Below are positions 1 to 64,000 of a DNA stretch of 64,000 nucleotides, piece after piece. The stretch's first letter is position 1; every line of letters starts with the position of its first letter. The translations under genes and the position numbers were made by a program. Source of the stretch: Nitrospirota bacterium (lineage in GTDB: Bacteria > Nitrospirota > UBA9217); contig CAWIYV010000009.1 of the NCBI GenBank assembly GCA_963840455.1, forward strand, positions 64,001 to 128,000, read 5' to 3'. The notes below the pieces were generated by a model, which saw only the letters and a list, made by a program, of their open reading frames with translations, ran no database searches and was not told where the DNA came from.

Positions 1-1
1 T

Positions 2-358
2 ATAGACGCCTGGCTCCCTGCGTTCATTTTGCTTGACGTCTTCGCGTTCGTCGGAATCGGGATGATCCTCACCCGCTTTGTGAAGGAGGCGCAGAGCGCC
101 GCCGCCGCGGCAAACGCCATCAGTTACCCGATGATGTTCCTCTCGGGGAGCTTCTTCCCTATCGAATTGATGCCGGGGTTCCTGCAGAAGATCGCCAAGA
201 CACTGCCGCTGTATTACGTGAACGAGGGGCTCCGGGCATCGATGGTATTTGAAGACAACATGGCCGCGCTGCGTTACGCCGCGGTCATAGGGGTTTTTGC
301 TGCCGTGGTCTTCATCCTGGGCATACTAGCCAACAAATGGGAAGAGGGCCGATCATAG
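2..358 (+). CDS. ABC-2 type transporter permease, C-terminal part (5' truncated by window edge)
   Basis: Frame open from the window start; hydrophobic helices with the PMMFLSGSFFP...PLYY...GLR motif of ABC-2 permeases. Confidence 0.85.
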   Translation: MDAWLPAFILLDVFAFVGIGMILTRFVKEAQSAAAAANAISYPMMFLSGSFFPIELMPGFLQKIAKTLPLYYVNEGLRASMVFEDNMAALRYAAVIGVFAAVVFILGILANKWEEGRS

Positions 359-453
359 CGTAGTACTCCCTTCGCACGGTCACGCACGGGAGGAGATTCA
401 GCAAAACAGGCATTGGTTGATTTTATGGAAAGTAACATTGGAGAGGTGAAAAC

Positions 454-1806
454 ATGAAGATAAAACTTATCGCACCCCATGAGAACCGTAAAGATGCTCT
501 ATCCAGCCCTTTCAAGTTCCAGAGGGTAAATCTGCCTCTTCTGGCGGCGCTCACCCCGCATGGCCATACGATAACCATTGTCGAGGAAGCTCATGCTCCT
601 GATGACATCGATCAAGATGTGGATCTGGTGGGCATCACCGTCCTGACCGAACTTGCGCTCAGGGCCTATGACATCGCTGACACCTATCGCAAGAAGGGCG
701 TGAAGGTGGTGATGGGAGGAATGCATCCCACGGTATTGCCTGACGAAGCTTTAAAACATGCAGACGCGGTAGTCGTGGGAGAAGCGGAGGGCGTCTGGCC
801 GCAACTTGTATCGGATGCCGCATCGGGACAGATGCAAAAAATATATCAGGCCGGTAAAATGACCGATCTCAGAGGTCTGCCGAAGCCACGGAGAGATCTC
901 TTCCCCGGAACCAACGGCAGAGGTTATATTCCGATCCCGACCGGCGTCGAGACATCCCGAGGGTGTCCGAATGATTGCGAATTCTGTTGCATTGGTTCGA
1001 CCTTGGGGAAGCAATATCGAGTCAGGCCGGTTCACGAGGTGATCGCCGAGATAGAGTCCATTGATTCCCCCCACCTTTTCTTCGTCGATGACGCCCTTGG
1101 ACTGAACCGGGATGTAGCGAAAAAGCTCTTTACGGAAATGATACCTCTTCGGAAGAGATGGCTGGCGCAGGGGACCGTGTCGCTGGCCGAGGACCCGGAG
1201 CTGCTCAGCTTGATGAAACGTTCGGGGTGCCTGGGGCTTTTGATCGGGTTCGAATCGGTGCAGAAAGCAACACAGAATGAGGTGAAGAAAATAAAGAACT
1301 TGAAGATCGATTTTTATGAGGCCATGCGTCGATTCCATGGCGAAGGTTTCGGAATACTCGGCTCCTTTGTTTTCGGATTTGATTACGAGAACAAGGATGT
1401 GTTCGAGCAGACCCTTGAGTTCATCATGGGATCACACATGGATGTCGTCCAGTTGAGGATCCTCACTCCCTATCCGGGAACACGGTTATATACGCGTCTC
1501 TTGAGCGAAGGCAGGTTGTTTGAGCGTGATTGGTGGCTCCGTGGATATCCTCCTGATACACTCCTTTATCAGCCAAAAGGAATGACTGCTGACGAGCTCA
1601 TTAGCGGTTACGCCCGCTTGAACAGACAAGCCTATTCCTGGGGCGCAATGATGAAACGATTCCTTGGCATGACCCCATGGAAGCGGACTCTTTTGGGTTG
1701 CCAGGCGTTCACAGGGGTAAATCTATCCACCCGTAAACGGTATTTCAATGGCCTGAAGAATCCACAACCATATGCCGGGGCTTCTAGACCGATAGGAGCG
1801 CAGTAG
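454..1806 (+). CDS. B12-binding domain radical SAM protein
   Basis: N-terminal cobalamin-binding-like domain (GGMHPT..P.EA), TSRGCPNDCEFC CxxxCxxC motif, TPYPGT; RBS GAGGTG. Confidence 0.9.
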   Translation: MKIKLIAPHENRKDALSSPFKFQRVNLPLLAALTPHGHTITIVEEAHAPDDIDQDVDLVGITVLTELALRAYDIADTYRKKGVKVVMGGMHPTVLPDEALKHADAVVVGEAEGVWPQLVSDAASGQMQKIYQAGKMTDLRGLPKPRRDLFPGTNGRGYIPIPTGVETSRGCPNDCEFCCIGSTLGKQYRVRPVHEVIAEIESIDSPHLFFVDDALGLNRDVAKKLFTEMIPLRKRWLAQGTVSLAEDPELLSLMKRSGCLGLLIGFESVQKATQNEVKKIKNLKIDFYEAMRRFHGEGFGILGSFVFGFDYENKDVFEQTLEFIMGSHMDVVQLRILTPYPGTRLYTRLLSEGRLFERDWWLRGYPPDTLLYQPKGMTADELISGYARLNRQAYSWGAMMKRFLGMTPWKRTLLGCQAFTGVNLSTRKRYFNGLKNPQPYAGASRPIGAQ

Positions 1807-2226
1807 ATAGCAACCATGAAAAAGCAGGAAAAATGTTGTGGTAGTCCATTTAAAAAGGGTATATTTAAAAAAAGACATCATTTTAGATTGTTCGTATAAA
1901 TTGGATCGTTCGTATAAAGAAGTAACCAATCAACCAAAAAAAGAGAGTGTAATAGAACATTACTGACAGTGATAAGTAGTCGCTTCCAAGCGACACAGAT
2001 TCTTGCATAAGCTTAACTCAACATCAATTATCATTCATTGCTTGAGGTTCATCTTTCCTATAAGCTATTGTTTTGATTTGCATTAAACTGTGTTTATTCT
2101 ATCCGTGCGAATTTGTAATACAAATTCCTACATAGAATCCGGCATGATCCTACAGATTAATCAGACGTCGTCCCTTTCCATTTTTTCTGCTGTACAGTAT
2201 ACTATAACAATAACATAGATACTTCA

Positions 2227-2312
2227 GAGCTTGTTGCACGAAAGCTGACGCAGCCCGGATTATCCTTACAGGTCCTGCAAAGGATCTCGATTTTCTTTTG
2301 TGCAACAGGCTC
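2227..2312. mobile_element. MITE-like element / IS remnant with 18-bp terminal inverted repeats
   Basis: GAGCTTGTTGCACGAAAG (2227-2244) matches the reverse complement of CTTTTGTGCAACAGGCTC (2295-2312) at 16/18 positions; no ORF inside. Confidence 0.5.
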
Positions 2313-2355
2313 GCATCGGCATATGATGCTGCATGAGTAATGGGATCCACAGAAC

Positions 2356-4461
<2,106 letters not shown>

Positions 4462-4605
4462 CAAAGGGTTCATTCTGGAAGAGAGCATTTGGACAGGTCT
4501 CCAGAAACTGGGCGCTGCTCAGCGACAGCTGATGAACACGGATTTATAGGGAAAAGTCATTCAGGAACTAACCAATGAGAGAATACCCAAAATTCAAACC
4601 GGCAT

Positions 4606-4686
4606 GCCCTCCTCTCCTCAATCCTCTCCCCGAGGGGAAAAGACGCTGATTTCTCTCTCGCCCCATGGGAAAAAGGCTCAGGGTAG
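4606..4686. repeat. Degenerate REP-like intergenic repeat (CCCTCTCCCC..GGGG / CTCTCGCCCC..GGGA type)
   Basis: Two related pyrimidine/purine hairpin half-sites in the intergenic region. Confidence 0.3.
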
Positions 4687-5105
4687 TATTCCAGCACTCA
4701 CTCCATCGGGAGGAGTTTATCAGAACCGCGGACCGCATACCTGCTGCTACGATGCACCCCCGTTATTCCTCGATCACGTTGTTTTTCAGCCCTATCCTCC
4801 TCTTTGCCGGTATTCATGGCGCGAGCGCTGGTAATGCAACCAAACACGGCAGCATCATACGCTCTTCGCTCCGGACATGCACTGCGCTGCCGATGTTCCG
4901 GCTGTTCGGCGGCTGTCTTCATGGAAACCTGCAGCGTACAGAGGTTTGAAATGAGTGTAAATCCTTGAACGTGAACAGAGCGCAGAAAATGCTCGAGGAC
5001 CTGCAGGAACACCAGACGAACACGCGCTGGCCTGACGTGAATGTGCCGTGCCCGCGCAATCCCCGCTCCTCTGGAGCGGGAACAAGCGGGCATGGTGAAA
5101 ATACA

Positions 5106-6407
5106 ATGTCTCCTGACACGGGGAAGGATCCTCGCTGCTCTGCTGCGGGATTCTTCAAACATGCTTGCATTCTCTCCAGCTTCTTGATCCTGCTCCTTTC
5201 CGCTCAAGCGACGTTCGCGGACAGTTCTCTCCTCCCCGACCGGCGCAAGGACCAGTTCCCCACCGTGCCCGGCTGGCTCATTGCGCCGTACGTTTTTGAT
5301 TATCCCGGCGTCGGGAAGGGCTACGGCATCGTGGGGGGAGCAGCGAACATCGGCGGCACGTATACGACCGTCGGAGGAACCGTCTTCACCGGCGACGTCA
5401 AGGGCCAGGCCGCCGGCATTTACAGCATCCATCTCATTCCCCGACAGCTGATCCTGGACGCCGGCGCGGTCCATGTGAGCAGCATAACGCAACTAAGCTA
5501 TAGTCAGCGGGGCATGGGAACGGAGAAGCACGATTATACACTGCTTGAATACGGGAACGATACGTTCGGTGGATCACGCCTCACGTCCACCTTCTTTGAA
5601 CGGAGGTTCGAACTCTACGCTGCATTTTACGGCGGCCATGCACAGTTCAAGTCGATCCGTGACGGGGACGGAAATATCATCATCGAGGCCCAGGACGCAG
5701 CCAAGACCCGTACCCTGACCACCGTCTTCGGAACGCGCTTCGACATGACCGACGATTATCTCGATCCCCGCCGGGGTTTCCGCTTCGAGATGAGCCGCTG
5801 GAGTACGCCGCCTATGGATCTAGGGCCCGATTTCTTCTACATGGACTATAGTGCCACGGCCTATGTCCCGCTCGGGAAGGCGAGCACCTGGGCGTTCAAC
5901 TATTTCCGGTCCGATGCCTGCGTGCTGAGCAAGGGAGAAACGAATCCCGACGCGATTGCCCAGCACCTGGGCCTGAACTGCAGCACCATCGCGGATCCAC
6001 AGCAGCAGGCGCAGTGCCAGCAGGTCATTAATAACGAAATTGTTGCGAATACGTACGGCACCGCCAGTTCCCTGGGCGGGCTCAACCGTTTGCGGTCCTA
6101 TCCCGAAGGGCGCTACAAAGGCGCGCACATGCAATTTATCGGGACCGAGATCCGCTGGAACGTCACGGAAGAATACACACCGTTCAATATCGTTGTCATA
6201 AAGGACGTCCGCACGGCCTTCCAGATCGCTCCGTTCTACGAGATCGGGACGGTGGCGGACCTGCGGAGCGAACTCTGGGACACCACCCGTTCTTCCTACG
6301 GCGTCGGGTTCCGCATGGTGACCGCGTCAGGGCTGGTGTACCGGCTCGACCTCGCATCGGGAAACGAAGGCTTCCAATCGAGCATCTTCTTCCAATATCC
6401 CTGGTGA
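5106..6407 (+). CDS. BamA/TamA-like (surface antigen) outer-membrane beta-barrel protein
   Basis: Signal peptide; D..LDPRRG and LGG.NRLRSYPEGRY motifs; amphipathic strands; aromatic C-terminus (FFQYPW). Start uncertain (4965 or 5106). Confidence 0.65.
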   Translation: MSPDTGKDPRCSAAGFFKHACILSSFLILLLSAQATFADSSLLPDRRKDQFPTVPGWLIAPYVFDYPGVGKGYGIVGGAANIGGTYTTVGGTVFTGDVKGQAAGIYSIHLIPRQLILDAGAVHVSSITQLSYSQRGMGTEKHDYTLLEYGNDTFGGSRLTSTFFERRFELYAAFYGGHAQFKSIRDGDGNIIIEAQDAAKTRTLTTVFGTRFDMTDDYLDPRRGFRFEMSRWSTPPMDLGPDFFYMDYSATAYVPLGKASTWAFNYFRSDACVLSKGETNPDAIAQHLGLNCSTIADPQQQAQCQQVINNEIVANTYGTASSLGGLNRLRSYPEGRYKGAHMQFIGTEIRWNVTEEYTPFNIVVIKDVRTAFQIAPFYEIGTVADLRSELWDTTRSSYGVGFRMVTASGLVYRLDLASGNEGFQSSIFFQYPW

Positions 6408-6653
6408 TGGTAAGGATCGACCATGATGAGGTATGATTTCCGTCGATGTGTATTGACTATCAATTTATCACGAATGAACCAATCGATTACAACATAAGAC
6501 TTATAAAAGCATATAGCTTCGCGACCCGTCGTATTTGACGGTTCCGTTCCATATGACAGCTGTCTCTGATGGTTTCCCCTTCCTCGCAATCCATCGATCT
6601 CAACATTATTCCAAACAATCAATGCCTTGCTCTTGCAAAGTTCGTGGTTTTTC

Positions 6654-6670
6654 TTGGCACAAGAGTTGTA
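6654..6670 (+). promoter_or_regulatory. Putative sigma54 -24/-12 promoter for the BON/small-protein operon
   Basis: TTGGCACAAGAGTTGTA = GG-N10-GT, one mismatch from TGGCAC-N5-TTGC; a sigma54 activator gene lies upstream. Confidence 0.5.
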
Positions 6671-6822
6671 ATACCTCTTGGCGGAAGCGGTTAGCGGGCT
6701 GATTTTAGGCAGGATTACGGTGTGAAAGGAGGATAAGAAGGTAAGACGTGCAATTCAGCCTGTCCTCATTAAAGAGTCAAAAAGGCAAGAACAAAACGCA
6801 AAAACAAAAAGGAGAAATGACG

Positions 6823-7584
6823 ATGAAGAAAACGATTTATTCTGCAGCTCTGATGGCGGCCGCGTTCGCTCTGCTGGTGTACAGCGTGCCCGTGAACGCG
6901 TCCAAGACGGATGACCGCATCGAGTCATCGGCCAAGAAGTCTTATAATTTTAAAACTTACCTCAAGGACGATGATATTAAGATCCAGTCCAAGGATGGCG
7001 TCGTAACCCTGACGGGGACTGTCGCTGAAGAATCCCACAAATCTTTAGCCAAGGAGACCGTGGCGGGCCTGCCCGGGGTCAAAAGCGTGGACAACAAGCT
7101 GGAGGTCAAAGGCACGCCCCCCCCGGAAAACTCGGATGCGTGGCTAACTACGAAGGTGAAAACCACGCTCTTGTTCCATACGAGCGTGAGTGCCGGGAAG
7201 ACCGAAGTTGAAACCAAAGACGGCATCGTGACCCTGCGAGGCAATGCTACAAGCCAGGCGCAAAAGGAGCTGACGACCGAATACGCCAAGGATGTCGAGG
7301 GGGTCAAAGACGTCAAAAATGAGATGACCGTGTCGAAGACCGGAAAAAAGACACCCGAGACAACGGGTGAAAAGATCGATGACGCGTCCATCACCGCCCA
7401 GGTCAAGACGGCGCTGTTGTTCCATCGCTCGACCAGCGCCTTCCAAACCACGGTCACGACGAAACGCGGCGCGGTAACCGTGGGAGGAAAGGCCAAGAAT
7501 GCTGCCGAAAAGGACCTGGTCACGAAACTCGTCAAAGATATAAACGGTGTGAAGAGTGTCAAGAACCGGATGACCATCGAGTAG
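6823..7584 (+). CDS. Triple BON-domain (OsmY-like) periplasmic protein
   Basis: Signal peptide followed by three BON repeats (D..IT.KVK..L...G.VTL.G...V.GVK.V.N). Confidence 0.9.
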   Translation: MKKTIYSAALMAAAFALLVYSVPVNASKTDDRIESSAKKSYNFKTYLKDDDIKIQSKDGVVTLTGTVAEESHKSLAKETVAGLPGVKSVDNKLEVKGTPPPENSDAWLTTKVKTTLLFHTSVSAGKTEVETKDGIVTLRGNATSQAQKELTTEYAKDVEGVKDVKNEMTVSKTGKKTPETTGEKIDDASITAQVKTALLFHRSTSAFQTTVTTKRGAVTVGGKAKNAAEKDLVTKLVKDINGVKSVKNRMTIE

Positions 7585-7667
7585 TTTGAGTCAAATACCA
7601 AATAGGCTGCCGGCTCGATGACCCGCAGGGCGGGGCATCGAGCCCGAGCAAGCCAAAGGAGGCTCCA

Positions 7668-7817
7668 ATGTTGTGGACAATTGCTGTGATACTGTTAGTT
7701 CTCTGGGCGTTAGGGTTGGTGAGCAGTTACACCATGGGAGGGTTTGTTCACATCCTGCTGGTTGTTGCCCTGGTCGTGATTGTGATCGGCTTCATTCAAG
7801 GGCGCGGGAGGTCGTAA
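7668..7817 (+). CDS. lmo0937-family small membrane protein (49 aa)
   Basis: Read directly: MLWTIAVILLVLWALGLVSSYTMGGFVHILLVVALVVIVIGFIQGRGRS; RBS AAGGAGG; not in ORF track. Confidence 0.85.
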   Translation: MLWTIAVILLVLWALGLVSSYTMGGFVHILLVVALVVIVIGFIQGRGRS

Positions 7818-7847
7818 GCTGAACTGACGATGTGAAGGAGGTGTGAA

Positions 7848-8069
7848 TTGAAAACGTATGCATGGATAGGCATTATCCTCATTGTAGTGGGGATCGTAGC
7901 CTTTGCATACCATGGCATCAGCATCACGACAAGGGAAAACGTCGTTGATCTCGGTCCCGTCCAAGTGACGGCCGATAAGACGAGAACGCTTCCGCTGACA
8001 CCGATCGCGGGCGGTGTTGCGCTCGTGGGCGGCATCGTGCTGCTGGTCATGGGAAGCAAAAAGGGCTGA
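7848..8069 (+). CDS. DUF3185-like small membrane protein
   Basis: TM helix, then T.E.VVDLGP..VT, then TM helix; RBS AAGGAGGT; TTG start. Confidence 0.75.
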   Translation: MKTYAWIGIILIVVGIVAFAYHGISITTRENVVDLGPVQVTADKTRTLPLTPIAGGVALVGGIVLLVMGSKKG

Positions 8070-8112
8070 TCGGAGGAAATGCGTTTCGATCACCGGGGTT
8101 ATGAAGGACAAA

Positions 8113-8158
8113 TTTGAGGAACGAAGATTCCCTGCAGCTTGCCGCAGGGAGCTTCAAT
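8113..8158 (+). repeat. Dispersed palindromic element, copy 1
   Basis: TTTGAGGAACGAAGATTCCCTGCAGCTTGCCGCAGGGAGCTTCAAT matches 40356-40401. Confidence 0.7.
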
Positions 8159-8204
8159 AGTGTCCATGTGGCTGAACGTTGTCTGATAAAAAGGGAGGAG
8201 CGAT

Positions 8205-8360
8205 ATGCTGGGAACGATCTTGATCGTTGTCGTGGTCTTGATGCTGTTGGGCGCACTGCCCACGTGGCCTCACAGCCGACAGTGGGGCTACGGCCCGACC
8301 GGCGGGTTGAGCTTGGTCCTGGTGATCCTGATCATCCTGCTGCTCCTGGGCCGGCTTTAG
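8205..8360 (+). CDS. DUF3309-family small membrane protein (51 aa)
   Basis: Read directly: MLGTILIVVVVLMLLGALPTWPHSRQWGYGPTGGLSLVLVILIILLLLGRL; RBS GGAGGAG. Confidence 0.85.
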   Translation: MLGTILIVVVVLMLLGALPTWPHSRQWGYGPTGGLSLVLVILIILLLLGRL

Positions 8361-8429
8361 GCGTCCGGGCACGTCTGGTGCCACGCGCAGAATTTGACAA
8401 CAAATGTCCTTGAAAGCAGAGCGGAGAGT

Positions 8430-8479
8430 TTGAATCCAGGAGCGGGCACATTCCCTGCATCTGCTGCAGGAATATTCAA
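8430..8479 (+). repeat. Dispersed palindromic element, copy 2
   Basis: TTGAATCCAGGAGCGGGCACATTCCCTGCATCTGCTGCAGGAATATTCAA is similar to 40283-40325 and to the reverse complement of 59350-59396. Confidence 0.65.
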
Positions 8480-8655
8480 CAGCAAACCGGCTGTGTTCAG
8501 CGGCGCATGACCGGGAGCGGAGCGATGAGGCCTGCGGCAGCAAGAAGAAAGAGCAGCTCGGCGGGAGCCCTGGCCGCGATCTCATTACGGGGACTACCGG
8601 GGGGCCGACATACCGGCGGTCAAACCCCGTAAATACGCAAGGCAGGAGGAATACC

Positions 8656-8835
8656 ATGAAATCCAGCACGAAGGACCAGGCAGAAGGCAAATTTCACAAT
8701 GTAAAGGGTAAGCTCAGGGAGGTCGCCGGGAAACTCAGCGATAATCCCGAACTGGAAGCCGAAGGCAAAGCCGAAAAGATTGCCGGTAAAGTTCAAGAAA
8801 AGTTTGGCCAGGTCAAGAAGGTACTAGGGAAATAG
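8656..8835 (+). CDS. csbD: CsbD-family general stress protein (59 aa)
   Basis: MKSSTKDQAEGKFHNVKGKLREVAGKLSDNPELEAEGKAEKIAGKVQEKFGQVKKVLGK; RBS AGGAGG; not in ORF track. Confidence 0.9.
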   Translation: MKSSTKDQAEGKFHNVKGKLREVAGKLSDNPELEAEGKAEKIAGKVQEKFGQVKKVLGK

Positions 8836-8981
8836 CGGCGGTGGGCCACTCTCCAACCGATCCCGAAGCCTGCAACGCAAAGCGCAAGAGATCGATACTG
8901 CTTGCGCTGCTGGACTCAGTCCAGAGAAGTCCATAGGTAACGGGAATAATGAATAATCCCAGAGCAATTGAGGAGGATATT

Positions 8982-9344
8982 ATGAGAAACCTGATAAAAA
9001 TAACAGCAATTTGGTCATTGCTTATCATCGCTGGCTTACTGAGCGGATGCGGGAGCGGTGGCACCGAACAAGTGGCCAGGAACCAGGGTGACGTCGCCAT
9101 TACCGTAACAGACGGTGCCAGTGCGCCGTTGGCGGGAGTGCTAGTTCAAGTAAGACAAACTGCGGGGACAGGGGCATTTACTAACGTCGGAACTACTGAC
9201 ACAGCAGGCAAACTTACCTTCACGGGGGACGCTGGTAAAGATTACTTCTTTACCTTCAGCCTGGCCGGATTCGCGACGCAGACCGATATTCTAAGAACTC
9301 CACAGTTGACCTCGACGGTTGCCCTCAATGTAACAATGATTTAG
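8982..9344 (+). CDS. Lipoprotein with a carboxypeptidase-regulatory / transthyretin-like beta-sandwich domain
   Basis: Lipobox LSG-C; V.VTD...APLAGV.V...TTD..G...F pattern; RBS GAGGAGG. Confidence 0.7.
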   Translation: MRNLIKITAIWSLLIIAGLLSGCGSGGTEQVARNQGDVAITVTDGASAPLAGVLVQVRQTAGTGAFTNVGTTDTAGKLTFTGDAGKDYFFTFSLAGFATQTDILRTPQLTSTVALNVTMI

Positions 9345-9397
9345 AACGTTTCGAGGCTGATCGGATTATGGGATTTACTGTTGAGGAGGTGTGCGAA

Positions 9398-9517
9398 ATG
9401 GCAAAGAAAAGCAGAGGCGGCAGAATGAAAGCAGCTAAAGCGCGTGCTGCAAAGACGCCTGGTGGAAAAGGTCCGGTAAAGGACCGTCCAGCAGGTAAAC
9501 ACATTATGAAGACGTAA
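9398..9517 (+). CDS. Small, highly basic hypothetical peptide (39 aa)
   Basis: MAKKSRGGRMKAAKARAAKTPGGKGPVKDRPAGKHIMKT; strong RBS GAGGAGGT 7 nt upstream. Confidence 0.6.
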   Translation: MAKKSRGGRMKAAKARAAKTPGGKGPVKDRPAGKHIMKT

Positions 9518-9732
9518 GAGGCATTCATTCACGCTATCAGGGATTTGGCAGGCTGAGTACATTGCTCCAGTCCACTACGCATGCAACGAAACCAGATATC
9601 CTAACGGGGTACGAAAAAGAAGTGAAGACCGACGTTTGTCGGCCTCCCGATCGTCACCCCCACCTTCGGGCGGACCGGTGGCGGCAAGAGAGACCTGCTG
9701 CAATGGAAAAACAGGAAGAGAGAGGTGACGCA

Positions 9733-9977
9733 ATGTTGCAGAAAGAGAGGAATGAAGAAAATAAGGAAATAAAGAGCAAGGCGTATGAGCTTTACGACAA
9801 GAAACACGGCTTTAAGGACGGGAATGACTTTGTTAAAAAAGCATTGCGCCGGAGAGGATCGCGATCATCAGGTATGGCAGGACAAAACCGGCAGTGTATG
9901 AAGTGAAACCCGGTGACATTAACGCAAAAGAGGCAAAAGCGAACATGCGAGTTCTATTTGAGGTTGTTGTTAAATAG
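9733..9977 (+). pseudogene. Internally deleted DUF2934 / OmpA-family relic
   Basis: EIKSKAYELYDKKHG...GNDF (DUF2934-like), then after the A-run near 9835-9840, in another frame, SIAPERIAIIRYGRTKPAVYE...KEAKANMRVLFEVVVK* (OmpA-like C-terminus). Confidence 0.55.
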
Positions 9978-10119
9978 AACGTCAGCGCATCATGGTCTGC
10001 CGGGAAAATGAAATGTATGTTGATAGCTTCCATGGCGGCAGTATAGTTGTGACCCGCTGGACAATAGGTAAGGTGTCCCTTCAATTTTTTAACGTGGTAT
10101 CCACGGGGGCAGAAGCGAT

Positions 10120-12249
10120 ATGGCGAATCGAATTTTGATCATCACGTGCGATGCCACCGATGCCAAGGTGCTGGAGGATGTGCTCGTCAATGCAAAAGAC
10201 GGTCCCTTCGCCATCGAGTGGGTGACGCAACTGTCCGACGGGCTCAAACGGCTGAGCGCAGGCGGCATCGACGCGATTATGACGGACCTGTCACTGCCCG
10301 ACAGCCGGGGCATCGAAACATTCGACAAGTTGTTCGCCGTTGCGCCTCACACGCCGATCATGGTGCTCAGTGCGCTGGAAGACGAAACGCCCGCTACGGA
10401 AGCGGTGCAGCGCGGTGCGCAAGGATATCTCGCGAAAGAGCACTTTGGGAGCTACCTGGTGCCGCAAGCGCTGCGCAATATTATCCAGCGCAAGGTGATC
10501 GAGGAAACGTTCTACATAGAAAAAGCGCGCGCCGAGATCACACTCAACTCGATCAGCGATGCGGTCATCGGCACCGATATGTCGGGCAATGTCGACTATC
10601 TGAACGTTGCGGCGGAAAGCATGACCGGATGGTCGCGGGAAGAAGCGCGCGGGCATCCAATCGGCGAGGTGATGCAGATCATCAATGGCACGACACGCAA
10701 ACCCGAGCCCAATCCGGTCGAATTGGTACTGCAGCAAAACGAACCCATGGGATTGACTGCGGGCACGATGCTGGTCCGGCGCGATGGGACCGAAGCTGCG
10801 ATCGAAGATTCCGCCGCGCCGATCCACGACCTGAGCGGTCAGATTACCGGTGCGGTGATCGTGTTCCATGATATCACGACCGCGCAGGCGATGGCCGCGA
10901 AAATGGCACATCTGGCCCAGCACGATTTCCTGACCAATTTGCCGAACCGCGTGCTGTTGAACGACCGCATCACGCAAGCGATCGCCTTGGCGAAACGGCG
11001 CGGCACGCATCTCGCCGCGCTGTTCCTGGACCTGGACAATTTCAAGCACATCAACGATTCGCTCGGACACGAGATTGGCGACAAACTGCTGCAATCCGTC
11101 GCGCAAGTCCTGTGTGCTTGCGTGCGCGGTTCCGACACGGTAAGCCGGCTGGGAGGCGATGAATTCGTGATACTGGTGACGGAGGACAAGTACGCGGAAG
11201 ACGCTGCCCTGACTGCCGATAAGATACTTGCTGCGCTCGCAGCGCCGCATGCCATTGAACAGCATGTGCTGCATGTGACGGCCAGCATCGGCATCAGCGT
11301 TTATCCCGCGGATGGTCACGATGCGGAAACGATGATCAAGAATGCGGATACCGCGATGTACCAGGCCAAGGAGAAGGGCCGCAACAACTACCAGTTTTTC
11401 AAGAGCGACATGAACGTCCGCGCGGTCGAGCGGCAGGTCATCGAAGCCAATTTGCGGCGTGCGCTGGCGCGGCAGGAGTTCGTATTGCATTACCAGCCGA
11501 AGGTCAATATGGATACCGGCAAGATTACCGGTTCCGAGGTATTACTGCGCTGGATGCATCCGGAGTGGGGCATGATGCTGCCCGATCGCTTCGTGCCCAT
11601 CGCGGAAGATTGCGGCCTGATCGTGCCGATCGGACGCTGGGTGCTGCGGGAAGCATGCGCGCAAGCCAAACGCTGGAAAGACGCGGGACTGAAGCCTGTT
11701 TCGGTCGCCGTCAACATCTCTGCACTGGAATTCCGCCACAAGGATTTCGTTGAAGGCGTGCGCGACATCTTGACCGAAACCGGGCTGGATCCATGCTGCC
11801 TGCAGCTTGAAATTACGGAAAGCGCGTTGATGCGTGATGCCGAGTCCAGCACCTCGATACTTCAGCAGCTCAAGAATATCGGGGTGCAGCTTGCGGTTGA
11901 CGATTTCGGCACCGGCTATTCCAGTTTGAGTTATTTGAATCAGTTTCCGATCGATGTCCTCAAAATCGACGGGTCATTCGTCCATGCCATTGGTTCCACG
12001 AACGGCAATGGCATCATCGTCAGAGCCATAATCGCCATGGGCACCAGCCTGAAGCAACGGGTGGTCGCCGAGGGCGTGGAGGAACAGGCGCAGCTGGCCT
12101 TCCTGAAGGCGCAGCATTGCGAAGAGGGGCAGGGCTACTATTTCAGTCTGCCGCTCATTGCAGAGCAGTTCGCCGCGCTGCTGGTTACGGGGATATCCCG
12201 GAACGGCCGGCAATTAATGCCGTTGTTGCTTGAACCGCAGGAGAATTGA
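10120..12249 (+). CDS. REC-PAS-GGDEF-EAL diguanylate cyclase/phosphodiesterase
   Basis: Receiver domain (DLSLPDS), PAS, intact GGDEF, EAL domain with EVLLR variant and DDFGTGYSSL. Confidence 0.92.
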   Translation: MANRILIITCDATDAKVLEDVLVNAKDGPFAIEWVTQLSDGLKRLSAGGIDAIMTDLSLPDSRGIETFDKLFAVAPHTPIMVLSALEDETPATEAVQRGAQGYLAKEHFGSYLVPQALRNIIQRKVIEETFYIEKARAEITLNSISDAVIGTDMSGNVDYLNVAAESMTGWSREEARGHPIGEVMQIINGTTRKPEPNPVELVLQQNEPMGLTAGTMLVRRDGTEAAIEDSAAPIHDLSGQITGAVIVFHDITTAQAMAAKMAHLAQHDFLTNLPNRVLLNDRITQAIALAKRRGTHLAALFLDLDNFKHINDSLGHEIGDKLLQSVAQVLCACVRGSDTVSRLGGDEFVILVTEDKYAEDAALTADKILAALAAPHAIEQHVLHVTASIGISVYPADGHDAETMIKNADTAMYQAKEKGRNNYQFFKSDMNVRAVERQVIEANLRRALARQEFVLHYQPKVNMDTGKITGSEVLLRWMHPEWGMMLPDRFVPIAEDCGLIVPIGRWVLREACAQAKRWKDAGLKPVSVAVNISALEFRHKDFVEGVRDILTETGLDPCCLQLEITESALMRDAESSTSILQQLKNIGVQLAVDDFGTGYSSLSYLNQFPIDVLKIDGSFVHAIGSTNGNGIIVRAIIAMGTSLKQRVVAEGVEEQAQLAFLKAQHCEEGQGYYFSLPLIAEQFAALLVTGISRNGRQLMPLLLEPQEN

Positions 12250-12366
12250 GACTGGAAGAAATTACAGGCGTTTGTCCGTGAATGAATTGAAGCGCGGTGA
12301 CATTAACTCAAAGCAAGCGCATCATGGTCTGGATGGAATAAGGACCATACGGTCAAGGAGTTCGAT

Positions 12367-12843
12367 ATGAGAGAAAAAAATTATGGAGTGTTTGGAATGA
12401 CCATCCTTCTGGGGACGCTGTTTGCCCTTGGAGGAATGAACGAGGCGTTGGCGGAAGTGCAGGTCAATATCAACATCGGGCCCCCACCGATCGTGGTCGC
12501 CGAGCCGCCGGAAGTGGTTTTTATACCAAGATCCCAGGTTTATTTCGTTCCCCATCCGGAGATCGACATATTCTTTTATAACAGCTACTGGTGGTCTCCC
12601 CGGGGGGACGGGTGGTACCGCGCAAAGGCTTACAACGGGCCATGGAGGGTCGTGGATAAACGCTATGTCCCTTCCCCTGTGCACCAGGTCCCCAGGAATT
12701 ACCGAAACCTCTACGAGAAAGAAAAACACATCCCTTATGGGCAGTGGAAGAAGCAAGGAAAGCACCAGGGGGAAGACGAGCGACATGGGGATCGACACGA
12801 GGATAACCAGCGCGGCCATGGACATGGTCATGGTGACAATTAG
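12367..12843 (+). CDS. Secreted hypothetical protein, Pro/Trp-rich with a His/Gly-rich tail
   Basis: Signal peptide, V.V.INIGPPP motif, YWW...W..A..YNGPW; C-terminal GHGHGHG. Confidence 0.7.
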   Translation: MREKNYGVFGMTILLGTLFALGGMNEALAEVQVNINIGPPPIVVAEPPEVVFIPRSQVYFVPHPEIDIFFYNSYWWSPRGDGWYRAKAYNGPWRVVDKRYVPSPVHQVPRNYRNLYEKEKHIPYGQWKKQGKHQGEDERHGDRHEDNQRGHGHGHGDN

Positions 12844-12928
12844 GCAGAACCATATGAACAGTGAACGTTTTTAGCCCGGTTGGGATCGGTGAGCAGTTAC
12901 AACGCCTCACGTCTCAAGGAGGAAGCCC

Positions 12929-13249
12929 ATGTTCGATGCCATCATTAAAATGAAGGTGCCTGCTGAAAAACGGAAAGAGGTCCTTCAAACGCTGAAAGCA
13001 ATACTCGGCCCGATCCGGCGTGAGCGTGGCTGCGTGAGCTGCAATTGCTATGTGGATGTGGAGGATGAAGGTGTATTGCTCTTCGAGGAGGAATGGAAAA
13101 CCCAAGAGGACCTGGAAAATCATCTGCGGTCCGACCATTTCGGTGTTTTGAACGGGGCAATGAAACTGCTCCGCGAAGAGCCGGACATCAGGTTCAACAC
13201 CATTGTATCCACCGCAGGGCGGGAGTCGATAAAAGTGGTGACGGTGTAA
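12929..13249 (+). CDS. Antibiotic biosynthesis monooxygenase (ABM) family protein
   Basis: R.E.GC..C..Y.D......F.EEW...EDL..HL.S pattern; RBS AAGGAGG. Confidence 0.85.
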   Translation: MFDAIIKMKVPAEKRKEVLQTLKAILGPIRRERGCVSCNCYVDVEDEGVLLFEEEWKTQEDLENHLRSDHFGVLNGAMKLLREEPDIRFNTIVSTAGRESIKVVTV

Positions 13250-13374
13250 TGGGAGAAAAACGAGCTGAACGGGGCTGGCGGGCAGCGCGATCCCGGGAAT
13301 GCTGACAGGTACGAAAGAGACGCTGCTATTTGAACCGGGCAAACAGGGTGCGCTGCTGAGACAGGGGAGGCCCA

Positions 13375-13707
13375 ATGAAAATACTAATACGAATTACCTT
13401 GACGATCGCTCTCTTGACGGCGGGTTTTGCGGCCGGATTTCCGATCGGCCGGAACAGTGGATTTTCAACAGGCAGCGAATGGGCGTTCGTGCAGGCTAAT
13501 ATCCTCGCTCGAGAGGCCGGACTATTTATGCCGGTGAATTTGGAGGATGGACAATTCAGGGTAATCCTGAAACAGCCGAAACATCTCTATAGAGAAGCAT
13601 GGATGCTTGCCGACAGGTATGAGGACGAGATGGCGTACATGAGCAGAGGCGATAGAACCGTCGACGAACGCATACAGCTGACACGAAATGCGGTCTTGCC
13701 GCAGTAA
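13375..13707 (+). CDS. Hypothetical exported/membrane protein
   Basis: N-terminal hydrophobic helix; RBS GGGAGG. Confidence 0.6.
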   Translation: MKILIRITLTIALLTAGFAAGFPIGRNSGFSTGSEWAFVQANILAREAGLFMPVNLEDGQFRVILKQPKHLYREAWMLADRYEDEMAYMSRGDRTVDERIQLTRNAVLPQ

Positions 13708-13880
13708 AGCCTATTGCCGCCAGGGACCGGGCAGGGCGGATCGCGATGATCATGATCTCGAATGAGTGCTGCAGTGACGATGATCGTGGAGTCGTCCCGT
13801 TTCAGGCGCTTAGCATGCAGGGAAGCGGGACATACCGGCGATGGGAATCCGAAAACGCAGTGAAAGAGCAGCGAGGACAA

Positions 13881-14570
13881 ATGGTTAATGCTGACATCGT
13901 CGTCAAGACCACAGAATTACCGCCTCAGAATACGCATATTCCGAAGATGTTCGAGCGAAATGAAACCGTGAGAATTGAGGCGTTCAGCGATGGTGTATTT
14001 GCCATTGCCATAACGCTGCTGGTCCTCGGGATCAAGGTGCCGGCTGCGCGCGACGTTGGTGCGGCAGGAAGTCTCGGCACGGCTTTGATAAAATTGTGGC
14101 CTCATTACCTTGCCTTCGTGACGAGCTTCATCACGATCTTTGCCAAGTGGGTGAACCATCACCGGATGTTCAGTTTTATCCAGAGGACCGATCATCCTTT
14201 TTTATACTGGAACGGTTTATTGCTTTTGTTCATAACGTTCATGCCCTTTCCGACGGCTTTGCTTGCGGAATACCTCCTGCACGCTGAAACCACCATTGCG
14301 GGAGCGGTCTTTGCCGGCACGTTCGTCGCGATCGCATTTGCGTTCAAGGGCATGTGGCACCACGCGTCAAAGAACGGAAGGCTTCTTGCGCCAGGCGTCG
14401 ACCAGAGGGAGATCAGGCAAATCGACATGCAATACCGGTATGGGACGCTTTTGTACCTGGTGGCGTTCGCGATTGCTTTCGTGTCGGTCGGCCTGAGCGT
14501 GGGTGTGTGCCTGTGCCTGTCCGTGTTCTTTGCCTTCAAGGGCTGGCCAATGATGCGAAAGAGGAAATAG
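13881..14570 (+). CDS. TMEM175-family potassium channel
   Basis: RIEAFSDGVFAIAITLLVL signature, W..HH, PFPT; six TM helices; start uncertain. Confidence 0.88.
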   Translation: MVNADIVVKTTELPPQNTHIPKMFERNETVRIEAFSDGVFAIAITLLVLGIKVPAARDVGAAGSLGTALIKLWPHYLAFVTSFITIFAKWVNHHRMFSFIQRTDHPFLYWNGLLLLFITFMPFPTALLAEYLLHAETTIAGAVFAGTFVAIAFAFKGMWHHASKNGRLLAPGVDQREIRQIDMQYRYGTLLYLVAFAIAFVSVGLSVGVCLCLSVFFAFKGWPMMRKRK

Positions 14571-14635
14571 GAGGTTCACGCTTTGGTCGAGGCCCATTAT
14601 GGGAACTGCGAGGGCGAGGGTACAGGAGGTATCTC

Positions 14636-15016
14636 ATGGGTCTTACGCACCGGATAGACCATGACAACAAGGCGATGTTCGCGACTGCCGACGGGCCCAT
14701 AACCTACAGCGACATCAGGAACCACTTGTTCAAGGAACGCTATGAGAACGGGTTGACGTACGCGGAACTCATCGATGCTCGCACAGCGAGCCCTGAGTTC
14801 TCGTCAGAGGATGTCCGTAATATCGTCTCATTACTGAATGTCTTTGCAAAAGAGCATACACTCGGACCAACGGCAGTGGTCGTCAGCACGGACCTTGGCT
14901 TCGGCGTGATGCGGATGCTCGGGAGCCTCGTAGAAGAAGTATGCGCGATCCAGCCGTTCCGCGACGTCGACACAGCCCTGGAGTGGCTCCGCGAGACGCG
15001 GGTGAAAAGAGCGTAG
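14636..15016 (+). CDS. STAS/SpoIIAA-like hypothetical protein
   Basis: ELID.R...TAVVV..D..FG..RM...F.D...A.EWL pattern; RBS AGGAGGT. Confidence 0.6.
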   Translation: MGLTHRIDHDNKAMFATADGPITYSDIRNHLFKERYENGLTYAELIDARTASPEFSSEDVRNIVSLLNVFAKEHTLGPTAVVVSTDLGFGVMRMLGSLVEEVCAIQPFRDVDTALEWLRETRVKRA

Positions 15017-15241
15017 CATGGGCGGCCCCCTGCGGCCGCTGTTGCTCACGCGAAGGTCGGTACCCGTGAAGAAAAGCAACTGCTCAGATAGTAATTTGAT
15101 CCGGGGCGGGCACGTCGCACTGTTTGAATCCTCATTCGTCGGTTTTAAAGCTTTATCGTGTAAACTTGACAGCATGATGAAAGAAAGAATCTATTGACAT
15201 CGCGATCGGATGATCGCACATCTAAAGACAGGAGGAACGAT

Positions 15242-15556
15242 ATGAAGAAGGTTGTTTTGATCACGGTATCAATGGTTCTTGGGTTTTCCTTAATTTAGGG
15301 CTGCTTCTTTCTTAAGGGGGCATCAACGGGTGAATACATCGACGACTCGACGATCACGACACAAGTTAATGGGAACATCGTTCAAGACCCGGATGCTCAA
15401 TATTACAAGATCAATGTGACGACAACAAAGGGAGATGTTGTTCTTACGGGCTTCGTGAACAGCAGAGACACCGAAGCACGGCTAATAGAAAAGATGAAGG
15501 AACTTAAGGGTGTTAAATCCGTTACGAGCCTCTTGATGCTGGAAGAGAAAAAGTAA
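15242..15556 (+). pseudogene. BON-domain lipoprotein with an in-frame TAG at 15296-15298
   Basis: MKKVVLITVSMVLGFSLI*GC...TGEYIDDSTITTQVN...INVTTTKGDVVLTGFVNS...GVKSV; RBS AGGAGG. Confidence 0.8.
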
Positions 15557-15574
15557 GAGGAGAAGGGGTATTCC

Positions 15575-17065
15575 ATGAATGCACTCCTCATATATCCTGA
15601 ATTCCCGGATACCTTCTGGAGTTTCAGACACGCCCTGAAATTCATTAACAGAAAGGCGAGCAGTCCACCCCTCGGCCTGTTGACCATTGCAGCGATGCTT
15701 CCTCAAGCGTGGGAAAAGAGACTGGTCGACCTGAACGTGGAAGGCCTGCATGATGATGCCCTCAGGTGGGCTGATCTGGTCCTGGTAAGCGCGATGTCCG
15801 TCCAGAAGGAATCGGTGAAGGAAGTGGTGGCGCGATGCAAGGAGGCCGGTGTCAGGATCGTGGCCGGTGGTCCTCTTTTCACGACCGATTATGAGGCATA
15901 CGGGGATGTGGACCATCTGGTGCTGAACGAGGCTGAGATCACTCTGCCCCGGTTCCTCGAAGATTTCGGCAATGGCGCTGCCGGCCATATCTATACCACC
16001 GATCAGTGGGCAGACGTAGGTCAGACACCCGTTCCTCTGTGGGAACTCGTCAATATGAAGCACTATGCCTCGATCAATATCCAGTATTCCCGGGGCTGTC
16101 CCTTCAACTGTGAGTTTTGCGACATTACCCTGCTTTGCGGTCGCACGCCGCGTACAAAAGGGAGAGAACAGATCATCAGGGAACTCGAGAGTGTGTACGC
16201 CTATGGTTTCAGGGGCCAGGTCTTCTTTGTTGACGATAATTTTATCGGGAACAAGAAAAAGCTGAGGGAGGAGATCCTTCCTGCCATCGTCGAATGGATG
16301 GAGGGGAAAAAACATCCCTTCTCCTTCAATACACAGGCATCCATAGAATTGTCAGATCATAAAGACCTTATGCACTTGATGGTCAGGGCGGGCTTCAATG
16401 TCGTCTTTATCGGCATCGAGACTCCCCATGAGCAGAGCCTCACGGAATGCAGCAAATTCCAGAACAAGAACCGCGATCTCCTTGCCAGTGTCAAGAAAAT
16501 ACAGAGGTCCGGCCTCGAGGTGCAGGGAGGCTTCATTGTCGGTTTTGACCATGACCCGGTCACCATTTTCGACACCCAGATCAGGTTCATTCAAACGAGC
16601 GGGGTCGCCACGGCCATGGTCGGCGTCCTCATTGCCCTGCCGCGTACCCAGCTCTATGAAAGGCTCAAAAAGGAGCAGCGGCTGCTGAAAGAAACCTCCG
16701 GGAACAATACGGCTTTCGCGACAAACTTCATCCCCAAAATGGACTATGATCAGCTGATCAATGGCTATAAAAAGGTCCTCAAAACCCTCTATTCACCCGG
16801 ACACTGCTATGAAAGGATCAGGACCTTCCTGAGGGAATACAGCCCGCCGCAGAAAAAGAAGAAAGCCATTCGGTTTCGTCCCAACTACATCGCAGCGTTC
16901 TTCAGGTCCCTCGTCGTCCTCGGGATCGTTGGAAAAGGACGCCTCCATTACTGGAGACTCCTGCTCTGGACCATGTTTACCCGTCCCGGCCGTCTTGCGC
17001 AGGCCGTGACCCTCTCGATCTACGGGTTCCATTTCAGAAAGGTATTTGAGAGACACCTTAGCTAA
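15575..17065 (+). CDS. B12-binding radical SAM protein with C-terminal DUF4070-type domain
   Basis: YPEFPDTFWSF N-terminus, SRGCPFNCEFC, GGFIVGFD.D. Confidence 0.9.
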   Translation: MNALLIYPEFPDTFWSFRHALKFINRKASSPPLGLLTIAAMLPQAWEKRLVDLNVEGLHDDALRWADLVLVSAMSVQKESVKEVVARCKEAGVRIVAGGPLFTTDYEAYGDVDHLVLNEAEITLPRFLEDFGNGAAGHIYTTDQWADVGQTPVPLWELVNMKHYASINIQYSRGCPFNCEFCDITLLCGRTPRTKGREQIIRELESVYAYGFRGQVFFVDDNFIGNKKKLREEILPAIVEWMEGKKHPFSFNTQASIELSDHKDLMHLMVRAGFNVVFIGIETPHEQSLTECSKFQNKNRDLLASVKKIQRSGLEVQGGFIVGFDHDPVTIFDTQIRFIQTSGVATAMVGVLIALPRTQLYERLKKEQRLLKETSGNNTAFATNFIPKMDYDQLINGYKKVLKTLYSPGHCYERIRTFLREYSPPQKKKKAIRFRPNYIAAFFRSLVVLGIVGKGRLHYWRLLLWTMFTRPGRLAQAVTLSIYGFHFRKVFERHLS

Positions 17066-17123
17066 AGATAGAAGCGAACGATGGATATAAAGGTGAAAAT
17101 ACATAATAAGAAAGGAGAGAACT

Positions 17124-17315
17124 ATGCCGTTAATTCAATTAGTGATCATTTTGGTTGTCGTTGGGGTGATACTTTGGGTGATTAACAGTTACATACCGAT
17201 GCAATCTACCATAAAGAAAATCCTGAATGTAGTGGTGATTATTGTAGTAATTCTTTGGCTCTTGAGCGTCTTCGGGCTCATAGGGAACCTCTCAACGATT
17301 CACGTTGGGAAGTGA
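17124..17315 (+). CDS. Thivi_2564-family small membrane protein
   Basis: MPLIQLVIILVVVGVILWVINSYIPM...IKKILN.VV; RBS AAGGAG. Confidence 0.8.
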   Translation: MPLIQLVIILVVVGVILWVINSYIPMQSTIKKILNVVVIIVVILWLLSVFGLIGNLSTIHVGK

Positions 17316-17358
17316 AGAGGCAGCGAATATTCAAACGAGAGTGAAGACGGAGTACCTG

Positions 17359-17469
17359 GCGCCGGCCGGGGGCAGCTACTATGACAAGCTGCCTGCCGGC
17401 GCGTTGCAGACCAGCAACGGCAATAATGTCACGCAGGCCGTTGCGACCTTGACCGTCAAAACCAAATAG
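17359..17469 (+). pseudogene. Possible relic of the C-terminus of a secreted Ig-like / ice-binding-family protein
   Basis: APAGGSYYDKLPAGALQTSNGNNVTQAVATLTVKTK* with no convincing start. Confidence 0.3.
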
Positions 17470-17581
17470 CTGGTGGTGATGCTCGGCCCACAAAAAGGAG
17501 CATCGTACACAGGGAGGAGGAAGTCTGATCAATGGTCGTTTGCAGGAACTCTGAATAATTCAGCAGCCGAAGGGAGCGTTG

Positions 17582-18529
17582 ATGAGTGAATGGGAACAGC
17601 AGGACGACAACGTGGCGGTTCTTGAGCTCGCGGCTGAGGAGAACGGGCAGGAGCATGGGGGTGACGGCACCGGCCGACGAAATGATGCCGCCTCACCGAG
17701 TAGTCCGGACGCGGTCAAGTATTACCTGCAGGATATCCGGAAGACCCCGCTTCTTACCTTCGAACAGGAGCAAGGGCTCGCGAAGCGGATTGCGCACGGG
17801 GACGAAGAAGCGCGTACGCGGATGATCGAGGCGAACCTGCGGCTGGTCGTCGGCATCGGCAAGCGGTATATCAACCGGGGATTGCCTTTCCCGGACATCA
17901 TCGAGGAAGGCAATCTGGGACTTATCCGGGCAGTCGAGAAGTTTCAATACCAGCGGGGCTTCAAATTCAGCACGTATGCGGTATGGTGGATCAGGCAGTC
18001 CATCGAGCGGGCGATCGTGAACCAGGTGCGGATGATCCGCCTGCCGGTGCATGTCTCGGAGGTCGTAAATAAATATACACGCACCGTGAAGATGCTGATG
18101 CAGCAGCTCGGGCGCGAACCGGACACCGAAGAGATCGCAGAGGAGATGAAGATAAGCGCCGGCAAGGTGAGGGCCCTATCACAGATTGTAAGGGATGTCT
18201 ATTCGCTCGATGCGCGAATCAGTGATCAAGAAGAAGATACCTTCATGGACACGCTGAGAGACGACAATGTGCGTTCACCCCTTCAATCGTATGATGAGGA
18301 ACGCAGGCAAAAACATATCAACGAGTGGCTTTCTCAGTTGCCGGATACCGAGCGCAAAGTGATCGAGTTGCGATATGGTCTCAACCGAAAAGATCCTCAC
18401 ACGCTTATGAACATCGGCAAACAGGTCGGCCTCACGCGGGAGCGTATCAGGCAGATCGAGCATCAGGCGATCAAAAGACTTAAAATGCTGGTGAAAAAAA
18501 GAAACATGGTATTGTATGACATGCTGTAA
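17582..18529 (+). CDS. rpoS: RpoS-like group 2 sigma-70 factor
   Basis: Region 1.2 (D.VK.YL..I...PLLT.EQE), NLRLVV, EEGNLGLIRAVEKF, FSTYA.WWIRQSIERA, region 4 LTRERIRQIE; no region 1.1. Confidence 0.8.
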   Translation: MSEWEQQDDNVAVLELAAEENGQEHGGDGTGRRNDAASPSSPDAVKYYLQDIRKTPLLTFEQEQGLAKRIAHGDEEARTRMIEANLRLVVGIGKRYINRGLPFPDIIEEGNLGLIRAVEKFQYQRGFKFSTYAVWWIRQSIERAIVNQVRMIRLPVHVSEVVNKYTRTVKMLMQQLGREPDTEEIAEEMKISAGKVRALSQIVRDVYSLDARISDQEEDTFMDTLRDDNVRSPLQSYDEERRQKHINEWLSQLPDTERKVIELRYGLNRKDPHTLMNIGKQVGLTRERIRQIEHQAIKRLKMLVKKRNMVLYDML

Positions 18530-18663
18530 CCCGGAAAACCATTGTTTTCCCGCGGACGCATGTCCATGAAAAAGAGCCCATAGGATCGTAAGAAACCGCG
18601 ATGTTGCCAAAAGGTTGGACAGGGAAAGCAAAAATGGCTGATTTTCAGAAGAGAGGAACTAAA

Positions 18664-20313
18664 ATGAAGACGACGAATGCAATTCCTGAACGTCTGGCCG
18701 GCAACGTGCCAGGCGAGAGCGGGTCCCGGCATGCCGGCGATGTTCGACAGGCGCTCCTCACCGGCGCCCTCGCACTCGCCCTCATGACACCGAGCGCGGG
18801 CTATGCCGCGGAACCGGTCTCCAACGCATTCGTTCTCCCGTCATTGAAGACCGATTGGGCTCAGGGCTACGCCGCGGAGCCGGCCTCCAGCGAACTCGTT
18901 CTCCCGTCATTGAAGACCATTTGGGCTGCAGGCTATGCCGGGGAGCATGTCTCCGCCGAGCCTGTTTCCCCGGCGTCGAAGGCCGAATGGGGTACGGGCT
19001 CCGGTAAGAGCTACGCCATCCCGGCGATCGAGATCTCGGCCTTCCTCTGGCTCCTCAACAGGTACGACCGCGCTGTCTACGGCAACGACGTCTACGGCAC
19101 GGACTGGAACTCCGGCTGGCAACACGTCACCCATGGCCCCTGGCAGGTGGACACGGACCCCTTCGGCATGAATATGTTCATGCATCCGTACATGGGATCG
19201 ATCAATTACGGCTTCGCACGGTCAGCCGGCCTCAATTTCTGGGAGTCCTTTGGCTATGCCTTTGCGGCAAGCTATGTCTGGGAGACGTACGGAGAGACAG
19301 GAGCGCCGTCCGTCAATGATCAGATCATGACCAGCTTCGGCGGGACGTTCCTCGGCGAGGCGCTCTTTCGGATGGCGAGCTATGCCCTTGAGGGCAACGA
19401 AAAACCGGGGTTCTGGCTAGAACTGGGCGCTGCGGCGATCTCGCCGCCCACCGGCCTCAACCGCCTTGCCTTCGGCAACCGGTTCAAGGCCGTTTGGGTG
19501 AGCAACGAACCGGCCGTCTTCACGCGCCTGCGGCTCGGCGCGAGCCTGTCCAGCCACGTGACGGACCAGGGCGTCGGAAACACCGTTAACAAGGTCGAGG
19601 CGACGGGAGACTTCTCTATGGCCTACGGTCTCCCCGGGAAAGACGGCTATCGATACGAGCGCCCCTTCGACTACTTCCATTTCGAGTTCACCGTCGTCGC
19701 CAGCGACGGCAACTCCTTCGAGAACATCATGACCCGCGGTCTCATCTATGGAACAAAATACTCGTCTGGCGACGCCTATCGCGGGATATGGGGCATCTAC
19801 GGAAGCTACGACTACATATCGCCGGAGATCTTCCGCGTCGCGACCTCGGCCGTCTCGCTCGGTACCACCGCCCAGTGGTGGCTCTCGCGCTCAGTGGCGC
19901 TCCAGGGTTCGGTCCTCGGCGGCATCGGCTACGGCGCGGCCGGCACCATCGCCGCCGTGGGCAGCCCCGCCGAGGGTGAGCGCGACTACCACTTCGGCGT
20001 CGTCCCGCAGGGTCTGCTCGCGCTCCGACTTATATTCGGCGATGTGGCCATGCTCGACCTGACGGCGCGCGAGTACTATGTCAGCGGCGTGGGCTCCGAC
20101 GACCGTCATGGATCGGAGATAATCTTCCGCGGGAACGCGTCGTTCACCGTGCGTGTTTACGGCCGCCACGGCATCGGCATCCAGTACGTCGACTCGCACC
20201 GGGATGCGTACTATGGTGATCTGCCCGATAGGCACCAGACGGTAGGAACCGTCAGCCTCGCCTACAATTTTCTCGGCGACACCAAGTTCGGCGCCGTCCA
20301 GTGGCGCCGCTGA
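18664..20313 (+). CDS. DUF3943-domain outer-membrane protein
   Basis: W.VD.DPF..N.F.HPY.GS..YG.ARS.GL.FW...WE..GE..PS.ND motif, followed by beta-strands. Confidence 0.8.
   Translation: MKTTNAIPERLAGNVPGESGSRHAGDVRQALLTGALALALMTPSAGYAAEPVSNAFVLPSLKTDWAQGYAAEPASSELVLPSLKTIWAAGYAGEHVSAEPVSPASKAEWGTGSGKSYAIPAIEISAFLWLLNRYDRAVYGNDVYGTDWNSGWQHVTHGPWQVDTDPFGMNMFMHPYMGSINYGFARSAGLNFWESFGYAFAASYVWETYGETGAPSVNDQIMTSFGGTFLGEALFRMASYALEGNEKPGFWLELGAAAISPPTGLNRLAFGNRFKAVWVSNEPAVFTRLRLGASLSSHVTDQGVGNTVNKVEATGDFSMAYGLPGKDGYRYERPFDYFHFEFTVVASDGNSFENIMTRGLIYGTKYSSGDAYRGIWGIYGSYDYISPEIFRVATSAVSLGTTAQWWLSRSVALQGSVLGGIGYGAAGTIAAVGSPAEGERDYHFGVVPQGLLALRLIFGDVAMLDLTAREYYVSGVGSDDRHGSEIIFRGNASFTVRVYGRHGIGIQYVDSHRDAYYGDLPDRHQTVGTVSLAYNFLGDTKFGAVQWRR
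18799..18996 (+). repeat. Intragenic 66-bp tandem repeat (about 3 units)
   Basis: Units start at 18799, 18865 and 18931 and encode GYAAEP.S...VLPSLKT.WA. Confidence 0.85.
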
Positions 20314-20732
20314 CCTCGACGGCCGCTGAGAGGGTAAACCCCGTTAGAGAGCAAGTTCTCTCAATAATAGATTGTAGCTTTGTACTACAATCTGTAAATG
20401 AACTATGGCAACCACCGATAGGATTCGGCGGCTTTCTCTAGCGGGGTAAAACGGACTCGCGGCCTGGCAGTAGATGCGCCCGTCATAAGCGATGGGCAGG
20501 GACCGCGTGTGGCTTTTGCTGAGATCGGCGGCGCAGAGAAGGATCCTCACCCGGCGGGAAAGCAAATATGTATCACCTGACCAGGTATCGGAAGGAAATG
20601 AGATGGATCAAATAGGAAAGCATCTCGTATACGTGAGCCTTTTCGCGACGCTATTGTTGCCGTCTGAAGTTGCAGCAGCAAAGGATGGTGACATCGTCTG
20701 ACCCCATACGCACATACGCACCTCCGGGAGGC

Positions 20733-21728
20733 ATGGTGAAAAGAATTGCGGTCACGTTATTAACCCTGATATTTTATGCAGGCGATGCCGACGCGGTTGA
20801 TCTTCTTGTCCGAGATGATTCTAAGGAGGTGCATCAAAATACCGGCAGTTCGAGTCAGCCACAGGACGCGAATAACCCTCGCGTCACCGTGCCCGCCGAG
20901 CAGCAACAGACATCTCCCCAAAGCGAGAACGTTGGAAAAAAGGAAGATCGGCCTCTCTCCGCGCACAAGCTGAATTATGCAGCTATAGATAGCTGGCCCG
21001 GGAACAACAATGCACAAGTCAAGTTCCAGATCAGCATGAAGTTCCGGGTGCTAACGCCGAACCTGTATGTCCTCAAGTATAATGTTTTCCCGGCCTATTT
21101 TGCCTACACCCAGAAATCGCTCTGGAATATAAACCAGCCGTCCAGCCCTTTTGAGGAGAACAATTACAACCCGGAGTTCTTTCTGGACTATCCGGTCAAT
21201 GCCGCGATCATCGGCCGGATCAAGCTGCGCAACATCGTTGTAAGTCCCATCGAGCACGAATCCAACGGTCTCGCCGGCGTACAATCACGAAGCTGGAACA
21301 GGCAATACGTTCTGGTAAAGTTCGGACTCGAATCGAAGGAAAAACTGGCAATAACGAATTCCTTCCTGTCGGACAAGGCGTTAGTGTATATCAAACTATG
21401 GAATGCCTCGGGGTATGAGGAGGAGAATGCCTATCTTCAGTCCGTCGGCAAGGACGGCACCTTTCTCGACTATATGGGGAGAGGGGAGATCGGGGTCAGC
21501 GTCAGAAACTTTCTCTGGGGTGGAGCCTTAAAGGACCATCAACTGGATATAAGAACGCCCATATTTCGCGATAGCGACAAAGATTCCTACAAATTCGAGT
21601 TCCGGCAGCAGCTTCCGAATATGAATTTTGCACTGTACCTGCAGTACTGGTATGGATACGGAGAAACCCTGATGCGATTCGATCAGTTCGGACGCAGAGG
21701 GTTTGTCGGGCTCTCATTTTCTTATTAA
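20733..21728 (+). CDS. pldA: Outer-membrane phospholipase A (OMPLA)
   Basis: VKFQISMK, YFAYTQKS.W, SSPFEE.NYNPE, catalytic HESNG, SRSWNR, GYGETL. Confidence 0.88.
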   Translation: MVKRIAVTLLTLIFYAGDADAVDLLVRDDSKEVHQNTGSSSQPQDANNPRVTVPAEQQQTSPQSENVGKKEDRPLSAHKLNYAAIDSWPGNNNAQVKFQISMKFRVLTPNLYVLKYNVFPAYFAYTQKSLWNINQPSSPFEENNYNPEFFLDYPVNAAIIGRIKLRNIVVSPIEHESNGLAGVQSRSWNRQYVLVKFGLESKEKLAITNSFLSDKALVYIKLWNASGYEEENAYLQSVGKDGTFLDYMGRGEIGVSVRNFLWGGALKDHQLDIRTPIFRDSDKDSYKFEFRQQLPNMNFALYLQYWYGYGETLMRFDQFGRRGFVGLSFSY

Positions 21729-21877
21729 GAATATGCCAGTGCAGGGAGTCAGGTCGCGACGGCCTGTCTGCAATCCGGGACGCAAGCATGAAACAGGGAG
21801 CTTTGCTATGCGGAATAAAAAAATGGACGAAAACAAGAAGAGTGAGATCGCCGGGCGCAAGATAAAGGAAATGAGCC

Positions 21878-24800
21878 ATGTCTAAACAAAATCACGATAC
21901 CGACGATAACGATGCGGCCGCCGGCACGGTGGATGTCATTACCGGGAGCAGACAACAAGAGACGCTGCTTACCTCGGATGACCTGCAGAGCGCGATTTTC
22001 AACAGCACCAACTTCTCGAGCATCGCCACGGACGCGAAGGGCGTCATCCAGATCTTCAACGTCGGCGCCGAGCGCATGCTGGGCTACACGGCCGCCGACG
22101 TGATAAACAAGATCACCCCGGCCGATCTGCACGACCCTCAGGAATTGATCGCGCGCGCCAAGGCGCTCTCCGTCGAATTCGGAGCTCCGATCAAGCCCGG
22201 TTTTGAGGCCCTGGTGTTCAAGGCCTCGCGCGGGATCGAAGACATCTATGAATTGACCAAAATCCGCAAGGATGGGAGCCGGTTCCCCGCGGTGGTGTCC
22301 GTCACGGCGCTGCGCGATGCGAAGGACGCCATTATCGGCTATCTGTTTATCGGAACCGACAACACCGCGCGCAAGCAGGGGGAAGAGGCGCTGCGTAAGG
22401 CGGGGGCGCTGCAGACTGCGATCTTCAACAGCGCCAACTTCTCGAGCATCGCCACGGACGCGAAGGGCGTCATCCAGATCTTCAACGTCGGCGCCGAGCG
22501 CATGCTGGGCTACACGGCCGCCGACGTGATGAACAAGATCACGCCGGCCGACATTTCCGATCCCCAGGAAGTGATCGCGCGCGCCAAGGCGCTCTCCGTC
22601 GAACTCGGGACCCCGATCACGCCCGGCTTTGAGGCCCTGGTGTTCAAGGCCTCGCGCGGGATCGAAGACATCTACGAGCTGACCTACATCCGCAAGGGCG
22701 GGGGCCGGTTGCCCGCGGTGGTGTCCGTCACGGCGCTGCGCGACGCGAAGGACGCCATCATCGGCTATCTGCTGATCGGCACCGACAACACCGCGCGCAA
22801 GCAGGCGGAAGAAGCGCTGATGAAGGCAGGGGCCTTGCAGAATGCGATTTTCAAAAGCGCCAATTTCTCAAGCATCGCCACGGACGCGCAGGGCGTCATT
22901 CAAATATACAATGTCGGCGCCGAGCGCATGCTGGGCTACACGGCCGCCGACGTGATGAACAAGATCACTCCTGCCGATATTTCCGATCCCCAGGAAGTGA
23001 TCGCGCGCGCCAAGGCGCTGAGCATTGAATTTGGGACCCCGATCACGCCCGGTTTTGAAGCATTGGTGTACAAGGCCTCGCGCGGGATCGAAGACATCTA
23101 CGAACTGACCTACATCCGCAAGGACGGCAGCCGGTTCCCTGCGGTGGTGTCCGTCACGGCGCTGCGCGACGTGAAGGACGCCATCATCGGATATCTGCTC
23201 ATCGGCACAGACAACACGGCCCGCAAGCAGGTCGAAGAGGAGCGGATGAGGCTTGATCAGCGCCTGCGCGACCAGCAGTTCTACACGCGTTCTCTTATCG
23301 AATCCAATATCGACGCGATCATGACTACCGATCCGCGAGGCATCATCACCGACCTCAACAGGCAGATGGAGGCGCTCACCGGCTGCACGCGCGACGAGCT
23401 GATCGGCGCGCCGTTCAAGAACTTCTTCACCGATCCGGAACGGGCCGAGGCGGCCATCAAGCAGGCACTGGCCGAAGGTACAATCACCAATTACGAGCTC
23501 ACCGCGCGCAGCAGGGACAACGAGGAGACCGTGGTGTCCTACAATGCGACCACGTTCTACGACCGGGATCGGAAGCTGCAGGGCGTGTTCGCCGCCGCGC
23601 GCGACGTCACGGAGAGCAAACGCCTGGACCAGGTGCTGCAGGAGAAGAACGTCGAGCTGCAGAGCGCCAAGGTGGTAGCGGAAAAAGCGAACCTCTCGAA
23701 ATCGGAATTTCTTTCCAGCATGAGCCATGAGCTGCGCTCCCCGCTCAATGCGATCCTCGGTTTCGCGCAGTTAATGGAGTCCGATTCCCCGGAGCCGACG
23801 CCCCGCCAGAAGGAAAACATCGGCCAGATCCTCCAGGCGGGATGGCATCTGCTGAAGCTGATCAACGAAATCCTCGATCTCGCGAAGATCGAATCCGGGA
23901 AGCTGTCGCTGTCGCCGGAATCGGTGTCGCTGGACGAGGTCCTGGTCGAATGCCGGGGCATGATCGAAGGGCAAGCGCAAAAGCGCAGCATCCACATGAC
24001 CTTTCCCCAATTCGACATCCCGTGCTTTATCCATGCCGACCGGACCCGGTTGAAGCAGGTACTCATTAATCTTCTTTCCAACGCGATCAAATACAACCGC
24101 GAACAGGGGACGGTCGAGGTGGCGTACACCGTGAGTTCCCCGGGACGCATTCGTGTCAGCATCAAGGACACCGGCGCGGGATTGCCTCCGGAAAAGCTGG
24201 CGCAGTTGTTCCAGCCGTTCAACCGTCTCGGACAAGAGGCCGGACCCGAGGAAGGCACCGGCATCGGCCTCGTGGTTGCAAAGAAACTGACCGAACTGAT
24301 GGGGGGCGTCATCGGCGTGGAAAGCTCCGGGGGAAAGGGAAGCGTGTTCTGGTTCGAACTGATGGCCGCGGCCAAGCCGCAATTCGGCGTTGAAAGCGGC
24401 AAACCCGAAGCGCATGCCCAATCGGACGTCCGGAGCAGCGCGCGGGTGCGTACCGTGCTCTATGTGGAGGACAACCCGGCCAATATGAAGCTGGTCGAAC
24501 AGATCATCGCGCGCCGCCCCGATCTTCGGCTGCTCTCCGCAACGACCGGGACCCTCGGCATCGAGCTTGCGCACGCGAACCAGCCGGACGTGATCCTGAT
24601 GGACATCAATCTGCCTGACATCAGCGGCATCGATGCCCTTCGGCTTTTGCGTAAAGACCCGGCCACGGAGCATATCCCCCTCGTTGCAATCAGCGCCAAT
24701 GCAATGCCGCACGACATCGAGAAGGGTCTGCAGGCTGGGTTCTTCCGGTATCTCACCAAGCCGATCAAAGTAGATGAATTCATGGTCGCCCTGAACGCCG

Positions 24801-25042
24801 CGCTGGAGTTACAGCTCACCAGGAGCAAGCTGAGCCAGGAAGCGCTGACGGTCCTTCCCGGTGCGCTGGTCAAACTGCTTCGCGAGGCTGCTCTTGCGGC
24901 GGATCTCGACAGGATCATGAAGCTGACCCAGCAGGTAGAGGCCTACGATCGTGATATCGCGAGCGAGCTCCGCGTCCTTGCCTCACGCTTCGCCTACCAG
25001 CGTTTGCTCGATCTGCTGATATCGGCAAAGGACGCATCATGA
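21878..25042 (+). CDS. Multi-PAS hybrid sensor histidine kinase
   Basis: Four PAS domains, HisKA MSHELRSPLN, HATPase (NAIKY, DTG.G, GTGIGL), receiver (MDINLP). Confidence 0.92.
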   Translation: MSKQNHDTDDNDAAAGTVDVITGSRQQETLLTSDDLQSAIFNSTNFSSIATDAKGVIQIFNVGAERMLGYTAADVINKITPADLHDPQELIARAKALSVEFGAPIKPGFEALVFKASRGIEDIYELTKIRKDGSRFPAVVSVTALRDAKDAIIGYLFIGTDNTARKQGEEALRKAGALQTAIFNSANFSSIATDAKGVIQIFNVGAERMLGYTAADVMNKITPADISDPQEVIARAKALSVELGTPITPGFEALVFKASRGIEDIYELTYIRKGGGRLPAVVSVTALRDAKDAIIGYLLIGTDNTARKQAEEALMKAGALQNAIFKSANFSSIATDAQGVIQIYNVGAERMLGYTAADVMNKITPADISDPQEVIARAKALSIEFGTPITPGFEALVYKASRGIEDIYELTYIRKDGSRFPAVVSVTALRDVKDAIIGYLLIGTDNTARKQVEEERMRLDQRLRDQQFYTRSLIESNIDAIMTTDPRGIITDLNRQMEALTGCTRDELIGAPFKNFFTDPERAEAAIKQALAEGTITNYELTARSRDNEETVVSYNATTFYDRDRKLQGVFAAARDVTESKRLDQVLQEKNVELQSAKVVAEKANLSKSEFLSSMSHELRSPLNAILGFAQLMESDSPEPTPRQKENIGQILQAGWHLLKLINEILDLAKIESGKLSLSPESVSLDEVLVECRGMIEGQAQKRSIHMTFPQFDIPCFIHADRTRLKQVLINLLSNAIKYNREQGTVEVAYTVSSPGRIRVSIKDTGAGLPPEKLAQLFQPFNRLGQEAGPEEGTGIGLVVAKKLTELMGGVIGVESSGGKGSVFWFELMAAAKPQFGVESGKPEAHAQSDVRSSARVRTVLYVEDNPANMKLVEQIIARRPDLRLLSATTGTLGIELAHANQPDVILMDINLPDISGIDALRLLRKDPATEHIPLVAISANAMPHDIEKGLQAGFFRYLTKPIKVDEFMVALNAALELQLTRSKLSQEALTVLPGALVKLLREAALAADLDRIMKLTQQVEAYDRDIASELRVLASRFAYQRLLDLLISAKDAS
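21983..23240 (+). repeat. Three tandem 426-bp near-identical PAS-coding units
   Basis: Units start at 21983, 22409 and 22835 (142 aa each), with long identical DNA stretches. Confidence 0.9.
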
Positions 25043-25126
25043 ACCGCATTCGAAGAGGCTTACGAAACGTATTAAAAGTAACACGAGGCGACCCTGTATG
25101 CTGACTCCGACGGATGCCCGGGAAGG

Positions 25127-26017
25127 ATGACGGGGAACATGATGAGCCCGATGAATCTATTCCTTTGGTATAATAAAAAGAGACGATCGATCGCCGTATG
25201 CTCCCTCGCCTTCTGCTTCATGCTTGTTCTCGGCGCGCTCAGCGCGGAAGACCCGGCGATTGCCGCGAAACCGTCACGCGTTATGCCGTTTAGGCCGGGA
25301 GAAACACTGATGTACGATGTCAGCTGGTCCAATATCGTCACGGCAGGTACCGCGGTCATGGAGGTCAAAGAGGGAACGATGCCGGATGGGAAACGGGTCC
25401 TCAGGTTCATCGTGACGACACATTCCGCCGGTCTGGTCAACGCGTTCTACCGTGTGAACGACAGGCTGGAGAGCGTCTTTGACCCGGAGATCATGCAAAG
25501 TCTCTCGCTCAGCCTCAATGTGAACCACGGCAAGAAAAAGAGGCGCCGCGAGCTGGTCTTCGACCACGCGGGTCGAACGGTCGTCAGCAGGCTGAATGAC
25601 GATCCGCCGGAGACACTGACCATACCGGACCCGGTACAGGACGCCTTGTCCTCGCTCTACTATCTCCGGACGAGGGATGACTTCATGGTCGGCAAACCCA
25701 TCACCATCGAAGTCCACGACAGCGGCAAGAACTGGTCCGTCGAGGTCCAAACCCTCGGCAGGGAAAAGGTGAAGACGCCTGCCGGGGAATTCGCCACGAT
25801 CAAGGTCAGGACCTTTCCCAAGTACGAAGGGGTCTTCATGAACAAGGGGGAGATCTTCGTATGGCTCACGGACGACAACCGGAAGGTCCCCGTGATCATG
25901 AAGAGCACGATCTCCATCGGGTCCATCGTGACCACCCTGACGAGCATGAAGATGGACGATGTGAAGCCTCCCGCAAAGAAGCCGGCGCCGTCGCCTGATA
26001 CCGATGCGACGAAATAA
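25127..26017 (+). CDS. DUF3108-domain protein
   Basis: F.PGETL.Y.VSW..V.AG.A, D.LS..YY.R, E.V.TPAG.F, WL.DD..K.PV. Confidence 0.85.
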   Translation: MTGNMMSPMNLFLWYNKKRRSIAVCSLAFCFMLVLGALSAEDPAIAAKPSRVMPFRPGETLMYDVSWSNIVTAGTAVMEVKEGTMPDGKRVLRFIVTTHSAGLVNAFYRVNDRLESVFDPEIMQSLSLSLNVNHGKKKRRRELVFDHAGRTVVSRLNDDPPETLTIPDPVQDALSSLYYLRTRDDFMVGKPITIEVHDSGKNWSVEVQTLGREKVKTPAGEFATIKVRTFPKYEGVFMNKGEIFVWLTDDNRKVPVIMKSTISIGSIVTTLTSMKMDDVKPPAKKPAPSPDTDATK

Positions 26018-26390
26018 CGGTTGAGAAGGCATGTTCAACCGACTTGCGAAAATATGAGAAGAACGGCAAGCCTCATTCTGAAGAGGGAAGGGAATAAAAT
26101 GAAGAGCAGAAGAGATTTCCGGGCACGAGATCCTTGGCGAAGATGCCGGGACGCCGGACTATCACACCCGGGATCGTCATGGACGAGGTGCCGGCGTTCG
26201 TAAGGTTCGACGGACCGCTCTGCACACCACGGGGCCGGAGCCTGGGGGATCGAGCTGATGAGCCCCAGTTGGCCCGAGTAAGCGGTACGGGCCTGCCGGG
26301 TGGGGCGTCGTTACCCTTGCCAAGGTTATGTGATGGTATGAAAGGATTCTTCTTCACGAACGCCAGCTTGTATGGGGACAGGAGGTAGCG

Positions 26391-27620
26391 TTGCCAAGCC
26401 CAAGGTCAAATCAACGAACGCGGACCGTGCGCTTTGATCTTGCACCCTCGACGATAATCACCACGGTGCTCGTTATCGCCGCTTTGTGGGTGCTGGTCCA
26501 GCTCATGCCGGTCGTTCTCGTTCTCGTCGCGGCGCTCATCATCGTTGGTACGCTGAGCCCGGCGGTCTCGTGGCTCGAAGCGCACCGTGTGGGAAGAGGA
26601 TTGAGCATAGCGATCGTCTTCACAACGCTCCTGGTCGTCACCCTCGCCATCGTCACCCTGACGCTCCCGGAGTTCCTGGCCCAGGTGACGAGCCTCATCG
26701 ATCAAGAACCGGCGCTGCGTGCGCGTCTCATCGCCCGTCTCGCCCGTTCTCACCTGACAGCCCCCCTCGCGGAGGCCCTGCGCACCATGAAGTACGATGT
26801 GTTGCTGCAATCCTTCGGTGCGACGGCATTCGCATTATCGACACGGATTCTCGAGGTCTTCGCATACAGCGTAGGCGCCATCTTCCTGGCGCTGTATATG
26901 ATGATCGACCGGGACCGTCTGCGCGGAGGGCTGTTCGCGATCGTGCCCCGCACACACCATATCCGGCTTTCCCGCGTCATGATGAATCTGGAGACGATCG
27001 TCGGCGGTTATATCCGCGGACAGGTCATAACGTGCGCGCTCATGGGTGTCTTCATGTTCATTCTCCTGGCGGCGTGCGGCGTGCCGAACGCATTGGCGAT
27101 CTCGGTGTTCGGCGGCGTCGCGGACGTTCTGCCGTATATCGGCACATTCCTGACGATGGGCCCCGCCGTCGTAGCGGCGCTGGCCCGCGGCCCGGTCGTC
27201 ACCGTGATCGTTCTCGTGCTGATGCTCGCCTACGAAGAGCTCGAAAGCCGCCTCATCTTGCCCGTAGTCTACGGTCGCGCGATGCGCCTCCCATCTTCCG
27301 TCGTGCTTTTCTCGCTTATCACGGGCGTAACACTGCTGGGGATCGTAGGGGCGCTCCTCGCACTGCCGGTCGCGGCGGCGATACTGATGCTCATTGATGA
27401 GCTGCGTGTGGAGCTGCCCGGCGAGACAGAAGGCATCGAGAATGCGGCGCTGCGAAAGAAGGACGACCGGGGCGAAAAGGAGTATGAGCGCCGCACGGAA
27501 GGCATGCCGGCCGAGCAGGCTGCGGCCATTGCCGTGGAAATGTCGGACGATCGAAAAAGGGAAGAGGCCAGACCCCATGCGCCCCCGGTGGCGTCCCTTC
27601 CCGACAAGAAGGGTGAATGA
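26391..27620 (+). CDS. AI-2E (PerM/TqsA) family transporter
   Basis: GGYIRGQ, LPYIG, LE...I.P.VYG, GIVGALLALPVAA; multiple TM helices. Confidence 0.88.
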   Translation: MPSPRSNQRTRTVRFDLAPSTIITTVLVIAALWVLVQLMPVVLVLVAALIIVGTLSPAVSWLEAHRVGRGLSIAIVFTTLLVVTLAIVTLTLPEFLAQVTSLIDQEPALRARLIARLARSHLTAPLAEALRTMKYDVLLQSFGATAFALSTRILEVFAYSVGAIFLALYMMIDRDRLRGGLFAIVPRTHHIRLSRVMMNLETIVGGYIRGQVITCALMGVFMFILLAACGVPNALAISVFGGVADVLPYIGTFLTMGPAVVAALARGPVVTVIVLVLMLAYEELESRLILPVVYGRAMRLPSSVVLFSLITGVTLLGIVGALLALPVAAAILMLIDELRVELPGETEGIENAALRKKDDRGEKEYERRTEGMPAEQAAAIAVEMSDDRKREEARPHAPPVASLPDKKGE

Positions 27621-27840
27621 GTGGCCGATGATCCGAACCGGTTGCTATCTTGTCTGCTCGGCATGTTCGTCGGGATGACGGCGGTGTCCTGAACACAAAT
27701 ACGGCATTCGGCAAGAATGAAAAATGAGCATGACCAGAAGCGGTCGAAGAGCGGGTGACCATCATCGTCGAATGAGGATTGCAGGGTGCATAATCGTGCT
27801 TCCCATTGATACGGTGATGAAATGAATAAGGAGGAAGAAG

Positions 27841-28035
27841 ATGAAAAGCTTAATGGTTGTTTTAACGGTTTTGTTTGTTTTTAGCAGCCTAGCATTTGGC
27901 CAGATGGGCACCGGTCAAGGCGGCGGCATGATGGATCATGGTTGGGGATGGGGAATGGGCTATGGAGGGGGTTTCGGGATCATTATCGTGATTCTCGTTA
28001 TTGTGGGTGTCGTGTATATGATGAAACGAAAATAA
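27841..28035 (+). CDS. Small Gly/Met-rich membrane protein
   Basis: Signal peptide, GGGMMDHGWGWGMGYGG, TM helix; RBS AAGGAGG. Confidence 0.7.
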   Translation: MKSLMVVLTVLFVFSSLAFGQMGTGQGGGMMDHGWGWGMGYGGGFGIIIVILVIVGVVYMMKRK

Positions 28036-28037
28036 AT

Positions 28038-29069
28038 ATGCAGACCGTTATAAGCTCTTGCCTCCAAACCGGGCAGATCACCTGCCACGATGCGGGGGGC
28101 TGCATGATCGATTGCACCGGGAGCGGACAGGACGCGGAGCTTAAACGCGGGGTGTCCTGGCCTGCGCCACGATTCGAGGTCCTTGACGGTGCGGTCCTCG
28201 ATCGCCTGACAGGGCTCGTTTGGACAAGAAACGCCAATATGGCTGAATTCCCGCTGGCGTGGCAGGAAGCCCTCGATCACATCGCAACGATGAATCGTGA
28301 CAAGGTATTGGGTTCGATCGACTGGCGTCTTCCCAACCGCCGAGAGCTCCGAAGCCTTATGAGCCACCAGACCAGGAAACCGGCCTTGCCGGAGGCGCAT
28401 CCTTTTGTCAATGTATTCAGCGGATGGTACTGGACGTCCACGACTGCGGCGATCAACACTGCCTATGCGTGGTATGTCCATATGGAGGGCGCTCGAATGT
28501 TCTACGGCCGGAAGGAGCAGTTTTTCCTGCTCTGGCCTGTTCGAGGAACGGGGGACGCAATTCTCCCTGCTACAGGCCAGACCCGGTGTTATGACGCACA
28601 GGGACAGGTCATCTCCTGCGCGGGATCGGGACAGGATGGCGAATTCCGATCAGGGGTGCGATGGCCTGACCCCCGCTTTGAAGAGGCGGGAAGTATGGTC
28701 GTCGACCGGCTCACGAACCTCTGCTGGCGCTCATCGGCCGACCTCTTCGGAAGACCGTCGTCCTGGGAGGAAGCGCTTAATGCAGTGGCAGTCCTCAACC
28801 AACAGCGGGGAGGGGTTTCTTCATGGCGGCTGCCGAACATCAATGAACTGGAATCGCTCGTGGATTGCAGCGCGCACAGCCCGGCGCTACCTCCTGGTCA
28901 TCCCTTCAGGGATGTCAGGGAAGGATACTGGTCTTCAACGACGAGCATGTTCGAACCTGACTGGGCGTGGGCGCTCTATCTCACCAAAGGCGCGGTCGGC
29001 GTCGGACAGAAAAGGGGCGCGCATTTCTCGGTTTGGGCGGTGTGCGATCTCCCTTCGAGGGAAGGATGA
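28038..29069 (+). CDS. Tandem DUF1566 (Lcl C-terminal) domain protein
   Basis: Two copies of TGQ..C.D..G..I.C.G.GQD.E...G..WP.PRF...D.LT.L.W...WRLPN..EL.SL...YW.ST. Confidence 0.85.
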   Translation: MQTVISSCLQTGQITCHDAGGCMIDCTGSGQDAELKRGVSWPAPRFEVLDGAVLDRLTGLVWTRNANMAEFPLAWQEALDHIATMNRDKVLGSIDWRLPNRRELRSLMSHQTRKPALPEAHPFVNVFSGWYWTSTTAAINTAYAWYVHMEGARMFYGRKEQFFLLWPVRGTGDAILPATGQTRCYDAQGQVISCAGSGQDGEFRSGVRWPDPRFEEAGSMVVDRLTNLCWRSSADLFGRPSSWEEALNAVAVLNQQRGGVSSWRLPNINELESLVDCSAHSPALPPGHPFRDVREGYWSSTTSMFEPDWAWALYLTKGAVGVGQKRGAHFSVWAVCDLPSREG

Positions 29070-29132
29070 ACTGTTCGGAGAGGGCCCTCAAGGACCGATC
29101 CGCATAAACAGTAGGCGACAGAGGAGGTTGTT

Positions 29133-29522
29133 ATGAGCTATTATTTCAGCAAGACATTGATTCTGTCCTTTGACAGGGCGCTCTCCCGAGTGACGGAAGA
29201 ACTTAAGAAGGAAGGATTCGGTATCCTGACCGACATAGACGTGAAGGCGACGTTGAAGAAGAAGCTCGATGTCGAGTTTAGGAACTATAGGATCCTTGGC
29301 GCCTGCAACCCGCCTTTTGCATACAAGGCATTGCAGGCGGAGGATAAGATAGGCACCATGCTTCCCTGCAACGTGATTGTGCAGGAGCTTTCAGAGGGGC
29401 AGGTCGAGGTCACGGCCATCGACCCCATGGCTTCCATGCAGGCCGTCGAAAATCCTGCGTTAAGGTCAATCGCTGCCGAGATCAGCAATAAGCTGAGAAC
29501 AGTCATCGACAGAGTATGCTGA
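29133..29522 (+). CDS. DUF302-domain protein
   Basis: GFGILT.ID...TLKKKL...YRILGACNP...IG.MLPCNV. Confidence 0.9.
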   Translation: MSYYFSKTLILSFDRALSRVTEELKKEGFGILTDIDVKATLKKKLDVEFRNYRILGACNPPFAYKALQAEDKIGTMLPCNVIVQELSEGQVEVTAIDPMASMQAVENPALRSIAAEISNKLRTVIDRVC

Positions 29523-29550
29523 CAGTACAAAGATAACGGTGAGGGTAAAC

Positions 29551-29706
29551 ATGACTCCCGATCACAGGAAAGAACAGAATGCGTCCCGCGAGAGGCCGCG
29601 ATACGGGTATCCGCTCGCGGCAAGGGTATTATTCTCGTCGATAGACCTGATCGCCGGAAGAGCAATATCGCTTCCCTCGGTCAAGCTCATAGCAAGAGTC
29701 GAGTGA
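29551..29706 (+). pseudogene. Truncated duplicate of the 5' end of the AOX-like gene at 32899
   Basis: MTPDHRKEQNASRERPRYGYPLAARVLFSSIDLIAGRAISLPSVKLI compared with MTPDLEKEQKASSARPRYRYSLAAKVFFLSIDLVTGRTITLPKVKLI. Confidence 0.8.
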
Positions 29707-29769
29707 AAATGTATCACCGGGCAGAACACTGAGCGAACGCTTAAGGTCACTAGCAAGGAGGTTGTATTC

Positions 29770-32124
29770 ATGAAGCGTATTGCCGTTCTCTATTTGATGA
29801 TGGCCGTGTTCCTTGCAGGATGCGTCGCAAAAGCGCTGCCGCCGGTCCAGGTAAAGATACCGACCAGAACAATTGATTATCTGAAGGAGGTAAAACCGCT
29901 GCTCGACAAACGATGCGCTATATGCCATTCTTGCTACAATTCTCCCTGCCAGCTGAAGCTCGACTCCTTTGAGGGCGCGGACCGCGGCGCTACGAAACAG
30001 GCCGTTTATAATGCCTCGCGACTGACCTCCATGGACCCGACCCGCCTCTTTATTGATGCGCAGTCGACCGGGGAGTGGCGCGCAAAGAAATTCATCAGCG
30101 TTACCGAGAGTACTGCTGCGGACGGATGGAATGACTCGATCATGATTCAACTGCTGTCTCATAAGATGAAGAACCCGAAGAGCGAGGGAGAGTACAGTCC
30201 TGAAACGGACGATCTGACCTGCTCGGAAAACCGGAAAGAGGTGGGCGGGTACCTGAAAAAGCACCCGAACCGAGGCATGCCCTATGGTTTTCCTCCGCTC
30301 AAGCAGGAAGAGTTCGAGATCATTGCCGGCTGGCTGGTGCAGGGCGCGAAAGGCCCCACTGCAGCCCAGCAGGCTGAACTGACCACGCCGAAAGCACAGG
30401 ACGCTCTTGCCATCCAGCAATGGGAGGCATTTCTGAATCAGGACGATGCCAAGCACGCCATGACGGCCCGCTACCTCTATGAGCATCTGTTCCTGGCGCA
30501 TCTGAAATTCGGGACCCCGACCAATGAGTATTATGAATTGGTCCGTTCGAAGACCGCACCTGGCCGGCCCCTTGAGCTGATCCCCACCGTGCGCCCCTAC
30601 GACGATCCCGGTGTCGAGCAGGTCTACTATCGTTTCAGAAAGATCCACTCCACCATCGTCCATAAGACCCATATGGTCTTTGACCTTGATGATGCCCAAC
30701 TGCGGCGCTTCGAAGAACTTTTTATTCAACCGGAGTGGCTGCAACCTCCGCACCGGACAGGCTATGCCCCGAAATTGAGCGCCAATCCATTTGCGACATT
30801 CGAGCAGATCCCGCCGCGATCACGCTATCAGTTTCTGCTGGATAATTCGCTCTACATGCTCATGACCTTTATCCACGGCCCGGTCTGCAAAGGACAGATC
30901 GCCCTGAATGTGATCGATGATCACTTCTGGATCCTGTTCCTGGACCCTGATCACGATCTCAGCGTGAAGTATCCCGGTTTTCTGAAGCTGTACAACGACA
31001 AGCTGAGGATGCCCATTGAAATGGGAAGTAACCAGGGCATCTTCTCGGCGCTGACCGATGAACACAGAAAAGCGGCGGTCGAGTTTTACCGGACCCGGCA
31101 GGATTACTACGCATCGCACAACTATACCGGGCTCGGCTATGATTTTATCTGGAAGGGCGGACGTGCCTCGGATGCGCCGGTCCTCACCGTCTATCGCCAC
31201 TTTGACAGCGCCTCTGTACACAGGGGGGTGCTGGGAAATCTGCCGAAAACCCTGTGGGTCCTCGATTATCCCCTGTTGGAACGCATCTATTATGCGCTCG
31301 TTGCGGGATTCGACGTGTACGGCACGGCCGGTCATCAGTTGGCCATCCGTCATTATATGGATGAGCTGCGCGTCGAAGGAGAGAGCTACTTCCTTGATTT
31401 CCTGCCCCCGGAAAAGCGGCAGGAGTTCATGCAGTCATGGTATAAGGGTGTCGATCTTAAGGAGATGAGCTATTATCCGTCCGCCCTGCCGGCGAAAATA
31501 CCCTTCGCAACAGACGAGCCGAAACGCGAGTTCATGGAACGTCTTGTGAACGAGCACCTGTTGCCCGCAGCAAAGATCAGGTTCGATCCCATAAACTATC
31601 TGCGTGCCGGAGCTGCTTATTCACGCGTACTGGAAAAATACGAAACAAGAGACGATTATCTCCGGGCGATGACCCCCCTGTTCCAGCCTGGCGCACCCTT
31701 CCTCTCCCTGATGAATGAGCAAAATGCCAATCTCGCCTATGTGAGAATACGCCTGAAGAACGGAAAGGATGTTGCGGGTTCCATTGTCGTTAATCGCTGG
31801 CACGACAATGTCGCTTTCATGCTTGGCGAAGAGAGCCGGCTCAATCCGGCAAATGACATTGCCGACATTATTCCCGGTCTCATCGGATCCTACCCGAACT
31901 ACTTTGTTGACGTCCGGGAGGAGGACCTGCCGGACTTCTTTGAACTCCTGGCGAATTTCAAGAAAAGTCCGAAGGATCTGGAGCGGTTCGCCAAGTACGG
32001 CGTAAACCGGGCGGACGAAAGATTATGGGACGCCTATGATTGGTTTCAGAAGCGTTTTTCTGAAGAGGAGCCTGTACAGGGCGGGCTTTTTGATTTGAAT
32101 CGTTACTACCACAAAGCCCGGTAG
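29770..32124 (+). CDS. cti: Fatty acid cis/trans isomerase (heme c lipoprotein)
   Basis: Lipobox LAG-C; VKP.LD.RCAICHSCY.SPCQLKL (CxxCH), RYLYEHLFLAH, GPVCKGQIALNVI, RHFDSASV. Confidence 0.92.
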   Translation: MKRIAVLYLMMAVFLAGCVAKALPPVQVKIPTRTIDYLKEVKPLLDKRCAICHSCYNSPCQLKLDSFEGADRGATKQAVYNASRLTSMDPTRLFIDAQSTGEWRAKKFISVTESTAADGWNDSIMIQLLSHKMKNPKSEGEYSPETDDLTCSENRKEVGGYLKKHPNRGMPYGFPPLKQEEFEIIAGWLVQGAKGPTAAQQAELTTPKAQDALAIQQWEAFLNQDDAKHAMTARYLYEHLFLAHLKFGTPTNEYYELVRSKTAPGRPLELIPTVRPYDDPGVEQVYYRFRKIHSTIVHKTHMVFDLDDAQLRRFEELFIQPEWLQPPHRTGYAPKLSANPFATFEQIPPRSRYQFLLDNSLYMLMTFIHGPVCKGQIALNVIDDHFWILFLDPDHDLSVKYPGFLKLYNDKLRMPIEMGSNQGIFSALTDEHRKAAVEFYRTRQDYYASHNYTGLGYDFIWKGGRASDAPVLTVYRHFDSASVHRGVLGNLPKTLWVLDYPLLERIYYALVAGFDVYGTAGHQLAIRHYMDELRVEGESYFLDFLPPEKRQEFMQSWYKGVDLKEMSYYPSALPAKIPFATDEPKREFMERLVNEHLLPAAKIRFDPINYLRAGAAYSRVLEKYETRDDYLRAMTPLFQPGAPFLSLMNEQNANLAYVRIRLKNGKDVAGSIVVNRWHDNVAFMLGEESRLNPANDIADIIPGLIGSYPNYFVDVREEDLPDFFELLANFKKSPKDLERFAKYGVNRADERLWDAYDWFQKRFSEEEPVQGGLFDLNRYYHKAR

Positions 32125-32341
32125 AAGCTGAGACGATTGGCTGGTGAAGAAGCATTACCGCGTGATGCCCTGCGCTTTTCCGGTCATAGCGGTGCTTAGC
32201 TCTGTGTCAAGCGCCTGATCCCGGCAAGGAGATCCGGATTCAGATGCGATCCACTCAGGCGACGGACGTCGGATCTGTGAAGAAGATCATGATTGAGCCA
32301 ATCGGAAGCCGGCTGTGGGCTGCACAGTCAAGGATTCGAAC

Positions 32342-32805
32342 ATGAAGCTGTCTCTGAACGTTCGATACGCAGCGTTGTTAGCAGTGTTGGTGTTTGCGAA
32401 TCTTCCCCGCGACGCCTTTACCCAATCCGCCTGTCCCGGAATACACGTGAAGATTCTGAACATGAGAGACAGCGCGGGAACCATGGACTGTGCGCTTTTC
32501 GAATCACCTGATGGATTCCCCGCCGAGTTTCTGCACTCGGCAACGAATGTTATGATAATCAAGATCCGAAAATCACAAGCGCGCTGCGACTTCGAGGACA
32601 TCCCGCCGGGAACGTACGCGATGGTCGTCATTCATGATGAAAATATGAACGGCAAGCTCGATGCCAACTGGATGGGTATCCCCACGGAAGAGGCTACGGT
32701 TTTTCGAACGATGCAAGAGGCTTGGTCGGCGCGCCGACCTTTTCCGCCGCCAGCTTCCCGTACGACGGGCGGAACCTTGATCTGACGGTGAGCTTGCATT
32801 ATTGA
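32342..32805 (+). pseudogene. DUF2141-family protein, frameshifted near 32690
   Basis: PGTYA..V.HDEN.NGKLD...GIPTE continues in another frame as GYGFSNDARGLVGAPTFSAASF...SLHY*; extra GA in ACGGAAGAGGCTAC. Confidence 0.8.
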
Positions 32806-32898
32806 GCGCTCGTTGTTGGAGGCGGACGCCCCAAGCAGCGGGGCGTCGCTTAACGTCGGCGCCGGACTGTCATGAAAGATCAGCCCGGGAGAGAAAAC

Positions 32899-33567
32899 AT
32901 GACACCTGATCTAGAGAAAGAACAGAAAGCATCCAGCGCCCGGCCGCGCTACCGGTATTCGCTTGCGGCAAAAGTATTTTTCCTGTCGATAGACCTGGTC
33001 ACCGGAAGAACAATAACGCTTCCCAAGGTCAAGTTGATAGAGATACTGGCCAGCATCCCTTATCGCTCCTGGGAAACCCGTCAGTATGCGCGCATGACGC
33101 GACGTTACCGGGACCGGGCCTTGGTGCAGGAGGCACGCAAAATCATGAAGTGGGCCCGGGAAGCGCAGGATAATGAGTATTGGCACCTTCTAGTCGTCAA
33201 CGAGAAGATGAAAGAGGAGGGGACCAAGGACCCGTGGTATCTCTCTCAGCCTATCCCCCTGCTTATGGTCGGCTTCTACGCTGTAGTAACGCGCGTGATG
33301 GCATTGACCGGCATACGCAGAGCGTTCCTGTTCAACGCGGAGTTCGAGGACCATGCCGAACACGTGTACGCACAATTTGTTGAAGAACATCCGGAGTGGG
33401 AGCGACAGCCCGTCAACAATGAACAGGTGAAAGAACGCGGAGCGCTGCCGACCTGGGCGGATGTGTTCAGACGCATCGGTCTGGATGAACGTGACCACAT
33501 GAACATGAGTTTTCTATTCTGTGGTAGACCGGAGCGGGTCGTAAACTATGACGGGATGCGGGAGTAA
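32899..33567 (+). CDS. Alternative oxidase / PTOX-like membrane di-iron carboxylate protein
   Basis: E(ILASIPY), EAQDNEYWH, E(FEDHA..Y), IGLDERDH give the E...ExxH...E...ExxH ligand set with AOX/PTOX-like spacing. Confidence 0.65.
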   Translation: MTPDLEKEQKASSARPRYRYSLAAKVFFLSIDLVTGRTITLPKVKLIEILASIPYRSWETRQYARMTRRYRDRALVQEARKIMKWAREAQDNEYWHLLVVNEKMKEEGTKDPWYLSQPIPLLMVGFYAVVTRVMALTGIRRAFLFNAEFEDHAEHVYAQFVEEHPEWERQPVNNEQVKERGALPTWADVFRRIGLDERDHMNMSFLFCGRPERVVNYDGMRE

Positions 33568-33667
33568 CAGGGCCTGATCCATTCCAGGCACTAGTAAGGT
33601 AACAATATTTAACCAAAGTGAAGCTCACGAACCAGGAAAAGGCCGGATCCAGCCAGGAGGTAGCTTT

Positions 33668-33838
33668 ATGTCCTTGATCATTTATCTTATCGGTTCTGCG
33701 TTTGTCATTGGCGGCGTTGCGTGGGCCCTTGCTGTCGCGGGGCTGAGCACCCGCTACGTGATGATCGCGACCATCATACTTGTCGGCGTCGCGATCATAG
33801 CCGGAGTGACCCGGACCCGCCCTAAGGATAAGGACTGA
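33668..33838 (+). CDS. Small two-TM membrane protein (56 aa)
   Basis: MSLIIYLIGSAFVIGGVAWALAVAGLSTRYVMIATIILVGVAIIAGVTRTRPKDKD; RBS AGGAGGT; not in ORF track. Confidence 0.7.
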   Translation: MSLIIYLIGSAFVIGGVAWALAVAGLSTRYVMIATIILVGVAIIAGVTRTRPKDKD

Positions 33839-34005
33839 CCCGGCTTTCTCTCCCTTACGTGAAGGTCTATTTTGATCGCGACCAAATGCTATGAGCGGCC
33901 GGAAAGTGAGTAAATTGTCTTCTTAATAATTATGTTCATTAAAATGGGATGACTATCCGAAACGGAGCTCATTGAGGCAAACGATCGTCAACGGGAGGAG
34001 TTGCT

Positions 34006-34398
34006 ATGAAAGGTTACGTGCAAAACATCGAGGACATTGCCGTCAAGAATAAAGAATTTCGCCGGGTGCTTTACACGGCCAGGAACTGCCAGCTCGTAGT
34101 CATGGCGTTGAAGCCCAAGGAGGAGATCGGGATGGAAGTGCACAAGCTCGATCAGTTCTTTCGCGTGGAGGAAGGGACGGGCGAGGCCGTTCTCGATGGT
34201 GTTCGCACGGCGATCCGCGCGGGCTTCGCCGTGCTCGTCCCTGCCGGGACGAATCACAACATCATCAATACCGGCAGTGTTTCCCTGAAGCTCTATACGC
34301 TCTATGCGCCGCCGAACCATCGGGACGGCGTTGTCCACCAAACCCGCGCCGAAGCAGAAGCAGACAACGAACACTTCGACGGGAAAACGACGGAATAG
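34006..34398 (+). CDS. Cupin-domain protein
   Basis: QLVVM...EIG.EVH..DQFF.VEEG.G...VPAG..HN..N. Confidence 0.88.
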   Translation: MKGYVQNIEDIAVKNKEFRRVLYTARNCQLVVMALKPKEEIGMEVHKLDQFFRVEEGTGEAVLDGVRTAIRAGFAVLVPAGTNHNIINTGSVSLKLYTLYAPPNHRDGVVHQTRAEAEADNEHFDGKTTE

Positions 34399-34488
34399 AG
34401 AGTAGACTGCGACAGGCTGAGATCGGCAGGAACGTTCGGCGCCGCAGCGGGCAGGGCTCGCAGGCAAAATTAATCCGGGGGTAAAATC

Positions 34489-35004
34489 ATGAGCGAACAA
34501 AAAGGGACGGGCACAAATAGAGAAACCTTGATGGACATGCTGGCAAGCAAGGACGGCGTGATCCGCCAGAACGCAAGGGAAGCGTTGGTGGCACTGGGTG
34601 AACCCGCCGTCTCTTCCCTCACCCAGGCATTGCTGAATTCCAAGCTGGATCAAGTTCGCTGGGAAGCGGCCAAAGCGCTCGGAAGTATCAGCGATACCAG
34701 ATCAATCCCATCGTTGGTGAAAGCACTCGAAGACAGCAACCATGACGTGGCATGGTTGGCTGCAGACGCATTGATACCGTACCAAAAGGCCGCCTGGCCA
34801 TCATTACTACAGGCGTTGGTCGAAAGCAAGTCGGATTCTATAGAATTGCGCAAAGGGGCGCACCATGTTTTGGCGAACCAGAAAGAGGAAGGATTCAACG
34901 ATCTGCTCACAACGCTCTTAAAGGCTTTAGAGTCCAGCGCTGCACCGGAATCGTCTGCAGTAGCTGCGTATGACATTCTTAAAAAAATGAAGGTAAAATC
35001 ATGA
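34489..35004 (+). CDS. HEAT-repeat (PBS lyase-like) protein
   Basis: VRWEAAKALG.I....IP.LV.AL.D...DV.W.AA.AL. Confidence 0.85.
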   Translation: MSEQKGTGTNRETLMDMLASKDGVIRQNAREALVALGEPAVSSLTQALLNSKLDQVRWEAAKALGSISDTRSIPSLVKALEDSNHDVAWLAADALIPYQKAAWPSLLQALVESKSDSIELRKGAHHVLANQKEEGFNDLLTTLLKALESSAAPESSAVAAYDILKKMKVKS

Positions 35005-35067
35005 ACGCTCATTCACGCGCCGGCAGCAGCCAGGGATTTCATCGGGGCCATAACTGAAGGAGCAACC

Positions 35068-37614
35068 ATGAGCAAACAAACACGTGTATGCAGGCCGCTT
35101 TACGGTCTCTTGCCTGCGGACGTCGAGGGGGTCGATACCCTTGCTGAACTGGCGCTGGATATGCACTGGTATTGGAACCACTCTGCCGACGAAGTGTGGA
35201 AGCAGCTTGATCCCGCACTCTGGGAGGTTACCGCCAACCCCTGGGTCGTCCTGCAAACGGTCTCGCGGGACCAGCTCCGTCGCTCACTAGCTGATCCCGC
35301 CTTCCGCAGGAAGGTTGATGACCTCTTGCGGGCCACGCGCCGCGATGCAGAGTCGCCCGCATGGTTTCAGCAATATCATTCGCAGACGCCGCTCACCGCT
35401 GTCGCCTATTTCAGTATGGAATTCATGCTGAGCGAAGCCCTGCCCATCTACTCCGGCGGACTGGGCAATGTGGCCGGCGATCAACTCAAAGCGGCCAGTG
35501 ATCTGGGCGTTCCGGTCATCGGCGTAGGGCTGCTCTACCAACAAGGATATTTTCGCCAGGTGATAGACAAGAACGGGGCACAGCAGGCCCTCTTTCCGTA
35601 CAACGATCCCGGCCAATTGCCGATCACCCCTCTGCGAGGATCGAGCGGAGATTGGCTGCGGCTGGAGATCGAGCTGCCCGGCTACTCGGTATGGCTGCGC
35701 GCCTGGCAAGTCCAGGTCGGCCGGGTGAAACTGTACCTGCTTGACAGTAATGACGCAGCGAACATCCCGACCCGTCGAGGGATCACCAGCGAGCTGTACG
35801 GAGGCAGCCCGGAGCTGCGACTCAACCAAGAGCTGGTGCTCGGGATCGGCGGATGGCGGCTGCTCACCGCGCTCGGCATCAAGCCCGAGGTCTGCCATTT
35901 GAATGAAGGGCATGCTGCTTTCGCCGTATTGGAGCGCGCCCGGACCTTTATGGGAGAGACCGGGCAGCCCTTCGAGGTCGCGCTGGCCATCACGCGGGCG
36001 GGCAACCTCTTCACCACACACACCGCGGTGGCCGCCGGATTTGATCGCTTCGCTCCTGTCCTTATCGACCAGTACCTCGGTTCCTATGCCCGGAACAAGC
36101 TCGGCATCTCTCTCCGCGATCTCATGGCGCTAGGCCGCCAGGACCCCAACGACTCTTCCGAGCCCTTCAATATGGCTTACCTTGCCGTGCGAGGGAGCGG
36201 GGCGGTCAATGGGGTGAGCCGACTGCACGGGAAGGTGAGCAGGCATCTCTTTGCGCCTCTCGTTCCGCGGTGGCCTGAGGAAGAAGTGCCGGTCGGACAT
36301 GTTACGAACGGGGTCCATATGTCAAGCTGGGATTCGGAAGAGACCGACGCTCTCTGGTCAGACGCATGCGGAAAGGACCGCTGGCATGGAACTCTGGAAA
36401 ACCTGGAAGAGGACATGCGCAAACTTCCCGACTCAAGGCTCTGGGAGTGCCGCGCTTCTGCACGCGAGGCTTTGATCGAATATATGCGCGGCAGGCTTTT
36501 CCGGCAACGGGAAGCCGAGGGCGCATCACGGGAAGAAGTCGAAGGCGCAAAAAGTGTTTTTGACGTCAATGCCTTGACGTTGTGCATCGCACGCCGCTTT
36601 GCCTCCTACAAGAGACCAAACCTGCTGCTCCACGATCCCGAGAGGCTTCTTCACATCCTCAACGATCCTCAGCGCCCGGTGCAGCTCATCCTTGCCGGCA
36701 AGGCCCATCCGGCGGACCGGGCAGGGCAGGACCTGATCCAGGAATGGTCCCATTTTATCCGACGGAACGATGCGCGCGACCATGTGGTCTTTCTGAGCGA
36801 CTACGACATGTTCCTGACAGGACAACTGGTGCAGGGAGTGGATGTCTGGATCAATACGCCGCGACGGCCCTGGGAAGCCTGCGGGACGAGCGGGATGAAG
36901 GTGCTTGTCAATGGAGGCCTCAATTGTTCGGAATTGGACGGCTGGTGGGCGGAAGCCTATACGCCTGAAGTAGGGTGGGCGCTCGGCGACGGCAAGGAAC
37001 ATGGGGACGATCCGGCCTGGGATGCTGTTGAAGCAGAGGCGCTCTACGACCTGCTCGAGCGAAAGGTGATCCCTGAGTATTATGACCGTGACACAAACGG
37101 CATCCCCGTGGCCTGGGTTGCGCGCATCCGTGAGAGCATGTCCCGGCTGACACCCCGTTATTCCGCCAATCGGGCCGTGCGGGAATACACCGAGCAGCAT
37201 TACCTCCCGGCTGCTTTGACCTATCGCAAACGAGCTGAACATAATGGGGCTGAGGGAAGCCGGGTGGTCGCTTGGCGGCATCGGGTGGAGCAAAAATGGG
37301 GCGCACTCCGCTTCGGCGAAGTGAAGATCGAGACCGACGCGAAGCAGCATGTGTTCGAGGTTCAGGTCTATCACAACGGTCTCTACCCGAAGGCGGTTCG
37401 GGTAGAGCTTTATGCCGGCGGCGTTAACGGTAACGCTCCGGTGCGGCAGGAGATGAAGCTCGTCCGGCAACCAGCGGCTGCGGACGGGGGGTATGTTTAT
37501 CGTGCCCAGGTGCCCGCGAGCCGTCCAGCGACGGATTATACAGCGCGGGTGCTCCCGTATCACGACGGCGTTTCGATACCCCTGGAAGAAGCTCACATCT
37601 TATGGCAAAAATGA
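35068..37614 (+). CDS. glgP: Alpha-glucan (glycogen/maltodextrin) phosphorylase
   Basis: AYFSMEF, YSGGLG, HLNEGH, PLP-site EACGTSGMK. Confidence 0.93.
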   Translation: MSKQTRVCRPLYGLLPADVEGVDTLAELALDMHWYWNHSADEVWKQLDPALWEVTANPWVVLQTVSRDQLRRSLADPAFRRKVDDLLRATRRDAESPAWFQQYHSQTPLTAVAYFSMEFMLSEALPIYSGGLGNVAGDQLKAASDLGVPVIGVGLLYQQGYFRQVIDKNGAQQALFPYNDPGQLPITPLRGSSGDWLRLEIELPGYSVWLRAWQVQVGRVKLYLLDSNDAANIPTRRGITSELYGGSPELRLNQELVLGIGGWRLLTALGIKPEVCHLNEGHAAFAVLERARTFMGETGQPFEVALAITRAGNLFTTHTAVAAGFDRFAPVLIDQYLGSYARNKLGISLRDLMALGRQDPNDSSEPFNMAYLAVRGSGAVNGVSRLHGKVSRHLFAPLVPRWPEEEVPVGHVTNGVHMSSWDSEETDALWSDACGKDRWHGTLENLEEDMRKLPDSRLWECRASAREALIEYMRGRLFRQREAEGASREEVEGAKSVFDVNALTLCIARRFASYKRPNLLLHDPERLLHILNDPQRPVQLILAGKAHPADRAGQDLIQEWSHFIRRNDARDHVVFLSDYDMFLTGQLVQGVDVWINTPRRPWEACGTSGMKVLVNGGLNCSELDGWWAEAYTPEVGWALGDGKEHGDDPAWDAVEAEALYDLLERKVIPEYYDRDTNGIPVAWVARIRESMSRLTPRYSANRAVREYTEQHYLPAALTYRKRAEHNGAEGSRVVAWRHRVEQKWGALRFGEVKIETDAKQHVFEVQVYHNGLYPKAVRVELYAGGVNGNAPVRQEMKLVRQPAAADGGYVYRAQVPASRPATDYTARVLPYHDGVSIPLEEAHILWQK

Positions 37615-37759
37615 GTGGATACGCGAGGCACATGACATGAAATGGGCAGGCCGGTTATTTATCAGGAGCATATCCTGCTAGTCCCACCCCGCGGTCGCAA
37701 AGGACGAACTGGAAGCGTCTTAAAAAAACAAGCTCGGCGGACGGTGAAACAGCCGACAA

Positions 37760-37872
37760 AAGGCTGACCTGATTGGTATGGGCTCCCCTGGCAAAAGCGC
37801 CCTTAAAGCGGCCCTGTTACGTACGGCGTGATGCGCAGGGCGATCAAGATCCCCGTACGCATCGCCAGGGGA
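37760..37872 (+). pseudogene. Universal stress protein C-terminal relic
   Basis: KADLIGMGSPGKSALKAALL, frameshift, then TYGVMRRAIKIPVRIAR; parallels KVDLIVVGSHGKSAFGAALLGSVAIGLIHREAKYPVLVVR of the USP at 44332. Confidence 0.55.
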
Positions 37873-37926
37873 CGAGCTATTCGCTTGGGAAGGAGTTCTG
37901 TTTGATTTCGTTAGGAGGGGGAAGAT

Positions 37927-39114
37927 ATGCGGCAAGCCGCCGAAGCCACCCGGGAAACACACTATGAAAAACTATTCGGAGCCATCAGGAACCGATTATC
38001 CGATCAGATAAAGACCCCGTTCGAGGTCAGGCTATGGGGAGACCGCACCTATAGATTCGGCAAAGGGGAACCGGTCATTAAAGTCCTCGTCAAGGACCGC
38101 GATGGTTTGTCGGCCCTCAGCCGGTTCGATGAACTGGGTATCTGTGAAGCTTACATGAACGGCAGTCTCGACGTTGTGGGGGATATGCTGGGGTTCGTCA
38201 GTCTCCGGGGGACGTTGAACGATACGCATCCCTTCCACACCTTGTGGCGGCGGATAGCGCCGATGTTCCTAGGACGGGTGAGGGCGGACCGAAAGGCAAT
38301 TGCATCTCACTACGATTTCAGCAACGAATTCTATCTCCTGTTCATGGACCCGACGCGCTGCTATTCGCAGGCGGTGTTCGAACACGATGACGAATCGCTC
38401 GAAACGGCCCAGCGCCGCAAGTTGGATTTCGCTGTTTCAGCATGTCATCTGAAGCCGGGAGATCGCGTTCTGGATGTGGGCGGAGGTTGGGGCACTTTCA
38501 CGGAGTATGCGGGAAAACGCGGCATGCAGGTTACCTCGCTGACTATTTCCCGCCAGTCGGAGGCGTATTTATCGGAATTGATCAAAAGACTGCAGCTTCC
38601 CTGCAAAGCGCTTTACCGGAACTTCCTGGAACACGCCTCGCCTGAACCGTATGATGCGATCGTCATTCTAGGCGTCATGGAGCACCTTCCGGATTATCGG
38701 GCTGTGCTGCGGCAATTTCAGCGATTGCTGAAGCCGGGAGGGCGTGTGTACCTCGATGCCAGTGCATTCCGGGAAAAATATTCGAAGCCCACGTTCGTTT
38801 CCCGCTACATCTTTCCGGGAGACCATTCCTACTTCTGTTTGCACGAGTTCCTTGCCGAAGTAGCCAAAACAAAGCTGGAGGTGCTGGCAGTCCACGACGA
38901 TCGTCACAATTACTACCTTACGTGCAAGGCCTGGGCCGAGAACCTGGAAGCATCTCGTGAAGAGATCGTCAGCCGCTGGGGAGAGATGCTCTATCGACGG
39001 TTCCGGCTTTATCTTTGGGGATCGGCCCACGCGTTTCTCAGCCATGGGATGGATGCATACCGGGTGGTCCTGCAACAACCTCAGGTGCTGGAGCAGAGGA
39101 ACGGACTGTCATAG
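37927..39114 (+). CDS. cfa: Cyclopropane-fatty-acyl-phospholipid synthase family methyltransferase
   Basis: I..HYD..NEFY...D..R.YS.A.F, LE.AQ.RKL, VLDVGGGWG, MEH, RYIFPG. Confidence 0.85.
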   Translation: MRQAAEATRETHYEKLFGAIRNRLSDQIKTPFEVRLWGDRTYRFGKGEPVIKVLVKDRDGLSALSRFDELGICEAYMNGSLDVVGDMLGFVSLRGTLNDTHPFHTLWRRIAPMFLGRVRADRKAIASHYDFSNEFYLLFMDPTRCYSQAVFEHDDESLETAQRRKLDFAVSACHLKPGDRVLDVGGGWGTFTEYAGKRGMQVTSLTISRQSEAYLSELIKRLQLPCKALYRNFLEHASPEPYDAIVILGVMEHLPDYRAVLRQFQRLLKPGGRVYLDASAFREKYSKPTFVSRYIFPGDHSYFCLHEFLAEVAKTKLEVLAVHDDRHNYYLTCKAWAENLEASREEIVSRWGEMLYRRFRLYLWGSAHAFLSHGMDAYRVVLQQPQVLEQRNGLS

Positions 39115-39141
39115 GCGGCAGAAGGTGCAGACGGGTGCCAA

Positions 39142-39210
39142 ATGAAAAAAGCGATCCCGGCCGCGACGTTGTTTCCGGATAACGGCGGTGTCCTGCTCAC
39201 CAACGGGTGA
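39142..39210 (+). pseudogene. HAD-family phosphatase N-terminal relic
   Basis: MKKAIPAATLFPDNGGVLLTNG* resembles HAD motif I (LF.D.GGVLLTNGW). Confidence 0.45.
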
Positions 39211-39285
39211 TTGGTACGCCGTGCAGAGGGAACAGCGCTCGAGAAGGTTGTGCGGCACGTCTGACGGCAAGGAAAAGAGGGCCAG

Positions 39286-40149
39286 ATGAATATCTCAAGC
39301 CGGCTTGACCAAAAGACCCGCAGGGTCTGGTCGATACTTCGTTTTTCCGTCAAACAATTTTTACGGATCGACGGGGCACAGTGGGCGGGGGCGTTCGCCT
39401 TCCATGCGTTCTTCTCGCTGTTTCCTTTGATGGTCCTGCTCGTCACGATTGCATCGTCCTTTATTGACCGGGACAGGGCCGGAAAAGAGGTTATTGCCTA
39501 TATGGAGAGTTATGTCCCGATCAGCGGCGCGATGCAACATCGCATTTTTGATGTCATCGCCGGTGTGATCAACGCACGCAAGCATGCGAGCGCGATTGCG
39601 TTGCTCATCCTGATCTGGGGCGCCCTCCGATGTTTCACCACCCTCATCCGCGCCACCAACCGTGCCTGGGACACCGCGGTGTACAATTGGTGGCGGACGC
39701 CGATGAAAAGTCTGGTCCTGTTCGGCATCGTGGCCGTCGCGGTCCTCCTGGGCATTGCGGTTCCGGTGCTGGCGACCATGGCGAAGGCGTGGTTCTTTCC
39801 TGTGTATGATGTCAGTTCCTGGGTGTATGGCCTGGGAAGCTTTTTCATCCCTCTGTTGGTCATGTTCCTTGCCTTGAGCCTGTTTTACCAGTTCGCTCCA
39901 AGCCGGGTCACGCGGTTTGCCGAAGTTTGGGCCGGCGCCCTGTGCGCCACACTCCTTTTGCGGGCGGCTGAAAGTCTGTTCGTGATCTACCTGAAGGACT
40001 TCGCCACATTGAACGCGGTCTATGGGGCGTTCGGCGGGATCATGGCCTTGTTGCTCTGGATTTACATTTCTGGGTGCATTTTCATATTCGGTGCGTGTCT
40101 GTGTGTTGCTCAGGCCGAGACGCTCTCACCGAGCATGCATAAGCGGTAG
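39286..40149 (+). CDS. YihY/BrkB-family membrane protein
   Basis: A.AF..FFSLFP, N.AW, Y..AP, YGAFG...LLLWIY.S...F.FGA. Confidence 0.88.
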   Translation: MNISSRLDQKTRRVWSILRFSVKQFLRIDGAQWAGAFAFHAFFSLFPLMVLLVTIASSFIDRDRAGKEVIAYMESYVPISGAMQHRIFDVIAGVINARKHASAIALLILIWGALRCFTTLIRATNRAWDTAVYNWWRTPMKSLVLFGIVAVAVLLGIAVPVLATMAKAWFFPVYDVSSWVYGLGSFFIPLLVMFLALSLFYQFAPSRVTRFAEVWAGALCATLLLRAAESLFVIYLKDFATLNAVYGAFGGIMALLLWIYISGCIFIFGACLCVAQAETLSPSMHKR

Positions 40150-40215
40150 CAACGGTGATGAACGAACGTTTGAGGGAATTGGAAAATATCGTTGTACTGT
40201 TTTTCCCGATACAAC

Positions 40216-40267
40216 CCATCCCCACCTTCATCCTCCCCTTCAAGGGGAAGATTGGGAGGGGGATGGG
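40216..40267. repeat. REP-like hairpin repeat
   Basis: CCCATCCCC...CCTCCCCTTCAAGGGGAAG...GGGGGATGGG nested inverted repeat. Confidence 0.5.
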
Positions 40268-40282
40268 ACGAAAGCGGTATGT

Positions 40283-40401
40283 TTGAATCCAGGAGCGAGC
40301 GCATTTCCCACAGCTTGCTGCGGGGTTAGCGAACGATGAGAATAACGATAGCTCCTTTGAGGATCGATGATTCCCTGCAGCTTGCTGCAGGGAGCTTCAA
40401 T
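40283..40401 (+). repeat. Dispersed palindromic element, copy 3 (longest, two hairpins)
   Basis: TTGAATCCAGGAGCGAGCGCATTTCCCACAGCTTGCTGCGGGG ... GATTCCCTGCAGCTTGCTGCAGGGAGCTTCAAT. Confidence 0.75.
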
Positions 40402-40426
40402 GTTCAGGGACCAGCGAGGTGAGGCG

Positions 40427-41752
40427 GTGAAAGATGGGTCAAGTCAACGTGCGAACGACAGCATGGCGGGGGCAAAGGTGCGATCCGCTCTGCTCCTGAA
40501 CGGCGTTTCGTCGCGTATCAAACTGCTTTTTCAGCGCGTTGACCCGACTACGACCCCCCTCATTCCGGACAATCACGTCACTCTACTGCAGAACGGAGAG
40601 GCTTATTTCTCTGCGATCGAAGCTGCGTTTGACCGGGCGGAGCATGAGATTTATCTTGAAACGTATATTTACGAAAACGACACTACCGGAAAACGGATCG
40701 CGGAGGCTCTGCGGCGGGCTGCCCTGCGAGGAGTATGCACTCACGTGTTGATCGATGGGTTCGGGTCCCACGACCTGCCGCGGACCATGATAGATCATCT
40801 GCAGGCGGCCGGAGTAAAGGTGGCCTGGTACCGCAAAAAGATATCTCCCTGGACGTTACAGCGAAAACGCCTGCGCCGGCTGCACCGGAAAATAGCGGTT
40901 GTGGACCGGAAAACCGCGTTTGTCGGCGGTGTCAATATTATTGATGACATGAAAACGACGGACCCCCCGTCCTTTCGTTATGACTGCACTGCGGCTGTGG
41001 AAGGACCGCTGGTGGAGGTGATCCGCCTTTCCGCCCGGCGGCTGTGGTCATTGGTGGCCTGGAGTAATTTTCGTACAGGCTGGATCGGGGAGGGGATTCT
41101 GTCTGCTTCACCTTCGAGCGGGGGGACCATGCGTGCGGCATTCCTGGTGCGGGATAATGTCCGCCATCGCCGGGATATTGAAAAGGCGTATATGCGAGCG
41201 ATCGAACAGGCAGAATTCGAGATCATTATTGCCAGTGCCTATTTTTTGCCGGGAATAAACTTTCGTCACGCGCTGATCAATGCGGCCGCGCGCGGTGTCC
41301 GGGTGATCCTGCTGTTGCAGGGGAGGGTGGAATATTTTTTGCAGCATTATGCTTCACGTGCGCTCTACGGCAATTTACTCGATGCGGGAATCGAAATTTA
41401 CGAATATCACGAGAGCTTCATGCACGCCAAAGTGGCGGTGATCGATGAGCACTGGGCGACGGTGGGGTCTTCAAATATTGATCCTTACAGCCTGTTGCTT
41501 TCGCGCGAAGCGAATGTCGTCGTTGACGATGAAGAATTTGCCGGAACACTGAAGCAGAGCCTAAAGCAGGCCGTAGAAGAGGGTGCGAAGCGGATATCGA
41601 AGAAGAACTGGGACCATGAGCCTGCTCCATTGCGGTTCATGAACTGGCTCAGTTACGGTTTCGTGCGATTGCTGATGGGTATCTCGGGATATGCCCCTGA
41701 TTTCGGCCGGAACGATATGATCGAACATCGTCGCCGGAGGACTGAAAAATGA
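40427..41752 (+). CDS. clsB: Cardiolipin synthase B (PLD family)
   Basis: Two HKD motifs (LHRKIAVVD, MHAKVAVID), NG..YF, WATVGSSNID; no N-terminal TM helices; start uncertain. Confidence 0.85.
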   Translation: MKDGSSQRANDSMAGAKVRSALLLNGVSSRIKLLFQRVDPTTTPLIPDNHVTLLQNGEAYFSAIEAAFDRAEHEIYLETYIYENDTTGKRIAEALRRAALRGVCTHVLIDGFGSHDLPRTMIDHLQAAGVKVAWYRKKISPWTLQRKRLRRLHRKIAVVDRKTAFVGGVNIIDDMKTTDPPSFRYDCTAAVEGPLVEVIRLSARRLWSLVAWSNFRTGWIGEGILSASPSSGGTMRAAFLVRDNVRHRRDIEKAYMRAIEQAEFEIIIASAYFLPGINFRHALINAAARGVRVILLLQGRVEYFLQHYASRALYGNLLDAGIEIYEYHESFMHAKVAVIDEHWATVGSSNIDPYSLLLSREANVVVDDEEFAGTLKQSLKQAVEEGAKRISKKNWDHEPAPLRFMNWLSYGFVRLLMGISGYAPDFGRNDMIEHRRRRTEK

Positions 41753-41851
41753 TATTGTTAATATATGATAAAATTGTAGAAATTCATCTTGTTGCGGGAC
41801 ATTGCCTGTCGATCGGATGAAGCAGACGATGAAGATAAAAGAAGGGCATTT

Positions 41852-41964
41852 CGGCCGAGCAGGCTGCGGCCATTGCCGCGGAAACGTCGAACGATCGAAA
41901 ATGGGAAGAAGCCGGACCCCATGCGCACCGGTGGTGTCCCTTCCTGACAAGAAGGGTGAATGAG
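41852..41964 (+). pseudogene. Duplicated 3' end of the AI-2E transporter gene
   Basis: Highly similar to 27508-27621, including the ...GACAAGAAGGGTGAATGAG stop region. Confidence 0.8.
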
Positions 41965-42015
41965 AGGACTGTGGCCTGTATGGCAGGGAGAAATCCTATC
42001 AGAGCCGAGGATCCC

Positions 42016-43212
42016 ATGGTGATTTCTCCTGCATATCTCAGAAATTCCACGATCACAATATTTTTCATACTCGTCCTTCTCGTGGCCGGTCTTGGAGATG
42101 CAAGAGCTCAATCCTCTGCGCAGCCGGTAACAGATCCGGCCACGACGGACAGCTCGGTCGTGAGCGGGTCGACGAATACCCGAGAGAACCCGTCTTCAGA
42201 TGAAAGAGAACAAGGGGAAGGTAAGACCGGCCCGGTGCCGCGACATGAGGATGAAACCGTAAAGCGGGGAATATTCGGGCCGCAAATTGATCCCTGTGCG
42301 ACCATCAAGGTGGCCGGAGAGACATGGCTGGACCAGACGCATGACCTCGTGGACAGCGGGATCTGTCATCCGGCGGTATGGTTTGATGGCTTCTTCGGCT
42401 GGGACCATATGCTGGAAGAGGTCCGGCCCAACACTTTCGTGAAATGGAGAAATTCCGCGCGGTGGACCGAGGGGAACAATGCCAAATATGTCGGCGATCT
42501 CTATATCCGCTATGAACTGCCTAATGTGCACAGGCTCCTGAAAAGAGCGAGGTTAGTTCTCGAATCGCGGTCTGAAGAAGATAAGTTCAAAACTCAACCA
42601 GGCCAGCCCGTAAGTCCGGGATTCAATCCGGAAACGGGAAACAGGACCGGCTCCATCGCGGTGCAGACGGACCTGTTCAGCTATCTTTATTCCTTGGCCC
42701 GCTTTGATACGGGCATCAAGCTCCATTGGCCCCTTGATCCCTTTGCCCGGTTCCGGTACCAGTACACGAAGCCTTTCGGCGAGGTCTACCTCATACGCTT
42801 CCAACAGATCGCGCTCTTCAGATATATTGAACATTTCTCGGAAACGACACAAATCGACCTTGAACGGACGATCACCAAGTTTACGCTTATCCGTTGGAGC
42901 AATTACGCGACCTATACCGAAGGCACGGCCGGCATTACCTGGAATACCGGCGTCAGCCTCATCACGCAATTGACGCCCAAGAGCGCGATCTCCTATGATG
43001 CGAGCATGTGGGGAGTGAACCATCCCGAGTGGGCCGTTCAGAATTACCGGGCCGGAATATTATATCGAAGAAATTTTTATCGTCCCTGGCTTTTCTTTGA
43101 GTTGGCGCCTGAAATCACCTGGCCGAAAGATGCAAGCCAGGCAGGCTATACGAGCAAAAAGAATTCGGTCTATGCACTCATGGCCACCCTTGAAGTTCAA
43201 TTCGGGCATTAA
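42016..43212 (+). CDS. Hypothetical outer-membrane beta-barrel protein
   Basis: Signal peptide, A.WFD.FFG, amphipathic strands, YRRNFYRPWLFFEL.P, C-terminal LEVQFG. Confidence 0.7.
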   Translation: MVISPAYLRNSTITIFFILVLLVAGLGDARAQSSAQPVTDPATTDSSVVSGSTNTRENPSSDEREQGEGKTGPVPRHEDETVKRGIFGPQIDPCATIKVAGETWLDQTHDLVDSGICHPAVWFDGFFGWDHMLEEVRPNTFVKWRNSARWTEGNNAKYVGDLYIRYELPNVHRLLKRARLVLESRSEEDKFKTQPGQPVSPGFNPETGNRTGSIAVQTDLFSYLYSLARFDTGIKLHWPLDPFARFRYQYTKPFGEVYLIRFQQIALFRYIEHFSETTQIDLERTITKFTLIRWSNYATYTEGTAGITWNTGVSLITQLTPKSAISYDASMWGVNHPEWAVQNYRAGILYRRNFYRPWLFFELAPEITWPKDASQAGYTSKKNSVYALMATLEVQFGH

Positions 43213-43459
43213 CCCCCATGAGCGATAGAGGGGCTTTGTTCACCTAAAACAATGTTCTCTGAGAACGTGATCATTACAAGCGACGAGGTTTCGCGTCTGC
43301 GGGCGGTCTTACCACCACGTCAAACTGCATGGGAGCGATAAAAGAAGGGACCACAAGCGATGCTGAGAAGAGGAAAAGATACAGAAGGGCGGTTTCCAAG
43401 AGCTCTTTTAAGGATTATCGTAAAATACGTGAGTGGATATTATATCGAAAGGAGAATGT

Positions 43460-43864
43460 ATGAAAACGACCGTGGGTATATGGATCGATCATAGGAAGGC
43501 TATTATCGTGGCTATTACGGACAAAGGGGAAGAGACAGGTCTGATAATTTCGAAGGCTGAAAAACAGCTCCGCCGATCCGGCGATTCTCCTCTTAAGGGT
43601 TCCTACGAGCCGCTGCAAGTACCGGAAAGTGACAGCCGCCAAAAAATGCTTACGGGACATCTCAATATTTACTACGACGCGGTAATCGCAAGCATTCGTG
43701 ATGCGGAATCTCTCCTGATATTTGGTCCTGGTGACGCAAAGGACGAGTTGAAAAAACGTCTTAAGCGCAACAAGCTCGGCGGACGAATCGTTGGTATGGA
43801 AACCGCTGACAAGATGACCGATCGTCAGATCGCGGCAAAAGTCCGGAAATACTTTCAGAAATAG
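43460..43864 (+). CDS. eRF1/pelota domain-2-like (host-attachment-like) protein
   Basis: GIWIDHRKA.IV...YYD.VI..I.DA..LLIFGPG.AK.EL...ETADKMTD.QIAAKVR.YF. Confidence 0.6.
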   Translation: MKTTVGIWIDHRKAIIVAITDKGEETGLIISKAEKQLRRSGDSPLKGSYEPLQVPESDSRQKMLTGHLNIYYDAVIASIRDAESLLIFGPGDAKDELKKRLKRNKLGGRIVGMETADKMTDRQIAAKVRKYFQK

Positions 43865-43926
43865 CGTCGGCAAGATTGTAATGGGACCCCAAAAAGACAT
43901 AATACTGAGAAGGAGGAGGGAACAAA

Positions 43927-44157
43927 ATGAAAAAAAGTATACACGATGAGATTGCAAGGATCGCATACGAACTTTATGAAAAAGGAGGCAGAGTGCACGG
44001 GAATGAATTAAAGAATTGGTTCGAGGCGGAAAATATCGTGATGGAAAAGCATGAGCAACATGCAGGCGAACTGGAGAGGAAAGCTGATGCTTTCAAGAAG
44101 CCCCCAGCGGGGCATCGGCGTCATGTTAAAAAAGAAGGGTTTTACAAGAAAGGCTGA
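43927..44157 (+). CDS. DUF2934-domain protein
   Basis: EIARIAYELYEKGGR.HG....W.EAE; RBS AAGGAGGAGG. Confidence 0.85.
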   Translation: MKKSIHDEIARIAYELYEKGGRVHGNELKNWFEAENIVMEKHEQHAGELERKADAFKKPPAGHRRHVKKEGFYKKG

Positions 44158-44331
44158 GGGCTCGCTCATGCGAAGACGCATCTGAAACAGTTGACAAGCG
44201 GACCGATCGTCAGATTGCGGCACAAGTACGGAAGTGCGTTCAGGATCAGCGGTCCGAAGCAGTAACCTGATCGCTCAGGTTCGTAAGCAATTGATCTGAA
44301 AATGGCCTAAAGAAATCATTAAGGAGGAGTC

Positions 44332-44784
44332 ATGATCAAGAAAATACTGGTACCCACTGACGGTTCCAAAACTGCACGGAAAGCACTGAAATACGCGGTA
44401 GATCTCGCAAAACAGGCAGGATCGTCCATTGTCGTGCTGAGTGTGATAGATAAAAGTCCTTTTTATGGCGCACAGACCATGCCCTCTGCATCAAGCCCGA
44501 CCCATCTGCTGGAAAATCTGGAAGATTACCTCAGACAGACTGCCGTAGCCTATGTTGCAGAGGCTGAAGAACTCTGCAGGTCGAAAGGAGTTAAGTCACG
44601 AAAGATGGTCAGGGCGGGACATCCGGTCGAAGAGATCATAAAGGCAGCAGAGGACTCGAAAGTCGACCTCATCGTAGTGGGCTCTCACGGAAAGAGTGCA
44701 TTCGGCGCTGCACTTCTGGGCAGTGTAGCAATCGGATTAATACACAGGGAGGCAAAATATCCTGTTCTCGTAGTGAGACGATAA
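44332..44784 (+). CDS. Universal stress protein (UspA family)
   Basis: KKILVPTDGS, GHP.EEI, DLIVVGSHG, LLGSVA, PVLVVR. Confidence 0.92.
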   Translation: MIKKILVPTDGSKTARKALKYAVDLAKQAGSSIVVLSVIDKSPFYGAQTMPSASSPTHLLENLEDYLRQTAVAYVAEAEELCRSKGVKSRKMVRAGHPVEEIIKAAEDSKVDLIVVGSHGKSAFGAALLGSVAIGLIHREAKYPVLVVRR

Positions 44785-44888
44785 AGCGAAATTCAGGGAC
44801 TTTAACCAACCGGGAGAGAGGGCTATGCTATGGCATATAAGCGTAGGAAGGGCATAGAGGAAGATAGAGGAAATTAACTCAGATGAAC

Positions 44889-45030
44889 CGGCAGCGGGCA
44901 GAACGGGGAGTTCAGGAAAGGCGTACGCTGGCCAATGCCGCGCTTTGAATCAGAGGACGATACTGTGCTCGATCGTCTTACCGACCTCGTTTGGACCATG
45001 AATGCAAACCTTGGCGAATTCCCCATGGAA
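44889..45030 (+). pseudogene. DUF1566 protein relic (paralog of 28038-29069)
   Basis: GSGQNGEFRKGVRWPMPRFESEDDTVLDRLTDLVWTMNANLGEFPM compared with GSGQDAELKRGVSWPAPRFEVLDGAVLDRLTGLVWTRNANMAEFPL. Confidence 0.75.
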
Positions 45031-45150
45031 AACTCGGGTGCCTTGGTGCCTGCGCTGGGTTATCTTCTGGCAGAGGGGCGCACGCTCCGTCACAACATCC
45101 CCTATTTGTGCTCATAACAGAGATAGGGTCAGAGAGAATCTCCCCATTCT

Positions 45151-45780
45151 ATGGAAATCCGATACCTTCTCAAGGGGCTGATCGTCGGTTTTGTGATTGC
45201 CGTACCGATTGGGCCCATCGGCATACTCTGCGCTCGGCGCACACTGACGCAGGGCCGAATGGCGGGTTTTGTGTCCGGTATGGGCGCGGCCACGGCTGAT
45301 GTGTTCTACGGTTTTATCGCTGCGTTCGGTCTTGCCTTCATATCGGACATGCTCCTCAGCTACCAATTCTGGCTCAGGCTGGCGGGCGGAGCGTTTCTGT
45401 GTTTTCTCGGCATCAGAACGTTCATTGAAAAACCGGAGATAAAAAGCTTATTTTCAATGCTCAGGAAGAAGAAGCGGCATGCCGGAATGTTTACCTCCAC
45501 TTTTTTCCTGACGCTAATGAATCCCATGACCATTTTTTCCTTAGCCGCGGTCTTTGCCGGGCTCGGGCTTGCCGGCACAAAGGGAGACATTCTTTCAGCG
45601 TTCATACTGGTCCTGGGCGTGTTTTTGGGCTCGGTTCTCTGGTGGCTGCTGCTATTCGGAGTGTTCAGTGTCTTCAAGAGACGATTCAATCGTCATGAAA
45701 TGCAGTGGATAAACAGGATCGCGGGCATGATCATCATGGGTTTCGGGTTGCTCGCGTTCGCCAGCCTGTTAGTTCCGTAG
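45151..45780 (+). CDS. LysE-family translocator
   Basis: G...GF.IA.PIGP.G.LC..RTL..G...GF.SG.GAA.AD, TL.NPMTI. Confidence 0.9.
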   Translation: MEIRYLLKGLIVGFVIAVPIGPIGILCARRTLTQGRMAGFVSGMGAATADVFYGFIAAFGLAFISDMLLSYQFWLRLAGGAFLCFLGIRTFIEKPEIKSLFSMLRKKKRHAGMFTSTFFLTLMNPMTIFSLAAVFAGLGLAGTKGDILSAFILVLGVFLGSVLWWLLLFGVFSVFKRRFNRHEMQWINRIAGMIIMGFGLLAFASLLVP

Positions 45781-45917
45781 CCGATCATCTCTATTCTCAT
45801 CTCATAAATACCCGATCGATCTTATTGTCGGCCCAGCTCCGACGGAACATACTCACCTGGTCATATGCTGGAGAGGAAAGTCCGGATGCCATGAATGACA
45901 GTGACGGAAAATCTCCG

Positions 45918-45965
45918 GACCCAGGCGCGAGAACATTTCCCCAGCCTGCCGCAGGGAGCGTCAAT
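45918..45965 (+). repeat. Dispersed palindromic element, copy 4 (degenerate)
   Basis: GACCCAGGCGCGAGAACATTTCCCCAGCCTGCCGCAGGGAGCGTCAAT. Confidence 0.55.
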
Positions 45966-46138
45966 GTTAACGAATGAGATTTTCACCAATTACCGGATAG
46001 CAGTGGGACGATTGCGCGGCAGGAGGGACGGAGACTCATGCAACGTAAGGAACAACGTCCTCAAATTGGCCAACCGGGTGCTCCTGGAGGTTCCTTGCAT
46101 TGGCAAAAGCTTCGTCCAAAAGTGTTCGGAGTTTGGTG

Positions 46139-47509
46139 TTATTCAAGATTATCAAACGTGGCCGGTACGATGTTTGAAAGCGCAGGGAATATATGCATGC
46201 ATCCGGTTATGGATTTAACATCGGTTTTGTTGATCATTGCATTGACAACTTCCTGAATGAGCATTGCAGCATGAGGGCCGATGATATGAAAACCGAGGAC
46301 CCTCCGGGAGCCCTTTTCGACAACGGCCTTTGCAAAACCTTTACGCTCCATCATTGCCTCTCCCATCACGGTATCGGAATATAAGGTACGACCCACGAGG
46401 ATCTCGTGATGTTGCCGGGCCTGCTGCTCTGTCAGGCCCACCGATGCTATCTGCGGATGTGTATAGACCGCATAGGGGACGGACTCAAAATCCATCCTGA
46501 TCTTTTTCCTATGTCTGGCATTATGCCATGCCAGTTCAGCCTCCTTGTCTCCGGCGTGAGTGAACATTTTTCTGCCGATGGCATCGCCCAGCGCCCAGAT
46601 ATGCTTTTTGTTCGTCCGGAGATACTGGTCAACTTCTATGAAATTGGCATTGTCCATCTCTATTCCGGCATGTTCCAGCTTCAGCAGGTCGGCGTTGGAT
46701 TTTCTGCCGGCGTTGATCATCAGCTTCGCTGCAGCGATCCTTTTTACTCTGCCGGTCCTGATGTCCTTTACCAGCGCGGTATACCCATTGCTGCCCTGTT
46801 TTACCTCCATCGTCTCGACACCCATATGCAGTTCGATGCGTTTCTCCAATTCCTGTGTTAATAGTTTGGAGATCTCCGGTTCAGCAAAAGGCAAAAGCGC
46901 CGGACCTCTATCAATGACCTTGACCTTCACACCAAGAGCCGAGAAGAAATGCGCATATTCAAGTGATATGAATCCGCCTCCGATCAAGATGATGCTGTCG
47001 GGCTTCCGTGCGAGTCCCAGGACGCTTTCATTGGTCAGGAACGGATACTTTTCAAGTCCCTTGATCCGGGGAATCAATGGTCGTGCCCCGGTGGCTATGA
47101 ACAGCTTCTTTCCTCTGATCTTTTGATCACCGGCTTCAAGGGTATGTTCGTCTATGAAATGGCACTCTTTGTTTATGAAATCGAGATTCTCAGACTCCTT
47201 GATCGCCTTTTGTATGGAGCTTCTGCCTCGGGTGACAACACTTCTCATCCGCTCCATGAGCGCTCTGAAGTTAATATCGATTTTTCCCGAACGGATGCCG
47301 AGCTTTGTATTTTCTTGTGCCTCGATCATTCTGTCAGCGGTATAGATAAGCGTTTTGGAGGGGACACAACCGCTGTTAACGCAGGTTCCGCCTGGATGTC
47401 CCTTATCGACAAGAGCAACGTTCAGGCCTCTTGCAACAGCTTTAAACGCAACCGCCAGGCCGACATCACCTGCTCCAACGACGATAATATCATATGTTTT
47501 CATGACCAC
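46139..47509 (-). CDS. Class I pyridine nucleotide-disulfide oxidoreductase (dihydrolipoamide dehydrogenase / mycothione reductase-like)
   Basis: GAG FAD motif, GGTCVNSGCVPSK redox disulfide, GGGFI NAD(P) motif, GD; C-terminal HIFPAL. Confidence 0.88.
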   Translation of the reverse strand: MVMKTYDIIVVGAGDVGLAVAFKAVARGLNVALVDKGHPGGTCVNSGCVPSKTLIYTADRMIEAQENTKLGIRSGKIDINFRALMERMRSVVTRGRSSIQKAIKESENLDFINKECHFIDEHTLEAGDQKIRGKKLFIATGARPLIPRIKGLEKYPFLTNESVLGLARKPDSIILIGGGFISLEYAHFFSALGVKVKVIDRGPALLPFAEPEISKLLTQELEKRIELHMGVETMEVKQGSNGYTALVKDIRTGRVKRIAAAKLMINAGRKSNADLLKLEHAGIEMDNANFIEVDQYLRTNKKHIWALGDAIGRKMFTHAGDKEAELAWHNARHRKKIRMDFESVPYAVYTHPQIASVGLTEQQARQHHEILVGRTLYSDTVMGEAMMERKGFAKAVVEKGSRRVLGFHIIGPHAAMLIQEVVNAMINKTDVKSITGCMHIFPALSNIVPATFDNLE

Positions 47510-47536
47510 AACCCTTCACCGCAGAGGCAGGTGTCT

Positions 47537-48079
47537 TTATTCCGGTGCAAGATCAGCTTCCAGATCGATAAAAAGCTGGACGTCCCTGCCAACCATGATG
47601 CCGTTGTTTTCCATTGGCTGATTCCACATGATCCCATAGTCTTCACGGTTTATCATGGCCGATACGGTAAAGCCCATGCTTGATCCGTCGCCAAAGGGGT
47701 CTTTTACCGGTCCTGAAAATTCAACCGAGACAGTTACCTGACGTGTTATGCCATGTATGGTCAGGTCGCCGGTCACCTGTGCCTTGTTGCCGTTCACTGA
47801 ATGTATCTGCGTAGAGGTGAACGAGATGGCGGGATACCTGTCGATATCAAAAAAATCAGGGCTTTTCAGGTGGTCGTCACGTTTCTGGACCCCTGTAAAA
47901 ATGCTTGAGGCATCGATGGACAGTTCTATTGATGAGCTCGTAATGTTCAGAGGATCAAAATAAACAGTCCCTCTAATATTGCTGAACTGGCCCCGAACAT
48001 GCGCAATCATCATGTGGCGGACAGAAAATACTGCTCCTGAGTGATCAGGATCTATGATCCATTTGGCCATTTTACCCAT
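47537..48079 (-). CDS. YceI-family protein
   Basis: W.IDPDHS...FSVRHMM...VRGQF, RD.HL.S.DFF, GDLTIHG.T. Confidence 0.92.
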   Translation of the reverse strand: MGKMAKWIIDPDHSGAVFSVRHMMIAHVRGQFSNIRGTVYFDPLNITSSSIELSIDASSIFTGVQKRDDHLKSPDFFDIDRYPAISFTSTQIHSVNGNKAQVTGDLTIHGITRQVTVSVEFSGPVKDPFGDGSSMGFTVSAMINREDYGIMWNQPMENNGIMVGRDVQLFIDLEADLAPE

Positions 48080-48094
48080 CCTTTTTCAATGGCA

Positions 48095-49141
48095 TCAAAT
48101 AGGCAGAAAACACTGCGGATCCTCGGCCAGGTAATTCGTTATGCCGTGAGAACGTGAAAATTCATACGCTATTGCCCTGCAGCCTCTGCATGCCGACCAT
48201 CTATTACAGGTGCCGCATTTACCATCATAACGAGACCTGTCTCTCAATGAGTTCAAGACCTCTGATGTTGACCATATCTCCCTCAGGGAATCTGTTCTGA
48301 CATTACCGATGGGAACAGGAAGTCTTCTGCAGGGAGTTACTGTTCCGTCGGGCAGGATCGTTAACCCCGAGACGCCTGCCGCGCATCCGCCGGTAGGAAA
48401 GGAGCTCGTATCATCTTCGCCCGCCGGCCTTCTGAACTGTGACGCGACGGGATCGCCCGTGACGATCTTCAGGCTGCCCGTATTCAGCGAAAATATTTTG
48501 CTGTACAGATCCTCCAGCACCTCTTTCGTCAGCATTCTGTCCAACAACGTTCTCCCGCTTCCCGACGGAACCAGCCTTGAAAAACCCAGCTTCTGCACGC
48601 CCATCGAAGAAGCGAGGGCTATAACGTCCAAAAAAAATGAAGCATTTATGTCGGAAAGCGTTGTATTCAAGGCCACTTCTATGCCAGCGTCAAGGAGGCA
48701 TTGTATCCCGGAAAGGGAACGCTTCAGGTTTCCTTTGCCCCGTATTGCGTCATGGATGCCTTCCGGGCCCTCAATGCTTACCTGGACCCCTTTCACTCCC
48801 AATTGGGCAAGTAGTTCGGCGGTATCCCTGCGAATGAGCGTTCCGTTGGAAAGCAGGTAAGCGTCAAATCTATTCTTGGTGAGTTCTTCCAGTATCTGAA
48901 AAATATCCTGTCTCAGGAGTGGTTCACCGCCGGTGATGTTGAAACTGGAAGAAAAAGTAACATCATAGGCCGCTGACCATTCCCCGAGCATATCAGCAAC
49001 TTCACGGATGACACTTCGGATCCCGGTTAAAGACTGCTCATCCGAGCTATTTCCGGATTGATAGCAGTGCGTACATCTGAGGTTGCATCTTTCCGTAAGA
49101 TGCAACTGAATGAAAAATTCCAGGGGATTGTTTATTGACAT
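48095..49141 (-). CDS. Radical SAM/SPASM domain peptide-maturase-like protein
   Basis: CNLRCTHC, TGGEP, SNG; SPASM domain CAAG...PDG.VTPC...CGTC...CRGCRA...DPQC. Confidence 0.9.
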   Translation of the reverse strand: MSINNPLEFFIQLHLTERCNLRCTHCYQSGNSSDEQSLTGIRSVIREVADMLGEWSAAYDVTFSSSFNITGGEPLLRQDIFQILEELTKNRFDAYLLSNGTLIRRDTAELLAQLGVKGVQVSIEGPEGIHDAIRGKGNLKRSLSGIQCLLDAGIEVALNTTLSDINASFFLDVIALASSMGVQKLGFSRLVPSGSGRTLLDRMLTKEVLEDLYSKIFSLNTGSLKIVTGDPVASQFRRPAGEDDTSSFPTGGCAAGVSGLTILPDGTVTPCRRLPVPIGNVRTDSLREIWSTSEVLNSLRDRSRYDGKCGTCNRWSACRGCRAIAYEFSRSHGITNYLAEDPQCFLPI

Positions 49142-49207
49142 TCGGCTTTCTCTGATCTGATTTCAGGATTAACCACGTACCTTATTGCCCCGCAGTATAG
49201 AAAGAAC

Positions 49208-49262
49208 AGGCAGATATGATGATCATACCGATATCACCGGTAGGTGTCATGCATATCTGCCT
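49208..49262 (-). promoter_or_regulatory. Long stem-loop between precursor and maturase genes (attenuator / mRNA stabiliser)
   Basis: Perfect 11-bp outer stem AGGCAGATATG...CATATCTGCCT plus an imperfect inner stem. Confidence 0.6.
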
Positions 49263-49267
49263 TTTTC

Positions 49268-49284
49268 GCTGCCGAACCGGCAAC
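49268..49284 (-). promoter_or_regulatory. SECIS-like hairpin
   Basis: GUUGCCG-GUU-CGGCAGC; the G-initial loop lies 16 nt after the second UGA and 25 nt after the first. Confidence 0.6.
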
Positions 49285-49407
49285 TTAGCTCTTTCAGCCC
49301 TTTCACTTGTGACATGTCATCCCAGGATGATCTTTTGCAGACTTTTTGAGATTATCCCAGAAAGCAGCCTCTTTCGCGAGGGCTTTTGCCGACAATGTCT
49401 TCTTCAT
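49285..49407 (-). CDS. Putative selenocysteine-containing RiPP precursor peptide (40 aa, two in-frame UGA)
   Basis: RBS AAGGAGGTG; MKKTLSAKALAKEAAFWDNLKKSAKDHPGMTCHK-TGA(49303-05)-KG-TGA(49294-96)-KS-TAA; adjacent to rSAM/SPASM. Confidence 0.7.
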
Positions 49408-49448
49408 CCTTTTTCACCTCCTTTCCGTCCCTAAGATCGCCCATACAG

Positions 49449-49475
49449 ATAGATGGTATCTATATTATTATAGCA
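49449..49475 (-). promoter_or_regulatory. Extended -10 promoter and nearby inverted repeat upstream of the precursor gene
   Basis: TGCTATAAT on the minus strand (49467-49475); ATAGAT-GGT-ATCTAT palindrome (49449-49463). Confidence 0.45.
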
Positions 49476-49537
49476 TGGCTGTTTTTTGCCGTTTATCAAA
49501 TGCCTGGATGTGCCGGCCATCTTGACGCAACCGTGCA

Positions 49538-50722
49538 TTATTCTGCATTTGGATCAGGGAAATATCTCAGGGAATAGAGGATCTGCAGGATACTGAGACC
49601 GGTCAGGATCCCCAGGACCGCGATCCCGGATAGGGTGAACGCGAGGAACCCTGTCGCCATGGTAAGCACAGCCAGCCCATACTGCGGCAGAACAAAGCGT
49701 AGCGCCGCATCAGGCGGTTTGCCAGGGTATGAGGAGAGGAAGATCGTATTCAGCGAGAACATGCTGACTCCTGCAGAGGCGCTGAGAATGAAGGCCTCCT
49801 GGGCAGGCATCATCGCGGAAGGCGCCAGCACGATCACCCGCTTGACCCCGACAGCAAGGGAAGCGATGCCCATGGTCAGCGGCAAGTGTGAATAAAGCCA
49901 TTGCTGATATGCCCTCACGTGATTCTTTGAGGTCAACTGTCTCGTTCCCGCCCCCCTGACTCCTTCAAAGTATCCCCACCAAAGGGTAAAAGCGATGACC
50001 AGTCCCATGACGCCTGCAGAACCTGCCGCGAACGTCAGTTGGCCCGCCCCGACCCCCAGGACAACGCTGACCACGGCCTCCCCGATGACGATGATGGTTA
50101 AGAGGCCGAAACGCTCGGGGAGGTGCATGAGATGGGGAGGGAACTTGGCATGGAGCTGTCCGGCGGTGAGAGGGGCAAGAAAATCGATGATGATCGCAAC
50201 GTACCAGATAATGAAGCGGTGCGGCATCGGTATAAACGTTGAGACGACCCATAATGCAGCCGCACTCCCGAAGCCCAGCATATAACGGTTTACGATTGGA
50301 CGAACATGCGGTATGTGCCGTCCGGCACGAAAGTATTCGGCTACCAGCATGAAGCGGACCGCTGCATACGACAGGGCGAAACCAATGGAACCATTTCCCA
50401 GGGCATTGGGCACATGCACGATGAGTGACGCCACCGCCACGATCTGTGCCATCGTGAGAAGCCTGTGACCAATATCATCAGAATCAAAACGGGTCAAGTA
50501 AAAGGTCTGGCCGACCCAGGCCCACCAGACAGGCACGAAGAGAACGGTGAAATGCAGCAGTCCTGTCAGTGAGTAGTCTCTATTGAGGTTTCCGGCCAGC
50601 TGGGATATAGCTGCAACAAAGACAAGGTCATACAAGAGCTCCAGCCATGTCGCATGCCGCTCCCGTTCCTCAGCGGCATCGGTCCTGAGCCTCGGCGGTT
50701 TGATCAGTCCTTTCTTGAGCAT
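49538..50722 (-). CDS. ltrA: Low temperature requirement protein A family
   Basis: ATWLEL.YDLVFV, WWAW, H..ERFGL.TIIV.GE, LWW.YF. Confidence 0.88.
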   Translation of the reverse strand: MLKKGLIKPPRLRTDAAEERERHATWLELLYDLVFVAAISQLAGNLNRDYSLTGLLHFTVLFVPVWWAWVGQTFYLTRFDSDDIGHRLLTMAQIVAVASLIVHVPNALGNGSIGFALSYAAVRFMLVAEYFRAGRHIPHVRPIVNRYMLGFGSAAALWVVSTFIPMPHRFIIWYVAIIIDFLAPLTAGQLHAKFPPHLMHLPERFGLLTIIVIGEAVVSVVLGVGAGQLTFAAGSAGVMGLVIAFTLWWGYFEGVRGAGTRQLTSKNHVRAYQQWLYSHLPLTMGIASLAVGVKRVIVLAPSAMMPAQEAFILSASAGVSMFSLNTIFLSSYPGKPPDAALRFVLPQYGLAVLTMATGFLAFTLSGIAVLGILTGLSILQILYSLRYFPDPNAE

Positions 50723-50776
50723 GACCTTGGATATCTCCTGACTGTGTATAGAGTGTTTCGCCAGTTATTCCCATCG

Positions 50777-51001
50777 TTATTCAGCTTTTCGTTCGCCCCC
50801 TTTCTCTTCTTCACTGTAAAGTATACGGGACTCTCCGGTCTTTGTGTTCACCTCGACGCAGTATTCGACCTATTTCCCGTTCAGGTAGATCTTTGACCGC
50901 ACGTACTTCGTCGTTTCGCATTGGGGACAGAATTCCACGTTTCCGCAGTGCTGAATATCCCGTTGTTCCAGCTTGCTGCCGCATTTCGCGCATGTGTTCA
51001 T
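50777..51001 (-). pseudogene. Small zinc-ribbon protein, possibly split by an in-frame TAG at 50870-50872
   Basis: MNTCAKCG...FCPQC...IYLNGK*VEYCVEVNTKTGESRILYSEEEKGGERKAE; RBS GGAG. Confidence 0.45.
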
Positions 51002-51204
51002 TGTGGTCTCCGTGACTATAATGGGATGCATACGCCGTTTCAGAGCACCCGTCCCGCGATCATCTTTTCCTTTCACCCGCGGGGGAACGGAATCCTTTAC
51101 CAGGCATTTGTACCATAGTGGTCTCGCCGACAGACCTGCCGCTCTTCACGCGTGGGGAAGAAACCCGTTGATCCGGCCCGCTTTCCCGGGATCACGCTAC
51201 ATTC

Positions 51205-51460
51205 CTATTCCGATTTGTCTCATTTCGCATTGTCCCAGAATAGCCACTCTTCGATCATCACGCCGCCTTTCCAGTGTCCCACGGTACATGGGAATGCTGA
51301 ACTCCATGCCTGTGGGTTGAACGAACTTCCGTCTCCGATCGGCATGGGCTCGTAAAAGTCCCGGTCATGACCCCGATGACCGAGGTGAATTCGCCGGACC
51401 CGAACTTGATCGGATGGACTTTGATGGCAGTATCGGGCGCACGAAAAACAGATTCTACGG
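51205..51460 (-). pseudogene. Ester cyclase (SnoaL-like) relic with several frameshifts
   Basis: APDT.IK.HPIKFGSGE.TSVIGVM.GTFT / PMPIGDG / CTVGHWK.GVM.EE.LFWDN spread over different frames; 5' end missing. Confidence 0.7.
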
Positions 51461-51508
51461 TCCGGTTTGCCCCGCACCGTTGAAGTGTAACATAGGCTTG
51501 CCCCGGCA

Positions 51509-51742
51509 TCACCGGTCATGGGACCCGTCGCAATAGGGTGGTCGCCCGGTCTTCCCGCAGCCGCAAAGAGAGACTTCCTCGGATATATTGATCACGAACT
51601 CAAACGGCTTTTTCCCTGTGCCGCCATGGGAACTATCACAGAATGGTTCGATCTCGCTCTTCCCGCAGCTGCACCAGTAATAGGTCCCTTTTTTCAGCCA
51701 CATCGTGTATGGCGCGTTCTTCGGCATGCAGGGAACCTCCAT
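51509..51742 (-). CDS. Tandem CDGSH iron-sulfur domain protein
   Basis: WCSCGKS..EPFCDSSH and LCGCGKT..PPYCDGSH. Confidence 0.88.
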   Translation of the reverse strand: MEVPCMPKNAPYTMWLKKGTYYWCSCGKSEIEPFCDSSHGGTGKKPFEFVINISEEVSLCGCGKTGRPPYCDGSHDR

Positions 51743-51775
51743 GATCTTCAGTATAAGTATAGCTCAGAGGTGATC

Positions 51776-52639
51776 CTACTTCTTTCCCTGTTTGATGAAC
51801 GTGCCGTTCCGGTACTCCTCGAAGGCCGTCTCCAGCTCTTCTTCCGTGTTCATCACGATGGGTCCGTGCCAGGCCACCGGCTCTCCGATGGGCTTTCCGG
51901 AGATGAGCAGGAAGCGCACGGGCTCATCACCGGTGGTGATCTTTACCTGATCGCCATCGGCAAAGAGGCAGATGGTTCCGTTCCCGACGGTCTGGTCCTT
52001 CTGCTGGTCAAAGCGCCCTTTTCCCTCGATGACATAGGCGAACACCGTGTGCCCCCGCTTGGTCGCGTGCACGAACTCGGTGCGCTCAGGTACCGACACG
52101 TCCAGGTATTCCGGATCGATGATGATGCCCTTGACGGGACCTTCATGCTTTCCGACCTTGCCGCAGATGACCTTGACCTTCGCGCCGCTCTCCAGTTTCA
52201 CCACGGGGACCTGCCCGCTCTTGATGTCGCGGTAGCGGGGATCCATCATCTTGTGGGTCCGGGGCAGGTTGGCCCAGAGCTGGAATCCCTCCATCTTTCC
52301 CTCATAGGTACCCCGGGGCATCTCCTGGTGGATAATGCCGCTCCCGGCGGTCATCCACTGCGTGTCGCCCGAGGAGATGACGCCCTTGTTCCCCATGCTG
52401 TCGCCGTGCTCCACGTCACCCTGCAGGACATAGGTGATCGTCTCGATGCCGCGGTGCGGGTGCCAGGGGAAGCCCGCGAGATAATGGTCCGGATTGTCGG
52501 ACCGGAAATCATCCATCATCAGGAAGGGGTCGAAGAGCGGCACTTCGTTGTATCCAAATGCGCGCTTGAGGTGCACGCCGGCGCCTTCCATCGTTGGCTT
52601 GCTCGAGATGAGCTTGCGGATCGTTCTTGTTTCCTTCAT
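51776..52639 (-). CDS. Pirin-family protein
   Basis: DPFL..D.F, GFPWHPHRGIETITY, QWMTAGSGI.HQE, QLW.NLP, GP.VMNT. Confidence 0.93.
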   Translation of the reverse strand: MKETRTIRKLISSKPTMEGAGVHLKRAFGYNEVPLFDPFLMMDDFRSDNPDHYLAGFPWHPHRGIETITYVLQGDVEHGDSMGNKGVISSGDTQWMTAGSGIIHQEMPRGTYEGKMEGFQLWANLPRTHKMMDPRYRDIKSGQVPVVKLESGAKVKVICGKVGKHEGPVKGIIIDPEYLDVSVPERTEFVHATKRGHTVFAYVIEGKGRFDQQKDQTVGNGTICLFADGDQVKITTGDEPVRFLLISGKPIGEPVAWHGPIVMNTEEELETAFEEYRNGTFIKQGKK

Positions 52640-52726
52640 GGTAGTCCTCCTTCAGTGTGGCAGGTTGCTGCGATATCTCCCTCGAACTTCTGACCAGTGT
52701 TCCGCGTCTGCGCGTTTTTCCGCTGT

Positions 52727-52758
52727 AAAAAAGAGGGGGCCGCTCCCCAGCGGCCCCC
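52727..52758 (-). terminator. Rho-independent terminator after doxX
   Basis: GGGGGCCGCT-GGGG-AGCGGCCCCC followed by a U-tract on the minus strand. Confidence 0.75.
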
Positions 52759-52790
52759 GTACTGCTCTACCCACCTGGTCAGAACAACGC

Positions 52791-53240
52791 TTAGCTGACG
52801 TTGTGCTCTACGAACCGGTCAAGGGACCACTTCCCGCCACCCTTGATGATCAACGCAATGGCCATACCGATCACGAGGATATGAAACTCGAAGCCTTCAC
52901 CCTTCTGGTTCCCGAACCAGTTCATAAAGAACCCGTTCTGCCAGTGCAGCATGTACACGGCAACGGCCATGTTCATGCCGATGCCAAAGGCCGCCACGCG
53001 GGTGAAGAGCCCGGTGATCAATCCGAGGGAACCAAGCCCCTCAGCCATGATCGCCAGGAATGCAAAAACGGCCGGGATTCCCATCTTATCGGTGAACATG
53101 CCTAACGTGCCCGTAAAACCAGGCCCTCCGAACCACCCGAAGAGCTTCTGCATGCCATGGGGGAAGAACACCACACCCAGTGCGATCCTGATCACCATGA
53201 TCGCAATATCATTGTCCGTCCGGACCAATTTCTTGAACAT
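52791..53240 (-). CDS. DoxX-family membrane protein
   Basis: RIALG.VFFPHG.QKLFGWFGG.G, GL.TR.AA, G.G.EFH.L, GGG.WSLD. Confidence 0.92.
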   Translation of the reverse strand: MFKKLVRTDNDIAIMVIRIALGVVFFPHGMQKLFGWFGGPGFTGTLGMFTDKMGIPAVFAFLAIMAEGLGSLGLITGLFTRVAAFGIGMNMAVAVYMLHWQNGFFMNWFGNQKGEGFEFHILVIGMAIALIIKGGGKWSLDRFVEHNVS

Positions 53241-53284
53241 ATGCGCCTCCTTTCGCTGCGCCGCCGCAGCTTGTTCAGGTATTT

Positions 53285-53503
53285 CTATTTCGCGTGCGTC
53301 CCATCACAGAAGGGCGGGTTCTTGGTTCGCTGACACGCGCACAAAGCGACCTGTTCGGTCTTCTTGATGACGAATTCCACCGGCTCCTTGCCGGTTCCTT
53401 TGTGGGAGCCGTCGCAGAACGGTTCCTTGAGGCTCTTTCCGCAGCTGCACCAGGAGTACGTGCCGGGATGGAGCGTAACGCTGAATGGTATGTTCTTCGG
53501 CAT
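53285..53503 (-). CDS. Tandem CDGSH iron-sulfur domain protein (paralog)
   Basis: WCSCGKS..EPFCDGSH and LCACQRT..PPFCDGTH; RBS AGGAGG. Confidence 0.88.
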   Translation of the reverse strand: MPKNIPFSVTLHPGTYSWCSCGKSLKEPFCDGSHKGTGKEPVEFVIKKTEQVALCACQRTKNPPFCDGTHAK

Positions 53504-53558
53504 CAGGCCAACCTCCTCTTATTGATAAGCTTTTTTATGGTATCGGTCCGAAGACCGG

Positions 53559-54020
53559 TCAGCTTCTTGCTTTCCTTTCCTGCAGGCCGACCTTCCTGCA
53601 GAGACGTCCCAACTCGTCCTGCTCCGCTTTGGTCAACACGCTCATCTCTTTGACGATGCGGCGCACGTGGCCGGGGAAGAAAGACGTAATAAGCGCCGAG
53701 CCTTTTGTCGTGATCCGCACGGAATAGTGCCGCCGGTCCTTTTCTTCCCGGACCCGCTCCACGAGGCCTTGTTTTTCCAGGTTGTCCACCACCATCGTGA
53801 TGTTGCCGGTGCTCTTCAGGATCTTGGATGCCAGGTCCTTCTGATAGAGGGGACCCAGGTGGTACAATGCCTCAAGCGCCCCGAACTGGCTTACCGAAAG
53901 ACCTATCTCGCTGAAAGGGGACTCTACCCGGCCTGATACCGACTGGGCCGCCCGCACCAGCTTGATGAAGGCGTTCAGCGCCCTCGTTTCCTCTTTTGTC
54001 CCTTCATATCGTGTTCCCAT
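53559..54020 (-). CDS. MarR-family regulator (MhqR-like)
   Basis: GL..SQF..LEAL.HLGPL....L...IL...GNIT.VVD.LEK.GLV.R.....DRR. Confidence 0.9.
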   Translation of the reverse strand: MGTRYEGTKEETRALNAFIKLVRAAQSVSGRVESPFSEIGLSVSQFGALEALYHLGPLYQKDLASKILKSTGNITMVVDNLEKQGLVERVREEKDRRHYSVRITTKGSALITSFFPGHVRRIVKEMSVLTKAEQDELGRLCRKVGLQERKARS

Positions 54021-54037
54021 GGTAGTTCCATATCATA

Positions 54038-54084
54038 TAGTTTAACGTTAAACTAATAGTACCGCGAGAAGGGCGGATTGTCAA
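54038..54084 (-). promoter_or_regulatory. Sigma70 promoter plus perfect 18-bp palindromic operator upstream of marR
   Basis: TTGACA(54084-79)-17 nt-TACTAT(54061-56); TAGTTTAACGTTAAACTA at 54038-54055. Confidence 0.8.
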
Positions 54085-54191
54085 GAACAAATAATGAGTG
54101 TGCGTACCCCGGTTGGGGATGAGGTAGAAAAAGATGCCGTTGTCTTTTTTGGGCAGTTCGCTGTAGAGGGGATGGGGAGGGAGGGACCGGC

Positions 54192-54950
54192 CTACAGCTT
54201 CCCGAATGACCAGTACCAGGCAAGGCTCAGGTACTCGGCCAGGGCGGTCGACGACGTATCGAGAGCGCCGGTGCGGGGCAGGAGAGCGGTGATCGAGAAG
54301 GGCCGCGACGCAGATTTATATGCCGCAGGGGCGGGAATGACAGAGAAACCCTGTTTCCTGAACATGCCTGCGGCCCGCTTCAGGTGAAAGGCCGAGGTGA
54401 CAAGGATGATGGTCCTGCCGGAGACCAGGCCCTTGACCTGTTCCGCATTCTCCCACGTGTTCCGTGATCGGTTCTCGATGACGAGGTCCCCACGCGGGTA
54501 CCCGAGCTTGACCGCAAGAGCGGCCATGGCATCCGCCTCCCGGGCCTCCGTGGGGGCGAGTGCGCCGCTTCCGCCGGACACGACGAGGGGGATGCGGAGG
54601 TTCCGGGCAATGCGGATGCCTTCGATGAGGCGTTGCAGCGATGAGGGCGAGGGCTCTGGCCTGGCAGGCAGCCAGGAAAGGTCCGTGACCCCGCTGCCCA
54701 GGACAACGACCGCATCTGCCTTGATGTCCGCGATGTTGAGAGGCAGGTACGCGGCCTCAAGGGGCCTGATCAGCCTGTCTGATACCGGTTCAAGGCTCAG
54801 AATGTAGAGAAGAGCGATGCCTGCTGCCACAAGTGTCCTGCCGGCGCTCGGGTGCCGGCGGAGGAGGATCAGGCCGGCGAGGATGAGGACAAGAAGGCTG
54901 GCCGGCGGCAGAAGGAGCAACAGAAGGACCTTGGATATGATGAAACCCAT
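54192..54950 (-). CDS. YdcF/ElyC (DUF218) family protein
   Basis: VVLG.G, RL.EG, VSGG, E..SRNT.ENA, LVTSA.H..RA. Confidence 0.88.
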   Translation of the reverse strand: MGFIISKVLLLLLLPPASLLVLILAGLILLRRHPSAGRTLVAAGIALLYILSLEPVSDRLIRPLEAAYLPLNIADIKADAVVVLGSGVTDLSWLPARPEPSPSSLQRLIEGIRIARNLRIPLVVSGGSGALAPTEAREADAMAALAVKLGYPRGDLVIENRSRNTWENAEQVKGLVSGRTIILVTSAFHLKRAAGMFRKQGFSVIPAPAAYKSASRPFSITALLPRTGALDTSSTALAEYLSLAWYWSFGKL

Positions 54951-55082
54951 AATGAAATCGCTCCCAAGCCGGACAGGACGGGACCGGCAGGATCGGACCA
55001 CGAATCTCGCGGCCGCAGGCTATCGATGATGCGCATGGCGGAACACCCGGGAAACGGCAAGCAAGGGATCTCTCCGGCCCCG

Positions 55083-56618
55083 TTAGTGGGCAGCTGGTGG
55101 TCCTTCCGCCGTGGCGGAAGCGCGCTTCATCAACAGCACCAGCGGCAGCATGCACAGCATGAGCAGGCAGATCGAGAGAAAGGCGTCGGCGAAGGCAAGG
55201 GTCGTGGACTGCCGCACCAGCTCCCGGTACATCATGCCGTCGGCGCCTGCAGGGGGCAGGCCTTTCCCTGTCAGGAACGACGAGATCCGGTCATGGGAGA
55301 TGACATAGGCTGGATCGAACGGGGAAAGGTGCTCCACGAGCCGGGTCTGGTGGAACTGCGCGCGGCGCGACAGCATGGTGGTAGTGAAGGCGATGCCCAC
55401 GCTTCCGCCCAGGTTCCTGAGGAGGTTGTACAGCGAGCTCGCCTCGGTCATATGCTCCCGCGGGATGTGGGAGAGCGTCAGGGTGGTGAGGGGGATGAAG
55501 GTCATGCCCATGCCGAAACCGAGGGCGACGCGCGGCCAGACAAAGGTCCAGAAGTCTGTGGTGAGATTGAACCGGGACATCATGTAGGTGCTGAGGGAGC
55601 AGATCGATATCCCGACGGCGAGCAGCTGCTTGGGGTTCACCTTGCTGACGAGCTTGCCGGCGATCGGCATGGCGAACATGGTCGCGATGCCGCCCGGGCC
55701 GAGCACAAGGCCCGCGTAGAACGAGGTGTAGCCCATCATCATCTGGAGATAGACCGGCAGCAGCACGATGCTGCCAAAGAGGTTCAGGAACACGAAGAAC
55801 ATGACCGTGGCGCCGCTCGTGAAGGTGCGGTCCTTCAGTAATTTCAGATTGACGATGGGCTGCTCGGAATAATACTCGTTGATCACGAGCAGGGTGAGTG
55901 CCACTATCGAAACGATGGAAAAGCCGATGATGAGGTCCGACGAGAACCAGTCGTCGCTTTCCCCCTTGTCCAGGACGAACTGGAGCGATCCCAGGCCGAT
56001 CGCCAGAAAGAGCAGGCCCCAGTAGTCGACCTTCATCTTCTGGCGCTGCATATAGGGTGGGTCCTCGATCACCAGAACGTTCATGACGATCGACAGGATG
56101 CCGATGGGGATGTTGATGTAGAAGATCCAGCGCCAGGAGAAGGTGTCGGTGATCCAGCCGCCCAGGAGCGGGCCAACGATGGGGCCCAGCATGGCGCCCA
56201 GGCCGAAAATGGCCATGGCCTGGCCGTGCTTCTCCCGCGGGAAGGACTCGAGCAGGATCGACTGGCTGATGGGAACGAGGCCGCCTCCCCCGATGCCCTG
56301 GAGGATGCGGAAGAACACCAGACTGTTCAGGCTCCAGGCGGAGCCGCACATGAAGGAGCTGAAGGTGAAGAGGGCGATGGAGGCGATCTGGTAGTTCTTC
56401 CGGCCGATGAGCTTGGCGAGCCACCCCGACATGGGGATGACGATGGCGTTCGAGACAAGGTAGGCGGTGATGGTCCACGTGGCCTCATCGTAGCCCGCGG
56501 AGAGCGACCCCCGGATGTGGTCGAGCGATACGTTGACGATCGAGGTGTCGATGATCTCGATCAGCGTCGGCAGCATCACCGTGAAGGCGATGAGGCCGCG
56601 GCTCGGTCCTGGTTTCAT
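55083..56618 (-). CDS. emrB: DHA2/EmrB-family MFS efflux permease
   Basis: D.SIVNV.L, W.IT.YL, RILQG.GGG, GP..GP.LGGWITD..SWRWIFYIN.P; 14-TM pattern. Confidence 0.9.
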   Translation of the reverse strand: MKPGPSRGLIAFTVMLPTLIEIIDTSIVNVSLDHIRGSLSAGYDEATWTITAYLVSNAIVIPMSGWLAKLIGRKNYQIASIALFTFSSFMCGSAWSLNSLVFFRILQGIGGGGLVPISQSILLESFPREKHGQAMAIFGLGAMLGPIVGPLLGGWITDTFSWRWIFYINIPIGILSIVMNVLVIEDPPYMQRQKMKVDYWGLLFLAIGLGSLQFVLDKGESDDWFSSDLIIGFSIVSIVALTLLVINEYYSEQPIVNLKLLKDRTFTSGATVMFFVFLNLFGSIVLLPVYLQMMMGYTSFYAGLVLGPGGIATMFAMPIAGKLVSKVNPKQLLAVGISICSLSTYMMSRFNLTTDFWTFVWPRVALGFGMGMTFIPLTTLTLSHIPREHMTEASSLYNLLRNLGGSVGIAFTTTMLSRRAQFHQTRLVEHLSPFDPAYVISHDRISSFLTGKGLPPAGADGMMYRELVRQSTTLAFADAFLSICLLMLCMLPLVLLMKRASATAEGPPAAH

Positions 56619-56756
56619 TGCAGTTCTTTCATATCATACAAGGATAGTTTTAACGCAGAAAAAGTATGATTGGATTATGAGGAACGCTGTTAAAGACCTG
56701 CTATAGGGAATCATGGGCAAATCAGCGTAACTCAGCGTTGAATTCTCTTTCCAAGA

Positions 56757-57644
56757 TTATTTTACGAGCACCGTCGGAATGACGGACATCCCGACGCGCA
56801 GGACATGGTCCTTGTCCTCGCCCGGCGCAAGCACGATCTTGACCGGGATGCGCTGGACAACCTTCACATAGTTGCCCGTGGCGTTCTCGGCCGGGAAGAG
56901 GGAGAAGCTCACGCCGGTCCCTGCCATGATGCTGTCCACCTGGCCCTTGAAGGTCACGCCGGGGTAGGCATCCACCGTGATCCTCACATCCATGCCCGGC
57001 CGGATGCCTTCCAGCTCGGTCTCCTTGTAATTGGCCACGATGTAGAGGTTGTTCAGCTCCACGACCGCCATCAGGGGCTGACTGTCCTTCACCTGGTTGC
57101 CCGTCTGGACGGACTTCTTCGTGATGTAGCCGTCCGACGGCGCAATGATCCGGGTATAGCCCAGGTTGAGCTCTGCCTGCCGGAGCTGCTCCTCGGCAAG
57201 TTTTACCTGTGCCCGGGCGATCTCAGCGGTCGAGACCGTCTTGTCATACCGCTCCGCCGAGCTCACATCCTGCTCATACAGGGCCTTGGCGCGCTTCAAT
57301 TCGCTCTCGGCGAGGCGCAGGTTGGCCTTCTGGAGCTCCAGGGTCGCCCGGGCGGCCTCTGCCTTCGACCGGTAATCCGCCGGGTCCAGCTCGACCAGGA
57401 CATCGCCTTGTTTGACCCGCTGGTTGTCCACGACCGCCACGGTCCTGACGTTGCCGCTGACGCGAGCCGCGATGGTGTGGATGTTCCCATCGACGAAGGC
57501 GTCATCGGTCGAGACATGGGTCTTGCGATAACTGTTGTAGAAGTAACCGGCCGTCAGGCCGACCGCCACCACGGCGGCAACGATCATGAAGGCCGTCTTT
57601 TTCTTTTGTCCGCTGTTCTGCGGCTGTGGTTGCTGCTCTGCCAT
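56757..57644 (-). CDS. emrA: EmrA/HlyD-family efflux adaptor
   Basis: STDDAFV, I.AP.DG, ANYKET, FSL.P.ENATGNYVKVVQR.PVKI. Confidence 0.9.
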   Translation of the reverse strand: MAEQQPQPQNSGQKKKTAFMIVAAVVAVGLTAGYFYNSYRKTHVSTDDAFVDGNIHTIAARVSGNVRTVAVVDNQRVKQGDVLVELDPADYRSKAEAARATLELQKANLRLAESELKRAKALYEQDVSSAERYDKTVSTAEIARAQVKLAEEQLRQAELNLGYTRIIAPSDGYITKKSVQTGNQVKDSQPLMAVVELNNLYIVANYKETELEGIRPGMDVRITVDAYPGVTFKGQVDSIMAGTGVSFSLFPAENATGNYVKVVQRIPVKIVLAPGEDKDHVLRVGMSVIPTVLVK

Positions 57645-57747
57645 GCTGAAAGCTCCTTGATCGTAATAACAGCACTTGACACTGATCAGATCGGATAAGC
57701 ACCGGATAACGGCGGATGTGCTTCAACGCCATTTCCCGGGCAATCGG

Positions 57748-59059
57748 TCATTTACCGATGTATGCGCCGGCCAGGTCCCTGCCCATGGTGTACAGGAGCG
57801 CGGCCTCGGCGCGCCGGACGCCGAAGTTGGCCTTCCAGGCGTTGGTCTCGGCCGTGGTCATGAGCGTCACCGCATCCAAGACGTCGGTAGAGGTGCCGAC
57901 GCCCTCCTTGTAGCGGAGCCGCTGGAGCCGGAGGTTCTCTTCTGCCTGGGCCACGGCCGCCGTGGCGACCTCGACCTTCTGGGTCGAGCTCTGGAGGTCG
58001 AGCCAGGCGGCCTGCGCGTCGAGGCGGACCGCGTCAAGGAGCTTCTCCCGGCTGATCCGCAGGGACAGGAGCTCACCCTTCGTCATGCTGACCCTCGATG
58101 ATGTCACCCCGCCCGAGGAAAGGTTGATATTTATTCCGGCGATGAAGGCCCAGTTGTCCTGATGGACCATGTACTGGTTCTCGTTGTATTCGTAGCCGCC
58201 CGAGACATAGACGGAGGGCAGGTATTCCGCGCGCACGGCGCTGACGCTTTCCTCCTTTGCCCTCACCCGGGCGTCGAGGTCTCTGAGGTCGGGATTCGCC
58301 TGCTCGGCCTCGGCCCAGGCCTGCTCCAGGGATACTGCCCCGACAGGCGTCCCGACGATCTCCGCCGGCCTCACCGGATCGTTCAGCGGCCGCATCAGCG
58401 TGCTGTTGAGCTTCGACACCCGGAGCGATCGGTTGTTCTCGGCGGTCAGCAGGCGCTGCTTCGAGTCGGCGAGCATGACATCCGTCTGGAGCACCTCGTT
58501 CCGGGTGAGCCACGCCCGCCTTGAGCCGCGCCTCCGCGTCCTTGCGATGGGCCTCATAGCGGGTGACCTCCTCCTGGGCGACCTTCAGCAGTTCCTCGGC
58601 CTCGAGGAGGTCGAAGTAGGCGGAAATGAACTCGAGGGCGGCCCGGTTCCGGGTGCGGAAGGTCCCGGCCTCGCGGGACTTCAGGCCGTACTGTGCGGAG
58701 CTGACGGACGACGAGGTCTTGCCGAAGTCATACAGCAGCTGGGTGGCCTGAAAGCCGTAGGTCATGAACTGGTCCTGGGACGTGGGGACCCTATTGGGGC
58801 CGAATATGGCATAGGGCTGGTAGCGAAGCCAGGTCTCCCTGCCGTAGAGGTCGAGCTTGGGCAACCAGGGCGAACGCGCCAGGGACACGGCGCCCCTGGC
58901 CACCTCCTCGTCGGAGCGCGCGATGGTCACGTCCCGACCGTTCTCGGTGACGATCTTGAGCCCTTCCTGGAGCGTCAGGGCATGGCCGAAGACAGGGAAC
59001 AGGAACAGAGCCATGGCAGTGAACAGAGCGAATCCAGTAGAGGATGCAGCACGGCGCAT
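57748..59059 (-). pseudogene. TolC-family outer-membrane efflux protein, frameshifted near 58510
   Basis: ...ARLKAGV (ORF 58073-59059) continues as LTRNEVLQ... (ORF 57748-58557); extra G in GGCGTGGCTCACC. Confidence 0.85.
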
Positions 59060-59349
59060 GTATGCTTCTCCATCTGTTTTTTAAAGGGAAGTGCGGGAAG
59101 GTCCGGTCCTCCGCGCTGGGAGGGGCTCGACCCGATAAACTTAAGTATAATACAAACCGTGAGGAAAGTGAAGCAGGGAAACGCGAAAGGGGAACACCGG
59201 AGAGAAGGGGAAGATCATAACACGGAGACGTAAAGAGAGGAAAACGCGGGGGGCAGATAAAGCACAACCGAGGCGGGGACAGGGGAAAGACAGCGTAGCC
59301 GATCACACCAGTACCATCGATAGAAGATAAACGGTCATTAAAAGGAAGG

Positions 59350-59396
59350 GAAGCTCCCTGCAGCAAGCTGCGGGAATGCGCTCGCTCCTGGATCCA
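59350..59396 (-). repeat. Dispersed palindromic element, copy 5
   Basis: Reverse complement reads TGGATCCAGGAGCGAGCGCATTCCCGCAGCTTGCTGCAGGGAGCTTC. Confidence 0.75.
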
Positions 59397-59623
59397 TACA
59401 AAAGCAGGAATATGTCTCGCCAAGTCGCAAAGACTTCGGTAAGTTCAGTCGAGTCGCACAGTCGAATGTGTGCAAAGAAAACCGGATAGTGAGGTTTAGA
59501 TCTTTGCGTCCTCTGCAAGCTGGTTTGCGAGAGACGGCATGTGGTGGAGGTCTATTCCGAACCTGTCGGGGTCAGGAAACGAGGCGTGGTCTATGACGTG
59601 GGATATAACGAGGGCCGGGAAGA

Positions 59624-60112
59624 TCAGGAACTTGCTGCCACCGGGCTCAAGTAGCGAACGGCCTGCTCCTCGACATGTTTCCGATGGTCCTTCATTCTGC
59701 TCTGAAGGCCCTTTAGGAGGATGGCTGTTTCTTTGTCGCTGCTCTGGAAGTGATCAAAGATCCTTTGGACGAGAAGAGAGTTTTCTATATTGAGCGCCAG
59801 GGAGAAAGCGGCCTCGAGGGTGGGGGCTTTGTCCTTCACTTTGGCGAGATTGCCCTCAAGATATTTTACGTAGGATTCGACGGTGTAGCTCCTGAGCTTC
59901 TTTTCATGGAAGATCACTGAGTCGGTCTGTGTCTTTTTGTACAGATATTCGACCCACTCGGCATGTTCTAGTTCTTCCCGGCACAGGTCGGTCCAGAACT
60001 CGCGGGTCTTCGGGAACAGGCTTGCGAAGAAACGGTACATTTCAGCGATCAGCAGTTCCTGACGGTTGAACAGGAGGATCATTTTTCCCTGGTATGTTTT
60101 GAGCTGGGCCAA
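59624..60112 (-). CDS. Ferritin-like / rubrerythrin-like four-helix protein
   Basis: E..IA.MY..F...FP....FW..L..EE..HA, A...AL.IE, H. Confidence 0.7.
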   Translation of the reverse strand: MAQLKTYQGKMILLFNRQELLIAEMYRFFASLFPKTREFWTDLCREELEHAEWVEYLYKKTQTDSVIFHEKKLRSYTVESYVKYLEGNLAKVKDKAPTLEAAFSLALNIENSLLVQRIFDHFQSSDKETAILLKGLQSRMKDHRKHVEEQAVRYLSPVAASS

Positions 60113-60141
60113 GAAAGATGTCCTTTCGTGATCTTTGCCAT

Positions 60142-60170
60142 AATATAACCAATATAAATACTATTGTCAA
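60142..60170 (-). promoter_or_regulatory. Sigma70-like promoter for the ferritin-like gene
   Basis: TTGACA-17 nt-TATATT on the minus strand in an AT-rich gap. Confidence 0.5.
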
Positions 60171-60611
60171 TAATTATTAGATAATATAAATCAAATAGTT
60201 GCCATGTTTTATCTTCGTACATCCGTGAAGTTGAGCGTCCAACCGCCGTCTTTCATGATGATAGGTCCTGTATGTCTGAGAAAAGAACTTGCTATTTTTC
60301 GGTGAACCTGTATAATGCCCGGGACTGAAAAATAACGGGGCAGGAATACCCAAGACGTTTCCCGGTTCGCACGCTTCCTGATAGTCCCCATTCATCGATC
60401 ACTGACCCCCTTCTTCCTTTCCGTTTTCTCCCAAACTGAAACTGGTTGGCACGTATGGTTGGCGAACGATGTTGTTATGCCGGTCATAACAGTGCTGTCG
60501 CCGTCCTCGCTACCCAGGGCCACGGTGTGACCCTGCGGCGCGCACGCTAACACCCAGCCGGTTCTGACGCGGACCTTTACGGTCCCGTGCCCAGACCATA
60601 TAAGGAGCACC

Positions 60612-62075
60612 ATGTCTTTTGATTCATTGAACCTCGCATCACCGATCATCAAAGCGATCAGCCTGTGCGGCTATGCCGCGCCCACGCCGATCCAGGAGCA
60701 GGCGATCCCCCCGGCCATGGCCGGGAAGGACCTCATCGCTTCGGCCCAGACGGGCACGGGCAAGACCGCGGCCTTCGTCATCCCGGCGCTCGAGCGCCTG
60801 CAGAATCCTTCCGCGGCCCGGGGGAAGGGGCCTCGCGTCCTGATCCTCACTCCGACCCGGGAACTGGCCAATCAGGTTACCGAGGCGGTCCGCACGTACG
60901 GTAAGTTCATGCGCCTGCGCCACGGTGCCATCGTGGGTGGCATGCCCTACTTTGAGCAGCAGCGGCTTCTGTCGCAGCCCGTGGACATCATTATCGCTAC
61001 GCCGGGGCGGCTCATCGACCACCTCGAGAGCGGGCGTATCGATTTCTCGCGCGTCGAGCTCCTGGTTCTCGATGAGGCCGACCGCATGCTCGACATGGGC
61101 TTCAGCGAGGCAGTTGAGACCATCACCAAGGCGACGCCCGAAGGCCGCCAGACGCTGCTCTTCACCGCGACATGGGACAACACCATGGCGCGGCTGGCCC
61201 AGCGCCTCATGAAGGACCCTGTCCGCATCGCCGTTGTCGGCAAGAAAGCTACGCTCGAAGCGATCGAGCAGCGCCTCCACGCGGCAGATGATATGCAGCA
61301 CAAGACCCGGATGCTGAACCACCTCATCGCCGACAGCGGGATGACGCGGGCCATCATCTTCTCGTCCACCAAGCGGAACGCCGACCAGCTGGCCCGGGAG
61401 CTCCATGCCCAGGGCCACGCGGCCGAGGCCCTGCACGGCGACATGACCCAGGGCGCGCGCAACCGCACCATCACGAACATGCGCCGCGGAAAGGTCCGCC
61501 TGCTCGTAGCCACGGACGTGGCCGCGCGGGGGCTCGACGTGCCGGGCATCACCCATGTGATCAACTACGACCTTCCGAAGAACGCCGAGGACTATGTCCA
61601 TCGCATCGGCCGCACGGGCCGCGCAGGCGCAACAGGCATCGCCATCTCCTTCGTTTCCTTCCGGGAGCTGGACCAGCTGACCCGGATCGAACGGTACATC
61701 GGCCAGTCACTTCCCCAGCAGGTGATCGCTGGGTTGGAGCCGGCCAGGCCGCTTCGTGCCGCAGGCGGCCGTTCGGATCGTCCTTCTTCCTCGGGATACC
61801 GGGGGAGGACGTCCGCGCCGGGAGCCAGCCGTTACGGACAACGTTCGTCGACGTCGCGCGATGGATACGGCGCTTCGACGGGCAGAAAGCCTCATTCAGC
61901 CGGAGCGTATGCAGGCGACCGTACCCGCGACGCCTACGGAACGTCCACAGGCAGGAAGCCCTATTCGTCGGGGAACGCCTTTGTGGGTGACCGGAAGCGC
62001 GATGCCAAGTCGCAGGGCGGCTGGGCTGGAGACTACCGCAAGCCCCAGGGCGACCGCAAATCCCGCTGGGCATAG
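60612..62075 (+). CDS. DEAD-box RNA helicase (RhlE-like)
   Basis: Q motif, AQTGTGKT, PTRELA, TPGRL, DEAD, TAT, ARGLD, HRIGRTGR; Arg/Gly-rich tail. Confidence 0.93.
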   Translation: MSFDSLNLASPIIKAISLCGYAAPTPIQEQAIPPAMAGKDLIASAQTGTGKTAAFVIPALERLQNPSAARGKGPRVLILTPTRELANQVTEAVRTYGKFMRLRHGAIVGGMPYFEQQRLLSQPVDIIIATPGRLIDHLESGRIDFSRVELLVLDEADRMLDMGFSEAVETITKATPEGRQTLLFTATWDNTMARLAQRLMKDPVRIAVVGKKATLEAIEQRLHAADDMQHKTRMLNHLIADSGMTRAIIFSSTKRNADQLARELHAQGHAAEALHGDMTQGARNRTITNMRRGKVRLLVATDVAARGLDVPGITHVINYDLPKNAEDYVHRIGRTGRAGATGIAISFVSFRELDQLTRIERYIGQSLPQQVIAGLEPARPLRAAGGRSDRPSSSGYRGRTSAPGASRYGQRSSTSRDGYGASTGRKPHSAGAYAGDRTRDAYGTSTGRKPYSSGNAFVGDRKRDAKSQGGWAGDYRKPQGDRKSRWA

Positions 62076-62111
62076 ACCCTATCGGGACAATGCTCCCATT
62101 ATAGTAACGAC

Positions 62112-62146
62112 AAAAAGCGCCTCTTACAGAAGAGGCGCTTTTTTTG
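62112..62146 (+). terminator. Rho-independent terminator (possibly bidirectional)
   Basis: AAAAAGCGCCTCTT-ACAG-AAGAGGCGCTTTTTTT between convergent genes. Confidence 0.85.
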
Positions 62147-62182
62147 TTCCGAGCTCAATGTTCGATCCTGACCGTGGCCGGG

Positions 62183-62629
62183 CTATGACATCGATGCCTG
62201 GACCCACTGGGCCAGTTCGGACCCTTCCCGGGGCGCGCCGTCCAAGCGGCCGAGCTGCTTGCTGTCCCGGAAGGTGAGGAACGTGGGGGCAGACTGTATG
62301 GAGTAGAGCAGGCTGAGGCCAGGTTCAGCATCGGTATCCACCTTGATCACTTTCAGCCTGCCTGCCTGGGCGAAGGCGATGTCGGCCACGGCAGGCTCGA
62401 TCTTCTTCCAGAGGTCGTTCCCCTTCGCCCAGAACACCACGAGCACGGTTTCGAGCCACGAGGAGAGTTCCTGGTCGAAGGACGCGGCCGTTGCAGTCAC
62501 CGCTTGGAAGGGGAAGTCGAGCAAAGCCTTGCATTTCCCGCAGAGCGGGTTCTGGGTGAGCTTCTTGACGGGAACCCGGTTAAGGGCTTTGCAGGACCTG
62601 CAGCGGAGCAGTGCGGTGTCGTTCGCCAT
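62183..62629 (-). CDS. TrxC-like zinc-finger thioredoxin lacking the active-site CxxC
   Basis: CRSC..LNRVP...P.CGKC zinc finger; FWAKGNDLW in place of WxxWCxxC. Confidence 0.8.
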   Translation of the reverse strand: MANDTALLRCRSCKALNRVPVKKLTQNPLCGKCKALLDFPFQAVTATAASFDQELSSWLETVLVVFWAKGNDLWKKIEPAVADIAFAQAGRLKVIKVDTDAEPGLSLLYSIQSAPTFLTFRDSKQLGRLDGAPREGSELAQWVQASMS

Positions 62630-62672
62630 GGTGGTTGAAGGGGACCTCGAGGACCGGAGCTGCCGAGGCGTC

Positions 62673-63140
62673 TCAATAGCTCGTATATTTCAAAAGATTA
62701 TCAATCCAGGTCACGAACTCGCCTTTTTCCTTGGGTGCACCGTCCATACGGACAGCGAATACGCCGTTCTTGTAGACCAGGAACGTCGGCGTCTTGGTGA
62801 CCTGCAGGCGCTGCGCCAGGTAGGCCTCCGACTCGATGTCCACCTTCAGGACCTTGAGTTGGCCGGCCTTTTCTCTCGCGAGCTCGGCGACATAAGGGTC
62901 GTATACCTTGCAGTACAGGCACCAGGGGGACCAGAACATGACGAGCAGGGTCTCGGGCCAGTATGACACGTCGCGGTCAAAGCTGGCTGCCTTTCCCTGG
63001 ACCGGCTGGCGCGGCACCTCAATGACGTTCTTGCAGCTGCCGCAGCGCGGACCGCTCCCGATCCTGTCCTGCGGCACCCGGTTCAGGGTCAGGCAATTAC
63101 CACACCGTATGGTTATTTTTACAGGGAGTGTTTCAGTCAT
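62673..63140 (-). CDS. TrxC-like zinc-finger thioredoxin
   Basis: CGNC..LNRVP...PRCGSC; FWSPWCLYC active site. Confidence 0.85.
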   Translation of the reverse strand: MTETLPVKITIRCGNCLTLNRVPQDRIGSGPRCGSCKNVIEVPRQPVQGKAASFDRDVSYWPETLLVMFWSPWCLYCKVYDPYVAELAREKAGQLKVLKVDIESEAYLAQRLQVTKTPTFLVYKNGVFAVRMDGAPKEKGEFVTWIDNLLKYTSY

Positions 63141-63146
63141 CGTTCG

Positions 63147-63452
63147 TTAACGCAGGTTCTTTTGTAATCGGTCCTTCAGGGACGCAACCGATGGTACGTT
63201 CATGAGCCGCCCGGACTCGTCGGGGTAGGCCCTTCAGGTGATGCCCGGTGAACCCCCTCCTTCGAACAGGTCCATCCCGTCCAGTCGGATGGTAGGGGAG
63301 CCGGAGATCCCGAGGCTTACCGCCTCGTCATAGGAGACCGTGTGAAAGGCCACCTCGGTGTCAAGCCCCAGCTCTCGAAGGGCGTGGCCGATGTTCTCCC
63401 GGAGCTGGTAGTATGAGCCGCAGTGCTCGGACAGGTAGCAGTCTATCTTCAT
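63147..63452 (-). CDS. Thioredoxin-fold probable selenoprotein (in-frame UGA at 63234-63236)
   Basis: MKIDCYLSEHCGS...GSPTIRLDG.DLF...GIT-UGA-RAYPDESGRLMNVPSVASLKDRLQKNLR; UGA sits at the Cys of a C-R-x-Y motif; hairpin follows; the read-through stop lies 6 nt before the next start. Confidence 0.75.
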
Positions 63453-63517
63453 GGCAACGGTGAGCAAAGTACCCGAAACGGCCGCAGAATGCAATACCCG
63501 AAAAATATCCGACCGGC

Positions 63518-63841
63518 CTATTTCCGGGTCTGCCGGGCGATCACATCATCGACCCAGGACAGCGCTGCCGAGACCGTGGGGAAGCCGATAGTGCTGGTGA
63601 GCACGATGATCGCATGCTGTACCTCTGCCGGCTTGGCTCCCGCTTCGAGCGCCCTGCGCGCGTGGGAATGCACAGACCCTTCGGCGCGGATCGCGGCGGC
63701 CGCGGCCAGCTGGACCAGCTCCGAGGTCTTCTTGTTCAGCGGCCCCGCCGACTTGGTGGCCTTTCCGAGCTTTTCGAGCGCTGTCATGACCCCTTCGTAC
63801 CGCTTCATGATGCTGGTGTATTGTCCCGGATATTTCGGCAT
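63518..63841 (-). CDS. Carboxymuconolactone decarboxylase (CMD/AhpD-like) family protein
   Basis: GPL..KT.ELV.LA.AA....EG.VHSH.RRALEAGA...E..H; RBS GAGGAGG. Confidence 0.88.
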   Translation of the reverse strand: MPKYPGQYTSIMKRYEGVMTALEKLGKATKSAGPLNKKTSELVQLAAAAAIRAEGSVHSHARRALEAGAKPAEVQHAIIVLTSTIGFPTVSAALSWVDDVIARQTRK

Positions 63842-64000
63842 GTATACCTCCTCAATGAGAAGTCTCTGCTTCCATGGAACACCATCATACGATAAGTCGA
63901 GGAAAAAGTATAGCGCTAGTCAAGGCTCCTCTGAGCCGGAGAGAGCGGGGTACTGCGCAAAGATGTGAAAATTTCCTTGACAAGAACAATTCTAAAGTGA

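Follow-up and report, generated by a model that had tools for sequence, protein, structure and literature searches.

A conserved gene pair in Nitrospirota and Desulfobulbales predicted to encode a peptide with two selenocysteines and its radical SAM/SPASM maturase

We describe a two-gene cassette in a Nitrospirota genome that probably encodes a selenopeptide together with its radical SAM/SPASM maturase, with recoding, docking, chemistry and role as proposed below. Its family would be the second of selenocysteine (Sec)-containing modified peptides in anaerobic bacteria and has apparently not been catalogued before. The cassette lies within a window of 64,000 nucleotides, the whole stretch of DNA that was analysed. 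Its precursor translates into 40 residues, MKKTLSAKALAKEAAFWDNLKKSAKDHPGMTCHKUKGUKS, of which residues 1–31 form a leader with invariant E13 and W17, followed by the core C32-H-K-U35-K-G-U38-K-S40. The elements of the locus are as follows:

49467..49475, minus strand: possible extended -10 element, TGCTATAAT, upstream of the peptide gene, recognised by eye
49415..49423, minus strand: ribosome-binding site (RBS), AAGGAGGTG, 7 nt 5′ of the ATG
49285..49407, minus strand: precursor gene of 40 codons plus TAA, with the ATG at 49407..49405 and the TAA at 49287..49285
49303..49305, minus strand: first in-frame TGA, Sec35, TGA in 93/93 members of the pattern set
49294..49296, minus strand: second in-frame TGA, Sec38, TGA in 93/93 members of the pattern set
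49268..49284, minus strand: SECIS-type hairpin in the 3′ UTR directly after the stop, judged by fold, covariation and likeness to fdhF
49199..49262, minus strand: second long hairpin, AGGCAGATATG ... CATATCTGCCT, then a U-rich tract, between the precursor and enzyme genes
48095..49141, minus strand: radical SAM/SPASM enzyme, 348 aa, with Pfam Radical_SAM and SPASM domains
47537..48079, minus strand: YceI-like protein, 180 aa, no evident signal peptide, 15 nt after the enzyme gene
46139..47509, minus strand: class I pyridine nucleotide-disulfide oxidoreductase with active site CVNSGC, an occasional neighbour

The sequence-only reading of this DNA had proposed a strong RBS ahead of a minus-strand frame whose two TGAs stand in register with its Cys (C-H-K-U-K-G-U). 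The RBS was located at 49423..49415, upstream of the ATG at 49407..49405, and the TGAs were read at 49305..49303 and 49296..49294; moreover, many related loci have the same GGAGG context ahead of the ATG, visible as ‘KGGE..M’ when the frame is read through. The frame is present as proposed, but it is not absent from the list of open reading frames, as had been stated, since translation table 11 gives a truncated 34-residue frame at 49303..49407. The expectation that gene callers would truncate the gene was borne out by this frame and by protein databases, where, among 5.8 billion predicted proteins, only two truncated 34-residue products of the precursor are on record. Searched against NCBIfam, including the UXX-star models NF041114 and NF041211, neither the 40-residue form (U written as C) nor the 34-residue form gave a match at E ≤ 10. 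Farther upstream, TGCTATAAT is a possible extended -10 promoter element of the peptide gene, which the consensus scan did not report because the nearest TTGATA (49499..49494) lies 21 nt off.

A conserved copy of the peptide occurs in 92 further species genomes, most from Nitrospirota and some from Desulfobulbales. A search by the enzyme alone gave 13 orthologous loci, 12 of which carried the peptide, both TGAs and the hairpin. A degenerate DNA pattern, which allowed Cys (TGC, TGT) as well as TGA at both Sec positions, matched 94 times in 185,579 species genomes, and 92 of these matches had all three features, against a chance expectation of about 0.6 matches by our own arithmetic under uniform base composition. 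This recurrence of peptide, TGAs and hairpin is far in excess of chance. Only two pattern matches, both unrelated, had Cys codons; one, L048, lies within a long frame, the other, L074, has a different context, and both were counted as chance. Furthermore, a leader HMM found matches in 72 of 401 sampled Nitrospirota genomes and, for the order that includes Desulfobulbaceae, in 17 of 301 sampled.

Codon usage beyond the first TGA bears directly on whether the TGAs are read through. Both internal codons are TGA throughout the pattern set, never Cys, TAA or TAG, and the terminal codon is TGA in 43 members, TAA in 37 and TAG in 2, with one sense codon before the stop in the other 11. Because the search pattern constrains these codons, the synonymous-only variation among its 92 members is in part a product of the search, a bias that the enzyme-derived and leader-HMM sets alone escape. 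In the enzyme-derived relatives (n = 12), codons following the first TGA differ by synonymous changes only (AAG/AAA, GGC/GGT), and the final stop is TAA, TAG or TGA. The leader-HMM sets, collected independently of the core, yielded the cores CHKUKGUKS, CRKUKGUKS, CHKUKSUKS, CRKUSSUKS, CRKUNSUKS, CQKUKSUKS and CHKUKGUKT, with U at Sec35 and Sec38 in every core and one core Ser encoded by TCG rather than AGY. The core consensus is C-[HRQ]-K-U-[KSN]-[GS]-U-K-[ST], and variation after the first TGA follows a three-base periodicity with frame-preserving KG-to-SS, KG-to-KS and KG-to-NS variants. None of the homologous precursors ends in TAA or TAG at the first TGA position, and the sequence downstream is conserved with synonymous changes. 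Upstream of maturase homologues, where the sequence-only reading had suggested looking for a peptide with Cys/TGA interchange, the conserved peptide was found but the interchange was not: more than 130 cores of the pattern and leader-HMM sets include no Cys at either Sec position, so that Sec in this peptide looks obligate. Together, the aligned codons show that both UGAs, separated by 9 nt, are kept as UGA and that selection at the level of translation extends past them.

The hairpin claimed directly 3′ of the precursor stop was found at 49284..49268 and folds as GUUGCC-GGUUC-GGCAGC, with a 6-bp stem (GUUGCC/GGCAGC) and the loop GGUUC. The distances first given from the UGAs to the loop G, 16 and 25 nt, are correct when counted from the A of each UGA and become 18 and 27 nt when counted from the U. 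Family members have GGUC(N) or GGUUC loops, pairing is intact in 99.1% of cells, and double changes occur in four of the six pairs; pair 41–47 is CG in 55 sequences and UA in 37, with no mismatch. None of 500 shuffles scored as high, and slid controls were at most 57% paired. Counted from its U, the second UGA stands 18 nt before the first loop G here, and for 85 of the 93 members this distance is 18–22 nt. The UGA of Sec35, 9 nt farther from the loop than that of Sec38, is at 27–31 nt and falls outside the range of the other selenoprotein genes of the same genome (21–23 nt), which comprises GGUCU loops at 21 nt in three FdhA-type formate dehydrogenase genes and a GGUC loop at 23 nt in a YedE-like selenoprotein gene. 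In E. coli fdhF (GUUGCA-GGUC-UGCAC), the loop begins 21 nt after the U of the UGA; its GUUGC arm, GGUC loop and UGA spacing of about 21 nt resemble the precursor hairpin, whose arm and loop are also those of the fdhA genes in its own genome, whereas the precursor locus apparently has a single hairpin for two UGAs, one about 19 and the other about 28 nt away. These likenesses indicate that the hairpin past the stop is an fdhF-type SECIS at a near-canonical distance from the second UGA; efficient recoding at the first UGA, 27–31 nt from the loop, is our assumption. The UXX-star and KCU-star families (PMC13188914, Table 1) likewise have a Sec at most three residues from the stop, an arrangement in which the SECIS must lie past the coding region. 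No Rfam SECIS model matched the hairpin at 49268..49284, the whole window was without an Rfam match at the gathering threshold, and a search of 49100..49550 at E ≤ 10 returned only chance-level PsrR1 and GcvB matches on the opposite strand.

The second hairpin (49199..49262) has stems of at least 11 bp in 61 of 89 related loci versus 5 of 267 shuffled controls, and its tail has at least 5 T per 10 nt in 45 of 90 loci; it is terminator- or attenuator-like. The sel genes that the Sec reading called for were identified in the same genome, namely selA, selB, a Sec-type selD and tRNA-Sec. selA was also detected in 9 of 13 enzyme-bearing relatives and in all five non-Nitrospirota carriers. For the other four of the 13 relatives (genomes 63–96% complete), selA and selB were not found, although two of them have a Sec-type selD; the searches of two of the 13, both incomplete genomes, found no sel gene at all.

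These observations also weigh on the view that the TGAs are ordinary stops of a 34-residue product and that the downstream conservation and hairpin reflect an RNA element such as a terminator, stabiliser or regulator, which we regard as highly improbable. The 34-residue form is indeed what gene callers report, a strong terminator-like hairpin does follow, and the minimum-free-energy fold pairs the coding-end GAAAGAGC with the U-rich tail. Nevertheless, ordinary stops would not account for two positions that are never TAA or TAG while all three stop codons occur at the true stop 9 nt downstream, nor for the three-base periodicity, the AGY-to-TCG Ser switch and the KG replacements in frame; besides, the genome's own fdhA genes have SECIS elements of this hairpin's type, and the carriers have Sec machinery.

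The next gene had been read as a radical SAM/SPASM enzyme of 348 aa, and the Pfam assignments agree: at 49141..48095 it encodes Radical_SAM (residues 15–161) and SPASM (253–313) domains, with matches to PF04055 and PF13186 exceeding the cut-off. All 52 sequences examined keep the CX3CX2C motif (C19/C23/C26) and the SPASM cysteines C253, C271, C309, C312, C318, C321 and C344. The enzyme is compact, as noted earlier, its radical SAM domain starting at residue 15 with no N-terminal extension and no evident RRE, and the neighbouring gene clusters include no conserved PqqD-like leader-binding protein. Its nearest solved relatives are the peptide maturases SkfB, SuiB, PqqE and anSME, with SkfB nearest both by sequence (E 1.7e-22) and by fold; in the single-chain AlphaFold model, the SPASM half is of low confidence, with pLDDT below 50 in several segments. 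Some sources label homologues ‘AdoMet-dependent heme synthase’.

In NCBIfam the enzyme reaches no curated family cut-off, and it matches best the models for NirJ2 (TIGR04055, 176.5 bits) and AhbD (TIGR04545, 175.1 bits), each with a cut-off of 500. Those two matches and the heme-synthase naming are what would favour a heme-pathway radical SAM enzyme of AhbD, AhbC or NirJ type that has nothing to do with the peptide. This is the least probable of the alternatives, with scores of 172–176 bits falling far under the 500-bit cut-offs and the enzyme clade being tied to the peptide; the enzyme is not AhbD because the true AhbD of the genome lies elsewhere (C11:53474-54490, 521.6 bits). A grouping with AhbC, AhbD or NirJ would have refuted the sequence-only reading; the enzyme is neither AhbD nor NirJ.

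The peptide is conserved upstream of the enzyme, as the pairing of the two genes had implied: in 81 of 92 peptide loci, spanning Nitrospirota and Desulfobulbales (two phyla), the enzyme gene is directly downstream and co-oriented. Four of the 11 remaining loci have less than 200 nt of contig left, which leaves 7 of 88 loci with downstream room and no adjacent enzyme gene. Of five such ‘orphan’ peptide genomes tested, four have an enzyme orthologue elsewhere; in G041, an orphan-peptide genome, the best radical SAM match is only 34% identical. One orthologous enzyme (L034, in the 100% complete genome G011) had no peptide within 600 nt upstream, and no leader-HMM match was obtained in that genome either.

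When 814 neighbouring ORFs were clustered, only YceI (26 of 92 loci) occurred at appreciable frequency beyond the enzyme (74–81 loci), and in three loci it directly follows the peptide without an enzyme gene between. Three more neighbour ‘clusters’ proved to be antisense ORFs overlapping the conserved peptide and were set aside as artefacts. The remaining neighbours are lineage-specific with metabolic or redox themes: a disulfide oxidoreductase (9 of 92 loci), DJ-1, thioredoxin-like DUF255 and pentose-phosphate genes. The oxidoreductase at 46139..47509 fell short of the curated thresholds for dihydrolipoyl dehydrogenase and for MerA. No leader protease, exporter, immunity gene or PqqD-type chaperone is conserved near the 92 peptide loci; the lack of a conserved protease, exporter or immunity gene, together with the redox neighbours, makes an intracellular selenopeptide likelier than a secreted antibiotic.

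A model of the peptide–enzyme complex scored 0.80 against 0.02 for the best control, with runs agreeing in at least 77% of contacts and partner pLDDT of at least 70. Of 80 solved complexes, 58 attain the 0.80 mark, as do 2 of 110 mismatched pairs; this calibration is only rough because our own alignments were used. In the model, invariant leader residues dock onto invariant enzyme residues; since the peptide modelled was the truncated one of 34 residues, the complex contains neither Sec position. Adjacency in 81 of 92 loci and this model lead us to predict that the enzyme acts on the adjacent peptide.

An unmodified, stand-alone small selenoprotein, its C-x2-U-x2-U motif serving as a metal or redox knuckle and the enzyme being a neighbour for shared regulation or for another substrate, is by comparison unlikely. 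It would fit the seven loci lacking an adjacent enzyme, three of them with YceI in its place, the orphan genome without a close enzyme orthologue, the redox-themed neighbourhood, and the UxxU pairs of metal-binding selenoproteins tabulated in a recent review (PMC13188914, section 7). It sits poorly with the adjacency and co-orientation of the genes, with a leader whose invariant E13 and W17 have no evident use in a free 9-residue metal site, with the gap between 0.80 and 0.02 and its pairing of invariant residues on both sides, and with peptide maturases as the enzyme's nearest solved relatives.

Still less likely, and distinctly so, is that the peptide is a sacrificial selenium carrier, a co-substrate from which the enzyme draws Se or Sec to build something else. 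A strictly obligate Sec is unusual for selenoproteins, protease and exporter genes are not conserved, and the core is modelled beside the ligands of an auxiliary cluster, all of which would suit a carrier. Leader-dependent docking, however, is typical of RiPP substrates, the neighbourhood hints at no second substrate, and a comparable system was not found in the literature searched.

We therefore return to the cassette as a ribosomally made selenopeptide with its own radical SAM/SPASM maturase, for which we propose the following course. SelB, bound to the single 3′-UTR hairpin, would recode both UGAs, and a third UGA, the stop in about half of the family and about 10 nt before the loop, would terminate. 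The amphipathic leader helix (K-E-A-A-F/Y-W motif) would dock on the enzyme without an RRE domain, between the enzyme helix 38–59 (W55, Y59) and the SPASM helix 285–300 (R287, W290), which would bring the C-x2-U-x2-U core close to C253 and C271, two auxiliary-cluster cysteines. Cys or Sec may then ligate an open iron site of an auxiliary [4Fe-4S] cluster while a 5′-deoxyadenosyl radical takes hydrogen from the core. The outcome would be Se–C/S–C cross-links, as with PapB and Tte1186 given Sec, or a seleno-heterocycle made by oxidising Sec in the manner of SbtM; this reaction type we infer by analogy. The product would be an intracellular redox- or metal-active selenopeptide, a biological role likewise inferred.

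The closest precedent is SbtA/SbtM, a thio(seleno)oxazole RiPP of Geobacter and Desulfobacteria termed ‘selenobiotic’ or ‘selenobacteriocin’ and called the first such RiPP by its discoverers (PMC9204691; see also PMC11002830). That system shares with the cassette a short precursor, two TGA-encoded Sec residues, a downstream SECIS and a neighbouring gene for a radical SAM/SPASM maturase that has three Fe-S clusters, and both occur in anaerobic Sec-using bacteria, mainly Nitrospirota for the cassette. The sequence-only reading had held the two apart, and the models agree: the precursor has no match to the SbtA model TIGR04081 even at E ≤ 10, and the enzyme scores 132 bits against TIGR04082 (cut-off 350), matching only model positions 199–516 of 516, so that it is without the N-terminal part of about 200 residues. 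The Sec context also differs, being GGUG/SGUG in SbtA (PMC9204691, PMC13188914) and K-U-K and G-U-K beside Cys here. SbtM is reported to take Cys substrates in vitro, whereas a natural Cys form of the new peptide was not seen.

Thioether-forming SPASM maturases such as SkfB (6efn), CteB (5wgg), PapB and Tte1186 likewise act on a leader with a Cys-bearing core. They carry an N-terminal RRE-type domain (the match begins at about residue 100 of SkfB and CteB), whereas in the new enzyme the radical SAM core comes first. Sec is reported to be accepted by PapB and Tte1186, with Se on the auxiliary-cluster iron and a selenoether formed (PMC10177961); there Sec is a laboratory substitute, while in the new peptide it is natural and obligate. 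The enzyme scored 73.7 bits for PapB (NF047865, cut-off 340), 83.4 for SkfB (TIGR04403, 300), 65.6 for AlbA (NF012164, 850), 97.3 for StsB (NF045574, 625), 122.9 for MftC (265) and 75.4 for PqqE (381). anSME, PqqA/PqqE and MftA/MftC have compact SPASM enzymes of similar fold that act on C-terminal residues of a small peptide, and in PqqA/PqqE and mycofactocin-type systems the product is used inside the cell, as proposed here; unlike the new peptide, PqqA, MftA and the anSME substrates are without Sec.

No prior description of the peptide was found in the literature searched, which included few subscription journals and outside which supplements of selenoproteome surveys could list the family; the family is not in the 119-family table of a 2026 selenoproteome review (PMC13188914). 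Taken in its entirety, a picture with a strict need for two Sec residues, one SECIS for two UGAs, leader recognition by an RRE-less enzyme through a novel helix-to-SPASM docking mode, a selenoether or a seleno-heterocycle unlike the SbtM product, and an intracellular selenium-based redox or metal cofactor of anaerobic Nitrospirota and Desulfobulbales rather than an antibiotic, as the first natural family of this kind, is offered only tentatively and remains doubtful as a whole.

In the literature searched, SbtA/SbtM is the single precedent for a Sec-containing peptide modified by a radical SAM enzyme. A second, unrelated family, with Sec swapped for Cys in no member seen, would make it possible to ask what selenium does in a natural product that sulfur cannot. 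The precursor would further serve as a compact test case for recoding, with two UGAs, one hairpin and often a third UGA as stop, and as a test of leader recognition by a maturase without an RRE domain. The peptide family is common in genomes yet nearly invisible in protein predictions, and genes of this shape are missed by the pipelines that mine genomes for RiPPs and selenoproteins.

The minus-strand frame that the sequence-only reading had proposed as a di-selenocysteine RiPP precursor with a C-x2-U-x2-U core was present in the window together with its ribosome-binding site, two TGAs, hairpin and, as the next gene, a radical SAM/SPASM enzyme:

49423..49415, minus strand: AAGGAGGTG, preceding the peptide ATG
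49407, minus strand: peptide ATG
49305..49303 and 49296..49294, minus strand: in-frame TGAs (UGA1 and UGA2, codons of Sec35 and Sec38)
49287..49285, minus strand: TAA stop
49284..49268, minus strand: hairpin GUUGCC-GGUUC-GGCAGC, directly 3′ of the stop, which folds as a hairpin
49141..48095, minus strand: enzyme gene, 348 residues, with Pfam Radical_SAM (residues 15-161) and SPASM (253-313)

With TGA read as U, the peptide is MKKTLSAKALAKEAAFWDNLKKSAKDHPGMTCHKUKGUKS. The frame had been described as absent from the ORF track, which calls for a small correction: under the standard code it appears as a 34-codon ORF, shortened relative to the 40 residues. The peptide gene is real, as the following surveys illustrate.

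Querying 41 related genomes with the enzyme alone returned 13 orthologues (52-84% identity), all from the window's taxonomic family, and 12 of them carried a C-[HR]-K-U-K-G-U-K-S peptide within 600 nt upstream. Within these loci the internal TGAs were constant, the final stop was TAA, TAG or TGA, and the Lys and Gly codons 3′ of UGA1 differed at third positions only (AAG/AAA, GGC/GGT). The exception, locus L034 (G011:C135, upstream of 32225), is an orthologue of 54% identity in a 100%-complete genome where the leader HMM found no match at all and the 600 nt upstream of the enzyme gene lack the peptide; either the enzyme lacks this substrate or the precursor is too divergent to detect. Furthermore, we scanned one genome per species (185,579 species) with a degenerate DNA pattern permitting TGA, TGC or TGT at both Sec positions, which yielded 94 stretches against approximately 0.6 expected by chance (our own arithmetic, with uniform base composition). 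Clear family members accounted for 92 of these, all with TGA at both Sec positions; the other two, L048 and L074, lay in unrelated contexts and were counted as chance hits. Across the 92 members and the window, the codon after Ser40 was TGA in 43/93, TAA in 37/93 and TAG in 2/93, and a single sense codon preceded the stop in 11/93. Because the pattern restricted the core codons, it accounts in part for the synonymous-only variation in this set; the leader-based and enzyme-derived sets are free of that bias.

The leader profile covers residues 1-34 and nothing beyond them (alignment A3). Of 401 genomes sampled across the phylum it matched 72, and the window's family contributed 36 of these from 63 genomes; in the order containing the Desulfobulbaceae carriers it matched 17 of 301 sampled genomes. 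A regular expression in which Cys could stand for U found a U..U core in 29 of the 30 strongest leader loci, and the thirtieth (L156) had the core CHKUKSURS. Among the 14 weakest leader hits fetched, the readable cores were CRKUSSUKS, CHKUKSUKS, CRKUNSUKS, CQKUKSUKS, CQKUKGUKS and CHKUKGUKT, and one Ser codon was TCG in place of AGY. In the Desulfobulbales set, 13/18 loci encoded the complete peptide, including both Sec, lengthened by one residue at the C terminus; the regular expression drew a blank at 4/18, and the remaining locus, the weak hit L201, has a divergent core. This locus (G453:C353:3359-3460, minus strand; leader E 5e-5) ends in C-R-K-U-N-S-F-E-S-Q-U-D-C-V-H-T-S-G, with its TGAs spaced by 21 nt; its stop is not followed by a GGUC hairpin. 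The locus may represent either a copy in decay or a remote sister family.

The Cys/TGA interchange that the sequence-only reading had suggested seeking did not emerge, as no Cys form was seen at the Sec positions among the family members of the enzyme-derived, leader-based or pattern sets, the last of which permitted Cys codons. Read-through past UGA1 was supported by these comparisons: the internal positions were always TGA, never TAA or TAG, and the downstream codons were conserved with synonymous changes. Moreover, the frame-preserving residue variants and the switch of Ser codon family show that selection acts on a protein whose sequence continues beyond both UGAs. Sec recoding is thus very well supported by the comparative evidence.

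Covariation of the 3′ hairpin was assessed in 93 sequences over a six-pair stem (alignment A1). The stem was paired in 99.1% of cells, with both-sided changes in four of the six pairs; at one pair, 55 sequences have C-G and 37 have U-A, with zero mismatch. None of 500 shuffles attained the observed values, and shifting the partner by 1-3 columns lowered pairing to 15-57%. The common family form, GUUGCC-GGUC(N)-GGCAAC, resembles the E. coli fdhF region (NC_000913; GUUGCA-GGUC-UGCAC), in which the loop begins 21 nt after the U of the UGA; the 21-nt spacing recurs in the window's genome, where a hairpin with a GGUCU loop lies at that distance in three genes of the formate dehydrogenase type that contain an in-frame TGA, and the YedE-like selenoprotein gene carries its GGUC loop 23 nt away. 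The distance from UGA2 to the loop was 18-22 nt in 85/93 members, most often 19 nt (57 members) or 20 nt (19 members), with UGA1 lying 9 nt farther away. TGA stops are separated from the loop by only approximately 10 nt and from the stem by a few bases; this closeness, together with free exchange with TAA and TAG, argues that the third UGA is a true stop. On these comparative grounds the hairpin, initially described as SECIS-like, is a SECIS.

Judged by its gene content, the host is able to make Sec: the window genome, which is 100% complete, has selB (383.5 bits) adjoining selA (606.9 bits), a selD carrying its own in-frame TGA and a tRNA-Sec (66.5 bits), which answers the question of sel genes raised by the initial reading. 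Among the 13 enzyme-bearing relatives, selA was present in nine; of the other four, G007 and G012 have a Sec-type selD, and no sel genes were found in G022 (63% complete) and G024 (86% complete). All five non-Nitrospirota carriers tested had selA. The window genome has a rich selenoproteome, with five formate-dehydrogenase-type genes containing in-frame TGA, a YedE-like frame (…GGYUPGTS…) and, though only in a rough search for hairpins that gave many false positives, additional TGA-containing frames that have a hairpin with a GGUC loop 21-29 nt downstream (selenoproteome positions by contig, C8:21374-24481, C8:28578-31700, C13:12639-15842, C9:238791-239519, C10:289793-290518, C10:~75603, C14:~397542 and C8:~80735).

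The enzyme reached no curated cut-off in NCBIfam, scoring 176.5 bits against NirJ2 and 175.1 against AhbD (cut-off 500 for both), 160.1 against the ACGX-system and 138.6 against the GeoRSP radical SAM proteins (cut-off 400 for both), and 132 against SbtM (cut-off 350), the last over model positions 199-516 only. Grouping with the heme-biosynthesis AhbD/NirJ proteins, which the initial reading had named as a contrary outcome, was considered and rejected, since these scores fall far under 500 bits and a true AhbD (521.6 bits) is encoded elsewhere in the genome. More than 120 public protein clusters from Nitrospirota and Thermodesulfovibrionales share 62-97% identity with the enzyme under generic names only ('radical SAM protein', 'AdoMet-dependent heme synthase'). 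Among solved structures, peptide maturases come closest to it: SkfB leads by sequence (E 1.7e-22), followed by CteB, PqqE and anSME, and a fold comparison gave SkfB, SuiB, PqqE, MoaA and anSME, from a query model of mean pLDDT 72.8 in which the SPASM half is poorly determined. Residues invariant in 52 enzyme sequences include C19, C23 and C26, together with seven cysteines of the SPASM region; if two auxiliary clusters share seven protein ligands, as the CteB-type enzymes suggest, one iron site would be left open.

The expected association between peptide and enzyme held from both sides, as the enzyme gene lay directly 3′ of the peptide on the same strand in 81/92 loci. Of the 11 others, four have less than 200 nt of contig left and seven have room, with nothing related downstream in L051, L056, L062 and L109 and a YceI gene directly downstream in L084, L092 and L111. 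An orthologue of 57-59% identity was encoded elsewhere in four of the five enzyme-orphan genomes tested, the fifth having only a 34%-identical match. One genome (G042 = G348; L084/L174 at C3:~1337115, L172 and L173) has three peptide genes: two full copies with the core CRKUSSUKS, one adjoining the enzyme gene, and a third with a shortened leader (opening MATKESLGKV…) and with YceI and oxidoreductase genes in the enzyme gene's usual place, which looks like a deletion remnant.

In addition, we modelled the complex from the enzyme alignment and the 34-residue, table-11 peptide, which leaves the Sec residues outside the model. The score was 0.80 (best control, 0.02), and the mark applied is attained by 58/80 solved complexes and 2/110 mismatched pairs, approximate counts that hold only roughly because our own alignments were used. 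Runs agreed in at least 77% of contacts, with partner pLDDT of at least 70. Invariant leader residues E13 and W17 contacted invariant enzyme residues W55, Y59, R287 and W290, and core residues 29-33 lay beside enzyme residues 229-231, 246-258 (including C253) and C271. The model lends support, short of proof, to binding between the two. The enzyme is very probably the maturase of the peptide.

Two further features of the operon are as follows:

49262..49208, with tract to 49199, minus strand: second long hairpin and U-rich tract, between the SECIS and the enzyme gene
46139..47509, minus strand: pyridine nucleotide-disulfide oxidoreductase, CVNSGC active site

Second-hairpin stems of at least 11 bp occurred in 61/89 related loci vs 5/267 shuffled controls, and a T-rich tail followed in 45/90 loci. 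The stem sequence, GGCAGATATG(G) ... (C)CATATCTGCC, is kept across many loci, including the window, with a variable interior, and in the minimum-free-energy fold the coding-end GAAAGAGC pairs with the U-rich tail to give a three-way junction (z = -4.59). The hairpin may be more than a plain terminator; an attenuating terminator 3′ of the precursor gene would leave the precursor in excess over the enzyme.

A YceI-like gene begins 15 nt after the enzyme gene in the window, and the disulfide oxidoreductase gene 27 nt after YceI. Only the enzyme and YceI (26/92 loci) recur widely; the others are lineage-specific, namely 6-phosphogluconolactonase (18/92), glucose-6-phosphate dehydrogenase (17/92), transaldolase, 6-phosphogluconate dehydrogenase, DJ-1/PfpI, epimerase and an OmpA-domain protein (10/92 each), thioredoxin-like DUF255 and pyridine nucleotide-disulfide oxidoreductase (9/92 each) and a PEMT/ICMT-type methyltransferase (8/92). 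The DoxX, MarR, universal stress protein and LysE-type exporter genes around the window's cassette (52791..54020 and 44332..45780) recurred in 0 or 1 of 92 loci. Three 'conserved protein clusters' of 79-92 aa (19, 11 and 5 loci) were dismissed as artefacts, being antisense ORFs overlapping the peptide gene, which an automatic annotator could call in its place. In one subclade the cassette lies directly 3′ of a same-strand oxidative pentose-phosphate block of 6-phosphogluconate dehydrogenase, transaldolase, glucose-6-phosphate dehydrogenase and 6-phosphogluconolactonase (L042, L045, L047, L059, L077, L096, L102, L115 and others); this neighbourhood hints at a link to NADPH supply. The oxidoreductase did not attain the curated cut-off for any named family (dihydrolipoyl dehydrogenase, 491.9 bits vs 592; MerA, 344.3 vs 454), and is conceivably a reductase of the selenopeptide. 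No conserved protease, exporter or immunity gene was found among the neighbours of the 92 loci, which leads us to consider, with low confidence, a redox- or metal-active product retained in the cell likelier than a secreted antibiotic.

The closest known system, similar in outline, is SbtA/SbtM, which PMC9204691 presents as the first RiPP containing SeCys that a radical SAM enzyme installs; according to that paper, with which PMC11002830 concurs, it is limited to Geobacter and Desulfobacteria and carries Sec in a GGUG motif converted to a thio(seleno)oxazole. The sequence-only reading had tentatively set the cassette apart from this selenobiotic family (TIGR04081/TIGR04082), and the membership tests indeed recognized neither the peptide nor the enzyme. 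Table 1 of a 2026 review (PMC13188914) lists 119 prokaryotic selenoprotein families, of which the sole RiPP-like entry is 'Selenobacteriocin TIGR04081, SGUG, 2 Sec', with no entry for a C-x2-U-x2-U peptide. Precedents for a pair of close UGAs and for a SECIS 3′ of the stop are found in the same table, which includes metal-binding proteins with UxxU pairs and 'UXX-star' families whose Sec adjoins the stop. Sec can replace Cys for PapB and Tte1186, which then form selenoethers, with Se bound to auxiliary-cluster iron (PMC10177961), and by this analogy selenoether-type chemistry is plausible for the present enzyme. The peptide family, for which neither NCBIfam release 20.0 nor the literature searched has an entry, is widespread in two anaerobic lineages.
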